This document shows, piece after piece, positions 1 through 64,000 of a stretch of DNA of 64,000 nucleotides (its first letter is position 1; the number at the start of each line of letters is the position of its first letter). Origin of the DNA: Oikopleura dioica (lineage: Eukaryota > Animalia > Chordata); assembly GCA_907165135.1 (NCBI GenBank), contig OU015567.1, forward strand, positions 3,038,001-3,102,000, given 5' to 3'. The position numbers and the translations under genes are program-made. The notes beneath the pieces were generated by a model that was given only the letters and a program-made list of their open reading frames with translations, had not been told where the DNA came from and did not search any database.

Positions 1-661
1 TACAAAGCGCTCAAGTAACTGGGAATTTCCTTGAGCGGCGCACGTGGCGACTTTTTCACGTGAAGTGTATGTTCCAGGCAGCCGGCGGCGAAATGAGCAA
101 TTCAGGCGCGGTCGGAGACGAGTTCCACGGTGTTCAGGGCGATAAAATGCGGCAGTTACAGTTTTCACAACTTGACTGACCTCGTTTGTGTGCACAGAAG
201 GGTTACTGTGCGGCGCGCGGACGCGACTTGATTCACGAGCTCCAGCGGTTTATCAAACACGGGAACAGCGGAAGATCGCTCGATCGACTTGGCGAGTGGT
301 CACACCAAGTAAATAACACTTCTAGCTTCGCAGCAGGAAGTGCCGGTGATGAGGGCGAACGTGGGTTCGGATGAGTCCAATGAAGAAAGAAGCTTAGCGA
401 TTGTCACCAGATGCAAGCGTCTAAGTACTGCTGTATGCTCTCTATACTAGACGGTTCTCTTGCAGCTAGTCGTAGCCTCTACTGTATCTTCAATAAAACA
501 CGAGGAAAGGTAGTTTCCGAAAAAGCGTGTATTCTGCACTTTTACTGTGCGCGGACTGATGCAGTGTTCGTAAAAGTGGCAGGGAAGAGCGCGGCGCGAG
601 ATCCCTATCAGATCTCTAACCGACTTTCAGCACTAAGACCTCACATTTTGGAAAATATTTT

Positions 662-3600
662 CTAAAGAACTGAAATTGGAACTGGACTCACCTTTAGAAT
701 TAATTCGAGCTCAGATGGTGGAGCAGCTATGTAGACAATTTTTGCATCGTAGCGGCCATAACTTCTGACCGAGTTCGAGTAAATAGCCAAATTCTTCGCA
801 ACGACTTGGGGATCCACATCGGCCAGTTGGTCGCACTTTCCTTGAGGTCGACAAGACGCTCCATGTTTCAATAAAAACTAGAAAGCAAAGTCGACCGTGC
901 CTTGTCTGTGTTTCCAGCGCCTTTCTGGCAGTGCACCATGAAGTCTTTCTCGTCATACCTCCAGTGCATTGCGACCATATCCCACGTACCTTTTCAGCGA
1001 GGTTGACAAATTGTTACATGATTGAGACAGAATTTAGAGCTAATCGAATTTTTCGCTCGAGGAGAAATTCGAATCGAATTAAATCAACAATCGGCATTTC
1101 AAACTTGATTGAATAGTTATTAAATACCAAACTTGCTGAGTCAAAATTTTTAAGTCAAAAAGCCGAAATTGAAAGCCGCGTAGCGGCTTTTTCGTAAGCC
1201 GAAGCCGCGTTGCGGCTTTTTATTGCGGAGGTGTCTGGAACCGACAAAAAAATTTGGACAAATTTTGCGTGGAAATTTTCAACCAATCAGAAGCCTAGAT
1301 CTGGCAAATGGGCGAATCAGCTGCCGAGTAGCCGCCTACGCAAATTTTGTCGAAATCTTTTTGTCGGTTCCAGACACCATCCCTTTTTATTTGGGTTTTT
1401 TTGACTCAAAAATTTTCGTTGCTTGTACAGTCACTGTTTCCTGTTCTCAGTTAAAACCTGTGCCTATAACATCAGCAACAAAAGCACTCGCCGCGTCGCG
1501 AATAAATTGTGGCCTAGAAGATAAAACCAGTTCTATTCGCATTAAATTCTGCTAAGCCGCCACTGGCGACGCGTATTTTTGAACTTGAGCAGCTCTATTT
1601 TTGGTGTTTACCTCGGCGAGTAATGCATAACATTGGAAATGATAGCGGCGTCGTCATCTTGGCCGGAGGGACGCTCCGGATTGTCGGGATCGAAGTTTTT
1701 GTCGTTTTTTCGTTTGCGCTTGATCAGAAGTTTGGTAAGATCGATGTTGCGATAGGGGAACAACCACAGGGCGCATTTCTCGTCCGTTGGATACACCTTA
1801 ATTTTCCATAAATGAGACTTTCACAAGTTAACGGAATTAGCAACAAAAAGCGTGTCCCAAAATAAGCTCCGGCGTATTCCGTTTTATGTAACTAGTTGAA
1901 TTACGAAGCATAACTGTAAAAACTGCAGTTATCGAGAAATTGATATGATGTCTTCCTTGTAACTTGGTCCTTGTTTGATACTATTACAATAATTAAAAAC
2001 GAGATCATCATCTCGAGACTACAAGAACGGCTCAAAATATAGCTACAGTTTTCTTCCAGTAAATCGAAGGAGCCAAAAACGTGGTGACATTCATTTTCTT
2101 CGCTAACTGACAAATTATACCGTATATGATATACGGTATATCGTTGGGCTGTTTATGTACGAAATCAGTGCTACGGACACCGAGTAAACTACTGAAAAGA
2201 TTAGACGTTCAAATCAATCCTTCGCGCAAATCCCAATTAGAAAAAGCCTGAATAGCTGTTCGAAACAGAAAACGTGCGCAAAATAGCGATAGCAGATAAA
2301 TATTTTGTGACAAGCGATGCAGGAGCGTTTACTCAGCTTGATAAAGAAAAAGAAAGAAACAAAGAGTGAAACTGCTGAACGCTTGTTTTTCGTACCTGTT
2401 GTAGTTTTTCGGCTTCAAGGGGTAGAAACATCATTCCATTTTTCGCTGATTCAACATGCTCCATTTCCAAAATCTCGTCCATCAGAAATTTGGTGTTTTC
2501 ATCGAACGCTTTCATCCCTCCCGAAAAGTTCAAACTTGATGTTTAATTTTATAGCTGCCCAGGAATAAGGTGATCCAACAAGGAAAATCAAAAGCTGACC
2601 TTTTTAAATTCACTTTTGAGTCAAAAAAAAATAAAAAAACAAAAAATACTGTAAAAAGAAAAAAATGAATGATAACAGAAAAAAGAATGACCAAAACAGT
2701 TTAATAAAATTATTTCTGTTTCAGTTCCGCTGTTTTAATATTATTTTTACAGGTGAACGCATGGCAGAATTAGTCTGCCAGCGAACAGTTCTATTTTTTA
2801 TTCTATCCGATATTATTACAAAATAAACAATAAAACGCTATTTAAAATAAACGACATTATTTTCAACAATGCCGCATTGTCAATGCGTTAGTTGAACATT
2901 ATGATAAAAACACAATCTATTTGTTTTGTGATTTGATTTTTGCACTTTTGGCACTTTTTTGCAGTTATCGTGGTATTATTTGGTGCTTCTTTTTTTAATT
3001 GTTTGGAGACGCGAAAGATACCGGTTTGCTTTTTCCTTGTTGGAGCTCAAGGTTAAAATAAGAAATTGATGGTGTTATCAGAAAATAAATAATGGGCATC
3101 TTCAGACCTCAAAAAAGGAACATGAAAAAGGAAAACTAAGATAAGGGTTTTTACTCAAAAAAGTACTCCCCTTGTTCATCCTCGAAATTGCTGCAATCGC
3201 CCCCTTGTTCATCATTTTTCTTGAGCAAACATGGGGACTTCCATCTGAACTTTTTTCCTGCAAATGTCTCCAATTGCTGAATCCTCTTGACTTTTCCCGC
3301 TGCATCGGAGCTTTCCTCCCTCGCCGTCAGAGCAACATCAAATTTCCCACCACAAGCAGTCGCCATCATTTCAGCACTAGCAACGGTGATGAATTTTCGC
3401 AGCATGTTTTCGTCGACTTTTCTCCACGGAAAAGAAATTTCGCCAGGCGACGGGTCCGACCGATGCTTGTAAAAGGGCGGCATCACAACGGTGCGATTGA
3501 GCTTGATCGCCAAAATGATTGTTTCGCGAAAGCCACGGAGCTGGTTATTTGGGCCGTATGGTAAGACAGGGATGAGGAAGTGATCCGAGCGAAGGGGCAT

Positions 3601-3783
3601 GATTGGCTCTACGTGTGCGCTCCAGTCGGTTGCCAGTTTCGGCTCTAGAATTAAATTAGACCGTGAACCATAATCAGACAGATAAAAGATCCGGTCAAGT
3701 AAGAAATTGTTATTTATGCACTTGAGCAGATTCAATTTTGATTCTGTTTCTCGAGTTCGAGTAATATAATCGAATTTCGGCAA
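662..3783 (-). CDS. GDP-fucose protein O-fucosyltransferase-like (POFUT/O-FucT family), multi-exon; probably extends beyond both coordinates and off the left window edge
   Basis: Exon 3783-~3165 has LIPVLPYGPNNQLRGFRETIILAIKLNRTVVMPPF (the GxxNQ N-terminal motif). Downstream minus-strand exons give YPTDEKCALWLFPYRN (~1790), PQFIRDAASAFVADVIG (~1500), DMVAMHWRYDEKDFMVHC (~960) and KIVYIAAPPSELELILK followed by gtgagt (~700). The order fits the family's HxR and VYIA motifs. Confidence 0.72.
1135..1222. repeat. Paired-hairpin dispersed repeat (AAGCCGC-NNN-GCGGCTT x2), intronic copy
   Basis: Hairpins at 1173-1189 and 1202-1218. The same motif occurs at 26344, 33430, 36688/36717 and 38524/38552. 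Confidence 0.8.
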
Positions 3784-4788
3784 GTACGGGATCTCGCACG
3801 AGTAACACGCTATTTTATTTTAAAACTAGGATGGGTCTGTTATTATGCTAACCCTAGGACTGTAGACCTTGTCTTCAATTTAACGAGGAAATGACAAGTT
3901 CTCGGCTCTAGAATTTCATTAGCTGAAAAACTTCGAATTTCGATTTTGCATTTTTTGCTTATTGTGGATATTTCCTGTCTAAAATCAACGCCCAACAAAA
4001 CGGTAAAGTCAGTTTTGATAAAATAACCCCAAAAGTCCTTTGCTCAATAATCATTACATCAAACATAAATACTCGCGCGTATTTCTACCAAAGCCTAATT
4101 ACCGGCGCATGTAAAACAACAATTATTACAAATTGTCAATCGTGTTATCTACTTTGCTCTTGCATTTTTCCAACGTGGTGATAACGGCCTCGATTTCAAG
4201 TCTAGTCGCTTATCAGTGAGGAAATTGGTATCTTGATATTAAACAAGACAGCGTCGAATTATTACTTGTTGCATTCGTTATACAACTAGGCATCTTTTTT
4301 TTTGTTTTTTTCAGCAAGAAAAAAAATCTAAATTTTGTTCAAATTAACTTTTCGGAAGGTAAAAAAATTTGTATTTGTTGGATTTTATAAATATTACCGG
4401 TAAACAAAGCGAATCGTCGATCCTCCTCAAGTTTTTCCGTAATAATTTGAGTGACAACATAAATAAAGTAACGCGATTTACCGGACTCACGAGATCACTG
4501 ATCCTGTGTACAAAATTCGACACATCAAGAAGTCCATATTTTTCGTTTTGGAGATCGGATGAACCCGATTTCAATAATTAACCATTTTGTAACCCCGGTC
4601 AAATTTCTACTGAAAGCAAAAGACCCTATTTCACCTCTAAGTTTTTGAGATACTATAAAGCAATTTTCGCTTTTTAGCATAACAATGCGGTGGAAACTGT
4701 AGCTATGCGCGTTTATCGTGCCCTGACAGATGAAAGTCTTTATCCCGCTATGCAGAAAATGCTCGCTAAAATGTTGAAGAATGCTTGA

Positions 4789-5106
4789 CTAGGAACTTAT
4801 CTGGCCTGTGTTTTCTCCGTACTTTGAATCAAATACAAACAAACCTTCACATTTGAGCTCTCCAGGATGAATCGGAATGTCCTTTTCTTTTTCTTTCGAA
4901 GAAATTCCATCGCGATCGTGTGTTCTGACAATGTTGCCAGTCATTTTGTCGACGGAGAAAGCTGCGTTGCCAAGTTTGACATCTCCTTCTTTTTCGACTT
5001 TTGTTGGAACCTTGTCTTTTCGATGCTCTTTCTTTGGATCAGCCAGGCCATAGCCGAAGACGCGTTTCACTCGATTTAGTATTGAGCTTTGAGGGTTGAA
5101 ATACAA
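4789..5106 (-). CDS. Charged low-complexity exon, possibly the stem region of the O-fucosyltransferase-like gene
   Basis: 105-codon ORF rich in K/E/D, co-oriented with and upstream of the O-FucT exons. No family motif and splice links not resolved. Confidence 0.3.
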   Translation of the reverse strand: MYFNPQSSILNRVKRVFGYGLADPKKEHRKDKVPTKVEKEGDVKLGNAAFSVDKMTGNIVRTHDRDGISSKEKEKDIPIHPGELKCEGLFVFDSKYGENTGQISS

Positions 5107-7164
5107 TTTTTTGAAAAAGCAATTTTACAAAGAGAAGAATATGAGGCTCAATTTTTGATAAATAAACCATCAAATACTGAACTGAAAGAAAAAATTTAGA
5201 AGGTTTGAGACAAGTGCTACTCTTGACAGTTAAAAAGTGCGCAACTGTCAATTCTGATCACTAGTTTTCACAAGACATAATATTCTTGTAAAACTGAGGG
5301 CGTGGATTGAGCAGAAGATCGTAAGCATAAATATTAAAATGTTCAGCGAGTAAGTTTTTTAGAAAAGCGGATTCGATGATTATTGATGTTCAAATAGCTT
5401 AGCCGAGTACTTATTCTTTTTTCGCTGAAGAAAAAAGATGTCGTGAAAAATGAAAAATCGATGCTAGAAAAATTCAACCCTTTCCTTCGTTCAGCCCTTC
5501 TAGCGCTTCTGTCATAAGTTCAAAAAAAAAAATAACGAGCCTTCGTGAGCGCAAAAGTCATTATGATCTCTTTTTTTGCTCAAAGCGCGACGAAATCACG
5601 TAATTACAATGTATCTCGTGACAACTCTTTTAGGAGGATTAGGTCATAGTCTGAGGCTTTTTATTTTTTTTTTTGAACTGTTACTGTGATCTGTGAAATT
5701 ACCGTAGTTTTCAGCTGCTTCTTCGAGGGAGTTGGATTCGTAGGTGGTTTGGACGATGTGGAGCTTTTTTTGGTTTTAGATTTTGGAAACCATAAGAATT
5801 TTTTTCGACGAAATGTATTTTAAATTTTTTACCAAGAGCTATTTGAAGAAAAATTATGATTATCGCCGTTTTTCGTTTAACAAATAAAGTTCAGTTATCA
5901 AAATTTTAAAACCTCCCAAAAGAACACCAAGCAAAACAAACTTGCAGCGATTTATGATGAGTCCCACATTGGCCGAAGCCGTGAGAACTCGCATCGTTCT
6001 TCTTATTCGCGACAGCACAATTTCTCTTTTTCAACAGCAAGTTCTGTTTATAAAAAAAACTAACAAGAAGTTATGCAAAAAAAAGTCGGCAGCGCACTAA
6101 TTGGAGGGAGGATTATCGGAAAAGATGGGGTTTCTCTCCGCGGGCGGATTTTTACCGGTCATATTTTGACGCTAAAAATATGGCTAGCGAATTAACTTCA
6201 TCATACTATAACTTAATTTCAAGAAAAAAAAAATTTCCTAACCAATATAAAAATATCCAAGGGAAAAAATTTCGCCTAGCATAGCAGGAAGGCGAAAAAT
6301 TTAAGGCGAATTAAGGCGAAATCGCTGGAGCCTAGCCTAGCCTTCTGATTTTCCAGTCCGATTTCGAACTCTTGTTTGAACCAGGCGGCACAATGCGGCA
6401 AAATTAAGCACCCCAGAGAATTTGTATTCTCGAAAATATGACCATTTTCAGCTGGGTGGTCAGTTTGGGAGTTTTCAGGGAAATTAGCCGAAAAAAACCT
6501 CCCAAATTGACCACCCCTACTGTAGTTCGATTGGAAAGGTTCGATCTCAATCAGATGGTTTTTAGCTGCTCTAGATTGATTTTTATCTTTGATTTTATAA
6601 AACGCAAAAGAAGTCATCTTTACAACAATATTAAAATGCTTCTTGAGTTATTGAATGTTTTGTTAGCTTGTGATGAAAACTCAATTTTGAAAAATTTATA
6701 ACGAAAAAAATCAAAATCGCCTGAAAAAATCTTTTAAAATGCAACAATTACAGCCCTTTTTTCTTCATCACTACGATCAAATTTATTGTTGAATAAAAAA
6801 ATCGTGAATAATGATATTCTTAACAACAAACTACAGAAAAAAGGTGCAAAGTCGATCCAGCATCGTTGGCCAAGATGCTAAGCTCAGTTATGGTCACTGA
6901 CTTCTGTGCCAAAATTCAGCAAAATTCTTAAAGTATTCAAGTAGCATTTCTACTAAAAGTTTGCAGCAAAAACAGATCAGCGTTTATGGTAAATCATTTT
7001 TCTGCTGATGGATAATTAGAGCTTTGTTTATAGAGACAGTTGTTCTACGATCTGCAAAACAGGGGCTGGAAAAAAGGAAATGGGCAAATTGAAAACAGAT
7101 GAACGGGTTCAAATTTGGATGTTTTTAACAAAAATGTTCAGATCAAATTTTCGTCCAAAAAAAG

Positions 7165-9250
7165 TCTCATTATGTTGCTCCCACATCATCTTTGGCGCTT
7201 TTCTGAGTGAAACTTTTTTCGTTTTCAAGAACTTCCCGTATATCTCGACGCCCGAATGGATCACAAGAGCGCTTTATTATCTGTGGTAAACCTCTATCTA
7301 TTATCATTTAAATTCTTAATAATTTGAAGCGTTCTGGTCACGTTGGCCTTGAGCAACGTCGTTTTTCATCGGCGATGTAAGGGCGAGTTCATAAACATAA
7401 AACCTTTGTGCCTGCACGTAACTTTTAATGTTGCCAATTTGGCGGGCCCAATTTGATTAAATTTATAATTGAGCTTTCTCAACAGCTATCGACGTTTATT
7501 ATTTTCGTCGTTTTCACCGCTGCGGATTTGCTTCTTTTCAGGAAAGGTATCTTTCTTTTCAAAGGGAAGTTAGTGCATTACTTTCGCTACTTTCTATTAA
7601 ACCACAGGGTTGTTTAAATCCAGAGCACCTGATCTTTCAAGTTAAAATAAATTTCCGCTGTCGATAAAAATTGAACAATCTAAGTTCATAATTTAAAGTG
7701 AACCACTTCATCGAAAGAAAATGGTTCGACTTCGAATAGAATGGTTCAGTCTGAACTGATTCTTGAAACTGATTATTCCAGCGACAATATAAAAATGAAG
7801 GATCTCGTTCACATATTCAGAACAAAGAGTAAAAGGGCTCAGTGCATAGTCTCAACATGAAAGTTTAATGATGAAACTAATCTCCTTCTTGTCGATAATT
7901 CATTATTAATACCCATAATTTTTTTGGATAAAATGCAACAAAAACTTCTTTAAGATTTTCAACCCTTTTTACTAAAATAGCTGTTTATCTGCAAGACTAA
8001 TAAAAATGATTTGAGCAATCAAATTTATTTCATCGAAACACCGCTTGATAAAAAACCCTGTTCTTATATGAATCAGATCGCCACCGCATGATACCCAGCT
8101 AAAGCATCCGCGCTGTATTATTCCACCGGTGGTGGCTAGAAGGAAGCCGAGAAGAAAGCGTCAACCCTGTCATCGCGCTCTCAGAGGACATTGCCATGTG
8201 TTGTTTTTGCTCAGGAAACGGAATGGGGACCAGACCTTCTCATCTTCCACGAAATTGACGACAAGGTCATTTTTTTGAAAGTTCAAGAGTTGCGTCATTT
8301 TCCGGCTCTTTGAAAAATGCTATTTCATGGAAAAAAGGTGAATTCGAGCAATCAGAATTTGGTATTTTGGCTGTTAGCCAATCAAAAGCTGACAAAAGAA
8401 ATTTCGTCGCTTCGCGACTCACGATTGCGTCAATAAAAAATGACTAAAAAGTCGACTTTTCACTAATCCATCCGCCATTCCCTCTCACAGGTCGGTCACA
8501 GCTGCGGTGAGATTGATTCAAAATCCATCCCTTCGCGAAAAGGATGAGGCCAAAGTTGAAGTAACCGCGATTGGTTTCGATTCGCGTGTGACCGACCGAA
8601 TGGATAGTGCACCTGCTTCTTCTTATCGCCTCCGTCTTTGTCATTTTCGAATGGCATAATATTAATATGGACAGGATTAGCGAACAAACACTTCACAAAC
8701 TTAAGATAACGGATATTGATTTGGGTAAGAGAGGGAGAGAAACGTGACTAAGACGTACCTGATCATGGTCAAAATCGTTTTGGGGTTAAACAAGAGGTTG
8801 AAACAAGACATCTTATTCCATAGTAACAAATTACACGGAGGTACAAATGATCAAAAAGCTCTCACAAAAATCGATCTCAGTTGACTTTTCCACCTTTTTG
8901 TCTTAATTGACTGATAAAAACCTTTTAAAAAATCCGCTTACAATCCTCAATCGAAGAGATTGCGCATGCTAAGGGAACCCACCTCGTTCGCCATACTTTT
9001 GGCTTCATCAACCTTTTGTACGTCATCGATATTATCATCTGGATCTTGGAGAGTGCTGGAAACCCGAATCCTTTGAGCATCTTTCTGGCTTCGATATTCA
9101 CCTTTTCATTTGTTCTTGGTTGGGTTCATCTGGCGATTAGGGATGTTCACACCATTTTATGGAGAATAACAACGGTGACTGCCGCTGTTTTAATTCACTT
9201 ACAAGTAAGAAACAACGGCTTTGCTTAAAATTATCCCTTTTTCAGGCAAT
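7165..9250 (-). CDS. Probable unidentified multi-exon gene fragments
   Basis: Several short GC-richer open segments are flanked by AT-rich intron-like sequence (e.g. AQRFYVYELALTSPMKND ~7400; QIIKRSCDPFGRRDIREVLENEK...stop ~7165). No family was recognised. Confidence 0.22.
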
Positions 9251-10356
9251 TGAAGATATTGGCTCCCCAATTCTTGGCGGTACGAACCCTTGCTTTGAGA
9301 ATTTTCGCCTTCACGCCCTTATAAGCTTAGTTTTGTGTGTTAAAAAAAGCAAAGCTTCGAGTTATTTTCGAGCAACACGTAAAGATAATTGCATATAAAA
9401 GAATCAACAAACGATGCGACTTTTATTAATCAAGTTTTGATTTGATTAGGCGAATTTATTTTCAAAACTAGAAACAGCTTTTATCCAGATTCTCGATGTG
9501 CTGATTTCCTGCAAACTCACACCGTGCCTCTGATTCTACAATAAAACAATCAATCGAGTTAATTAAATTCAGTTTGACTAATCTAAAAATTAAAATTCTT
9601 TGCTTTCTTTAATTGCCAATAGCAGAAATTCCCTCAAAACTTTGCGAAGTCAATTGCTAGAGAAAAATTTTCGTCCTTGATTTCGAGAAATCACCAGATG
9701 CTTCCGAGGACTCATGCAAAGACTTCTGATTTCCATAATTTCTGCGCCTACAAAGAGTTTGGAACAAATTGAAATAGATTTTTTTTCACGATTTCAAGAT
9801 AACGATTATTGCATTTTGAGTTTTCCTTGAATTTATTATTTAGAAAATAAATATATAATGAACTTTCCAACGAATAGTAAGATATCACAGATTGAATATT
9901 GAATATCTTTTTTTATCACAATAAGAAGAAAAAGGGTTGAATAAGCTCGTAAGATGCGATGAATGATTAGTTTTGTTTCTAAAGGGTTAAATAGAAGTAC
10001 GGCAATTGGTTTCAAAGTACGAAGGTAGGTAGTACGGTCAGAAAATAGAAAGTAGAAAAGTAGGTAAAAGGAAGACTGTATTTTACATAAAACATACAAA
10101 CAATCGTTCAGATTTTAAGGGATTTCGGATTGAGCGCTGGTGAATAAATACACAGAGAGAAATAGTTAGTAAAATACGAGAAAGTTAGAAACCTTTTGAA
10201 AGAAATTTCAGTAAGTGTGATTTGGAATTCGATAGGTGGGGGGTAGAATGAATTGCGGATTTGTAGGGTGCAGCTTTATTCGACGCGAAAAAAGTCTTGT
10301 TGGTCCTATTTCTGGCTCTAGAAAGTGTCTTTCGGGAGATGATAGAGTCTTTAATG

Positions 10357-10633
10357 GAGAGAAGCGATTTTCTGGCAGTTAGACTTTCTGGCAAAGGCGA
10401 TTTTCTGGCACTGCCAGAAAATCTAATATGCCAGAAAATCTTATTTCCAGAAAATCGCCTCTTTTGATTTTGAATCTACAGTTAGTGATCCTGGAAGGTA
10501 AAAAACGGAGAGGGTTTTCGACAGTACCACCAATTTTTTCTTACACGTTATTTTTAAAAATTCATTGACAAAAGCCACTTTTTACCCATTTATTACTGCC
10601 AGAAAATCTAACTGCCAGAAAATCGCCTCTCTC
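10357..10633. mobile_element. 277-bp Mutator-like MITE
   Basis: TIR GAGAGA(A/G)GCGATTTTCTGGCAGTTAGA(C/T)TTTCTGGCA matches at 35/37. A 9-bp TSD TCTTTAATG lies at 10348-10356 and 10634-10642, with internal TGCCAGAAAA subterminal repeats. Confidence 0.88.
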
Positions 10634-13600
10634 TCTTTAATGACCTTATAAGACACTAAGTTAGTAAGTTTCTTTCCCTGAACGAAATTTTCTAGAGCCA
10701 GTTCCTGTGAGAGGCGTCTATGAGGTTGGGTTAGCAAGGACCAATCTTTAATCAGTCCACGAAGCTGTTTGATGACTGTATCTTGCATCTTTTGCTTCTT
10801 GCGTTTGTTGATGTTCAAGCTGGCAAGCATGTTTTTGCTCTTCTTGTCTTGCCGCAGTTTTTCCATCACTAAAATCATCGTTAATCAAGGCCATTATACT
10901 AAGAATTTACCTTTGAGAGCAGTACCAGGATTGACAAGCGCATATTTGCTCGTTTCTTGGCCATATTCTTGAAAGTACGTTTCCCAGTCCCATTCAGTGA
11001 ACAAATCGACCATTTGCCACGTCTCTCCAAGAATTCCTTCGAGTGTTTCTCGCATATTTCCCGTCATAAATTGCGAAGCATTGGCGATCTGGCCGAGGCA
11101 AAAGAGGACATCGAGCGAGAGCTGGTGCAGAGCGCCCATGTTGATCATCGCGATTTGGTCGTCGATGAGTTTTTCGAGGAGCGAGAAGCCTTTCAGGGTT
11201 CCAAAAAGTTGCCTTTGAAAAAGCTTTAGATTCTATTGCTTAGAATGAGAGACAGCATGAACCCTTCCTATATGCTGATATGTCGCAAAAATCGCCTCGG
11301 AAATCAACTGATCCGACATTTTCAGCACCCTCAGTTTCTCAAACGTCTCATCGAGAAACTGGAAGGTTTCTTTGAGATAACCACTCGTTGTTCCTGTTGC
11401 TTCTTTCATCGACCAGTCGAATGGGCGATCAAGGAGAGCGTCGAGCTTGTCGTTTAGGCGAGGATTAATTCCATTTTCGGCGAGGCGGCGAAGGTCCTGG
11501 AAGAGCTGAGCGCCGAGCTCTCTCATTCTGCGGCGGGCCTTCTTTTTCCCTTAAAAAAGATAGATAAGAGACAAATTTTCTTGTAAAACCTGATGTTTTT
11601 CTATCTCCATGGTCGAGCTCCTTGATATACGTCTCGATATCCTTGACAGATTTTTCCATATGAGTCAGATTCGTCACGAATTGAAGCATTTCTTCGAGCG
11701 TGAGACTTTCGTCCATGATTTTCTTTTCCAGAGCGACCCGAAGATTACGTTGAAGAAGGGATTCAACAGACTTAGCAAGGGCGACATCAACGCAGACATC
11801 AATCAACTCGACATCGATGCAGTAGATGTGCGCTTCGTCGATGAAATTGACCAGGATTTCGTGGATCCGTAGTACAGAACTAAACAAAAGTGAGGAGTTC
11901 ATATATATAATTAGATGCTAGATAAGAAAGGACGTTCTATTGAATATTCAAAAAGATACTGCTTTTGGTTCTTACCTTGAAAACGGTAATTTCTTCGGAT
12001 ATCTATCCCCTAATTTCTTCAACAATTTCTGGCCATATTTGAAGAACTTTTGCTCCTCAACAGAGCTAGCCACCATCATTGGCACGAGACGATCTTTGTT
12101 GATTGCAGCGGAAAACTCTGAGCCAAAGAATTTCAGGAGCCCTTCTACATACTGTCTCCACATTTCAGGAATGACTGCGTTGAGGTCGGACACACCAGCG
12201 TGAAAGCCATAAGAAGCCAGGGCATCGCTGAAAGCGACTAGGAGCGAATATTAGCAAAATCAATGTGCAATTATATGTTCATATATATTTTTTTATCTAT
12301 CAAATCAATTTCGCAGAAAACCGTATTGAAAGAACGTGTAGTGATATGAGTCAAGTTTCATTTCATTTTCAGTATTATCGAAAGAATCATATGTTCATGG
12401 AAAATTTCGCTAAGCGTGCAAGAAAAATAATAAATAAACGCCATAGTGCATCATTTAATTTTTATCGAGAAAAATGTTATGAAACTCGGATGAAAGAAAG
12501 CTTTATAAGAGAAAAAAAGCGCCATCTAAATGAAAAAGGTGCGGCTGGATCTAACCTGTGAGTTCTTTTGAATCAATCAGCTCCTTGCAATCTACCGAGT
12601 AGGCCAGCTGCGCGCGTAGGAGCATAAGGACTCTACTGACTGCCGTAGTCAACAATCTGCCGAGCCATTCTCGATCGATAAGCAGTTCTTTCGTGGAATG
12701 TAGCAGAACATCTTCGATGGCGAAGAATCCCAAAATCTGATGAAGAAATCGCCGGTAAATCTGAGCAAAGTGTCGTATATCTTTTGGCAGAGTGAATAAC
12801 AGCCTCGCTTGATGCTCTCTTTCAGCCCTGTAGCTCTCGATAAACTCGCTTTTTCCGCCAAGAAGCGAGTGGATATGAAGACTTTTGTGTATCGGCGTAA
12901 AATCGACAAAATCAGAAACATCTCTGTCCAAGTCCCATTCCCATCGAGGCGCCGCCGATTCAGCCATCGACATCATTTCGCTGAATTCATCGTCGGTGGC
13001 GATCTCGTCTTCTTCTGAAAATGGGTTGATCGCGTGTGAAGGGCGGCGGGAATGGGAGTAGTAGGAGCTACGATCGACTTCTGGGAGATCGTCTTCGTCG
13101 CCGAAAGGGTTTCCGTTTGCCGACGCTTCATCCCCTTAAAAATAATAACTCAGGTCAACTTAGTGGAACTTTACCTGAAAAAGGATTGCCTCCTCGGCTT
13201 TCATTGTCAGAAAAAGGGTTGCCATCGTCGGAGAATGGATTCTCAGACCTTCCAGATCGTCCGCTTTCCGAATAATCGTCATTTCCAAATGGGTTCATTT
13301 GCGAAGAAGTGGTTCGATTCAAGGATCCATTCATGAGTCGTGCATCTTTAGCCGATTCGGTTAAACTGTGTTTTGAACTGTATACTTTCATCATCTTTTT
13401 TGGAGGTGGTGCTTTTTCAAAGGTCAAAATTTGAGTCAAAAATGACCTATTTTATGTCTTTAGTGAACAGGTATTTTGACCATTTCCTACAGAAGGTACA
13501 ATTGAGGCAGCTGGCATTCGTTTTGGTTGTGAAGGATTATTGGGTCTTCGTTTTTGCAAGTACTTTTGCAAAATAACCGTCCCCACTTTCGGGGCGTTGA

Positions 13601-14874
13601 CTTGAACGATCTCGAGGAAGTCTTTTAGCTCGTTCGACGAAGTAGAAAGGACCTCCTTCAAAACAAGATTGGAAAAGAGGGTAGACAAGGAGAGCTACCT
13701 GACGAAGCTTTGGGAATGAATTTTTGATGACTTCTGCGAATTTGAACTGAATGACACCGGGCAAATGACCGTGCTCGATTTCTTGGAGGGTTTTCAGCGC
13801 GGAATAGTATTTTCCTTGCGCCATTTGCTCCCTCAGTTTTCCATAAGAAACCAGGATTGGCAGAGTCGATTCCATCGTTAGAATTACTAAAGAAATGGTC
13901 GCAGTATTCTTTGAAACGACTCTACCTTTGTTGATATTATCCTGCTGCTTCCTCATCCTGATCCGCTCCTTGTGTCTGCTCGTAATGTCCGCCCCAAGTT
14001 CTTGTAAATCCTTGTTTGTCTCGGCAACTTGCCGGACGAGGCGGGAAGCATCGCCCTGGATTCCAGAGAGCTCTTCAATCGCTTCTACAAAGTGTGAATA
14101 GTGGAAGCCGCACATGCGCTCGATTTCACGCTCCTGGTTTCTTTCAGATGGATTTTCAAGCTTTCATCAAACCGAAGAAATCGGCGCAAGATAAAAATCT
14201 ACCACTCGGTGGCACTAGATAAAAAAAGACTTAAATTCTTGAGGCAAGAAAATCTCGAAAAAATAAACTTCTGAAAATGAAAATCTCTGTCATCAGGTAA
14301 TCTTAGATCATCAAGTTCTGATTGTTTAAGTCTCATTTTTCAATTACAATAAAGAAAAAATCCGTTCCTGATTCGTTTCTCAAGCTTTTTCTGAAACCGG
14401 CCGACATGACCAAGTGTGTAGACAGTCTTGAGGGCAGTGTCCATGCTCGCATTTTGCTCGATTTCGGAAATGATCTTGTCATGCTCTCGTGTAAGCTCTT
14501 CTTTTTTCTGGTGCTTGCGATTTCGTTTTTCTTGCTCTTCCGCGGTCAGCTTTGGGACATCCTTCTTCTTCGCTCGAGGAGTAGATCGTGGCGAGCCGGA
14601 TGAAACGACTGAAGGGAGAGAAGTAATATTTAATCGAAATTTATGAAGAGAATTTATGCAGACAACCGTAAAGTCCGATTCCACAACATTTATCCGACAA
14701 AACAGTTTCATGCAGAATTTAACCTGAATTTTTCCGATCAAAAAGGGAGAAAAATGCCCTCATTTCTTTCCTATCAAAGGAAAATCAATTTGTTCAACCA
14801 ATCTTTCAATGTAAAATACCTGAAACAGCCTTCAACGACGGAATAGAGTCCTTTCTCGAATGCATATCTGGCAT
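10582..14874 (-). CDS. EXOC6: Exocyst complex component 6 (Sec15), about 10 exons
   Basis: Motifs: HDKIISEIEQ...GRFQKKLEKRIRN, MCGFHYSHFVEAIEEL, QGKYYSALKTLQEIE, DFVDFTPIHKSLHIHSLLG, FAQIYRRFLHQILGFFAIED, QIAMINMGALHQLSLDVLFC, WDWETYFQEYGQETSKYALVNP, KQKMQDTVIKQLRGLI. GT-AG introns of 40-43 nt join exons in phase. Probable ATG at 14874; the exact 3' end is uncertain. Confidence 0.95.
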
Positions 14875-15342
14875 ATGATTCCTTTTTGCTTTTATCTGAC
14901 TTTTTGAATCATGTGTTCTTTCATTCTAGTGATATATTGTAAGACATTTGCTTTAGCAACAATTTGAATGGTAAGAATATATTTTTAATAGTCTATAAAC
15001 TGAAATGATTGATAAACGATGGGGAAGGATGATTTCACCTACAATAGAAGAAATTTGATGGATGGACAGAATGGTAGAAGAGAGTTATGTATCAGATAAG
15101 GGGCAAGCTAGTAGCTAGTTTGGGGCTATTGCACAACTGACTTTAACTGATGAGAAGAAAAAAAAATAACGGGATGATAGGTCGTAAGGCACAATTTTGG
15201 CTCTAGAATTTGGAAACTTCGACCCTTCGTGTTTTTGGTTGTCAAAAGATCGAAGTTTCCTAAAAGAAAAAAAATAATTCAGCTACAATTTGATTTGTTC
15301 AATAATATGAGCACTCATAGAGAAAATTAAGCAAGTTCAAAC

Positions 15343-16671
15343 CTAGCTGAGCTTTCCCTCGCCAGCCTTTTTGACCATTTGATGAGCTGAGAAGATCATG
15401 GAGTCGATCATTCCCGCAACGGTGAAAGTTCCACCGATGATGGCGCAGAAAGTCGTGAGGAAGTGGTAAAGGGGCTTTGATTTCTCGGTGTATTTGACAG
15501 TGATAGGAGAGACTTCGTAGCGGAACCAAATGGCCGGCATTACTCGGTGCCCGTGGCCGAAGGCGACAAAATCTGAAAATTAATTAATCAAAATTCCCCA
15601 GCTAGGAGAAGCTCTACCTTTGTAGACAGCGGTAAATTGGTAGCCAAACTTCGTTCTTCTCTTGATATCCTGGTAGACCGTTGGAACGACTTTGAGGGTG
15701 TAATCATGCGATGCCATCTTCTCAGCGCCTTTGGTATTCTTGCCGTTGAGTGGGACGAAGTTTGCTGGAAGATTGCTGTTGATGTTTTTCATGCTTTCAC
15801 CAAAGTAGAGCTCGTGAATTTCGTGGTTCATGTCTGGGTCCTTTGGTTGCACCTAGAAAAGAGATAAGAAAGAAATGATCAGAGGGAGAAAAACTAACCT
15901 GAGAGGAATGAGTCGAAATGTGGAAGTTGCCAGGCACTTTGTTTACATGAAAAGTTCCACCGAACATACATCCTTAAGAATAGTGTCGGAATCAAATCTG
16001 CCCAGATCATTAAAAAAGCGGGTAATTCAAAGGCTGGTGCATCACGGCTGTAAATCAGCTGTTTCTGTACATCTGACAAACAGACGGCCTGCGAATTCGA
16101 GTGTTTATAAATAAACGTCAGAATTGGCAATTCCAAATGGCCAAATCGAATTCAGAAGCGCAATAAAATGAAACTTTTTTACTACTCCAATCTGTCCAAG
16201 ACTTACGACGATTTCTCGTTTTGTATTAAACTATTATCTAATAAAATTACCTCTTCCGCCGTTAATGGGATCTTTGCGCGTGTTCTCCAAGTAACCAACT
16301 TCGTGTCGTCCATGTTCATCTTGGATGTCGACGCCCAAGAATTTACATTCTAACTTCCTGTTACTACACGAGTTTAATGGCAACGGTACTTACCGATTCC
16401 AGGAAGCGACATTCGGATGTTGACGGGGATCTTGTCGCCGGTAGTTGGATCATCGACGTACAGCTCGGAGATGATGTCAGTTCGGAGGAAGGTCAGGAGC
16501 TCGGAGACGAGGAGAAAGAGAATGAAGACGCCAGAACTGATAGAAATGATTGCACCGGTCGTTGTGGGTTGGGTTAGATCCTGTAGTTTAGTTTCAGAAA
16601 GAATCAGTTCTAATTTCGTTGGACCCGTCATTTTTGACATAATCAAGAAAACAGCGGATGTTCTCGGACAT
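15343..16671 (-). CDS. ERGIC1: ER-Golgi intermediate compartment protein 1 (ERGIC-32)
   Basis: Motifs: DLTQPTTTGAIISI, ELYVDDP, LGVDIQDEHGRHEVG, VNKVPGNFHISTH, SHDYTLKVVPTVY, PAIWFRYEVSPITVKYTEK, FLTTFCAIIGGTFTVAG, and a C-terminal KLS with di-lysine context. The start codon is uncertain. Confidence 0.93.
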
Positions 16672-16782
16672 GCCGGGATTTAGGGTAGTCTGTCCTGGTG
16701 GGGATCTGCCAGGTAATAAGGTATAAAAAGGTAAAGTTATGATGAAATAAATCAAGTAAATAAGGCTTAAATATGGGGACAG

Positions 16783-16980
16783 GCTGTAACGTTACAAAGC
16801 CAAAATTTTGAAATGCCGTTACAAAACACAAAATTTTCGGCACTGAAATTATACGCCAATTACTTATTTTTCTGAGCAGAAAAACCCATTATACCATTAA
16901 GGAGCGCCCTCCCGTTCAATAATTCTGATTTGAAATTTTTGTAACGGCGTTTGTAACGTAACGGCTACGTCGTAGCCGCC
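16783..16980. repeat. Degenerate small inverted-repeat element with GTAACG/CGTTAC subrepeats
   Basis: GTAACGTTACAAA...CCGTTACAAAA on the left is mirrored by TTTTGTAACGG...TTTGTAACGTAAC on the right. No TSD was found. Confidence 0.5.
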
Positions 16981-17216
16981 ATTCAACCCTTAAAATCCCA
17001 ACTCACTTATGGTCAAGAAAACAAAAATATTCGGAGGGCCGCTATTTTTCTAGTGCAAATCAAAGAAAACGTTTACTTTTTCTTAATCCTTTGTTTAAAG
17101 CCGCTTCAGGTCGCCGACCCTAGTTCTAAATAAGCGCGAACTCGTATCAGCGGAATTTTCCGCCACCTAACGACACTATATATACGACAGCGAGTGGTTC
17201 GAATTTAGAAAAAAAA

Positions 17217-17867
17217 ATGAATCCCTTCAAATTTTTCACTCTTTTGAGTGGTGCTGTCTCGGCATCGGACTCTTCCGAGAATGAGAAGTGGCATCTATAT
17301 TCCGGTTCCGTGCATGCTGATTGTCCGATACACGAATTATTAGAACTAACAGAAGGACGATGGGGAACATTGAAGTGTATAATAAATAATGAAAAGGATT
17401 CTTAAAGATACAAAATATTTCGTTTAAGTATTTTTAATCGATCGATACATCGAAACATGCATAGTCAATTATTATTGGCAGAACTTCAAGAATCACTGAA
17501 AGTTACCAAGACCTCCAGATGCAAATACCAATGTGGCCCCAAATCAATAAGGAAGGCTGTTTGGGAATGCGACCCGGAGAGAGCCGAACCTGAGTGGAAC
17601 GAGGTGAGCCCCTGTTTTAGAGACAAACATGCCGACAAAAAGTCCCGAAAAGAAAGATGCGAAGAGCTTGAAGAACAGCCCAAGTGGTCCTCGTCTTCTT
17701 CCCTTCTTCGGTGTCAAAATGGTAAGGGAGTTGACCGATTCAGGCGACGTTATTACAAATGTTTCGCCTACTGCCCGGACCAGCCAAAGACTCGAATGAG
17801 GGAAAAATGGGTCTGTAATGGCTACGAATGGACGCAGAAATCAAAATGCCCGAGCTGGTGGGGCTAA
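17217..17867 (+). CDS. Small secreted Cys/Trp-rich protein with sushi/CCP-like repeats (2 exons)
   Basis: Signal-like MNPFKFFTLLSGAVSA. Repeated C...C-x3-C...W-x-C...W...C spacing (CKYQC...VWECDP...WNEVSPC; CFAYC...KWVCNGYEW...KC). Stop at 17865-17867. Confidence 0.6.
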
Positions 17868-18166
17868 ACCCTTTTCTATATTGAGAATCTGAAACTCTTT
17901 TCCTTTGGGACTTTTCTATAAATGTCAAACCTACGAATATCATACACCATCTTTCAGCGTTTTTATCGATTTCTAAAAAGGATAGTCGGATAGTTTATAT
18001 TTTGAAGAAAATGTTGACAGTTGTTGAAAGTTGAGGGTTGAAGAAACATGCAGACGTAGAAAGATTAACAGAAAAAGTGACTGAACGATACAGCCAGAGA
18101 AAAACAGAGAGGTAAACATTCGGAATAGAAATGAGATTTGGGAAAGAATGAAGAACGAAAAGTGGT

Positions 18167-20939
18167 TTAGTCAAAGTTGATAAGCGAATCTTCCGCATCT
18201 TCTTTTGAATGAGTATCTTCTAGTTCAAAAGATTCGAGTTCTTTGGCTAAAGAATCGAGGGCAGAAGGATCATCTTCTTCGCTCAAGCTGCCGTATTCGA
18301 AGGTTTGCTGATCAAGGTCAGCTTCGATGGGAAAAATGTCAAGGTGATTCTCGATTTCTGCGATTTTAAGAGCATGCTCCGCGCTAAAAATATGAAATAA
18401 ATGTTCTTTGGATTGAAATCAGAGCGTACCGGAGATCAAGGAGTTTTTTCAATAAATCGGGGAATTCAGCTTGAAATTTCGCATCAACGAGTTCGAGTTT
18501 TTCGAGAACATCTTTTCGCATCTTCTGAAATTTCGCCCTGGAAGATTGGCGGCAGCGAAGAACCATGCGATATTCGTAATTTCCAGTTTCTACGCGATAG
18601 AGGGGCTCGTTGAAAGTGATGCATTCTGACTCTTCGTCGTCCATTTCCTTGATTTTCAAGCAATAACTAGGATTCTTTTACATCTTATTTTCTGAATGAA
18701 ATTCTACCTCAAGTATTCAAATTTTGCATCAGCGTATTTTTTCACTGTCATTTTCGCATCAGGAACGATTGTATCCGTAAAAACGATGATGTCGGAAACA
18801 ACTTGTTTCGTTTCATCAATCAGCTCTCGATCCGCAGTGCGCATTACTTCGTGGATTTTCGCCAGGTCCAAGTAGCTCTGAAAAGGCGCTTTTGTTATTG
18901 CTGTCGCTTTTGTTTTAATGGCTGTGATGTTGAGGATTTATGAGCTTGATTGGATTTACTACGCTGGGCAGAGTTTGAAATTCTCGAGATTCGCGAGCGG
19001 CTCACTTGAGAGCGAGCGAGCAAGAGCATGATGCTCTCTCTGCTCCCGAGCGCATTTATTTCAGCGTTCGCGCTCTTTGCGCTCGCGAGCACATTTCATT
19101 TCGCGCTCTCGCTCTCCTGGCTCCCGAGCACTGGTCAAATTTTGCTCTCGCTCGATTGGCTCGCGAGCTGAAAAATCTGACTCGCGAGCAGCTTTCAAGA
19201 GCCTAAAATGATTCGTCTACCCCGTAACTAATTCCAAATGAGTCCCTCTCACAGGAGTTAGCACTTCGCGGTGAGCATCTTTTATCTGTTTACTCTCGGC
19301 TTTTCGCGTTCCGCTGCCGAGATTACGGACCTAATGAAGCTTGCACAAAACGGAAACACAAAAAATTGATCAACGAGAGAAATTTATCCATAAAAGTGAA
19401 AAATTATGCAAAAAATTGTTCCTTTAATTTTGCTCGCGAGCCGCTCGTGAGTCAATTCCATGGCGAGCACGAGAGCAGCCGCTCCCGCTCTTCTAGCTCC
19501 CGAGCATTACCGACATATGCGCTCGTGCTCTCTGCGCTCGCGAGCGGGTTCAAATTTGGGCTCGTGCTCTTTTGGCTCTCGAGCCAACTTTATTTTCATG
19601 CTCCCGCTCCCCTGCTCTCAGAGCAATGATAAATTTTCGCTCTTGCTCTTTTCGCTCGCGAGCATTTGCGAGCATCTCAAACTCTGACGCTGGGAATCAA
19701 CGAAAAGCTAGAATTGTTTCTTGTTGAAAATTCGCTGGGTGGCTTGATTTTAAAGATATCACCTTTTTTAAAGATTGTAAACGATAACGATCGTTAAACG
19801 TATTACTTAAAGTAAACTTATTTTTTCCTAGTGCAATAAGGAAAATTTCAAATAAAAGCAGTAAAACTCACCTGATGATTCGAGTCTCTTCCAGCAATCG
19901 ACTTAAACGCCGCAGCCATTTGATCATGTCCCTTGATTCTCGCTTGCAAAATCTTCATCGACCTGATTGTTCTTAGCACAATCCCTTTCGCAAGCTTCGC
20001 TTTCTGCGACAAATCATCCAGTTTCCTCACCAACGAGTCGTTGCATAGAACCGCTCTTGATATTCCAAGAGCGTCGGCAGTAGTTGGTTCCATTCCTTCG
20101 ATGATCTTGTGCTTCATTTTCTTCAGCTTGATGTCCAGTGTTTTCCCCTTTGTTGTATCACAAATGAGCTTGTTGTATTGAATCGTTACTTCTGCGTTTT
20201 CATCCTAATGAATATCAAAATAACCAAAGATACCAATCAGCAAAAATAATCTCAGATTGGGCTTGAAAAATGTGTAGTAGCCAAAGTCAGGTATGAAATG
20301 AAAAGCGACGTAGTCGGTTCATTTTTTAACGCTGTTTTTCGTCGAATCTTTTTCGGAAACAAGACTCGGGATCTAGTGGCAGGTGACAGAGATCTCGAAA
20401 AGGGGTCCAGAATCTTGACAAAAGATTAAAATCTAGTTTATTCAAATATTCTTGGTTCGATTCTTTATTTTTTCTGTTTATTTATGCCACTTGATTCACA
20501 CTGAGATCAAATCATTTCTGCTTTAAAAGCCTTACGGATCCTCAGAGGATCCAGTTGTCTAAATGAGACTCTACCACCCTGTTAAATTAGTTTTACGAAG
20601 TTGAAGGAATTTTCCTCCACTCGCTTTTACACTTCTTCTTTACTTTGCCAAAACGAAAAATAAACGAACCTGAATACATTTGGCTAGCTCGCTCTTTGTC
20701 AATCCTTTAGTAGAAAGCCCATTGACCGCCACAATTTCATCCCCACACTGAAGTTTCTCGCAGTTCAACGCAGGCGTATTTTCGTAGAGCTGGACGATAT
20801 ACAAGCAGGGACAGTAGGGAGCGCCGCCGCCGATGGAGATTCCGATGAGATTCTGCTCGTTTTTAGCGAGTGTGACTGTCCCGCTGACGGTGCTCATGCC
20901 AGACTTGTCCTCGTAGTCTTCAGGGAAATCTTGGAGCAT
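18167..20939 (-). CDS. PICK1: PICK1 (PDZ + arfaptin/BAR domain protein)
   Basis: PDZ exon: NLIGISIGGGAPYCPCLYIVQ...GDEIVAVNG. BAR region: TADALGISRAVLCNDSLV, PDAKMTVKKYADAKFEYLSYCLKIKEMDDEE, EPLYRVETGNYEYRMVLRCRQ, DIFPIEADL. Acidic tail with stop at 18167-18169. Confidence 0.96.
18985..19685. repeat. Two clusters of GCTC(N)CGAGC / GCTCGCGAGC palindromic motifs in a PICK1 intron
   Basis: Motif arrays at ~18985-19200 and ~19430-19685, separated by unrelated sequence. Confidence 0.75.
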
Positions 20940-21489
20940 CTTTTTATCAGTCTGAAAAACAAGGATGATAATCATTCATTTTCCGTAGTAGATGATTTCA
21001 ATGAAGACGTCATTTTAGAGAAGGAATCATTGGAGAATTTTCATTAGAAGAAAATTCTTTTCCCCTAAAGCTTCATTTTCCCTCCAAACTTCGAGGATAA
21101 TTTTCTTTCTCTACATCTATCTTTAGATAATTGGAAAACGACAATCGATCGATGCAGAAAGCCTCACTACAAAAGGGGCGGGCAGAATTCAGAAGCGATT
21201 ACGTCATCGTGATTCGGCGCACTGCACCACCAATGGTGGTGCAAACATGGGCGCCACGCCAATTATCGATTTTCCTGTGCCTTACGCAGCAAATTACAGA
21301 TTTTTTAACGCAGAAATCAGATTATGCTTCTTTGCGCTTCGTTCTTGGAAAAAAGAAATGACAATTTTTTTTTATATTTTTATTTTATTTTCAATTATTT
21401 TGTACTGGTAAGACAGAAGGCAGTGTCTTTTTGTCTCATTTCAAAAAAGTTCGAACAGTTCATAAAATCCCTACAAATACGGCTCTTTT

Positions 21490-22190
21490 CTAATACTTGA
21501 TCATCTGCCAGAGTCGTTCTTCGAAAGTCTGAGGGACCCAATCGAATTTAATCGGGACCTGATTCTCCTTCTCTTCTTCCATCTTCTTTTTGGCCTGGTA
21601 CTGTTTGAATCGACTTTGGTTTGACTCACCCAAGGCCTCTCTGGCAGCGATCTTTCTTTCGTAGAATGCGCGAACATTTTCGTCCATTGGACCAGCTGAA
21701 AAAAGAGTTGAGGCATCAAGAACTCTTGGTGAGACTTCTCAAAACAGGACTCGGCACTGTGTGAAAGAAACTGAGTCACGATGCTGAAAGAGCGGAATTC
21801 ATGGTGAGATTGAGGCGATAATTTTTAGGTGCCGATTAAGTGCTCTCTCAGGACCCTGACTCAGGTTTCTACGTAGTTTCCCAAGCGAAGAATTCGAGTA
21901 ACTTACAGGCACGCATCATAACTGCAACGAGATTTCTGAAGCTTTCATCTGTCCCATCCCCGCACTTGACCAAAGCTTCGCGAATGGGAGCCGTCTTTCT
22001 TTTGAAATATTCCAACTTTTCTCTATCGTCTCCAACGCGCTCTTCCAAGGGTTTGTCAAACATCTCTATCGCAAATTCTTCCCCACCGAAGTTGCTTCTG
22101 TCGGCCTGGAGGACGTTCTCCAGCCATTGGTGCATCGTCGGTAATTTTGAGTCACTCATTCCGGTTTCGATTCTCGAGCAATTTTTCTGA
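21490..22190 (-). CDS. Hypothetical protein, multi-exon
   Basis: Coding-like exons HQWLENVLQADRS...VMMRACK followed by gtaagt, and ...MDENVRAFYERK...RLWQMIKY-stop. No family was recognised. Confidence 0.5.
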
Positions 22191-22723
22191 AGACTTCAAG
22201 GGCTTTGTAAATCTGGGTTTCAGAAATCAACCTGCGAAAGAATAGGAAACGAAGAATCCTGCAAAAAGGAAAACGAAAAGTATTGGAAGAAGTTTGAATT
22301 GTATTGAATGTTCAATAAAGAAACAGGGATCAGTGCAGCTGAGCTTGAAACTAGAAGATGGGTAACTAGAACAGGAAACTGGAAAACTTGCAGTTCAAAA
22401 AACAGTATTTTTTAATATTTGTCGCACTTTTTCAGTTTTTGTTCATAAAAGAAAGCTTAAAAGAGAGCTCCTTTAATCGTCTATTCGCATTCTTTATCTT
22501 CTGGATTTAAAAAGTTGGGTATCTGTGGAATTACTTCATTTCTAGAGGGTTTTTTCTAGAGACAGGATTTTTTCTTTCGCAAAGAAAATCTTCGAATTCT
22601 TCGAAAATTTCCTCCTTTGCTCGCATTTTGACCAAAAAGTTGGTCAAACACGCGCAAGGGTTAAAAAAGTGAGACAAAATAAAAACATGAAATAGCAAAA
22701 ACAGGTGAAAAAGAAATATAGAA

Positions 22724-23218
22724 TTATCTTGGGATTTTGTAACTCTTCGATTCTACAGTCGATTTCGTCATTGTTCTGGAAGATTCATGAGCCCGAAGAG
22801 CACGCCACCGTAGACTGTGAGGCCGTAAGCGAGGATAAGAGGAGTGCCGACTGAAGGCTGGACTGCTGTGACTCCCATGAGTTTGGCGAGTACGGATTCT
22901 CGGCGCATCTGACCTGGAAAAGAAGTTGAGTGCGACGAAAAATGAAACTACAAGTAGTTCTGAGAATCTGGCAATCGATTCGAGCTCAACATTATTACTG
23001 AAAATCGACCTGAAAGGAGGCGCAAAGCGCGGCTTTCCCATTCTTTTATAGGAGCCGCGAGCGGCTTCTCGCTTGTCCTGAGTAGGAGTCCTGAAAGAGA
23101 GTAGCGGCTTCCTAATAACTTTTCGGGACCCTGCCTCAGGTTTTGGGAATATGAGAAGGAATGAAATAACAACTGGACTTACCGATTTTGTACTTTTGAA
23201 GATTGATTCGTCGAGCAA
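22724..23218 (-). CDS. Uncharacterised ORF
   Basis: 164-codon ORF in GC-richer sequence with no recognised motif. May be exon(s) of the adjacent gene. Confidence 0.25.
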   Translation of the reverse strand: MLDESIFKSTKSVSPVVISFLLIFPKPEAGSRKVIRKPLLSFRTPTQDKREAARGSYKRMGKPRFAPPFRSIFSNNVELESIARFSELLVVSFFVALNFFSRSDAPRIRTRQTHGSHSSPAFSRHSSYPRLRPHSLRWRALRAHESSRTMTKSTVESKSYKIPR

Positions 23219-25342
23219 TTGGGGCGATTCGGCAATTCATGATCGAAGCTAAACTCTGCATAAGAAAGGTGTATCTGGGCGGATTTTCGTAGTTTTAAAT
23301 TTAGTTGAAAACGTGAAAGTTATAAAAACTGAATAAGCTGCTCCGCGTGGCGCATTAAAAAAGATCAGAATTGGTGATCAGGCTGTGGGCAATTACGTAA
23401 CAGTCTACTAGAACGGAGGAATGATAATAGAACATTCTACTGGGATTTTCCCCGATTTTGAAGAAATTTCAAGTGCTCTTTTCTATATTTTCTCCGGAAA
23501 AAGAGCGTTTTTCTTAGAAAAAAAAATGTTTTTACCAATTTTCTGGCCGCTGGGCATGAAAAAAACTTTCTTTCTCTTGACCGAGCAAAAAGTTAATAAA
23601 AAAACTGAACAGTTTCAGCCCTTCTTCAAGACCTAAACCCTTCTTCGATCACGTGATCTGTTGCGGAGGATAGCTGTGAGGCAAGTTTACCAGAGACAAA
23701 ACGAACTCTTAGCAAGGTCTAACTCAAAAACAAGTCAATATGACGGGAGAAGGCGTGGCCTTTCCTCTTGATTACTGTCGGATCGAATGACTGTAAGAGC
23801 AATTCATTGATCCGAATGAACTTTTCGCTAGATTTTTGAGTGAAAAATCGTCGAAAAAGGGATTTTCATGCACTAAATCTCGAATTGATTCCCAGATTTT
23901 ACCGATTTTATAAGGGCAGTTGGCATTCATTTCCCCAAAGATGAAACTTTTTTCTCTATTAAGAAAAAGTGGCTCGCAAGTTTCACGCTAAAACTTTTGA
24001 CCTCAAGTTGACTTGAGTTCGCTTTTTTGCCCTTGACGAATTTCGCCTTTGATTGAAATCTTGAACAATGGATCGATCTATTTTTTATGCTCCGGGACCC
24101 CTTGTTCTATTTTTTTTGTTTTGAGAAGCTAATAATCTTGACCGTCAAGGCCAATTGAGCGAGTCTGGACATGGGCAAAATGTCAAGAAAGTGAAAAATG
24201 ATTACATAACTGAACGTACTAAAATCTGGATGAGCACGGTCACGCAGGGTACATGCTCAAGACATGTGAAAGAAAAGGTCAAATAAAACAGAATAAATAG
24301 ACTTTACGAGAGTGGAACAGCACATGATAAATTTGATGCTACGAGTATCAGATATTGTCGGATTGATTTGGATTTGAAAGATTATTCATAAAAAGATCTG
24401 TCTAAATCACACCTAAAAGCTTGTGAAGGAAGTGATGCTTTGACAGATTTAAATCTTTTATCTAATGATTTCCGATCCCCCAAAATAGACATAAAAAAAC
24501 TAAGAAGTCGATCCAGATCTAGTCGACTTAGCCCAGACGTTTTCCTTAATTCCTTGCCGAAAGAAGCTTCGATCGCGAGACTAAAAGCTCTCATCGACAT
24601 GCGGTTTTTCTCCGAAAAGGAATAAAAATGGGAGAAACCATAAGTATCAACAGAAATGGGCTATTTTGTGAGAAACTCTGTTATTCTAAAAGCGCTAAAA
24701 TGAACCCAAATCAGCGAAGATTGATGAACTGTACTCGTATACTCTCAAAAATTCAATCATTATTGAAATCGACTGACTAATTAACGCTGAAATTCCATAA
24801 ATTACAAAAGTTGAAATACTGTTTTCAATCGTGAAGGCATATGCTTGACGATTCATTTATGAGGTTTTCAAGGCCAAAGCCTTCAACAAAGCTAGCTCAG
24901 TTTCAAGGATGTTTCTGATTTCACCCTATTTTGGACAAAAACTGCGAAAAGAGACTGAAAAATTGGGGAAATAAATTTGCGTCCTTCCTGTCAATAAAAA
25001 ATTATTTATGCATTTATCCGCTGCCCGTCACTTCTAACGAATTTAACCAAATGAATTTTGAATAACGCAAATGTGGCTATAAATATACTGGCGCATAGTA
25101 GATATAAAACATCGTGGCGCATAACTATAAAAGAAGCATCAAAAAAGAAAAGAGGGACACACTGTACAAAGTCGGTTATAATTCGGCGCTGGCAGAAGCT
25201 GGATCCGCTCAGATTCACTGAACAGACACTGAACAACTCACATACAAGCCTCGTTAGTCACTTGTTTCTAAAAAGAAGAGAATACGGCTTTCGGGGAAGA
25301 AGTTTATAAAAGAGGAAAAAAGAGAGAAAAATAAACCATCTA

Positions 25343-26672
25343 ATGAAGCTGTTTTCAAGAATTCTTTGGCTTTCAGCTATAGTTTCCGCGCGTAAGTTTA
25401 CATCAGAAAACTAAAGGCGTATCAATATTTTATTTTTGTTACCAAGTCAACCTGTAATACAGGTTACCTGTATAGCAGCGCTATTGTGGGCTTGGCAACC
25501 TGTAAAAAACCTGAGTTAGAATCTGAAATTTCTTTTTCCCGCACTGAAATTACCCTGAATCAGATTTCTATACAGGTTTCGGCCAAGAAACCGCAGACAA
25601 TTTCAAATCCTCGATTCTGACGCTGAAAACTGGGTCAAATTAGCGTAGAAGTGTCAGAATCGTTCTAATAAGACCGGATCATTGCACCGAAAAGTATCAA
25701 CTTGCTGTTTACAGAATACACGATTGCTAATAGAATTGAAAACCATTATCGTTAAATCTCCTGCGAAAGCACAATATACAGATAACTGTCCACTTATTTA
25801 TCTAAGATAAAGCATTTAGCTTTGGCATGTTTTCAGATTTGACAGTTTAGTGGCTTAGAATCAATAAAAGCCTGTTCAAAACCACTTTTCCGAGTCGATT
25901 GAGAACTCTTTTGACTTTATACACTGTATACTGTATACAGTATACAAATGCAATAACATACGGCATATCTGTGCATAAACGATATGGGATGTATGCACAA
26001 CTAAATGGAACAAAGAGAATATGTTCTGGAACTTTCCTGGGCATAGAAAGATGTGGCCTGCTACAGTTATCCACTGTAATTAATAAGTGACGTTCATCTG
26101 GCGTAGTAGAATAGCAATGTCGCATACGCTGCCCTATTACCGTATTCATTCGAAAGTAACCCGATTACTTCAGGTGGACTGATTAATATCTTTGACATTG
26201 ACGAAAGCCAACGAAACGTCCCCGCAAAACCTGTTGTTCCGATACACTTAGGAAAGGATGCTTCAAAAGAAAAAAAAATAGTCCCTGACTCAGGTTTTAA
26301 ACTGGTACACAGGGTGCCGATTCCAGGCGCCTCACGAAGCGCTAAGCCGCAAGCGGCTTTTGGAGACTAGAATTACTTGGTCTTAGACTAAGTAGTAGTA
26401 CTAAAGACTCTTAGTCATTTTTGAAACATCAAAAAGCGTCACATGACCACTCAAAACTCATGGCTCATCTGAAAGAAAATGCTAGTTTCAAAAGTATGGC
26501 CCTCCTTTCTCAGCGATTTCAGTTTTCAATCCCTATTTTAGAAAAAATGACGAGTTTCACGAATCGACTCTCAGGCGACCTGAATCAATTGAGAGAAATC
26601 GACGATCCGGACACTCGAGAAAAAGTGGCCAAATTGACGAATTTTTTAACTCATTTTCAGCAGTTCCTGTGA
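25343..26672 (+). CDS. Candidate small secreted protein (3 exons, about 85-100 aa)
   Basis: MKLFSRILWLSAIVSA-R followed by gtaag. A phase-compatible exon at 26171 gives GLINIFDIDESQRNVPAKPVVPIHL, and the last exon gives EKMTSFTNRLSGDLNQLREIDD...FQQFL-stop. Confidence 0.45.
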
Positions 26673-27360
26673 ACCAGAAATAAAAATAACTGACTTGATT
26701 CAAGTCACTTGAATCTTCTTTTTTATTTTTTTTCTCAACATACCTTGAAAGACGACTTCTTACAGATGATGAACTTTCCTTGTTTGCGACTTCTTCTGTG
26801 GGTTAATTTTTGAACTCTTTGGTTTTTTGAACTCTCGCGTATTTGCGCTCAAAAAGCAAATTTGCGCTCAACTGACGCTCGAGCCAATCAGCGCGCTTCT
26901 TCCGCTCCAGAATCGACGACTCTAGCGAATTGTAAAGGGGCACTCTCTCTTGAGTTGCCCAAGATGGACTCCCGCCCAAGTTGGGCGAGAGTCCTTTTGG
27001 GCAAGAGTCCATGTGGAAATTTTCAACAATGAGAAACAGAAAGTTGGGCGAGAGTCGATCTTGGGCGAGAGTCGATCTTGGGCGAGAGTCCTCCACTCCG
27101 ATTGTTAATGACTATTCAATGACAAAAGAAAGCAATGAGCTGTATATAATAAATATGCAATGTACTTTATATAAATTAAAGTTAGGGTTAGGGGGCACTG
27201 GGCAAGATCACAGAACAACATTACCTTCAGTAACCCTAACTAACCCTAGACTAGACCCCGGCATCTTAGGACCTAAGGGGCGAAGCCCCGTGGTAAGGGG
27301 CGATTAGATTTGATAATTTCGGCTGAAAAGTGGTGCAGTAGGACTGACCTTCTCTTTCAA

Positions 27361-27503
27361 CCTAGTCGAGGATTAGCACTTTTTTGAGAGTTCCAGTTTA
27401 ATTAGCGAAGCGCAATATTTTCTCACATCAAAGAATTTATGCTTTCGCTTATCTTCCTGGACAAACCGAAACTCTCAAAAAAAGTGCTAATCTTTCGACT
27501 AGG
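27361..27503. repeat. 143-bp hairpin element
   Basis: CCTAGTCGAGGATTAGCACTTTTTTGAGAGTT is mirrored by AACTCTCAAAAAAAGTGCTAATCTTTCGACTAGG. Confidence 0.8.
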
Positions 27504-28730
27504 CCAAACACTCGCCAGCACCGGATCTCGCTAGCACTTTTCACTCGCCTGCACTTTCCTCGAAAGAAAGTGCAGGAGAGTTTTTGGTGCAGATGAGAGT
27601 CGGTGCAGGAGAGTCTTTCACTTTGCGTGGGCGGTGGAAAATATTTTTTTTTATAATTTACAATACTTGAAATTTTAAAATTTGTTTATATCAAATTTTG
27701 ATAAATTACAGTAATTCGGAAAAGTAAATAAAGAAACCAGTAATGCATAAATAATTTCTTTATTTAGTTTCTTCTCGAGAAGCTGATTTTTTGCTCAAAA
27801 ATATCCAGTCTCGTAGACTCAAACAAAAATTACTTCTATTTTTCTGAATAATTTATTGATTATTTACCGTTTCTTTGTAAAAATATCATTTTTATGTATA
27901 AAATTGTACACAAAAATAAATATGAGGAAAATTCATACCTTTCCTCACCCTTTATCCGCAGTCTTAGCATTTATTTATTCTAAATATGAGTAACAAAAAG
28001 TTCTACCAAAATCAGGTTGAGAAAATTTTCTCACTAATAAATATATTCAATAAGTTCGCCCGCCCACGCAAAGTTAAAAACTCTCCTGCACCGACTCTCA
28101 TCTGCACCAAAAACTCTTCTGCGGGTGCGCGTCTTTTCTGGCATTTTTGAGAAATGCGTCTTTTCTGGCATCGCGTTCTTTCTGGCAGTCGCGTCTTTTC
28201 TGGCACTGGAGTCTGATTCATTTTACTCTGATATTGAGTAGGGTCTACCAAATCTAATAAGCTGATATGAATAGCATAAAACCTTTACCTTCAATAGCAA
28301 CTTGCCACAGGCAAAACTTTTTTATTTGATTTATAAGTTTTTATCATCAAAGAAAATAGTGCTGATCATTTACATAATTTAAAAGATTTTCAGCATTTAT
28401 TATGATGATCTAATAATTCTTTATTCGATTCTAGTGCCAAGAAATTGGTCCCCTCAATCATATTCAAAACTACGGGTTCTTCTTCTTGAAGAAAATTTAA
28501 GAAGGAAATAACAGTTGATTAGATTTGGTAGACCCTACTTGATTTTAGAATTCAATGAATCAGACTTCAATGCCAGAAAAGACGCGACTGCCAGAAAGAA
28601 CGCGATGCCAGAAAAGACGCATTTCCCAAAAATGCCAGAAAAAACGCGCACCCCTCTTCTGCACTTTCTTGCTAAGAAAGCGCAGGTGAGTGAAAAGTGC
28701 TAGCGAGATCTGGTGCTAGCGAGTGTCTGG
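27504..28730. mobile_element. Foldback element with ~130-bp TIRs (middle layer); right TIR split by a younger insertion
   Basis: 27504-27633 is the reverse complement (with mismatches) of 28060-28122 joined to 28663-28730. The interior is AT-rich. No TSD was identified. Confidence 0.8.
28123..28653. mobile_element. 531-bp Mutator-like MITE (innermost layer)
   Basis: ~140-bp TIRs start GGGTGCGCGTCTTTTCTGGCA. 9-bp TSD CTCTTCTGC at 28114-28122 and 28654-28662. TGCCAGAAA repeats are shared with the MITE at 10357. Confidence 0.9.
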
Positions 28731-29146
28731 GGCAAGAGAGAGTGCTCCAATTGTAAAAGGGCGCCCGTGAACTTGGTCTGGCAGATGTTTTTGAGTTTCT
28801 GATCGTTTTTACGACTGAGTTTGTTACTGATCTTGAAAACATTTGCCATGTCAGAAATATAATTTAGTAAGTTTCCATTTTACCTGACAAATATTTCTAG
28901 CAAGCATTCTTTTTAACGGGCTTTATATTACCCAAGAGGGTCATCATTTTATCGGATTTTTGGACATCTAGCTTTTTGCACAATACTATTTACGAAAATC
29001 CGTTAGAATCGGGACCCTCTTGAGTAATGTAAAATCCGTTAAAAAGAACACTTGCTGTAAATATTTGTCCGCTAAAAGGGGAACCCTTTCCTCTGAAGAA
29101 TGCTGTTATTACAGTGAAATTCTTCATCTACACATGAATATATATT

Positions 29147-29542
29147 TTATAAAGAATCAGAATGTTTCAAAAAGTATCTCAAATAAAACTTGTTATACAG
29201 ATCTTCCAGTCGTATCGCCAATTTTCCGTTTTCCTTCAGTCTCGGTTTAATGTTGTCGAATGTTTTTTGCTTCAAAATTCTGTATTTATCAATTTCTTCT
29301 TCCATTAAAAGCGCCCTGGCTAGCATCAAATCAATCATTTCTACTCCTTCTTCGTTGAGCACTTTGTAGCTTTCTGTATTCCCGTTCATGTGACGCTCGA
29401 AAGCTTGTCTTCTGGATGAACCAAGAATTTGGGCGGCGAGGAGATGGGGGGTGAATAAAAGCGTTATTTTCATTTTCGTTGATGGATATATGGCCTGTTT
29501 ATAAAATGTCTCTCTAGGGTGAAGATCTGGAATATATTTCAC
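29147..29542 (-). CDS. Hypothetical protein exon(s)
   Basis: 131-codon ORF with a helical-looking C-terminal half (EGVEMIDLMLARALLMEEEIDKYRILK). No family was recognised. Confidence 0.35.
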   Translation of the reverse strand: MKYIPDLHPRETFYKQAIYPSTKMKITLLFTPHLLAAQILGSSRRQAFERHMNGNTESYKVLNEEGVEMIDLMLARALLMEEEIDKYRILKQKTFDNIKPRLKENGKLAIRLEDLYNKFYLRYFLKHSDSL

Positions 29543-30117
29543 GAAAAAAGAGCACTGGTTTTCTTTAGCCTTTCGATTCCGCTCGAGATGATGCTACAAG
29601 GATTCTCAAATATTGTCGATGAGACTGGTAATCTTGTTTCCAAGTCGATTCAAATTTATTCAAAAGAAGGAAGACATCGATTCAGCTTATTCAAAAATGG
29701 ACATAAAACGTGTCAACTTGCCTATTTCTTTTGGAGAAATTGGAAGTTCTGAGGAGAATGGGGAGCGTTTGTCCCGTGTCCTATGAGTTATGATAATTTT
29801 ATTCTTATGAAATATAAAAAATAATCAATTTCGAGTGTCTATAATTGACCAAAAAGCCTATATTTTAGCATGACCCTCGCTTCAATGAAAATATAAAATT
29901 ATTTTTGATGAAAATGACGTCAATAGATTCTAGCTAACAAATTTATTCATATCCTCAAAACTAAAATTACCCAATTTCCGCCAAAAACCTTCTGAAATAG
30001 CTCTTTCCAAAAATATAAATAACCGCTCAATCCAGGGTTAAATTTAGCGCCGCTCCATAAAAGCAGAGTGCAGGGAACGGATAATTTTATAAAGAAAATA
30101 AAAGTGTGCAAAAAGAT

Positions 30118-32682
30118 ATGCGACTATCAATTTTTGCATCTTTTTTGTCAAGTTTTGTACAAGCAAGTGGAGAGAATTTATGCTTAGGAGATGCTGATAA
30201 GGTACGTTTTTGGGAATCTGGTCAGAGAAATTCCCTTAAAACTAGCATTTCTAGACAAGATAAAATAATATCATTTCAATGAAAATAACAAGGGGAAGCC
30301 TTTGTAGATTATCGCGGAAAAAATTGAGTCCCCGTCATTTTTCTTTAGCTTTCGAAGCGATGGTGATTTTCTTCGAAGGAAAATCATGATTATTTTAATT
30401 TCAATTTTGATGGAAAAGCTTATGCAAAGCTGTAATAACGCATTTTTCAAGGGAGCAACTACGATTTCTCTCTCCTCCGACGAGAGCTTTTGCCGTCTTC
30501 GACCCCGCGATGACGCTCCCCACAAGGTCCGTCTGAAGATGGCAGGTCTTTCCGATACATCGTCGTGCACAGAAGACGAGGATCGCATTTTCATCACGTC
30601 CAACGGCTCACTTTTGGGTCCGCTCTGCCCCAAAGTCCACGAGAAGCACATTCTCGACTGGTTCGGTAGGGAAGACGAGGATGAACAAAGCATTTACGAC
30701 GCGATTTTCGATGCGACGGAAACGACGATGATTTTCGTCCCGGGGAATAAGGTCGAAGCTAATGGCCAAAAAGTCATGATCACCGTGGCTTGGGAAAATA
30801 TGTCTGCAAGACCTGCTTCGTCTCCCAGACAGCCAAAATCCATTGGATCGATGATGGAAGAGCCCTCTGTTTCTCCAGTGTCTCTTTGTCCAATTTCTAC
30901 CTTCGCTTCTGACTTCATTCGGACTGCAAAAGCCAAGTTGGCAAAAGAACCAAAGAAAATCGTCAGAAAAATGGGAATCAAGCTCACTGAGCTTTACGAA
31001 AACTTCGAGGAGGATCATCGCGATTTCTGTCAAGAAGACGCGCTGAAGGTCAACTGCGATATTTTTGAAGAAAATGATGGAGGGTCGCAGCTTGGAATCT
31101 TCACTGCTCTAAGTGAGATAGTCAAGCACATAAGCCCTGAATGCTCTAGCACATTTGTGAACGGATTGAAAGATGATCTTGAAGAATTGAGAGAGCTTCT
31201 TGGCTTTGAAAAGATTGAAGAAACAACTGAGTTTTTGACGACGACAGAAGATTTCACAACAACTACACCTTATACAACAACAGAAACAACACCAATTCTA
31301 ATCACAACAACATCATCAGAACTAACAACTACTTCCACTACAACAACTACAACAACCACAACATCAACAACATCAACAACCACAACAACAACCACTTCAA
31401 CATCAACATCGACATTAACCACTACAACTTCGACAACAAGTACGACTACAACTACAACAACTACAAGCACCACAACAACTACCACAACTGCACCACCTAC
31501 CTCTACAACTGACTACACCACTTCAACAACACAAACTACCGACTACACCACAACCGACAGCTACACCACCACAAACTCACAAAGCACAATAAGCACCAAT
31601 GCACCAACAACCATTCTTCCCACGGAAATCACAACACAACCTCTGCCGTACTCATCGAAAATACGCGAATCCAGTGATTTTAGCAGGCCCTTAGCAGTTT
31701 CCCGAGGAGACTCGATTCTTTCAGACAAAATGTGCAAAATTCGAAATATGCCAGAACGATTCAACACCATCTTCAGCGCCAGAGCAAATGAACTTCGACC
31801 GAAAGATATGAAAATTGTCAAGAGAGCAGTTGTGACAATATCCAAAAGTTTCAAGTGTAAGTGCGCCTCTTTTCAATCAAAAACAATCTTGTTTTCTCCA
31901 CTTTAAATCAGAATGAAACTTCTCCATTCTAGATTGCGATCGAAGTCATGTGCTTTGCGACCTCATCGACTTGAATCGAAAAATGCACGGTTGTCAGCTG
32001 ATCAAATCTCTTACCAACATGATGGACTACCTAGCTGCCGAAGGAACTTGCGAAGTCGACTGGCTCAATGATGTTGCTTCCAAAATTGAGAGTGCTCAAA
32101 TGGTCTTTGGAGAAGACTCCATGGAGAGCTGCCTGGGAACTGATGAAAACTGGGATTTGAGGGAGCTGAAGGAAATGGATGAGGATTTCTTTCGGGGAGA
32201 GAAGAAAACTCTTCAGGTAAAAATGAACAAACGCAAACTTGAGTTCTAATTTTCTTTTAAAGGAAGCTTTGGCAGAAGTTTCAAAACGACAGCTGCCGCT
32301 AAACCATAGATCTTGGGTTTCGAAGATTCGTCTCACCTTGAAATCCGCTCTTGCCGCCCTTGGAAACAAGGAAGACACCCTCATCATTTCCGACATTGAT
32401 ATCTGCGCCGTCTCGGTCGAGCAATTGGAAGCTCATGCTGGAACCATCTTTACTCGCTTTCTCGACTCCGTCCGGGGGGACTCTGGCGCTTCGGAAGAAG
32501 CGGTGAAAACGATGAGCGGAATGATGGCAAGAGTTCTTCGAAAGTTCCGACAAAAGAATCGAAACTCACAGGAAATCAAAGTCGAATGCAACGACTTGAG
32601 AGTCCAGAGAAGTCTGAGGACCAATTTTATTGACATGGCGGACTCGGTCTATCGAATGATACGATTGAACAACCATCCTTGA
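30118..32682 (+). CDS. Secreted protein: signal peptide, degenerate CUB-like domain, Thr-rich mucin tract, C-terminal helical region
   Basis: MRLSIFASFLSSFVQA...DADK followed by gtacg at 30118. The exon from 30308 is in frame with the 506-aa ORF (KIESPSF; SCTEDEDRIFITSNGSLLGPLC). Poly-Thr tract at ~31250-31620. Further in-phase exons at ~31935-32215 and ~32260-32682. Confidence 0.75.
31250..31620 (+). repeat. Coding ACN-triplet tract (poly-Thr/Ser mucin linker)
   Basis: ACA/ACT/ACC runs encoding TTTTSTTT... Confidence 0.9.
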
Positions 32683-32953
32683 GAATCCATCTTTGTCTTC
32701 GCTTCCTGTACAAATAAATTCCTGTAAAACGCTTTATCTTATTCCACAGAACAAGAAAGAGTTCGCGAAAATGCATCAATCTTTCATTAAATGGTTTGTC
32801 TTGTTTTTCCAAATCTTGTTCAATCAAGTGTTTAAAGCACTTTCCCGCACTTGGTCTCCAAAAGCTCTTTATATTGAATAAATGATGCCATTCAGCTTAT
32901 AAGGCGAAGTTATTTCGCTGAGAATCATCATCAAATTCTGGCTAAAGAATTGA

Positions 32954-33418
32954 ATGAGCATGAAAATTTTTCAATATCTTCTTCTGCAAGTTTTTGCGCA
33001 CGGAAATGTCTTCAAACTCAAGAGTTTCTCTCCTGATGATGCAGTTGCTGGAGCAGCGAATTACGACAAAAGGGGTCCGTTTTTCAAAGCGGCCATGAAA
33101 AACATGCAAAAACGCGGCCTCGCATTCGATTTCGACCTCTCCGATTATTACCGCCAGCCGAAAACTAAGCGTGGTCTTTCATTACTTAGCTCCGATCTAG
33201 CCGACTATTTCAACTCGCCATTCCCGACGAAACGCGGTCTCGGCTACGGAGCACCAATTTTTGACGATTTCTACGATTCTGACTTTACGCAAAAACGAGG
33301 AATTGAGGATTTGATCAGCGGACTTGCTCCTGCCAACGGTGGAGACAACGAAGATGTCAAGCCGAAAATCAGGCTTTATCGACGATTCCAGGAGCGGGGT
33401 TTTTTACCACAAATATGA
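32954..33418 (+). CDS. Intronless neuropeptide/prohormone-like precursor
   Basis: Signal-like N-terminus, five KR sites each followed by Gly plus one RR, and mutually similar peptides GL...D(L/F)xDY(Y/F). Confidence 0.75.
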   Translation: MSMKIFQYLLLQVFAHGNVFKLKSFSPDDAVAGAANYDKRGPFFKAAMKNMQKRGLAFDFDLSDYYRQPKTKRGLSLLSSDLADYFNSPFPTKRGLGYGAPIFDDFYDSDFTQKRGIEDLISGLAPANGGDNEDVKPKIRLYRRFQERGFLPQI

Positions 33419-33918
33419 CACTACGAGATAGCCGCGCGCGGCTTTTTTCGCATATTTTCTTCTTCGGCAGTCACTTGAAAAAGCCTTTCAAAGCCAGACG
33501 ATCCAGAGACATTGGACGCTCTCATGAAAACTTACTTTCAAAATTGATAAAAAACGAATTTGTCTGTTTCGCCTGTTAAAAAATGGGCGGTTATGTTTCT
33601 GTTTCCTATTATTTATCTCTTTTGCTTTCAATAAAATTCATATGCAAGTTGCATAATGCAACCATAAAAATAAGGAAAGAATTGAGGTTTTGTTCAGTTT
33701 ATTTAATTAATTTTTGAGGTCCTTGCGGGAGTGAAAAGTAATCTGTTCTTCTTTATACAATTTTAAACACATTTTTTCAACAGAAGTTTTTTACAGAAAA
33801 ACAAGAATAAAAGATGAAACGAAGCAAGAATTCGTATCTGATAATAGCCGAATGAGTAGCTCTAGAACTGCGAACTGAAAGCAGAGCGTTTTGAGATGAA
33901 GTGGAAGTTGCGCAGCCC

Positions 33919-35260
33919 TTATCTACGCATAGACACTTGCGCCTTGTAGTAACTCGAAGGCATGAAGAAATGGAAGAAACAGAGAGCGGCGCATGCGGAG
34001 AAAAGCTAAAGAAAAATGTTGAGAACTTGGCAAGGTCGACAATTGAAAATTTGATGGAAACTGGGAACTTTTTAAATCGCTCTTTGACATTTTCAGGGGT
34101 TATCGGTCAAGCTGGAGGGCTCTTCAGCTGTCCAAACAAAAATCCAGCCTCCCAGAAATTTCAAAAATCACAAATATCATCTTTTAATAATTTGCTTGAG
34201 GTCGAATTTGGCATTCCCGCGGGCGAGTTTGCGGCGATTTTACGATTTGAAATTTATTATCTTCGCCTCGGCTTGGCCCAAATCTATAAATTAGACCATG
34301 ATAACCAAAGAGGTAAAATTCGCCTCAAGGGCAATTTATCCTTCGCCGCAGGCTGGTGCCGCGAGGACCGACCGCAAGGAGCCATTTTAATAAAGGGCGA
34401 GTTTCAATTATATTTTTGAACCTTGAAAGTTGAAAGTCGAGACAATTGGAGAAAGCGGAACACCCCGCAGGCTACTGTCAATTGATTGAAAAATAAGAAT
34501 GATCAAAGAGCGATGCCGCCCTTTTTTGGGCAGTATTAGATTACAGTTTTATTGTTGGTTATTGAATTACCTGGTAGAAGAAAATGATCAAAACAGTCGA
34601 GCCAAGACTGGGGAGCATTGAATTGAAGAGGGCTTTTTGAACATCGATACAGGACTGCTGACAGGACTAAAACAAGAAAGACAAAACGGTCGAGCCTTGA
34701 GTTACCTTATAGAACTCTTCCTCCAGACAGCACTGGTTTTGAACTTTGAAGCTAGACCAAAACCGTTTCGCGAGAATTTGATCGTCTTTTTGGCTTTCCT
34801 TCATATCCGCCTCGATGAAGTTCGTAACGAGCTCGTATCTAGTGTACAGGAATCCGCCAGCAACGACCTCCAGTATGCAGAGTAAAAGGAGTGAGATACT
34901 GTAAGCGAGGACGGCATAGCGGGATTTTTTCGCGGAGCCGAGGGTTCCAATTAGGCCCAGAATGGTCAAAGTGCAAGAAAGGAGGCCAGAACTGATTGTT
35001 GTTATTCCTGAAATTTTCATGATCAGTTTCAGTGCCGAAGGGATTTATGAAAGCTTGTCCAGAGTTGATAGTTGTATTTATGCAGGCAGCTGATAAAGAC
35101 TGTGATAGTTGACAGTGTTTGGACGCGCCTTCGACTTGAAGCCCTGCTATCTTGCTTTTTCTTACCTAGACTCGGATAAGTTAGCGTGAGGGCACCAATA
35201 CTTCCACCACAGAGCACCAAGGGACAAGTTGTTAATACCACTGTTATTCGTAATGCCTAA
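33919..35260 (-). CDS. Divergent tetraspanin (first exon not located)
   Basis: In-phase exons give TM1 (VVLTTCPLVLCGGSIG), TM2-TM3 (LTILGLIGTLGSAKKSRYAVLAYSISLLLLCILEVVAGG), LEL with QCC...SCQQSC, and TM4 (STVLIIFFYQ/LFSACAALCFF). Stop at 33919-33921. Confidence 0.85.
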
Positions 35261-36650
35261 AGGTTTCATAAGGTCTCGAGAACATGAAATTTGTCTAGAG
35301 AATCGAAGGAACGTATTCGTCTCCAGAACATGAAATTGATTACATAACAGTCTCTACATGGATAAAATTGTTCTAGATAGGCGGATGAAAAAAATTCCCC
35401 AGTGAGCCACGGAACAGGGGTGCTCTGACCGAGACGCAGGGTAGGGTTAAGAAAACAAGAGAAAGTTTCAAGTTGATATTTGAAATGTCGCTGCTCAGCC
35501 AGCTGGAACCTGTTGAGTGGTAAGCCCCCATATTTAGCAAAAATCTGTTGTCTTTATCATTCTTGATCCAGGGATGAGCCCCGGTTTCGCTTGCATAAAC
35601 ACACACTTTTCAACTTCTTTAAGGAAATCGATTTTTAACTCTTGCGCCTCAAGTTTCGAATTCACCCCTGCCATTTCATTTTGCGATGAATTTCGAGCAA
35701 GATCAGTAATATTGACAACTGTCAAATCAACCAGGATCTCTTTTCTGATCTTCTTTCCGTCAGTCGGAATTTCCTTTTCGGAAATGAGGGCCGCTTTCGC
35801 TTTTTATGAATTTGTCAAATCCGGGATATCCGTCGAGGGCGCGTCAAATCCCATCATCGTCAAATTCGAAAAAATTTTTGAAAGTTTTCAAATGTCGCTG
35901 CCAATTTTTTTCCGACAGAAATGGCAGACACACCTGCTTCATGATCAACAAGGCAGAGTTACTGTACGTTTGTTTCCTTAAAAAATAACAGCATCGCATA
36001 ACAGACCCAAAGGCCAAGAAAAAAAAGGCCCGCTCGAGCAAAAGACAAATAACCCGCTTATGTATTCTTATGGAAATTCTACGCGCACGTGACACACACT
36101 TCCTTGGCCGAGGTCCAGAAATAACAACTTTTCAGAATCCTCGGCTGCGGATTAACCTTCTCAAAATACCAAAATAGATTATCAACGTAAAAAGAAGATT
36201 AATATTTTGGTCAGACCCACGTGCCAAAGAAAATCAAAATTAAGGGGGTAACCTTCGTTTTTCGAATTTTACTGTAAAAAGAAATTCTTGCTCCACTTTC
36301 CTTTTTATTTTAATTTGAAGGTCAGCACTTGAATCAAAATCTCGTGAGAGCCTGGGAGAGTGCGAGAAACTTTTTGAATTGAGCGGAACAAAAGGGCTAC
36401 AGAACAAATTGTGGCATATCTTGAGACAACTTTCCTCCACTCGACTACAGTGGACAAATAGAGCCGCCAGAAGGCCCGCTTTTGTGAACAAAAATATGAA
36501 ATTTTCACCGCAACTTTCTCTGTAAGGATATTGTTGGCTTGGAATAAAGCCAGCTGGAGATAATTTTTATTTCCGGAAATTTCAATTCTTCACGGAACAT
36601 GTTGTCTTCAAGACTTCTTTTTAGCTGGAGTTAGCAACCTGTGGAGAAAA

Positions 36651-36787
36651 CCTGAGTCAGGGTTAGGTTTTGAAGGAGTGTTGATGAAAGCCGCGTAGCG
36701 GCTTTTTCCAAAATCGAAGCCGCAAAGCGGCTTCGCCAAAGAAGCCATTTGGTGTTTTTTTTTTGCAAACTTAGGACCCTGAGTCAG
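36651..36787. repeat. Paired-hairpin repeat copy bounded on both sides by CCTGAGTCAGG
   Basis: CCTGAGTCAGG at ~36651 and ~36777 flanks hairpins at 36688-36704 and 36717-36733. Confidence 0.78.
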
Positions 36788-38465
36788 GCTTCGCAAATGT
36801 AGCTCATGCTTTTTCGTAATTTCTTTGTTTCTCATAAATTCTTCAACCTTATCAAACAAATCCGGAAATCAGATCTTCAAAAGAATGCATGGGAAAAAAC
36901 AAATATATAAATAAAAAGCTGAAAGACATTTTCCGAAGATCAAATGCGGAATTTATGATTTGCTTCTTCTTTTGATGTTAATATTCGTCCTGGCGCATTA
37001 TCTGAGATTACGCCCGTAAATCATTAGTTCAAAAAACGACCACCCGTTAATTTAACAAAAAGTTTTACTTTCATTTCGTGTTGATTTTTCAAGCTTGTTA
37101 AAATCTTTTTGGCAAAAAAAATCTCAAATTTGAATATTGTCACACTTTGAAGATGTGGTTGAAGACTTTGACAAAGCAAATAAGGAGGTTATTAGTGGTT
37201 AAATACGGAAATTGCGAACAATAAAACGAGAAGATGGTTATTTCCGCTTCGAGCTCAAGGTCAGAGAAAAACAATACAGCTTTGTTTTTCTGGGTTTCAG
37301 GGGAGGAAATAGACAGGGAAATAAAAAATGAAAGACTACAGTAGCATAAAAAAGCTGTAAGAAAATTCTGACAAGACAGGGCTTATTTTAAGTGCTAAAC
37401 AAGTGTTTTAACGACAACCGGAAACTGCTTCGTATATTTCCTTCTTGCTATAAACTTAACCGGCTTACCCTTTCCCTATCTGATGAAAGAGGCTCACGTA
37501 TTTACGAAAAATAAATTCGTAAATGGCAATAAATTCGGCTTCGTAATTCGCAAATCGTAAATGCTCCATTTTGTCTGACAGAATTTTGACAAAAACGGAT
37601 GTATTTATCACCGGGTCGGTATACAACTCAAAATTGTCAAAATAAATTTATTGTAATTTGTATTTGTTGTGTAAGAGCGCAGCGAGGGGTTAAGGTTACT
37701 AAGTGTTAACCTTTCTTTCGTAGCGATTCTAGAGCAGGTTCTTTTACATAGGGTCTTAACATAGGGAAACCCTTATTTTAACATACTAAACGAAAGATAT
37801 TCAACTTATAAAGACTGAATAAACCTCAAAATTTAGAGTTTTATTTAAAAAAATTTTAATGAAAAATTTCTATTACCCTTTCATTTACGAAAATGACCAT
37901 TTGTCCGACATTTGAGTTGTCAAGATTGTAAAGAACACTTCAATATATCATAAGAACCGTCAAAAATTAAAAATAAAAAACTTAATTACCTGATAAATAC
38001 AGAAATTCGGCACCCAGTTCATCCGCTTTTCAGCTTTTCATTTTTCATGCTCTCTTTTTCATTATTTTTCTTTTGGCTGATATTTGAGTTTTAGTCTTTT
38101 CTTAACTAATTTAAAGAAAGTTTAAGTCTAATTAATAACACATAACGAATCATGTGGCGAAAAAAGTGAGCCTTTGGGCAGGGACCGCTGTGCGCGTTTA
38201 CGCCCTCGCGCGCCCTCGAAAAGCTCAAATTCCAGAAGACGGCTCAGCCGGATCAGCCACACCAGCACTCTTCTGTATTCTGAGCCGCGCAGCGCAAGTT
38301 CGACCACTTTGTAAGACCAAAAGCCTACTTCCGCCCCTCTGAAAACTTTTCAGAAGCGGAACATCCTTCTGTTTTTAATCTTTCTTTTAGAAATTTTATC
38401 CAGAAATAAGAATACTAAAGGTGGGGCAAGGGTTTTCTTTCAGGGCTCGAAAACCTGTGTTGTGC

Positions 38466-38570
38466 CTTAGTCAGGATTAAAAAACCCTATAACTATGACA
38501 AAGATCGAAAGGAAATATTGGAGAAGCCGCTTCGCGGCTTCGTTTTTAAAAAAGCCGCTACGCGGCTTTT
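38466..38570 (-). repeat. Paired-hairpin repeat copy in reverse orientation
   Basis: Hairpins at 38524-38540 and 38552-38568; CCTTAGTCAGG at ~38466. Confidence 0.72.
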
Positions 38571-39349
38571 AATTAATAATTTTTTTTTCAATTTCATATT
38601 ATTATAAAATTAAAAAAAAATAATAAAAAAAATATCAAAAAAGAACATTATTTTTTAACTCATGACTTCGTACTTGTAAGATTTTTGTGTCAATTCTTCT
38701 GACAAGGAGAGAAACTGGTCATTTCTTATTTTCAAGAGGGTCTGTCGCCTATCAATCTTGAGAATGTCAGAAGGCTCTGTTGGCTCAAGGTGCGCTGAGA
38801 ATAGAAATCCAAAACCAAAATGAAGACAAATTGGCCATAAATCGACGCTGACTTTTATTCTTGCTTTTGTTGCAGAGTTTTAGAGGGGAAATCGCCTTTA
38901 TCTTTCTAATATGGCTTAATTGATTGATTTGATAGTTATTTACAGTAAAAACTCGGCTTTGAACTTGTTCATTTTTGAAAGAAAAAGATATGGCTATCTC
39001 GCTCGTGCCAGTTTGTCAAGATTGATTTTGGCTGGTGCTAACATTTCCGGAAACGGTCTGTTGGTCTTGAAAAAAGGGCAGCTTTGATATGAAAAGATAG
39101 GAGTCTCGGCTAAGTGTCGGCATAATCAACAATCTGTTGTTTTTCGAGTAAACAATTTACAATTAAGAAATGCTTCATCCACGGGGCTTTGTATATATTT
39201 TCATTTGATTCTTATTTAATCACATTTTAGTACTGAAAAATGAAGAAAATGATTCAAGTTTTTGGCTTTTTTTTCATTGTTTTTGATTCTGCACAGGAAA
39301 ATAATGAAAACACATGGCAATCGTTATAAAAACACTTTTTAGATAAAAT

Positions 39350-39830
39350 GAATAAATGGCAACTGTTGATATCAAAAAAGCTTTTTCGTCTAAAATTCGA
39401 TCACTGATGTTGGAGGACGCGAATTTCGCGGTGTAGAAATCAACGAGGATGGAAATGTGAGGTTCTTTTACTGTTTCTGGCGGGAAGGCGCAATGATGAA
39501 GGGCTTCTAGTGATGCGTAGTCTTCTCCGTTGATTTTTGCGATTTGACAGTTGTCTACGCAGAAATTAGAGAGTGAAGTAATAACCTACAAGATGGAAGT
39601 GTAGAAATTGTGTTTGAATCAGAGAAAAGGATGAGTTCAAAATATTTGGCCAAGATACTTTTACTAAAATTTATGATTCTTTTTACCTGATGATTCTAGA
39701 ATTGCCGAAAAAACTTTCGCCTTGAGTTTTTCATCGTTATCTCCGTCAGTCAGCTTTTCATCCTTGCAAAGATCGTATTCCTCGTTGAACAGATGGTCTT
39801 CCACTTTTTCCATGAAGTGTTTCAAAGCAA
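39350..39830 (-). CDS. Hypothetical protein exons
   Basis: Open segments MEKVEDHLFNEEYDLCKD...AILESS-gtaaaa and VITSLSNFCVDNCQIAKINGEDY... No family was recognised. Confidence 0.3.
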
Positions 39831-40102
39831 AGAACTCGTAGTTTGCGCTTTGAATTGGTTACTGAGACGCCATTACAGTTGCATAAAAGGGAAAACAGTA
39901 GATTTCTTTGCGTTATGATTAACGATGATATTTGCATTTTTTAAGTGTGCTTCTTCCGGCGACTAAGCCTGATGCATGAGAATAATATCAAATTAAATCA
40001 AATCTGTCGAGAAAGGAAATTGTTAAGACATGTCTTCAACATCTTTTAGTGAGAGTTTTCTGACAGATACGTCTGTGGACGAACAAAATATTCAGTTCAT
40101 CA

Positions 40103-41050
40103 ATGGTGAGAATTAGGGCTAAATTCGGACTAATCAAAATTTTAGGAAAAACAGCAGTACAATTTAGAGATTTCATCGAGAAAAGCAGCCAATTCCAAAG
40201 TATTTGGAAAGCGCTGACCGATGAACGACGCGATAAATACGAGATCAAAGCAAAAATGGAACTCCTAGAAAACAAAATTGAAATTCTATCAAAAGAAAAT
40301 GCCTCTTTGAAGAACAGAATTGAAACCCAAGAATTAAAAACAGTCGAAATGGAAGAAAGTGCTGAAGACATGCGTATTGAGAATGAAATTTTGATGGAAA
40401 AACTTGAGTCAACATGAGATCGCTCAAAGATGCAAGAAGAAAGCTCGAAGCTTCATATTGACGCGCAAAATCGAGCTAGGGAGATCAAAAAATTGACAAA
40501 AGATCTGGAGCTGTTGAAAAAGGAGAAAGATGTGAAATTCTCAAAATTGGCCGAGATCATCGACTTAGAAAAAGAAAGAGTCGAAAAGGAGCTTGGGCCT
40601 TCGGCTGGGGCGGGGTTCTTTTACAAAAACGACCGCTCTATAAAATACGGTGGCACTCGGGCAACGATGGAAGAACCACATCTGAGAAAAATATTGAAGC
40701 TTTTATCGTTAGGAGCTCGAAAAATCAATCTCAAGCTCTGGTGTTACGACAATTTTGAGATTCAGGAAGGAAACTGGGAGATCAAATTCAAAGGGGCCTG
40801 GAAATGGGGTGATTTTTTCTTATGGATTTGTAATATAGGTTCCTCTTTCGTTATGTTAAAATACTTTATTCTTCCTTTAGATAGTCATGCCAGATTTACA
40901 GCCGTAGCTGAAGAAATCTGGGAAGTCACGGGTAAAGAAGAAAACAAAGAAGAAATTGCAAGTATTCCCGACAAAGGAAGAAGTCAGCTTATAAAATACA
41001 ATCGAAAAACTTCTTCTGAATATGTTCGATTTAATATTGTCTTTCTATAG
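40103..41050 (+). pseudogene. Coiled-coil protein with a globular C-terminal domain, interrupted by one in-frame TGA
   Basis: ORFs 40103-40417 and 40430-41050 share a frame. Heptad-rich K/E sequence continues across the TGA at 40415-40417. Confidence 0.55.
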
Positions 41051-41864
41051 TTTTCAATAAAATGAAATTAATAACCAATTTCCTGTTTTCCGGCGGTGGA
41101 ATTAGGTGTTTTCGTCGATCAACGTGATGCTCTCGATGCGATCGTTTCTCCCTACCGGTTGATATCCGACGATTACAGAGCAGCAAATTGTTCTCTTCAA
41201 TCCGCTTTGCAAAAGGCTCGATATTTTCAAAGCAAAACTCGCAAGCTGAGGATTGATAGTCGGCCTTGGCGAGGAAGTAGTTGTGGAAGCACAGTGCCAT
41301 TTGGAGGTTGAAAAGGATAGCGCCGGCCAGAAAGTAGACTCGCAGGAAGCTCTCTTTTTTACGAAGATTTGTCGACTCGTGAAATTTGATGGAGAAAATA
41401 GTTGTCTTTTCAGGATTAAATTAAGGGTATCACTATAATAAAATTGCCCGAGAAAATTTTTATCCTTTCCGTTAAAGTTAGAAAAGAAATAATTCCAAAG
41501 AAAATTCGCAGCCAATTCTCAGTGAAGATAAAAATCGTTGCTAAAAAAGAACTCGAAAAATGGGATTGAAAAAAATTGTACCGTGGAGTTCGAAAAAGGC
41601 ATAAATCACTAAAACAAAATCGAAAACATAGGCCAGCTCTCTCATTTCGTAGGATTGAATGACATTTTAGGGACATTTTTGCGTGTGAAAAAATTTTGAC
41701 TGTCTCGATTCCTTTGCAGCTGAGGATTAGGGAGTATGTACACAGGAGAACAACTTCCTGGAGAATGACGTTTTTGAAGTTGAATGCTTTCAACAATTGA
41801 AGTTCTTGAATATTCATCAAGAAAGGAGCTCCAAAAATGGTGCTTGTTTCATTTTGTTCATAAA

Positions 41865-44761
41865 ATGAGGCGGTTGCTTGTGTTCTTTTTCGGGTCTCTA
41901 GAGGCGTCGCTGTACCATGTGTACGAAAATCACTATAACTACAGACGACTTGGAGCTGGAAAGGCACCACCTGGTGAGTTTATCAATAAACTAGATAATC
42001 TAGTCAATAATTTATTGATAAGTCTTCCGCTTGGAAACGAAATTCCATTGAGAAATTTAATTTTCGTTAATGATATTTCAATTATAAATTATAGTTTATA
42101 ATTTATAATCTAGGCATCCTTGATAGCAACGAAAACTTTTCGTCGGGCTAAGAGTAAATAAATATAAACATGTGTGTAGAACCTTTTACTTATGGTCTCG
42201 TAAAATAAAATAATTCTAGACTCAAACAAATTTTAGGAAGCCCTCTGCAATTCAATCTGATAAGGCGAAATGCGGGAGACTCTGTTCCTGAAACCCTGGA
42301 CGCTGGAAAACTAGCTACAGCAAGAGGATGCTTTGGTGATGATTTCGAGGCATTGAATGAAGATTCAAGCTTCAACGAAGAAGCAGGAGCCAGCATAAGT
42401 GACTTTCCTTGGCTCAGGTTCGTCATTTTCTATTTTATAATAACAATTTTCGCAAAGAAATACTTGCTTGACTTTGGAAACCTGGTGCGAAGATGAAGTT
42501 TGCGATGCCAAGGAAAAACTGCTGGTCAACCATCAATGCGAAAAATACCAACCGGTCATCAGTGCAAAAAAACTGTCCCGAATCGTCATCAGATCCGAGT
42601 TCCAAAAAGAGCTCAAGAACTTCGTGAGTTCTGATGATTCATATTCCATCTTGAGCGAAGTCAATTTCAACGGCCTGTCGATTTATAAAATCAAGCAAAA
42701 TATTACATTCGATTCTTCGTTCCCTTCAAATTTGGCGGATTCTCTTCGGGAAATCAACGCTACAGCTGTGATTGGATCGAAATTGATAAAAATTGAAATC
42801 GAAGATAGCAGAATTGAGCTCTCAGACGTTGAAGACATGAACATGGACTTTTGGGAGCAGTTCAAAATATTCAGAAATCACACGGTAAGAGCTCAGTTTC
42901 CACGCTCGCCGAAAAGAATTATAGGAACTGAAAAATCTGACTTTATTTGGTGAAATAGCGGCGAAAAACGAAGCGGACGAATATATGAAAGATGACCCTG
43001 ACCAGCTCGGGCCGAAGCACCTTACCGATGAAATTTTGCTCAAAAACAATATTGAACCGAATAAAGAAGAATTGGAGAAGAGAATGAATACGCTCAGGTC
43101 ATTTTTTTAAGACGAGGCCTTTCACGAAATCGAGTGTATTACTGATTGAAATTTATTTCAGCAAACCACGGGATTTTGAAGTTTCATTTCCAGTTCAAAA
43201 ATATCTTGATGCCGTAAAAGCGCAAAAACAAAAGGAATTCGACCAAAAAGCTGATTTTCTCATCTCTCTTGGGTACGCTTTTTCACTCTTAGTATTCGTT
43301 ATTGGCCTCCTCTAGAAAACGATTAATCGAACGACAAAAAGAAATACTCAGAAAGAAGGGAATAACGGTTGATAAACTGAATGCTGCAGCGGAAAATCTA
43401 AAGAAGAGACTTGGTGATGCTTTTGCGGTTAGTCAAGAGGAGAGTCAAAAGTTTTGATTTAAATATTTAAAGATTGACGATGGTGTTTCTTTGCGAACAA
43501 ATTCCACTCATAAAAATTCAACAGAAATCGGCACTCCAAGGTATCATTTCGTAACAACGTTGGATTGACATAACAATACTTATTTGAGAACTCATGGGTT
43601 ACTATCATCAACTGTAAAGGTACAAAACTCAGCGCTCGACAAAATGACGACCATCAACAATACCATCATCTGCCCCAGGTTGGTAAATTTCCTGATAAAA
43701 AATTAATTTTCTTTTATTCAGCTTATTCACTCACTTCTCAAACGCCTTTTTCTTCACAACTATTACTGTTACAGGTCAGAATTTGAAACGACCTCTTCAA
43801 CAATTGAATTTTTAGCTGTTGGTTATGGCGCGCAACATGCCAGTTCTGACAGCGGAAAGATCTTTATTTGCATTTTTTCGCTGATTGCGATTCCCTACAC
43901 GCTTTTTTGCATAAGGAAAGAGGCCGTTGTTCGATCTTGAGTTAGAAAATGTGGTAGCTGAAGCCTCTACCAGTATTATTAGCAAGTGGTTGAGACGATC
44001 TGGGGAGCGGCTAGCGGGATTTATGTATGGAAAACCTGTTCGAGAGCTCAAAATCCATCAAAAAGTGATTCTCTCATCGATTTACGGCTACTTTTGGAAC
44101 GGGTTTTTTCATTCATCTGCGAATACTTTCTAGCAGTTAAAATCCGCGAAAGCTTGATTTTCTTCTTTATTCTTCCCGTTATCATGTTCCAAGTGATTGA
44201 ACAGTGGTCTCTTGTCGACTCGATTTATTTTTGCATCGTGACGCTGACAACTGTCGGCTTTGGTGATCTTTCCCCAAGTCCACTTCAGGTAGTTTCTCCC
44301 TCTTGAATGGCAAAATGAAGCATTTGCTCTAGAATAGCGAAGATTTCAATGGTGGCAAATTCATTATGTTTTATCGATGGATTTGCTGCCTTTGGAAGAT
44401 GATGGGACTTGCTTTCATTGCGTTTTTATTTGAAATCTACCAGGTTAGGAAATCAGTCGAAGCTAGAAAAAACAGTGATGTTCAGGACAATTTACGTGAC
44501 GTTTTATTTCACGAGGAAGATGAAAAACCACTAGTCGAAAATGGTAATTTTAACGATACAATTCAAGCAATTATCTTTTCAGAGCATAAAGTTCCAGAAG
44601 ACCCTATCGAAGAAGACGAAGAAGACGAAATTGTCCGTCAGACTCGTTCGAAACGCACTCGTCGAATAGACAGCACAGACTGTCACCTTACAGCTCAGAA
44701 ATCGGCCATTAATTTCACGAAGAATGTCATCTTTCCTACTGATATAGAGCTAAAGCACTGA
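41865..44761 (+). CDS. Two-pore-domain potassium channel (K2P/KCNK family); pore core at 43570-44761, 5' extent inferred
   Basis: P1: FSNAFFFTTITVTAVGYG. TM2: GKIFICIFSLIAIPY. P2: WSLVDSIYFCIVTLTTVGFGDLSP. TM4: FYRWICCLWKMMGLAFIAFLF. Candidate TM1 LLVFFFGSLEASLYHVYE at ~41875. Confidence 0.85.
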
Positions 44762-45366
44762 ACTGATCATAAATAAATCTATCTCAAATGTGACATGTCT
44801 ATGTTAGGCTTATTATTCGATTTCTTATTTATTTTTTCTAAGCCAATACAAGTCGGATCGTCATTTGGGTTTCATTCAATTGCTTCATTAACCTTTTATC
44901 GGATGTCGAGGATCAGACATAGAAGGTGGAAAAGATGAGTATAAAAACGAATAGGGGAGTTAGTCCATCAGAGAATCGCTATGAGAGTTTATGCAGTTTT
45001 TCTTATGTTCGTGAATGCTTCTTCGATTCACAAAATGCCAGGTAGCAATCTGAGATGAGCATTTTTTTAAGATATTTTTAGGTTCAAAAAGAAGCCCTGC
45101 TAGGTTTGACCTGGACGAATTAAAAATAGACCTAGATGAGCTTGGGGAAGTTTTCGACTCGCTGAATATTTGGCCGTCTTTTGGCACCGGAACATTCGGC
45201 AGTGGCTATCATCAACGATAACTGCACTTACAGTCAGTTTTGTCAAAACTCGAACAATCACTGTTTTCACGAATGGCCGAAACTCAAATAGTAGTGGCAG
45301 CTGACTGTTATAAAAACTGATTGCAATAAAAACTCTTGAGTTATTCCAAATTTTTATCTTTTTCTT

Positions 45367-47753
45367 TTATTCGAGCAAAATACATAATAATGACATAAGA
45401 AATGAACTGAATAAAGGAAAGGCGCCACTCCGAGTTCCTATCTCAGCATTTTCAAGTGTTTCAGTCTCTGGGCTGATGGTTGGAGCTTTACTGTCTTCTA
45501 TGATTTCGTTTTCGAATTCTTCTTCCATATTATTCAGGCCAATAAGCGTATCGTCGATGCTTTTCCAAGTTTCTTTATACTTTAGCTTATAATGAAATAA
45601 GCAAATCAAAACTCTTTCCTGTCTCCAATGTTAATAACCCCATTTGTCTCATTCATTTTGTTACCCATTTCTTCTTCATCTTGGCTTATTTTAACTGCCT
45701 TTGGTCTGATGCAAATCGCCATATGGGGAGCAGTACACCATTCATCATCCCAAAGGCCAAGTCCTCCAGCATTCTAGAGCTTAAGAACAGATCTTTCTTA
45801 CTAGAGGACTTACCAGAACAATGCAGTTTTGACCGACGCCTTGAAGTTGCCGATTATCAGGAACGCTTATTCAGGATCATTTTTTGTAAAGGACAATGCT
45901 TCTAATATAATTTTATCCCGATGCCCAGGAGCCCAGTTCAAAAAATTAACTGGAGAAGCAAATTCGTTCGCGTCCGAAACCCACCGACCGTTTTTCTTCT
46001 TGGTATCGACCCAAATTGTTTCTTCTGACTCGGTGAACTTTGATTCTGGCGCCAGCCTCCCGATTCGTTTTGAATCTCCAACAGAATTTATTCTTGGGAA
46101 ATGGCCTTGAAGATCACTACAAATTGTTTTCGAGGCTTTGTAGGGAGCTTTCTACAGGGTCAAAATGGTTTTCCTCTTTGATTGCAAAGTATTTAACGTA
46201 AACAATTTTGAGCCATTGGCATGTGGAATCACAATAAAGCACTCATCGTCATTGTAATCTTCAAAGGGTGGCTGGCACTTCGACTCGAACTTTGAATCTT
46301 CCAGATTATCCATATTGAAAAGCAATTCATTTTCTCTCTGCTCTTCGAACCAATTCGGTCTCCCAGGAACTGGACATTGTTCATTCCTGACGCAGATTTC
46401 GTTCCTGTCGCATTTTCGAGTTTGGCAGAAAGAATATCGCTCGCGGATGCAAAAATCGTCGTCCATCTTTCCCGGCTGGCCTCGGATGTTGACGAGCATG
46501 CAGTTTTGGAAGTATTCATTTCGGTTTTTATCATCTTTTAATTTTTAAGGGACCACGCGAACCTAGCTCGCGCCGCTTTTCAAAAAATCCATTCAGTACC
46601 TTATTTTTTGTCAAACTGAATGAAATTTTCAGGAAATATGTGGCTTTTTCTCCTCTTTAATCTCCAGTTTGAATTGTTTTCATATGATAATTTTTGAATC
46701 CAGCAGGAAGAAAACGAGATGCACAACTTTAAAAGGCATCAGCTCCTAAAATACTTGTCACTTGAAGTTACAAATACCTTCATCGAAAAGCGCATTCAAT
46801 TCTGATCAGAGATACGATCGCGTGGTCTTCAAATTTTATTTGCATTAGATCGTAATGAGGGGATTTATCAAGGAACACCCTTCGCGCGGCGGGGAATTTG
46901 CACTATTCGCGCTAAATTGGCGCGCTTCACGCCGCGAAACACCGGCTTCACGCGGAGTTACTGGACTAATCCGCTGGTTTTGACCGGATGTAAATAAAAT
47001 TTGAAGACCACGCGACCGTATCTCTGATCAGAATTGAATGCGCTTTTCGATGAAGGTATTTGTAACTTCAAGTGACAAGTATTTTAGGAGCTGATGCCTT
47101 TTAAAGTTGAGCATCTCGTTTTCTTCCTGCTTAATTCAAAAATAATCATATGAAAATAATTCAAACTGGAGATGAAAGAGGAGAAAAAGCCACATATGTC
47201 CTGAAAATTTCATTCAGTTTGACAAAAAATAAGGTACTGAATGGATTTTTTGAAAAGCGGCGCGAGCTAGGTTCGCGTGGTCCCTTAATGTCAAAAACCC
47301 CGTTTTTATCTTACACCAAACAGCATTATCCGGCAACAATTCGCCATCCCATTCTCCCCAATTATCCAGCTCTAGTTCATTTCCCCATGCATCAATCCAT
47401 ACTCCTTCCTTTTCCCTGTCCGTGTACCCCAGCCAGATCTTCTCATATAAGCCGGGCCCTTTCAGGGGAGAAGTAAGAGCTAACTTCTCCAGCGGAAATG
47501 CCTCCTGGCGACTGAATGTCGGCAAATTCGACTCCAAGCACGAGCATAACTTTGCCGCCTGATCAAAAGTCATTGGCGGGATCAAGCGGAAACACGAGCC
47601 GTAAGCCAAATCAGAAGTCTCTCCTCGCGATAGATCGAAAAACCCATCTGGGCAGTTGCTCGCGGACGATCGTAAATTCTGACTCTCGCTTTTGTAAATC
47701 TCTAGGTTCAGCAAAGGCGGTATGGAAAAATTTGTTTGATTTGCGATGCTCAT
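45367..47753 (-). CDS. Tandem C-type lectin domain protein with a C-terminal GPI-type hydrophobic signal
   Basis: CTLD1: CPDGF...SCFRLI...AAKLC...IWLGYTDREKEGVW...NW / NCMLV...MDDDFC...FC. CTLD2: CQPPF...ECF...IWVD...NWAPGVPDN...QNCIVL/NAGGLGLWDDEWCTAPHMAIC. Tail: SGAFPLFSSFLMSLLCILLE-stop. The start was not located. Confidence 0.85.
46549..47284. mobile_element. 736-bp foldback MITE with TTAA TSD (Kolobok/T2-type ends) in a lectin intron
   Basis: ~295-bp near-identical TIRs begin GGGACCACGCGAACC. TTAA at 46545-46548 and 47285-47288. The purine-purine termini differ from piggyBac CCC termini. Confidence 0.9.
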
Positions 47754-48650
47754 CCTTTCTTGGTAAAGATGCTCTGCCGCTCGCGCACTTCCTTTTTGGT
47801 TGTTTTATATGCAAATTTTTGACCTAGCTATTGGAAGAAACAATGATGAGGGTGCAAGTCTGATTTTTTTAGTGTCTATTTTTTTACGAAAATTAATTTT
47901 TTTTTTTCATCCAAAAAACATGAAATCCCATCTATATAACCCGAACATCTGTGGTTTTTTGACCCCATTTAAACTTAAAAATAACATTCTTTCGGCATCA
48001 GACCTTATTGACAAAAACTGTCAGTTTTGCATTGAATTCCAATTTGTCCAACTGCTAGGTTTCAATTAAAAATAGAGCAAAAGTCAAGTCATAATCTTTC
48101 TTTGACCCGCGTGTCATAATCATCGATAATTATCCCTTGGAAATTAATGACCTCGAATTCTCCTTCAGCAAAATCCATCTCGTTGAAAAGAAAATCTCAA
48201 GAGCACCATTCAGAAGAAGAAAACGCAAACAATTATTCTTGAATAGAAAATGAGCCTTCTGAAGAGAGGGGAATGAGTGAATGACGATCTGACAAAGATT
48301 ATCGGGTCAATTTGAGCGGTGCCATTCATCTTGACCAGTTATAGTCAAAGGACAGGTTAGTGTAGGGAGATAGGGTTCATCGAAATTTAAATAGAGAAAA
48401 ATTGGGAAACGGAGATGGAGAAAGAAAATCTTTTTTTCTATTTACTGAATTGTAAAGCGAAATTATAGTTTTTGAGTCAACAACGCAGGGGTTTAAGGTA
48501 ATCTGCAAGGGCTCATCGTATGTCTTAATTTCTTTCAATACTCCAGGAGAAGTGCTTGTGTCTTTCTTAGAATTGGTTCATCAAAAACACAAGAAACAGA
48601 TAAATATAGTAAGTGTTACTTTACGACCTTTGCCCCTAGAATCGTAGAAA

Positions 48651-48849
48651 GGGGCTATCATTCGAGCCTATGATTCGAGCCATCCAATATTTCTAGAATC
48701 AGGGGTAGTGGTTAGGGGTAGGTACTGGGAACTGATAACGGATGGTCCGGGGAAGCGAAGCCCCCTGGCTTAGGCCTTAGGTGGGGGTACCAGGAGGGCG
48801 TAGCCCCTGGGTTAGGTTTAGGGTTAGGGGCAGCTCGAATGATAACCCC
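48651..48849. mobile_element. ~200-bp IR-bounded element with TTAGG(G)-like repeats and GC hairpins
   Basis: GGGGCTATCATTCGAGC / GCTCGAATGATAACCCC ends. The interior has GGTTAGG repeats, GCGAAGCCCC and GGGCGTAGCCC. A similar composition occurs at 27176-27302. Confidence 0.6.
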
Positions 48850-48999
48850 CTACTACCCCAAGCTATTAAAAGCCTGAACCAAAGGTTAACAATATTCGCC
48901 CGCAGATCTTCTGTTTGAAAGATAATTGTTTTTTCTTTCGCTGAAAGTGCTGTTTATTAGATTTTCGCCTTGATCATCACTAATCGTATTATTTTCAGG

Positions 49000-51900
49000 A
49001 CGAGACTGGAACAACTCGAAGCTGAAGCTAATTATCGAAAGAATGATTAATTTAAGTTTCTCCGTTGGCGCTCACGCTCAGACGGAGGATCTCATTACTG
49101 ATTACTGCGAATGCAACAGGTAAAAAGGCTGCAATTGCCAATTGCGGTGAGTTTGCAAGTTCTTGACTTTCAGAGTTGAAAATCGAGCCGAAGCGAAATA
49201 TTTCGATTTGAGTGAAGAGTCTTCCTTGATTTCAGATTCCAGGTATTAGAGGAAACAGAAATCGCACCCAAGTAGGAAATTTTGGAGACTTACTTTTTAT
49301 TTAGCAGCCTCCCACTCGACCTTTTCTCGAACTTCGATATGCAGGTAAACACTTTAACCCCTTTTTTTCTCTGAATCGATAGCATCCCGAATCGACGAAA
49401 GCTTCGGGTCAATTTCAAAAGCATCTTTTTGAATCGAGAAATAATTTGCTTTAAGAACTTGGATCCAGGGATGCTTGACATTATTGATGCCCAACTTGAA
49501 ATTGCAGCGGGAAATCGAAGCGTTTCGAAGCTGGTGAAAGTCAGTGTTCAAGGCTTTGCGCTGATTTTTGGAAGTGTTGCGAATATATTGGTGATCGCGA
49601 CCATTTTGGTAAGTCATTCTTGTCATTCTACCAAAAATGGGTTCTTTGAAAGACAAAATAAACTTCTTTTTTCTTAGAAACAACGACGAACAATACCTCC
49701 TTCATCAATTTTCATCATCAACCTTGCGATTGCCGATTTGCTCCTACTCTTTCATTTACCAATAACGATGGATATGACGCTGAATGACAACGCCTTCCGA
49801 TTTGGCCTGGGTTCACAGTTGATCGAGTTTTGTGATCGAGAATGTTTTTGAACCCAGGTTAGAAAAACGGTTTGTTTGATGGACGTTGCTTTCAAAACGA
49901 CGGTCATGCACTTGACAGTGTTTTTGCTGTGCATGATGGCGTTGGATAGATATATCAAAATTGGATACAATAGTTTTGAGATCAAAAGCTCGAAGAAAAA
50001 GTACATGGCAATTACTGCATTTCTTTGGGAAAGGATCGACTAGAGTCGTATTCTTTAGATTTTTGTTATTTTAGCGATCCTTCAAGAGCTTTTATCGTTT
50101 TGCTTCGCGATTCCAAACATAACTCTTTTCGAGCACGATGAAGCGCGCCAATTATGTAATGTCAACTGGGCCAGCGAGCCGGACGACAAAATCGTCGCTT
50201 TGAAAAATACCGATTTGAAACACATCGAGGAAAATCTTCGTCGAAACTGCTCGGAAAAAGAAATCGAAGAATGCGATTTTGGAGCAGTAGAAATTGATCT
50301 GTCTGAGCGAGTTTGTCAAGTTTATCCGCTGAAGTTTAGGACTTATGTTATTTTCGCTTTTTCTTCAGGATGAATTACCATAAGAATTTTTTGGTCAAAA
50401 AATTTTTTTCTTAGATAAGGGGATATTCTGAAAGCCCGTAAAAAATTAGACCGATTTTCAAAATTCTAGTGCCCGATGACGTCATTATGACGTCATAAGG
50501 GGCTTTTGAAAAAATTTCATTTTTGACCGTTTTTGAGCCGGAAAACGACGGTCGATCCCTTTTTTCTTTTGTGGATCTTGTAGCTCAGGACCTGAGCTTT
50601 ACTTACCCGGGGTCAAAAAATTCTAGAGGTCACGTGTTATTACGTAATTGGAGGCCCCAAACTTGGTATTATCTTATATTGTTAATTTAACTGTATAAAA
50701 TGTTTATAGTGTTTATATTTTTTAGTAAATATTTATCACATGACCAAAAATGACTCATAACAGTCATCCGGAGGACCTCTATACTGGAGGAAAATTGCCG
50801 GAAGACTTCTTTAAAAAGTCTCGATTTCACTTTTTTTTTTAATTTGAATCTTCTCAGCCCATAATTCGGACATTTTCTTGGGTTTTCTGGGTTTCTATTT
50901 AGTTTTTGCATCATTTTTCAATAATTTTTTGAGAAAATCTATTTTTTGAAATAAATTCTTCCAGCATCTTTCTTCCAGTAGAGAGGTCCTCCGGATGACT
51001 GTTATGAGTCATTTTTGGTCATGTGATAAATATTTACTAAAAAATATAAACACTATAAACATTTTATACAGTTAAATTAACAATATAAGATAATACCAAG
51101 TTTGGGGCCTCCAATTACGTAATAACACGTGACCTCTAGAATTTTTTGACCCCGGGTAAGTAAAGCTCAGGTCCTGAGCTACAAGATCCACAAAAGAAAA
51201 AAGGGATCGACCGTCGTTTTCCGGCTCAAAAACGGTCAAAAATGAAATTTTTTCAAAAGCCCCTTATGACGTCATAATGACGTCATCGGGCACTAGAATT
51301 TTGGAAATCAGTCTATTTTTTACGGGCTTTCAGGATATCCCCTTATCTAAGAAAAAATTTTTTTGACCAAAAAATTCTTATGGTAATTCATCTCAGGTAA
51401 AAATTTAATTTGAAAAAGCCATTCAGGCCTTTTAGGTTTTCTACTGCCTGGTTTGATAATCTCCCTAAGCTACCTGAAACTGTGGCAATCAGTAAAAAAC
51501 GTGCGACACAATTTGCGCGACCTCTCCTCCGCCTCATCAAGCTCCGACCTTGGAAATCTCTTGATCCTCCTTCAACTTTCCTACATAATTTGTTGGTTCC
51601 CTTCCCAGTTATTTCATGTGCTTAGGAGTTTTGATTTGCTGCAAGACTTTCATTGCGAGTCGGCTGAAAGATGGCTCCAGCTATTGGCGTGGATCAATCC
51701 GGTTTTGAATCCGCTGCTGTATTGCTTTTTTGGGACGAGATTTCGGCATGATTTCAAAGGAAAGAGTTATCAATGATTTAAGCGTCCTATAAGCTCTTCC
51801 AACCGGTAGTGCGATTAATGAAGGTTTTATTATATTATCACTTAATTAGTAATCTAAAATTTCATATTTGTCGAACTCAATCGATAGTTATGGTTTTTGA

Positions 51901-52144
51901 ATGCTTCGGCTTGGGTCCTGTCCGCGATCCCAGACTTAGCTCAAGAAATGCCTTTTCCCTTGCCTCAAGAACAACTGGCACCAGAAGTTATAACACTCAA
52001 CGGAGCTTTACTACAGTGAGTAACGGCTGCTCTACTTTCAATAATACTATTTTAAAGACAACGAGCATAAAGAATAGCCAAAGGTGCTCGATCTCGTCAT
52101 TTTCCCAGGAAGACCATTCTGTCATCAAAAATGTAAATATCTGA
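49000..52144 (+). CDS. Class A (rhodopsin-like) peptide GPCR, somatostatin/opioid/apelin-like; 5' exon not located
   Basis: TM1: GSVANILVI. TM2: IFIINLAIADLL. TM3: VCLMD...FLLCMMALDRY. TM4: W/LLSFCFAIP. Long ECL2. TM5: YVIFAFSS/GFLLPGLIISLSY. TM6: YIICWFP. TM7: NPVLNPLLYCFFGTRFR. Ser/Thr-rich tail. Confidence 0.9.
50369..51392. mobile_element. 1024-bp foldback element with 4-bp TSD TCAG at the GPCR TM5 exon/intron junction
   Basis: ~420-bp arms (50369-~50790 vs ~50973-51392) begin GATGAATTACCATAAG. TCAG at 50365-50368 and 51393-51396. Each arm carries tandem TGACGTCA sites and CACGTG. Confidence 0.92.
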
Positions 52145-52283
52145 CTTACACTGTAATAAACAAAATTACAATATAACAAATGAAGATCTTTTTATCCGGA
52201 TCAAAATAATGAAACATTGAAACATTTATTTTATGGAAAGGTATAGAAATATAAACAGAAATAATCAACATCTAGGTTTGTTT

Positions 52284-54574
52284 CTACTTGAAGACATGAC
52301 GAGGTATCTGAACATTTTGATGACGGTATATTATTTGTAACAATTCTACCTTTGGTTCCAAAGACGCTTTTAGTCGTTCGCCAAGACTTCCTTTCTGCTT
52401 GATCAACTGAATGACACCCATGACGGGGATGCAAATCATGGAAGAAAGCGCCAAACACCAGCCAAGTCCTTCCGCCCAAAGAGGAAGAACTTCTTGGTTT
52501 TCGTACTTCATTCGTTCATACTTCGTCAGGCAGAGGGCGAAAATGGATGTTGTTGCAAGCGGAGTCAAGAACTTCCAGCAGTAGACGAAATAGCGCGAGC
52601 ATTTTTTACCTAGGTTCAAATTTATCATCTCCTTTTGCCTGAAAACTAACCAGTCATTCGTTCAACAGTTTGCAAGTACTTTTCGCCTCCATATCCCCAG
52701 CCGATCGCCACTGCTTCCCAAAACGACAGCCAGAGCAAAGCGAATCCAGATGCTCCAAAGTTGTCGAATATTTGAAAGGTATGAACTCCTCCTTTGGTGC
52801 AGAAAATCAAGCCGATCAGGAAGAAGCAGATTGTGACAAGAAGGGAGAATTTAGCACGGTGTCTCTAGAGTTATTTCTCAAGGATGGATTCATTTTTGGG
52901 TTAATTCACCTGTAGAGTTGGAGAAAGATCAGAAACAGCAGTGAGAAAACTCTCCATTCCTACCATTTGGCTTCCGGTTCCAAGAACAAGGATCATCGTA
53001 AAGAAAGCCACTGCCCAAACAGGACTGTGCGGCATCATCGTGATTCCCTTCGGATAGACCAAAAACGCCAAACCAGGGCCACTTGTCGCTACGTGCTCGA
53101 TGTCAATTCCACTCTCGCAGGACATGAAACCCAAGAAGGCGAAAACCGCGAAGCCGGCGAAGACTGAAGTGCCAGAGTTGACAAGAGAAAGGAGGATGGC
53201 ATCGCGGTAGCAGTTATTGTCGAACTTATTGTATGAACCGAGAGCTGTCAAAGCGCCAAGACCAATTGCATAGGAGAAGAAAATTTGAGTACCAGCGTCG
53301 ATCCAGATCTTAAAACTCTGTCAAAGATAAGTTTTTCAAAATCAAAATCACCTTCGTTGTCAATAATTTGCTCCAATCAGGCTTCAAGTAAAACGAAATT
53401 CCCTCGGCGGCACCTGGCAGCGTAATTGCCCGAATAAAAAGCGCCGATAGAATGATGTAAGGGTAGATGGCAGTGACCCAGGCTACTTTTCCGCTGCTCT
53501 TGACTCCTTTGCTCACGCTGAGCCAGCAAGTCAGCCAGGCAAAAGCCAAACAAGCGACTAGCTCCCAGCGCATTTCGCCTTGATCTTCGATGCGGTCGGT
53601 TTTCTGGAGCACACGATTCTCCCAAAAGTCTTGGACGGGTGTTCGAATGGCTAGAAATTCCGAAAGTTGTCGCTCGTCGAATGGTTCCGCGCAAATTCCT
53701 GGACATTTTTTGAAAACAAGGATGAGAATCTTTTTTTACCTGTATCATTCTCGAATAATCCACGCGAGGTTGTATGAGAGAAGCAGGTTGATTGATTGGA
53801 CCATGTATTGTCGCAAGTCTCCCAGGGAAGATCTGATGCCGTAAATGAGTTCACCAAGTAGAAGATCGCCCACGCGAGTACCATAATGTAGTAGATGTTG
53901 CAAAAACACACGCAAACGGCCGAACTGACGCCGATTCCTCGAAAGAGTGGGACAAGATCCCAGGCTCGGATTCCACCAGCTACAAATATTGATTGAATCA
54001 GAGCGCTCAATTTGGTATTTTACCTTTCATGAATTGCCCAAGCGAAAGTTCCAGAAAGAAGATCGGAATTCCACCAAAAACGCACATGATCAAATAAGGG
54101 ATGAAAAATGCGCCACCTCCATTTTTATAGCAAAGATAGGGGAAGCGCCAGACATTTCCCAAGCCAACTGCGAACGCGATGACCGCCAGAATGAATTCGG
54201 CTTTTCTCGACCATGTCTAAATTTCTCGTTAGAAGAATGTGATAAGATGCAAAAACAACGATTTATGAGGTCGATGAGAGGGGCGAGAGGTTGAAAATTA
54301 CTCTACTTCAGTGACGTTGTATTACTGTAATGAGGAATTCTCCTAGAGAATATGTTTTTTTTACCTGTCTGTTTGGAACTAAATCTTCGCAGTCTTCAAG
54401 CTTCTTCTGAAGAAGTCCTTCTGTCGATGTGATTCCATCGCTATCAATAAGTTTTAGGCACAAAATTCTCTACCTTACTGATGTCGCTTACGTAATCTGC
54501 GTGGAACTTCCAGAGCCAGATTCGTCCGAGCTGTTTCTCTTTTTTTCTGTTTCTGCTGTGTTGATCAGATCCAT
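52284..54574 (-). CDS. SLC6 sodium/chloride-dependent transporter, creatine transporter (SLC6A8)-like
   Basis: Motifs: [95 protein letters not shown]. The GQFMK and TM3 [11 protein letters not shown] signatures resemble vertebrate creatine transporter. ATG at 54574. Confidence 0.93.
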
Positions 54575-56601
54575 AAATGTCTCTTGTTATCGATAGTCGT
54601 TTCCTGAAGAGCGACTTTAGTCGTGAGCTTTTTTTTTTTGAAATCCAAGAAGATTAACAAACAGCTGATTCGAGAAAGGCCAAATTTTGAGCCTTTTTCT
54701 TTATCCAAAAAAGCATTTTACCTAATTCTTGATGCCGGTTTATGATAAAGAAGCTAAATGCTTAAAATAATGAGTCGTCTGTAGCTAGAATGTCGTCAGG
54801 AAACACTTGAAGGTATATGCTGACTTGTAGAGTTTCAGGAATGACATTCAGAGCTGAACCATAGCCGGTCCTGCACCGTCTGAAATGATGAAAATTATTA
54901 AACTAAAATCATCCTTATTGACAGTTTTCTTTCAGCAAGATAGTCTAGAAACAACGGAATAAAGGGCTTTTTGCGTCAAAGGCTCTGTAATGACAAAAGA
55001 GATACAGTCAGACAGCGGTGAACTTGAGCTGTTCTTTTTTGTTCACTGCGCTTTGAATAATTTATAGTTTTTTTTTGTGCAAAAGAGCCTACTAGAAGCT
55101 TATGCGAAAATGTAAGGATCGGGCTTCTAGGCATTTCTAGAACTCGTTTTCGGGGATGACTGTAACGGAAAAACTGTACAGTCGGAGTCCAAAATAAGGG
55201 ACTTTTTTTGCTCCAAAATTTTCAAAAAAAGTCCCTTAAATTGGGTCATCAAAGCAAAAAATATGTCGCTGAGAAATTTTTTCCAAGTATATTTTTACGG
55301 CAAAATAAGCTGAAGTTATTGTTTTTGTGGCTTAGAAGACATTTTTTTGTATACTAAAAGAATCGCTGCAAAAACTTGCCGAAAATATTTTTAAAGTTCC
55401 TAATTATTTCAATAAGTCAAATTGACTTATTAATACTCCGATTTTTTAAAGTAAAAATTGTTATCGACGCGCTACTTTTTCTTGCTATTTTAAAATTTCT
55501 CTTGTTTTTATGAAACTCGGTTTTTCTGAAATTTTCTCTCAGATCTGTATCTTTTTGTTGATGTGACTCCCCGATAGTGCAATAAATTCAGCTTGTTCTG
55601 GGCGGTCGGGCTCAAAAGAGTTTGTTTCTCGTTATTTTATTTTCAAAATCAGAAGATGCTGGGGAAGAGGACCCTTGGGGCCTCGTTTGCAAAAAAAGAG
55701 CGAACTGGCTTTCTCTCTATTTTTCTCTCTTGGATGAAAAGATCTTACTGTGCGCACCCGCCCGCGGCAGTTTTGATTCTTCCTTTCTAATACCGTTAAT
55801 GCTCGAAAAAGAGCTTTTCTAGCTGAAAAAAGAACTGCGAAGGAATACATAATTACCTGAAAACGGTGAATAAGCAAGTTCAAGGAGTAAAGGATTTTCA
55901 AAAATGTGGAAATTTCCTCTTTAAATTGACGGAAAGGGATTCCTTGAAAGAGATTGTAATGAAAGAAGGAGCCGTAGGTGGCACATGTGTGCCCTACGGA
56001 AGATGTAGCCCAAGGCCATTTGCAGCTCGTTTTCGTCACAAAGCACCACGCTGCCATGGTAATTGCAAGTCGCAATTTGCAACTCGCTGCAATTAATGAA
56101 TTATGAGCTCTTTGGGGTAGTTTTTGATTAAGTTTATTTTAGTAAAAAATATTATAGAGCATTATTAATCCTAAATAGGACCTAAAGAATTCAATAATCT
56201 TAATCAACGTCATTTTCAAAAAGACTAATGTCGTAAAAAATACAAAAATTGTTCCCCGAACAAAAATATTCTAACTTGGAATCTCTATGAATCAAAGACT
56301 ATGATGAAATATGCAGTGACTTAATTGCTAGAAATAATTTTTATTGCAAACCATTTTCAACGCGGAACAGTGGCATTTGGTCGAAGAGACGAATTCAAGG
56401 ATTTGATTTCACAATTTTGCATATAAGGAAATCGCGGCATGCGATAAGTGCTGACAAGTGCGAATACTGAAAATTTACTGCTGTATTCATCTCGAGGACT
56501 ACTGATGATCAAGATGCTTGCTCGTGAAGTTCATGCGGCTTTTCTTGATGATTTTGCATGGTTTATTTATAAATAAGGCGAAGCAATAAAAGATAATTTT
56601 T

Positions 56602-59600
56602 CTAGCCTTCATAGTTCACTGGATCTGCTGGAGCTTTCCAGAAGGTCTTGTTTTCAGCAAGGCACATGATGTGGTGGTCTGGAAAGTCCTGACCTTCGAG
56701 AGGAACAATGGCATTAGCGGCTGTCAGGAGGCACCAGTCTCGGCCCTTGGCTGCAATCCATTGAACATCCTTGAGACCTTAAATCTGCGTTTGAAAGATA
56801 AGACTAATAGAATTGAAACTTACCAGTAAGAATGACTTGGACATCATCGGATCCCATATTCTTTACAGGTTTTCCTCCCTTGAAGGTCCACGGAGTATCC
56901 TTGTCGACAAGCTGAGTGACCTCAAACTCAAAACCAGCATGAGTATATTTGGCAGCATCTCGGAAGTAAGCATCGCCAAGTCGGTAGACGTCAGTGGTAT
57001 CGACAAGGTCGACTCGAACTTCACCGCTTCGGAGTTTTTTCACGAAATCCATTCCGCAAACGTCTTTGGTCCAGAAGATGAAACCTTTGTAAAGCTCTTC
57101 TCTGGGGCTAACAAATTTGTTCTTTGATCGGAATTTGACTTGAAGCATGACGGAATCCTCGCCCTTGTATATGTATTTGACATTATTGCGCTGAATCAAA
57201 TCTTTAAAGAAAAAAGAATCTAGCGAAAATCGGACAGACAACGAGAAGATCCTTCATCAGAGTTAAAAAACTTACTCCTTTCCATTCCGCAAACTTAGTA
57301 GAGGAATCACATTCAAGGTCGGTTGGTCCGCACTTGAACCCCTTTCCGTTGGGAAGATTTGAACAGGACTCGTATGAGTGGCAGTAGTGGTTGCCAGTGT
57401 CACACTCATTCTCATCAACGCACTCGCCATCTTCACAGATAAACCCTAGAAGAATTTATTGACAATTTTCGCAAAAATAAATCTGTCATACCATTTTCAC
57501 ATTCTGGGAAGCAACCAGATGTCGGTGGGCAAGTTGGTGACTCCGTTGGCGGCTCCGTCGGTGGTTCCGTAGGTGGCTCAGTTGGTGGCTCAGGTGTTGT
57601 TGTTGCGCAAGGATTGTTCACTGGGTCTCTGCACTCGCAGGTGTATCCGGTTCCATCAGCAGTATTGACGCATCGCTCGTTGTCAGTGCAATCGTGGTCA
57701 GCACACGGGAGAGGTTCACCGGTTCCAGGTTCGCCTCCGGCTTCACAGCTGAAGCTTATATCTGGATTTCCGTTCGGAAACTCATAGCCACTAGATAGTT
57801 CTCCATTGTCACCAAAGCAGACGCTGTCCGGGTCAAGACCGGTCCAAGCCCAAGGAGCGTCGCATCCACCCCAGCCATCGTCGTCGCATACTATCCATCC
57901 TAATGTGCCGTTTTCACTTTCAGCTTCCCATCGGATTCGTCCGAGCCATTCGTGCTCGCTTGGACATTCATAAACATCCTTGCCGTTGTAGAGCTCGCCA
58001 CTTGCCACGCAAGTTGCAACACCGTTCCAGTCGACATACAGAGATGAACAACAGCCCAAGTCAGTTTTTGGAGTTCCTTTGAAGCAATCGGCGAGTCGGT
58101 TGTCCTCGTCTTCTCCGTCAAGACAATCTTTGAATCCATCGCAAAATTTGTGCTGGAAGATGGGTCGGATAACGTCGACAACGTCTGGCTCGAGACACAT
58201 GGATCGTGGCTCCATTGGGTGCGTATCGTGCTTTCCTTCGCAATAGAGAGCATAACCTTGCTCGGCATCGGTGGTGGTGAGGAGAGGATGAGGAGAGTAG
58301 CTTCGACCGTTGACAAGAGTGAAACCGCTGTACATAACGTTTGACGCTGGCTCAAATGGATGACCAGTGTCGATCCATTCGTTCTCGTTTATATCGCCGA
58401 CTGCGCCACCGGTGATGTAATCTGCCCAATCTGGTCTGTCCTGTTCGTGGAGATAGCCGATAGCGTGAAGGAACTCGTGGTGTATTCCACCGGCGGCAAG
58501 ACACCAGTTCGGAAGACGAAGTGCTTGCCATCCGGGTTGAATTCCGCTCACGCCATTAGTGCAACCGCTGCATACACCGACATATGACCAACAACCAGAG
58601 CCATTGGAGGTCTCACCGGCGATGTGTACACCAACGTCGTAGCTGAATTCAGGATCGTAGACGAATTTGAGGCATCCCATTGCAAGGGTGAAGTCTGCAA
58701 GCTCATCGTGGATTTGCTGCCAGCTTTCAGCAGGAACGGTGTCTTGGATTGCGTATGGAACTACGTATCGTCCATCAGAGTCAGTCACTGACCATTTCGT
58801 TGCCCAAGTGACCAATCCTCTTTCAGCTGGAGCCGTTTGGCTTGCGTTTTTGTCAATATTCAGTTTGTTAGCGTCGTAACCAAGCTTGACAAGGGCATCG
58901 ACTTGCCAGGGTGCAATGACGAGATCGCCATACTCGCCCTGATCACCGTGAGCGCCAGCGCCATTCTTAGTGGGAGTGTCTGGACGATCCCCTGCTTCAC
59001 GTTTAGCTTTCCATTTTTTCGCCGAGACCTGAAATTATTTTTTTCTGACTTCTTCTTAAAATTATATGCCCGATAAGTAGGGGGTGCACAGTGGGAAAAT
59101 TGATTTTTTTATCATCCTCTTATAGGGATGAATGATATATCGATGGAAAGCCTAAGATCCACTGATCATTTTAACATGTGACTTGGGGTCATCAAAGGTC
59201 ACCTGAGGTCACCTGAGGTCAAAATGCGAACTTTCTCAAAATCGATTTATATAAGGTTTTTTATGCATGAAATTGATCGCTGATGATCAATGATCATTTT
59301 AATCGCCATAAAAACAATATTCGGATTCATCCTGATCCATCAGAGGGAAAAAATAAAAATTGAAAATCGTAAATTTCACTGTCAAAACTCTTTTTCTCTC
59401 TTTTTTCTTTAAAAACCATAATTAAGTAAAAAACAAGGATAATTAAAATTTAAATATCAATGGGTATGGGTGGGGTTGGGGACGTAACTGAGATTGATCA
59501 ACTAAGAGTTCCAGGCCTTTGTCAAGCCCCTTAAAATTTAAAATCAAGGAACGGGGCTGAAACGGCCCGAAGGGCCGTCAAGCCCCTTAAAATTAAAAAT

Positions 59601-60355
59601 CAAGGAACGGGGCTGAAAAGGCCCGAAGGGCCGTCAAGCCCCTTAAAATTAAAAATCAAGGATAGGGGCTGAAACGGCCCGAAGGGCCGTCAAGCCCCCT
59701 AAAATTGAAAATCAAGGAACGGGGCTGAAACGGCCCTAAAAATCAAATCGGAAAAAAAATTTTCGTCTTCCAGGAGGATTCTTCCACCAATAAAGTCCTC
59801 CGGAGGACAAAAAATGACTCATGCTTAATCACATGATCAGGTTCAATTATTTATTGGGTAAAAACGGGTGCGAAAAAAAAAATGTTATTGTCGGGATTCG
59901 AACACCCGACTTGGCCGAAAAGTGATGATTTTTGACAAAGAATCGGCTCTAGAATTTTTTGCCGGAAAGTGCCGGATACCATTTTGGGGTCAAATTAAAG
60001 CTCTTTGTTTACTGTCTTAGATGCAATTAACATTTTTTATAACCTTTAATATCTCGGGAGAAATTTGCTAAAAACCCCTTTTCTGACCACGTGATTTAAC
60101 GGGTGAAAATGAGCATTTTTGAAAAGATGATAATTGAAAGGAATGATTGTTGGGTTATAACAAAGTCATTCAAGACTATAAAGTAACAAAAAAAGATACT
60201 TAGTTTTTTGACATTTTCCCACTGTGCACCCCCTACCGATAAGGAAACCCGAGATGATCAAATACAATTGTATTCTAAATATAATATCTCTCTGATGAAA
60301 ATTTTTTCAATATTTTTATACTCACAACGGACAAAATCGCGACAGACAGCTTCAT
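56602..60355 (-). CDS. Astacin-family (M12A) metalloprotease, gene 1: signal, propeptide, protease, LDLa, Cys-rich module, EGF, TEPP linker, Ca-EGF, ~185-aa unknown C-terminal domain
   Basis: Exon 1 MKLSVAILSV (60355-60326, gtgagt) splices in phase 0 to 59028. EYGDL aspartate-switch-like motif, HEFLHAIGYLHEQDRPD, Met-turn SNVMY, FCDGFKDCLDGEDE, CVDENEC. Stop TAG at 56602. Confidence 0.92.
59078..60235. mobile_element. 1158-bp non-autonomous hAT-like element in intron 1 of astacin gene 1
   Basis: Perfect 23-bp TIR TAGGGGGTGCACAGTGGGAAAAT. 8-bp TSD CCGATAAG at 59070-59077 and 60236-60243. Confidence 0.93.
59521..59736. repeat. 56-bp tandem repeat (~3.8 copies) inside the hAT-like element
   Basis: GTCAAGCCCC starts at 59521, 59577, 59633 and 59689. 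Each full unit carries a GGCCC-GAA-GGGCC hairpin. Confidence 0.9.
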
Positions 60356-60863
60356 TTTGAGGCTGACAATCTCTATTCCAATCGAGGTTTTATAGAAATC
60401 ATAATGCACTTGCGGCGCTAGAACATTAGGCTGCTAATCCACAAACAGCTTTTATACGGATTAATTGGAAGACAGCTGAAATTCGCACTCTCAAAATAAA
60501 GCTGTATATTAAACCGGGTGGATTTCGATTTCAGTTTAGGCGGAAATTAGACTTATTATAAAGATCTCCATAAAATAAAATGCATAAAAATATTTCATAA
60601 ATATGAATGCAAGAATTTTAAACAGAATATGAGTGGCCAATTCAAGCAGGGTGTCGACGTCAAAATTATAATCGATTTTTTTTATTCCCTGCTTCCCCGA
60701 GAATTATCCCGATTTCTGTCGAGTTTCCCCTTAGTGAAGTTTCATATCACAATATTTATACAAGTTGAACACGTTGAAGAGAACAAATGTATTCCAGAAG
60801 AATTAAATAAGTGTCATTTTATTAACCAAAAAGACATGAGTAGATTTTTAGAATAGGTAGAAT

Positions 60864-63352
60864 TTAACCTTCATAGTTCACCGGGTCTGCTGGAGCCTTC
60901 CAGAAGGTCTTATTTTCAGCAAGGCACATGATGTGGTGGTCTGGGTAATCTTGATTCTCAAGAGGAACGATAGCATTGGCGCCGGTCAAGAGGCACCAGT
61001 CTCGGCCCTTGGCTGGGATCCATTGAACATCCTTGAGTCCTAGAATCGTTTTGTTGAGAAATCTCGAAGAAAAAAGTAAGACTTACCGGTAAGAATGACC
61101 TGAACATCATCTGAGCCCATGTTCTTAGTAGGTTTACCGCCCTTGAAGGCCCATGGAGTATCCTTGTCGACGATCTGAGTGAGCTCAAACTCAAAACCAG
61201 CATGAGTATATTTAGCAGCATCTCGGAAATAGGCATCGCCCAGTCGGTAGACATCAGTGGTATCGACAAGATCGACTCGGACTTCGCCGCTTCGGAGCTT
61301 CTTCACAAAGTCCATGCCGCAAACGTCCTTGGTCCAGAAGATGAAACCCTTGTAAAGTTCCTCTCGTGGGTTGACCCACTTGTTCTTGGCTCGGAATTTG
61401 ACCTGGAGCATGACGGAATCTTCACCCTTGTAGATATATTTGATGTTGTTTCGCTAGAAAAAATGAGATTAGATAAATCGAAAACCAAAAAATAAATTGA
61501 CTTACTCCCTTCCATTCAGCGAATTTGGTGGATGAATCACATGTAAGATCAGTAGGTCCGCACTTGAATCCATTTCCATTTGGAAGATTGATGCAGGACT
61601 CGTATGAATGGCAGTGATGATTGCCAGTTGCACACTCATTCTCATCGACACACTCTCCGTCTTCGCAGGTGAATCCTAATGAATTTTAAAAAAAATTCAA
61701 AAAAAAGAGATCTTACCATCAGTGCACTCTGGGGAACAACCAGTAGTTGGTGGACAAGGTGTTGTTGTTGTAGTCGTCGTTGTAGTTGTCGTCGTAGTTG
61801 TCGTCGTTGTTGTTGAAGTCGTAGTAGTCGTCGTCGTTGTTGTAGTCGTAGTAGTCGATGTTGTCGTAGTAGTAGTTGTTGTAGTTGTTGTTGTGGTAGT
61901 TGTTGATGTGGTCGACGTTGTTGTTGTTGTTCCATCACAGGGGCTGTTGACTGGGTCTCTGCACTCACAGGTGTATCCACTTCCGTCAGCAGTGTTGACG
62001 CACCGTTCATTATCAGCGCAGTTGTGGTCAGCACATGGAAGAGGTTCGCCAGTTCCTGGCTGGCTTCCGGCTTCACAAGTAAAGCTTATATCCGGTACGC
62101 TTCCGAACGGGAAAGTGTAGCCACTGGAGAGCTCTCCGTTGTCACCGAAGCAAACGTTGTCTGGGTCAGGACCAGTCCATGCCCAAGGAGCATCACATCC
62201 ACCCCAGCCATCATCATCGCAGACAATCCATCCCAAGTCTGTTTCCCATCGGATTCTTCCGAGCCATTGATGATCACTTGGACATTCATAAAGGTCCTTG
62301 CCATTGTATGTGCCACATGCGACGCAAGACCCGATGCCGTTCCAGTTTACGTAAAGAGATGAACAGCAGCCAAGATCGGTTTTAGGGGCATCCTCGAAAC
62401 AGTTAGCAAGTCGGTTATCTTCGTCTTCTCCGTCGAGGCAGTCCGCAAAACCGTCACAGAATTTGTGCTGGAAGATGGGTCGAATAACATCGACAACATC
62501 AGGCTCAAGGCACTTGGATCGTGGTTCCATTGGATGAGTGTCTTGCTTGTTTTCGCAGTAGAGGGCGTATCCCTGCTCGGCATCGGTGGTTGTGAGGAGG
62601 GGATGAGGAGAGTAGCTTCGGCCGTTGACAAGGGTGAATCCGCTGTACATGACGTTTGAAGATGGTTCGAAGGGATGACCAGTGTCGATCCAATCACTCT
62701 CGCTGATATCTCCTACATCGCCACCGGTGATGTAATTGGCCCAATCTGGCCGATCCTGCTCGTGGAGATAGCCGATAGCGTGAAGGAACTCGTGGTGGAT
62801 TCCGCCGACGCTGAGGCACCAGTTAGGGAGTCGAAGTGCTTGCCAGCCTGGCTGAATTCCGCTCACGCCATTAGTACAGCCGCTGCAGACACCGACGTAT
62901 GACCAGCAACCAGAGCCGTTTGAGGTTTCACCAGCAATGTGGACACCGACGTCGTATGAGAAGGTTGGATCATAAACGAACTTAAGACAACCCATGGCAA
63001 GGGTGAAGTCTGCAAGCTCATCGTGAATCTGCTGCCAGCTCTCAGCAGGAACAGTGTCTTGGATGGCGTATGGAACGACGAATCGACCATCAGAGTCAGT
63101 CTCAGACCATTTCGTTGCCCAGGTGACCAAGCCTCTGCCAGTTGGGGCAGTATGGCCGGCGTTTTGGTCAACATTAAGTCTGTCAGCATCGTAGCCGAGC
63201 TTGACAAGAGCATCAACTTGCCAAGGGGCAACAACGAGATCGCCGTACTCACCCTGGTCACCGTGAGCTCCTTCTCCATTTTCATCGCTTGTGTCCGGTC
63301 GGTTAGCAATATCACCTGCTTTACGTTCACGTGCTCCTTTGGTTTGCGAGGC
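60864..63352 (-). CDS. Astacin-family metalloprotease module 2 (same architecture, poly-Thr linker); no signal-peptide exon of its own was found
   Basis: Paralogue of gene 1 with the same intron positions. HEFLHAIGYLH present, acceptor at 63353, stop TAA at 60864. Confidence 0.92.
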
Positions 63353-63735
63353 CTAAAAATTTTAAATTATCAATCGCTTGGCATTAAATTGATTTTAAAT
63401 TACTCTAGAAAAAACATTTTAGATTAAGAGGTTCACTGCCATTAAATTTATATTTGTGGTCGAAAAACGTCAGCTCATCAATTCAGGAGATATCGAATAC
63501 TATCTTTTATTAATGACCCATTTATCAATATTTTTTAGTTAATGTTCGACGACTGTTTAAAATGAGGGACTTTTTGTAATTTAAATTATTTTACTAGTAA
63601 CTTACTAGTAGTAAGGACAAATCTTTTCGTTAATCTGAATTCTATCAATTTCCTCAGAAAAAGCAACCCTATTTCAAATAGGCTATTTGATTACGGAGCA
63701 TGATTTTTTGAGGAAAAATACTGCGGCTCTCTTAC

Positions 63736-64000
63736 ATTACAAGTAGGTGGCTCAGTTGGTGGCTCAGTTGGTGGCTCAGTTGGTGGCTCAGTTGGAGGCT
63801 CAGTTGGTGGCTCAGTTGGTGGCTCAGTTGGTGGCTCAGTTGGAGGCTCAGTTGGTGGCTCAGTTGGAGGCTCAGTTGGGGGCTCAGTAGTAGTAGTTGT
63901 CGTTGTAGTCGTGGTTGTTGTTGTTGTTCCGTCGCAAGGGCTGTTGACTGGGTCTCTGCACTCACAGGTGTATCCAGTTCCATCAGCAGTGTTGACGCAT
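63736..64000 (-). CDS. 3' end of a third astacin-cluster module (EGF + Thr + 12x TEPP), truncated by the window edge
   Basis: CVNTADGTGYTCECRDPVNSPCDGTTT...(TEPP)12-TCN followed by gtaaga. The GGCTCAGT 12-mer occurs 12 times. Confidence 0.85.

Follow-up and report, generated by a model that had tools for sequence, protein, structure and literature searches.

A polymorphic foldback transposon on a 5' splice site within an Oikopleura dioica receptor gene, probably a young loss-of-function insertion

In the 64,000-nt stretch of Oikopleura dioica DNA analysed here (the window), an apparently low-copy, non-autonomous foldback transposon has recently inserted into the TCAG with which exon 4 of a GPCR gene ends. 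The site is polymorphic, being filled in the assembled individual and cleanly empty in another sampled one. We favour, with moderate confidence, the reading that the filled site is a young, segregating insertion allele which has probably lost its function.

Results

The gene hit by the insertion, at 49471-52144 on the plus strand (Table 1), encodes a rhodopsin-family GPCR of 429 aa in a model of seven exons, whose translation is open once spliced. The Pfam profile 7tm_1 is matched by exon 2 (E = 1.3e-05), exon 3 (3.1e-06) and exon 5 (5.7e-11; profile positions 162-260), and the DRY, CWxP, NPxxY and P5.50/Y5.58 motifs are all present in the spliced product. Joining 50368 to 51436 yields YVIFAFSS/GFLLPG (YVIFAFSS/GFLLPGLIISLSY) and brings back the conserved FxxP(x7)Y of TM5. 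This join is collinear with a Tara Oceans homologue (scaffold P0001/L039, 441-872), which is intronless at that point and shares 39% identity with the spliced GPCR product (BLASTP). As this homologue encodes TM5 without an intron there, the TM5 intron of the window gene is lineage-specific. When compared with exons 4 and 5 of the window, the homologue was instead seen to have its intron within TM7, behind NPV. It is the closest homologue found: exon 5, used as query in an exhaustive HMMER search, yielded no close relative, and this Tara Oceans fragment was the best match (48% identity over the matched stretches). An Rfam search of 49300-52300 gave no match.

Table 1. Window positions of the features of the receptor gene and of the inserted element.
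Feature	Position	Strand	Remarks
Exon 1	49471-49608	+	GPCR gene model
Exon 2	49678-49809 or -49817	+	GPCR gene model; 7tm_1 match
Exon 3	49858 or 49863-50028	+	GPCR gene model; 7tm_1 match
Intron 3	50029-50058	+	30 nt, donor TGG/GAAAGG
Exon 4	50059-50368	+	TM4, long ECL2, first half of TM5; ends ...TTTTCTTCAG
Left TSD copy, TCAG	50365-50368		last 4 nt of exon 4; single TCAG in the empty-site contig of X2
Foldback DNA transposon, non-autonomous, long-TIR	50369-51392		left arm 50369-50817, loop 50818-50943, right arm 50944-51392
Hypothetical GA donor, CAG/GATGAA	50369-50374	+	if unused, frame GGA TGA, immediate stop
Two adjacent TGACGTCA palindromes (ATGACGTCATTATGACGTCAT), CRE-like	50476-50496, mirrored 51266-51286		one pair per arm
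Right TSD copy, TCAG	51393-51396		its AG adjoins the original GT donor, giving a possible recursive AG/GT
Intron 4, original, intact	51397-51435	+	39-nt GT-AG, GTAAAA...TTTTAG; ends CCTTTTAG, then exon 5 GTTTTC
Exon 5	51436-51759	+	TM5 (second half) to TM7, helix 8; 7tm_1 match
Exon 6	51888-52015	+	GPCR gene model
Exon 7	52058-52144	+	GPCR gene model

The reads used for comparison were three raw oligo-dT RNA runs (X12-X14) and a DNA run (X2), the latter from another sample of the same study as the probable source of the window. All 18 listed exonic differences between the window and the X2 allele are synonymous under the gene model, each being located at a third codon position. This restriction to synonymous changes backs the reading frame of exons 1-5 as well as the joining of 50368 to 51436, and thereby the gene model, and it shows that the GPCR gene is functional in the population and under purifying selection, a result which bears on the gene and not on the time since insertion. 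The synonymous sites 50310 and 51500 read A and C, respectively, in the window allele and T in both cases in the empty X2 allele. Taken as a pair, the two alleles combine very high allelic diversity with strict protein conservation. Introns 2 and 4 are strongly diverged between them (49471-51759), and the intronic differences gather within intron 2.

The inserted element measures 1024 nt (50369-51392). Its arms (element bases 1-449 and 576-1024) are reverse complements with 96.9% identity over 450 columns, the central ~320 nt being almost perfectly matched, and enclose a loop of 126 nt. The element starts with GATGAATTACC and ends with GGTAATTCATC (in short form GATGAATTACCATAAG and CTTATGGTAATTCATC). 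Long arms, a short loop, a TSD, an empty site elsewhere and several copies with the same termini mark it as a long-TIR non-autonomous transposon, here with a TSD of 4 bp. The ORFs of the element gave no Pfam match and have no relatives in the protein collections. Its RNA is predicted to fold into a near-perfect hairpin of ~450 bp (-794 kcal/mol), the stem of which begins at the exon-element border. The TGACGTCA palindromes in the arms may represent putative subterminal binding sites. A few reads in all three RNA runs share 90-95% identity with the ~40-nt TGACGTCA motif only (50460-50501, 51261-51302) and have unlike flanks; as these reads leave the motif into unlike sequence, it follows that transcribed loci elsewhere share this motif.

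When the element and one TCAG are taken out, the sequence reads TTCTTCAG/GTAAAA...CCTTTTAG/GTTTTC, with a 39-nt GT-AG intron (51397-51435). In the window allele the end of exon 4 is followed by the original GT donor only after 1028 nt, and the duplicated TCAG puts an AG right before GTAAAA (51395-51402; TCAG/GTAAAA from 51393), an arrangement which has, as a sequence only, the form of a recursive splice site.

The empty site is found in a 300-nt contig of X2 with single-copy depth (44.8), which holds 50251-50369, 36 other letters and then 51427-51571. It reads TTCTTCAG/GTAAAATCAGG...GCCTTTTAG (i.e., ...TTCTTCAG/GTAAAATCAGGAAGAAAGCCATTCCGGCACTTAATTAGCCTTTTAG/exon 5) and thus contains one TCAG and no element, followed by a diverged 46-nt GT-AG intron in the place of intron 4. 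None of the X2 contigs connects exon 4 to the foldback element. The empty site fixes the TSD at 4 bp, excludes an excision footprint and indicates that the insertion is young and polymorphic. The arms, the pair of TCAG copies and the empty site confirm what a preliminary description of this DNA had read from it, namely a foldback element that has a 4-bp TSD and falls exactly on the 5' splice site of a GPCR gene. Likewise, its restored 39-nt GT-AG intron in TM5 with the join YVIFAFSS/GFLLPG is upheld by the collinear Tara Oceans homologue, its placement of the true GT donor 1028 nt downstream, with an AG directly in front of GTAAAA, proved correct, and the empty-site allele in another individual which it had envisaged exists in X2, with a single TCAG.

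X2 also contains other copies of the element. The similarity of its contigs to the element stops exactly at 50369 (eight contigs) and at 51392 (three contigs), with unlike flanks, and as the copies end at exactly these two positions the family is real. Summed X2 depth amounts to 740-1029 at the termini, ~100-260 inside the element and ~45-80 in the gene and its flanks, so that terminal depth is 10-20 times flank depth; as far as depth, which does not equal copy number, can tell, this suggests a low-copy family with few full-length copies and roughly twenty elements that share the terminal ~40 nt. Regarded as consensus strings only, the eight X2 flanks before 50369 end ...CAACAATA, with an agreement of 0.46. 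On the far side of 51392, AAAG opens the flank in three contigs and TCTATG in one. These consensus strings give no sign of a TCAG or CAG/G target rule, and the CAG/G target bias that had been suggested beforehand finds no support in the consensus before 50369, which does not end in CAG or TCAG. No second copy of the element is present within the 64-kb window. A metagenome scan with a 24-nt terminus gave no match. A scan with an 18-nt terminus gave 38 single matches, which were rejected as chance because the similarity ends by ~25 nt; two of the contigs concerned are human-gut metagenome assemblies.

The window contains further repeats. An unrelated 736-nt foldback element at 46549-47284, which begins GGGACCACGCG, has arms of ~335 nt that are 93% alike and is flanked by the TSD TTAA (46545-46548 and 47285-47288) in the style of piggyBac. 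It sits within a former ~40-nt GT-AG intron of a minus-strand C-type lectin gene, an intron which now spans 780 nt (from 47314 to 46535); the upstream exon of this gene matches positions 2-71 of the Lectin_C profile. Nested inverted repeats with tandem GCGTCTTTTCTGGCA-type motifs, apparently intergenic, occupy 27504-28730, and a 44-nt inverted repeat at 10350-10640 has a TTTCTGGCA motif in common with them. Both regions probably belong to another MITE family.

Donors were scored by their in-register pairing with the canonical U1 5' end, counting Watson-Crick (WC) and G-U pairs. The original donor CAG/GTAAAA forms seven WC pairs and the GAAAG donors of the GPCR gene form five to six pairs. The donor provided by the element, CAG/GAUGAA, forms four WC pairs and one G-U pair, with the wobble as the only pairing beyond +1, and has neither an A at +3 nor a G at +5. 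GA-AG introns outnumber GC-AG introns in O. dioica and have AG/GA followed by A at +3 as their context (PMC7072748), and in the Okinawa assembly of this species 11% of the introns are non-canonical (11-12%), with a median intron length of 49 bp (PMC8008620). When held against an O. dioica-type GA-AG intron (AG/GA, A at +3, RNA support), CAG/GATGAA has the exonic AG but, with a T at +3, does not conform to this type.

An exhaustive enumeration of frame-keeping donor-acceptor pairs yielded no GT option for intron 3 (50029-50058), for which TGG/GAAAGG...TTTAG reads best. At 51760, the GA donor (AAG/GAAAGA) could be exchanged, in frame, for a GT at 51766. Hence, of the two G/GAAAG donors that the gene had been thought to need, the one at 50029 does need GA, whereas the one at 51760 can be replaced by a GT. 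Judged by its reading frame, the GPCR gene needs at least one GA-AG intron, which fits the published figures for O. dioica (PMC8008620, PMC7072748); that the host uses such introns, as was assumed from the beginning, is thus supported both by intron 3 of this gene and by these two papers. A reading of intron 2 as a GG-AG intron (49810-49857) was set aside, since the frame-keeping GT-AG options 49818-49862 and 49827-49862 exist. All frame-keeping options of intron 2 (49810-49862) have weak donors (CTG/GGTTCA, ACA/GTTGAT and CGA/GTTTTG; three WC pairs to U1), and with A instead of G at 49827 the X2 allele lacks the GT of CGA/GTTTTG. A donor census across the window from ORF geometry was too noisy for use.

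Discussion

The strong donor CAG/GTAAAA and the 39-nt intron behind it are untouched by the insertion. As both are intact, the spliceosome would most likely still remove the short intron and keep the element. Removal of the 39-nt intron alone would leave the element in the mRNA, where the frame would stop two codons in (GGA TGA), yielding either an unstable transcript or a receptor cut short in TM5. The insertion allele would accordingly be loss-of-function or strongly hypomorphic, and selection would have yet to purge it. A scarless removal from the first GA of the element to an AG is possible on paper and may happen at some level. Several observations speak against retention of the element: intron 3 of the same gene needs GA-AG, the genome tolerates non-GT donors, and the predicted hairpin would cut the effective distance between donor and acceptor to ~43 nt, which is near the normal intron size. 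Moreover, the weakness of a donor is no bar to its use, because both frame-keeping options of intron 2 have donors with three WC pairs.

It appears rather unlikely, although worth weighing, that splicing neutralises the element, with the GA of its first two bases serving as 5' splice site and the wild-type mRNA being restored. Such splicing could run in one step to the AG at 51435, which would make a GA-AG intron of 1067 nt, or to the TSD AG at 51396 first, which would regenerate CAG/GTAAAA for a recursive second step, or the 39-nt intron could leave first and the element afterwards. All three routes would give the wild-type mRNA on paper, and the preliminary description was right in this respect for a cut from the first GA of the element to the AG at 51396 or 51435. 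The idea gains from the GA-AG intron 3 in the same gene and the frequency of such introns in O. dioica (PMC7072748), from the exonic CAG directly upstream of the element's GA, from the similarity of the TSD acceptor TTCATCTCAG/G to other acceptors of the gene and from the foldback hairpin, which would draw the two ends of the element together. It can also point to the transposon-derived non-canonical introns of Fritillaria borealis and to introners with an AG supplied by the TSD (PMC11282704). Yet the donor has four WC pairs and lacks the A at +3 and the G at +5, a far stronger GT donor with seven WC pairs competes for the same acceptor, and the predicted stem would take in the final base of the exon, the donor and whatever branch point might serve the acceptor at 51396. 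The empty allele of X2 fits a young insertion that selection has not filtered, and none of the GPCR exons is covered by a read from the three oligo-dT RNA runs, of each of which 1.5-1.8 Gb were read. In its general form, the idea would be that the hairpin and permissive G*-AG splicing together make O. dioica foldbacks harmless, so that a 1-kb insertion would act as an intron of ~45 nt; we regard this as unlikely. The accompanying proposal, to be doubted to the same extent, is that the first GA of the element would be paired with an AG of either the duplicated target or the resident intron, whether at once or by recursion via AG/GT; the site would then exemplify, live and polymorphic, how a transposon turns into an intron, or part of one, in a chordate.

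It is much less probable still that the family is introner-like, that is, that a CAG/G or NNAG target lets the TSD supply the 3' AG and that new introns arise in this way genome-wide. The TSD of the window copy, TCAG, and the AAAG at the start of the consensus of three X2 contigs behind 51392 would suit such a target, but the X2 flanks (...CAACAATA, TCTATG), which are consensus strings only, have no bias towards CAG or TCAG. Depth points to few full-length copies and ~20 termini rather than to hundreds, the window is devoid of a second copy, and the copy it holds lies at an existing intron, where no new intron position is gained. The earlier suggestion of an intron-generating family is not supported, as depth suggests few full-length copies and the element would here only lengthen an intron that already exists. 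Similarly improbable is a main effect through long dsRNA, in which the 450-bp hairpin would be cut or edited (Dicer- or ADAR-type) and the allele silenced, and in which the hairpin might feed small RNAs directed against the foldback family. The near-perfect hairpin predicted at -794 kcal/mol would provide a suitable substrate, but expression of the GPCR gene was undetected in the RNA runs sampled, and such silencing would overlap with the loss-of-function reading instead of excluding it. An assembly artefact, for example a foldback chimera of long reads, might be suspected from the palindromic structure and from the filled site being seen only in the window's own assembly. It can nevertheless be rejected as highly improbable, because the 4-bp TSD is clean and because independent contigs of the family in X2, derived from short reads, hold the element including its loop at ~97-99% identity and with ends exactly at 50369 and 51392. 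The reading that remains preferred is that of a young insertion allele from which the short intron would be spliced and in which the element would be kept.

Introners are introns derived from DNA transposons and are described, in the accounts drawn on here, for Micromonas, Aureococcus and others (Huff et al., 2016; Gozashti et al., 2022; PMC11282704). The window element resembles them in its build, being non-autonomous and having TIRs and a short TSD. Its end would furnish one splice site and the TSD the AG, and taking out the element together with one TSD copy would, on paper, leave no scar. However, introners measure ~100-200 nt, whereas the window element has 1 kb with 450-nt arms, a low apparent copy number and a non-canonical, context-poor GA donor, and it lies at an existing intron border, so that no new intron position arises. 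By its sequence it would have the anatomy of an introner, while it is removal at the RNA level and many intron-coincident copies that define introners. That permissive splicing buffers against insertions is an established idea (PMC11282704, PMC13326754). The closest parallel in a larvacean are the MITE-derived non-canonical introns of Fritillaria borealis (Henriet et al., 2019, as reported in PMC11282704 and PMC13326754), with which the present case shares a permissive major spliceosome, TIRs and TSDs, and the idea of neutralisation by splicing. These reports describe the introns of Fritillaria as numerous, RNA-proven and for the most part AG-AC or AG-AT, whereas here a single GA...AG candidate is found in another genus. 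With the GA-AG introns of O. dioica itself, of which the gene provides a 30-nt example, the candidate shares the GA at +1/+2, the exonic AG before it and an ordinary acceptor AG. Those introns have an A at +3 (GAAAG in the two donors of this gene), in contrast to the GATGAA of the element (PMC7072748). Furthermore, typical O. dioica introns have ~49 nt and the element-derived candidate would have 1067 nt.

Recursive splice sites (ratchet points) occur in long introns of Drosophila and vertebrates. Like these, the juxtaposed AG/GT at 51395-51398 would give back a donor site once a first step is completed; unlike these, it consists of a TSD beside an old donor and is known here from sequence alone. 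In maize, Ds and dSpm elements are, as reportedly shown with cDNA by Wessler and colleagues, partly spliced from exons, which leads to leaky alleles. The window allele is likewise a young DNA-transposon insertion in which the ends of the element could act as splice sites, whereas in maize the splice sites lie inside the element and splicing is usually imprecise. As to foldback elements of the FB type, nearly the whole of the window element also consists of two long inverted arms and a short loop, and it is non-coding and multi-copy. The TSD of the Drosophila FB transposon is 9 bp, whereas that of the window element is 4 bp, and the arms of the latter are free of tandem subrepeats.

If the element is retained in the mRNA, the site amounts to a commonplace young insertion that deprives a fast-evolving receptor gene of its function, and its use would be limited to marking recent transposon activity in the strain. 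If it is spliced precisely, the birth of a transposon-derived intron sequence could be watched within a chordate population, with filled and empty alleles side by side and their transcripts told apart by the linked synonymous SNPs, and this would help to explain the many GA-AG introns which O. dioica has kept.

What the first reader, a model, noticed from the sequence alone, without database searches (positions are those of the whole stretch)
63340..64000. Possible multi-protease polyprotein: upstream astacin module splices in phase into the propeptide of the next
Seen: module 3 ends (TEPP)12-TCN|gtaaga (phase 0, 63736). The next strong acceptor, tttttag|GCC at 63353, is also phase 0 and opens module 2 (ASQTKGARERKAGD...). 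The 383 nt between them contain neither the EGF and C-terminal exons that end genes 1 and 2, nor a signal-peptide exon like the MKLSVAILSV of gene 1. Inference: a single mRNA encodes at least two complete pro-astacin/LDLa/EGF units separated by a mucin stalk and a basic RERK site. That would be unusual for M12A proteases, which normally carry one catalytic domain.
Basis: partly seen in the sequence, partly recalled or inferred. Interest (0 to 1): 0.75.

Follow-up and report, generated by a model that had tools for sequence, protein, structure and literature searches.

The report
Three-protease astacin gene in Oikopleura
In the tiny marine tunicate Oikopleura dioica, a gene for a secreted "house" protease seems to have triplicated its core internally, so one message probably encodes three complete astacin proenzymes joined by mucin-like stalks; no transcript data could be checked.

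Summary
On the minus strand an astacin module ends in a (TEPP)12 stalk and TCN|GTAAGA (last exon base 63736, phase 0).

The window is Oikopleura dioica OKI2018_I69 chr2. The genes fit the oikosin-24 house-protease architecture.

Reading 8 kb past the window edge shows the full unit: one promoter and 10-codon signal exon, then a short module m4, a 367-nt spacer with the same CN|GTAAG...AG|GCC junction, m3, the 383-nt spacer, m2, and the family's usual EGF_CA and C-terminal exons. That is 1713 codons with no stop.

- m2 cannot start alone: an in-frame TAG sits directly upstream, there is no usable ATG, and the species' spliced leader has no ATG.
- Yet m2 and m3 are intact and strongly constrained (dS 0.39, dN/dS 0.06).
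- The two spacers are unalignable, and conservation starts and stops exactly at the splice sites.
- A paralogue (public model g5373) has the same junction across a 47-nt intron.

So a multi-module mRNA is the best reading (about 0.65), unproven without transcript data. RERK as a processing site is unsupported. Predicted multi-astacin proteins exist in public proteomes. Another first-stage note (s1-390129) flagged this same locus.

The parts
63736..64000 (-). 3' end of module m3: EGF-like motif, Thr14, (EPPT)12 stalk and Cys-Asn, then the phase-0 donor. The whole exon runs from window-equivalent 65349 to 63736 (L011 3349..1736), 538 codons.
   Evidence: TRF finds a 12-nt unit x12.2. Pfam Astacin 47.7 bits.
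63353..63735 (-). Inter-module intron i32, 383 nt, GTAAGA...TTTTTAG. Its last three bases, TAG, are an in-frame stop for module m2.
   Evidence: no signal-like mini-exon; 28% GC. It cannot be aligned to the other inter-module spacer (45% identity; Smith-Waterman score within the shuffle null).
61717..63352 (-). Module m2 exon (545 codons plus 1 base): propeptide, astacin catalytic domain (HEFLHAIGYLHEQDRPD), LDLa-like motif, Cys-rich central domain, EGF-like motif, Thr/Ser stalk and CPPTTGCSPECTD. It ends with the phase-1 donor G|GTAAGA.
   Evidence: m2 vs m3: 96% amino-acid identity, dS 0.39, dN/dS 0.058.
61506..61675 (-). EGF_CA exon of the same gene (phase 1 in, phase 0 out).
   Evidence: Pfam EGF_CA 18.7 bits, below the cut-off. 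dN/dS 0.018 against gene 1.
61087..61453 (-). First exon of the C-terminal domain (122 codons plus 1 base). No Pfam family.
   Evidence: dN/dS 0.038 against gene 1.
60864..61039 (-). Last exon, with the TAA stop at 60866..60864. AATAAA lies 41 nt downstream, at 60823..60818.
   Evidence: dN/dS 0.056 against gene 1.
60326..60355 (-). Signal exon of the separate downstream single-module gene 1 (MKLSVAILSV|GTGAGT). Included for comparison: this is what a real gene start looks like in this array.
60406..60424 (-). Promoter-proximal block GTTCTAGCGCCGCAAGTGC of gene 1, followed by TATAAAA. Its only other perfect copy in the genome lies upstream of the m4 signal exon (window-equivalent 67128-67146).
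57492..59028 (-). Module m1, the large exon of single-module gene 1. It serves as the reference for the ancestral one-module architecture.

Best explanation
**What it is.** One transcription unit on the minus strand, about 6.2 kb, running from window-equivalent 67063 to 60864. It encodes a pre-pro-protein of 1713 codons.

**Order of parts.**
- A 10-codon signal exon (MKLSTAILAT).
- Module m4, which lacks the central Cys-rich domain, with a short TEPP stalk.
- A phase-0 intron of 367 nt.
- Module m3 with a T14(EPPT)12 stalk.
- A phase-0 intron of 383 nt. This is the junction in the finding.
- Module m2 with a Thr/Ser stalk.
- An EGF_CA exon and an uncharacterised C-terminal domain of about 180 residues.

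Each module carries its own propeptide, an astacin catalytic domain with the zinc motif, and an LDLa-like motif.

**Family and origin.** The gene has the oikosin-24 (Oik24) house-protease architecture of Oikopleura dioica. It arose by internal tandem duplication of the module plus its upstream intron.

**How it probably works (inferred).** Zymogen activation at the conserved Arg before GLVTW in each module would cut the chain into three enzymes. Only the last would keep the C-terminal domain.

**Shown:** exon phases, intact frames, selective constraint, absence of starts and promoters before m2 and m3, and the astacin fold.
**Inferred:** that the introns are actually spliced this way, the signal-peptide cleavage, and the activation cuts.
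For: 1. **Geometry.** Donor AAT|GTAAGA and acceptor TTTTTAG|GCC are both phase 0. The seven exons sum to 5139 nt, or 1713 codons, with no stop.
2. **m2 cannot initiate.** TAG is in frame immediately upstream of its first codon. No ATG mini-exon with a hydrophobic peptide and a phase-0 donor lies in the spacer. The first in-frame ATG falls inside the catalytic domain, and the first ATG after the acceptor is out of frame. The O. dioica spliced leader, as printed in PMC6883708, contains no ATG.
3. **m2 and m3 are both maintained.** They are 96% identical in protein, with dS 0.39, dN 0.023 and dN/dS 0.058. Against m1 the ratio is 0.07-0.09. The 3' exons have dN/dS 0.043.
4. **Intron-like spacers.**
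 - The two spacers are at random similarity (45% identity; Smith-Waterman score 25 against a null of 22.6 +/- 3.0).
 - Ungapped identity between m2 and m3 jumps from 25-55% to 90% exactly at AG|G.
 - Identity between m3 and m4 falls right after AAT|GTAAG.
5. **Same junction elsewhere.** It occurs a second time (m4 to m3: SCN|GTAAGG ... TTTAAG|GCC). It occurs a third time in paralogue g5373, as ATCN|GTACGA, a 47-nt intron, then TTTTTAG|ACT TCA. The public AUGUSTUS model built with RNA-seq hints (P0007) joins those two exons.
6. **Two promoters for four modules.** The block GTTCTAGCGCCGC[AC]AGTGC plus a TATA box occurs perfectly only twice in 64 Mb. Both copies sit upstream of the two signal exons, none before m3 or m2.
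7. **Each module is a real astacin.** Pfam PF01400 scores 47-49 bits. The sequence matches 1AST across GCWSYVG and HExxHxxGxxHE. The AlphaFold model of m3 has pLDDT of about 80-98 over most of the catalytic domain (dipping to about 70 near residue 220) and matches astacin, HCE-1, ZHE1 and BMP1 at TM 0.65-0.71.
8. **Not a haplotig artefact.** The modules differ by about 9% in exons, have unrelated flanking spacers, and end in different stalk types.
Against: - **No transcript, CAGE or peptide data were available.** The public annotation of this locus could not be retrieved. Records of the window's own genome appear to be withheld, and the word search only sees proteins of 296-941 aa.
- **Long introns.** Introns of 367-383 nt are long for a genome whose median intron is 49 bp (PMC8008620).
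- **The m3 acceptor is a weaker AAG|G.** m3 also has an in-frame ATG 33 nt upstream (MRRLILKFIFK), preceded by CACTAG and by a TATAAA that ends 22 nt upstream of it, so m3 might start on its own.
- **Exon skipping is possible.** All junctions are phase 0, so the signal exon could splice directly to m3 or m2 and give one- or two-module isoforms.
- **Gene conversion** among array members could inflate the apparent constraint.
- **Relatives are single-module.** Those recovered from the Norwegian genome and from metagenome or transcriptome-like contigs have one module (P0001, P0003, P0004).
Confidence: 0.65

Rival explanations
1. One promoter with alternative splicing. The signal exon splices directly to the m2 acceptor (or to m3), skipping the upstream modules. 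The main product is then an ordinary single-module Oik24-type protease, and multi-module mRNAs are minor or absent.
For: The signal-exon donor and all three module acceptors are phase 0. MKLSTAILAT joined to ASQTKG would still read as a plausible signal peptide by inspection. The recovered single-module relatives show the one-module architecture.
Against: m3 and m4 are as constrained as m2, so they must be translated. Their phase-0 donors are incompatible with the phase-1 EGF_CA acceptor. They can therefore only continue into another module or end in unconserved read-through tails. Skipping would also require introns of 2.4-3.7 kb that contain whole 1.1-1.6 kb exons, in a genome with a 49-bp median intron.
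Confidence: 0.15
2. Separate cistrons. m4 ends by read-through and polyadenylation in the spacer. m3 starts at its own ATG (MRRLILKFIFK...) from an internal promoter, or after SL trans-splicing at CACTAG|ATG, operon-style. Only m3 to m2 would then be joined, or not even that.
For: m3 has an in-frame ATG 33 nt upstream of its acceptor. A TATAAA ends 22 nt before that ATG and an AG sits directly before it. ATTAAA is present in spacer i43. Per PMC6883708, an 'AG' acceptor immediately upstream is what marks an SL trans-splice site.
Against: This cannot apply to m2, the junction in the finding: TAG is in frame, there is no ATG, and the SL has no ATG. The MRRLILKFIFK hydrophobic core is short and broken by Lys. 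An open, ATG-containing 11-codon stretch is expected by chance about 10% of the time in 28%-GC sequence (my estimate). The family promoter block is absent. The read-through tails of m4 and m3 share nothing beyond the donor consensus.
Confidence: 0.12
3. m3 and/or m2 are untranslated leftovers of recent tandem duplication (dead modules), or artefacts of haplotype merging in the assembly.
For: HaploMerger2 was used on a 99-Mb primary assembly. Tandem arrays are prone to partial duplicates. There is no direct expression evidence.
Against: The frames of 538 and 545 codons are intact and all catalytic motifs are present. dN/dS is 0.058 at dS 0.39; a neutral copy would push the ratio towards 0.5. 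The flanking spacers are not allelic, being unalignable. The two modules have different stalk ends.
Confidence: 0.05

Closest known systems
Oikosin 24 family (Oik24a-f), O. dioica house proteins (Hosp et al. 2012, PMC3390340)
   Same: Same species and the same stated architecture: astacin-type Zn metalloprotease, LDLa and an EGF-like domain. The family was expanded by serial duplication, with some paralogues still adjacent (24c/d). The recovered O. dioica relatives P0002/P0003 are 50-65% identical over their best local alignments (the P0003 alignment covers only 5-6% of the query) and share the C-terminal domain.
   Different: Oik24a-f are reported as 70-92 kDa, which fits one catalytic module. 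Here three modules lie in one frame behind one signal exon (about 1713 residues). I could not map this locus to a named Oik24 member.
Oik24g/h (149 and 172 kDa) of the same family
   Same: Large mosaic members. Their best database hits are trypsin-like serine protease and ovochymase-like proteins, and the paper says all Oik24 paralogues carry the metalloprotease domain. That is precedent for more than one protease domain per chain in this family.
   Different: They combine different protease classes. Here the same astacin zymogen unit is repeated, each with its own propeptide.
Polyserases and ovochymases (several serine-protease domains in one polypeptide; from my own knowledge, not tested here)
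   Same: Several complete catalytic units translated from one mRNA and, at least for polyserase-1, separated by proteolytic processing.
   Different: A different catalytic class (S1, not M12A), and no mucin stalk linkers.
Predicted multi-Astacin proteins in public proteomes (P0102, P0130, P0176, P0170, P0132, P0155)
   Same: Two or three PF01400 stretches in one predicted chain.
   Different: They are distant in sequence and are uncharacterised automatic models. Some are clearly merged genes; P0155, for example, includes a transposase domain. None has the stalk-CN|propeptide junction.
Canonical astacins (crayfish astacin, hatching enzymes, BMP1/tolloid, meprins)
   Same: Zinc motif HExxHxxGxxHE..R.D, the GCWSYVG strand, the catalytic fold (TM 0.65-0.71), and the order of signal peptide, prosegment and catalytic domain (PMC9848320).
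   Different: The review describes one catalytic domain per chain. The Pfam match here covers only profile positions 6-106 of 189. The Met-turn reads SNVMYS rather than SIMHY.

Membership tests
Astacin / MEROPS M12A | Extended zinc-binding motif HExxHxxGxxHE followed by xRxDR | tested here: met
   HEFLHAIGYLHEQDRPD is present in m1-m4 and aligns to the motif of 1AST.
Astacin / MEROPS M12A | Profile match above the curated threshold (PF01400) | tested here: met
   46.6-48.9 bits against a cut-off of 22.5 for all four modules. Only profile positions 6-106 of 189 are matched.
Astacin / MEROPS M12A | Catalytic-domain fold | tested here: met
   In the AlphaFold model of m3 the catalytic part has pLDDT of about 80-98 over most of its length. 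Foldseek gives probability 1.0 and target-normalised TM 0.65-0.71 to 1AST, 3VTG, 3LQB and 3EDH.
Astacin / MEROPS M12A | Met-turn with the zinc-ligand Tyr (SIMHY) | tested here: inconclusive
   The modules read SNVMYSG. Met is present, but Tyr is at +1 instead of +2 (motif as given in PMC9848320).
Astacin / MEROPS M12A | Prosegment with an aspartate switch (FxGD-type) | tested here: inconclusive
   GEYGDL is conserved in all modules and relatives. The prosegment is modelled at pLDDT 33-62, so zinc capping cannot be seen.
Astacin / MEROPS M12A | Signal peptide preceding a single zymogen unit | tested here: not met
   One signal exon precedes m4 only. m3 and m2 have none, and three zymogen units share one frame. 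This is the respect in which the gene is a variant.
Oikosin 24 (Oik24) | ZnMc + LDLa + EGF-like architecture in an O. dioica secreted protein | tested here: met
   Astacin plus a weak LDLa hit (16.7 bits, below the 24.1 cut-off) plus an EGF-type Cys pattern and an EGF_CA exon. The species is confirmed by P0007's source name and contig length and by the assembly statistics.
Oikosin 24 (Oik24) | Orthology to a named member (HE774614-HE774621) | not testable with these tools
   Accessions cannot be fetched. The closest Norwegian proteins recovered are only 50-65% identical over their local alignments.
Oikosin 24 (Oik24) | [quoted passage not shown] | not testable with these tools
   Known only from PMC3390340, for the Norwegian paralogues.
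Multi-catalytic protease polyprotein | Two or more complete zymogen units in one open frame after splicing | tested here: met
   Phases are 0/0 at both inter-module introns. The total is 1713 codons with no stop.
Multi-catalytic protease polyprotein | An mRNA that joins the units | not testable with these tools
   No transcript data. Scans of metagenome/metatranscriptome contigs for the junction peptide and for relatives found nothing.
Multi-catalytic protease polyprotein | Proteolytic separation of the units | not tested
   Inferred from the conserved Arg before GLVTW in every module.

The most novel reading that the evidence does not exclude
A self-dismantling protease polyprotein. One mRNA in the giant house-secreting cells yields three astacin zymogens strung on O-glycosylated stalks. 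Each activation cut at R|GLVTW severs the chain. Two enzymes are released, each carrying the next module's propeptide on its stalk, and only the last stays attached to the C-terminal (possibly house-anchoring) domain. The Cys-Asn at every junction would give a spliced-in N-glycan sequon and a free thiol. This would be a way to set fixed enzyme ratios and placement in an extracellular machine.
Probability: 0.3. Interest if true: 0.6.

Novelty: new variant of a known kind. Interest (0 to 1): 0.48.

Why it matters
Astacins are described as having one signal peptide, one prosegment and one catalytic domain per chain (PMC9848320). A constrained three-zymogen gene would be a clean natural example of a protease family gaining dosage or new products by duplicating an exon together with its intron, rather than the whole gene. 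It sits in a species whose filter-feeding house depends on this fast-evolving family. It also gives a ready-made evolutionary test case. Here the splice junctions are the only conserved parts of two introns that have otherwise diverged completely. Practically, it warns that tandem Oik24 models without signal peptides may be internal modules, not separate genes. In the 2012 study, SignalP scored 24a as positive and at least 24b-d as negative in the rows I could read.

Tried and rejected
**Searches that found nothing or could not decide**
- **Public gene model for the locus.** Two word searches only see proteins of 296-941 aa and returned the same eight proteins. The full HMMER search of representatives listed no protein from this locus. 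Exact look-ups of P0007 and of the m3 ORF found nothing. The window's own genome seems to be withheld, so these blanks say nothing.
- **Spliced junction in other data.** A back-translated pattern for CNASQTKGARE in JGI metagenome/metatranscriptome contigs gave 0 hits. A search for related loci there gave no relatives.
- **Other adjacent paralogue pairs** (C5:5.358/5.361 Mb, C1:12.307 Mb, C4:4.127 Mb). The C5 pair are two ORFs, each with its own signal peptide. C4 is a single ORF and C1 gave only one partial ORF. No second multi-module locus was found.
- **Norwegian loci.** The P0003 locus is single-module and the P0002 model is cut off by an N gap in its contig.
- **Tree to date the junction.** Relationships among m1, m4, (m2,m3), g5373 and two other paralogues are unresolved.
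- **C-terminal domain.** No Pfam hit. The AlphaFold model of P0003 failed at pLDDT 44.

**Readings rejected**
- A hidden signal exon in the spacer.
- An SL-supplied start codon.
- An assembly or haplotig artefact.
- RERK as a furin-type site.

**Not done**
- Exons were handled one by one, by reference.
Full report
**1. Observation**

All features lie on the minus strand.
- Window 63999..63736 reads through an EGF-like motif, Thr14, twelve EPPT units and Cys-Asn. It then meets GTAAGA. Tandem Repeats Finder gives a 12-nt unit, 12.2 copies and 94% matches at 63742-63888.
- After 383 nt (63735..63353, 28% GC), TTTTTAG|GCC TCG CAA... opens a frame reading ASQTKGARERKAGD. That frame continues for 545 codons.
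- Both sites are phase 0.
- The spacer holds six ATGs. None opens a hydrophobic mini-exon with a phase-0 GT donor. The spacer contains no EGF or C-terminal exon.

**2. Where we are**

- The window is G000:C5:3038001-3102000 of a 64.28-Mb, 19-contig genome.
- The word search returned a protein named Oidioi.mRNA.OKI2018_I69.chr2.g5373 on a contig of 16,158,756 bases, which is the length of C5.
- The assembly paper gives 64.3 Mb in 19 scaffolds, a median intron of 49 bp and AUGUSTUS models built with RNA-seq hints (PMC8008620).
- So this is chromosome 2 of Oikopleura dioica from Okinawa.
- The proteins match the description of the oikosin-24 family: house proteins with an astacin-type metalloprotease, LDLa and EGF-like domains. 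[quoted passage not shown] Members 24a-f are 70-92 kDa. Members 24g/h are 149 and 172 kDa with best hits to trypsin-like serine proteases (PMC3390340).

**3. The whole unit**

I fetched the next 8 kb (L011 = window 62001-72000). Positions beyond 64000 are window-equivalent; subtract 62000 for L011.

| Element | Position (minus strand) | Notes |
|---|---|---|
| Promoter block + TATA | 67146..67128 | GTTCTAGCGCCGCCAGTGC |
| Signal exon | 67063..67034 | MKLSTAILAT, donor GTAAGT |
| Intron | 168 nt | |
| Module m4 | 66865..65717 | 383 codons; lacks the central Cys-rich domain; ends (TEPP)n-SCN, donor GTAAGG |
| Spacer i43 | 65716..65350 | 367 nt |
| Module m3 | 65349..63736 | 538 codons; starts TTTAAG, then GCC (ASQTKGARERQ) |
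| Spacer i32 | 63735..63353 | 383 nt; the junction in the finding |
| Module m2 | 63352..61717 | Ends with the phase-1 donor G, then GTAAGA |
| EGF_CA exon | 61675..61506 | Preceded by a 41-nt intron |
| C-terminal exon 1 | 61453..61087 | Preceded by a 52-nt intron |
| C-terminal exon 2 | 61039..60864 | Preceded by a 47-nt intron; TAA stop; AATAAA 41 nt downstream |

The exons sum to 5139 nt, or 1713 codons, with no stop.

Downstream lies a separate single-module gene 1. It has its own promoter block, a signal exon at 60355..60326, module m1 at 59028..57492, and the same 3' exons.

**4. Are the modules real astacins?**

- All four hit PF01400 at 47-49 bits against a cut-off of 22.5. The LDLa hit is weak.
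- They align to crayfish astacin across GCWSYVG and HExxHxxGxxHE.
- An AlphaFold model of m3 (mean pLDDT 74.6; about 80-98 over most of the catalytic part) matches astacin, medaka HCE-1, zebrafish ZHE1 and BMP1 at target-normalised TM 0.65-0.71.
- The Met-turn reads SNVMYS rather than SIMHY. The prosegment (GEYGDL, resembling the FxGD aspartate switch) is modelled with low confidence. Those two features stay open.

**5. Evidence that the junction is a working intron**

(a) *m2 cannot start by itself.*
- The three bases before its first codon are TAG, in frame.
- The spacer offers no usable ATG.
- The first ATG after the acceptor is out of frame, and the first in-frame one lies inside the catalytic domain.
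- The species' spliced leader, as printed in PMC6883708, contains no ATG.

(b) *m2 and m3 are nevertheless both maintained.*
- They share 96% amino-acid identity, with dS 0.39, dN 0.023 and dN/dS 0.058. The ratios are 0.07-0.09 against m1 and 0.18-0.20 against m4.
- The 3' exons behind m2 have dN/dS 0.043 against gene 1.
- If one copy were drifting, the pairwise ratio would move towards 0.5.

(c) *The two spacers share nothing.*
- Global identity is 45%. No blastn hit reaches significance. The Smith-Waterman score is 25 against a shuffle null of 22.6 +/- 3.0.
- Ungapped identity between m2 and m3 rises from 25-55% to 90% exactly at AG|G.
- Identity between m3 and m4 collapses just after AAT|GTAAG.
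- Cys-Asn before the donor is kept, with a synonymous TGT/TGC change in the paralogue. The read-through tails (VREPQYF, VRNPHFL, VRVSAKN) are unrelated.

(d) *The junction exists three times.*
- It occurs at m4>m3, at m3>m2, and in the paralogue at C5:5.337 Mb.
- There a 5' exon (signal/anchor, EGF, Thr stalk, ATCN) meets GTACGA, a typical 47-nt intron, then TTTTTAG|ACT TCA ACT (TSTTKWKRAR, the propeptide).
- The public model P0007 joins these two exons.

(e) *Promoters.*
- The promoter-proximal block occurs perfectly only twice in the genome.
- Both copies are upstream of the two signal exons. None precedes m3 or m2.

(f) *Not a haplotype-merging artefact.*
- The modules differ by about 9% in their exons.
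- Their flanking spacers are unrelated.
- Their stalk ends are of different types.

**6. What remains open**

- I had no transcript, CAGE or peptide data.
- The public annotation of the locus could not be reached. The word search sees only 296-941 aa. Records of this genome seem to be withheld. Exact look-ups found nothing.
- Scans of metagenome contigs for the spliced junction peptide and for relatives were empty.
- Every exon was handled by reference.
- All junctions are phase 0, so the signal exon could in principle splice straight to m3 or m2.
- That would not explain the constraint on m3 and m4. Their phase-0 donors cannot join the phase-1 EGF_CA exon. They can only continue into another module or stop in unconserved read-through.
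- For the m4>m3 junction alone there is a further rival. An in-frame ATG lies 33 nt upstream of the m3 acceptor (MRRLILKFIFK). AG sits directly before it and a TATAAA ends 22 nt upstream. The acceptor there is the weaker AAG.
- I estimate that such an open, ATG-containing stretch arises by chance about one time in ten in sequence this AT-rich. Its hydrophobic core is short and broken by Lys.
- Gene conversion within the array could exaggerate the measured constraint. However, dS of 0.39-1.1 argues that conversion is not recent.

**7. Mechanism proposed**

The steps below are inferred, not shown.
- The signal peptide is cleaved after VSA.
- The chain is heavily O-glycosylated on its TEPP and Thr stalks.
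- Each module is a latent zymogen.
- Activation at the conserved Arg before GLVTW ([TKA][GE]R|GLVTW in every module, about nine residues before the conserved Trp) removes each prosegment. This necessarily severs the chain.
- The products would be m4 with its stalk and the m3 prosegment, m3 with its stalk and the m2 prosegment, and m2 with the EGF_CA and C-terminal domain.
It does not fit a furin-type pattern, so I do not take it as the processing site.

**8. Origin**

- Single-module relatives are common (P0001, P0003, P0004, gene 1).
- In them the stalk runs on into C-x-C-x-P-x-C and the EGF_CA exon. One paralogue reads ...PPTCNCDPACTDG.
- In m3, m4 and g5373 the exon stops right after that first Cys-Asn, at a donor.
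- The simplest history is a two-module ancestor with this junction, followed by unequal crossing-over in the EGF/stalk region that produced m3 and m2.
- The tree of catalytic domains does not resolve the order of events.

**9. Comparison and novelty**

- The catalytic units are astacins, and the gene has the Oik24 architecture.
- The variant feature is three zymogen units behind one signal exon.
- This is not without precedent. The same family has members of 149-172 kDa whose best hits are trypsin-like serine proteases. Polyserases and ovochymases do the same with serine proteases (my knowledge). Automatic models with two or three Astacin domains exist in public proteomes, some obviously merged.
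- The astacin review describes the core architecture as one signal peptide, one prosegment and one catalytic domain. A term search of it found no discussion of several catalytic domains in one chain.
- I rate it a new variant of a known kind, of moderate interest, with the decisive test being a simple look at existing RNA-seq.
- Another first-stage note on the adjoining window (s1-390129) flagged the same array as a polyprotein. My extension confirms three modules in frame.

Noticed in passing
window 63736/63352; L011 3717/3349; L016 about 4720/4680: If spliced, every junction creates an N-x-S glycosylation sequon across the exon border (SCN|ASQ, TCN|ASQ, TCN|TST). It also leaves a conserved, apparently unpaired Cys just before it.
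   Followed up: partly
G000:C5:5337122-5338939 (L016 3119-5113, minus strand): Paralogue g5373 keeps an open catalytic domain with HHEFLHALGFLHEEDRPD, but the public model P0007 splices that domain out. The domain sits on a long branch (0.30 against 0.01-0.05 for m1-m4), and its Met-turn Tyr is replaced (TLMKTG). The protein ends in a ShK domain instead of the family's C-terminal domain.
   Followed up: partly
window 60406-60424 and L011 5128-5146: A 19-nt block, GTTCTAGCGCCGC[AC]AGTGC, lies about 25 nt upstream of a TATA box. It is perfect only at these two sites in the 64-Mb genome, with six two-mismatch copies elsewhere. It may be a family-specific promoter element.
   Followed up: partly
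window about 59530-59760 (inside gene 1 intron 1, 59029-60325): About four tandem copies of a unit of roughly 60 nt with a GC-rich hairpin (GGGGCTTGACGGCCCTTCGGGCCGTTTCAGCCCC). They account for part of this unusually long 1297-nt intron.
   Followed up: no
L011 7175-9391, plus strand (window-equivalent 69175-71391): A 739-residue ORF, divergent from the astacin gene. It has four or five repeats of a Cys-containing domain of about 150 residues, separated by poly-Thr stalks. The only hit is a sub-threshold Pfam Mucin match, and it looks like another house/mucin-type protein.
   Followed up: partly
window 61453-61087 plus 61039-60867 (and 57190-56610 in gene 1): The conserved C-terminal domain of the family, about 180 residues, has no Pfam match. 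An AlphaFold model of relative P0003 failed at pLDDT 44, so the fold and function are unknown.
   Followed up: partly
many loci, e.g. C1:3748278-3748747, C4:13106631-13106846, C5:1471424-1471885: The 12-nt TEPP-coding repeat of the stalk recurs at dozens of places in the genome. It is presumably a common linker in secreted proteins of this species.
   Followed up: no
window about 52300-54200, minus strand: Exons of an SLC6-type sodium:neurotransmitter symporter, recognised by eye from [22 protein letters not shown]. Not examined.
   Followed up: no
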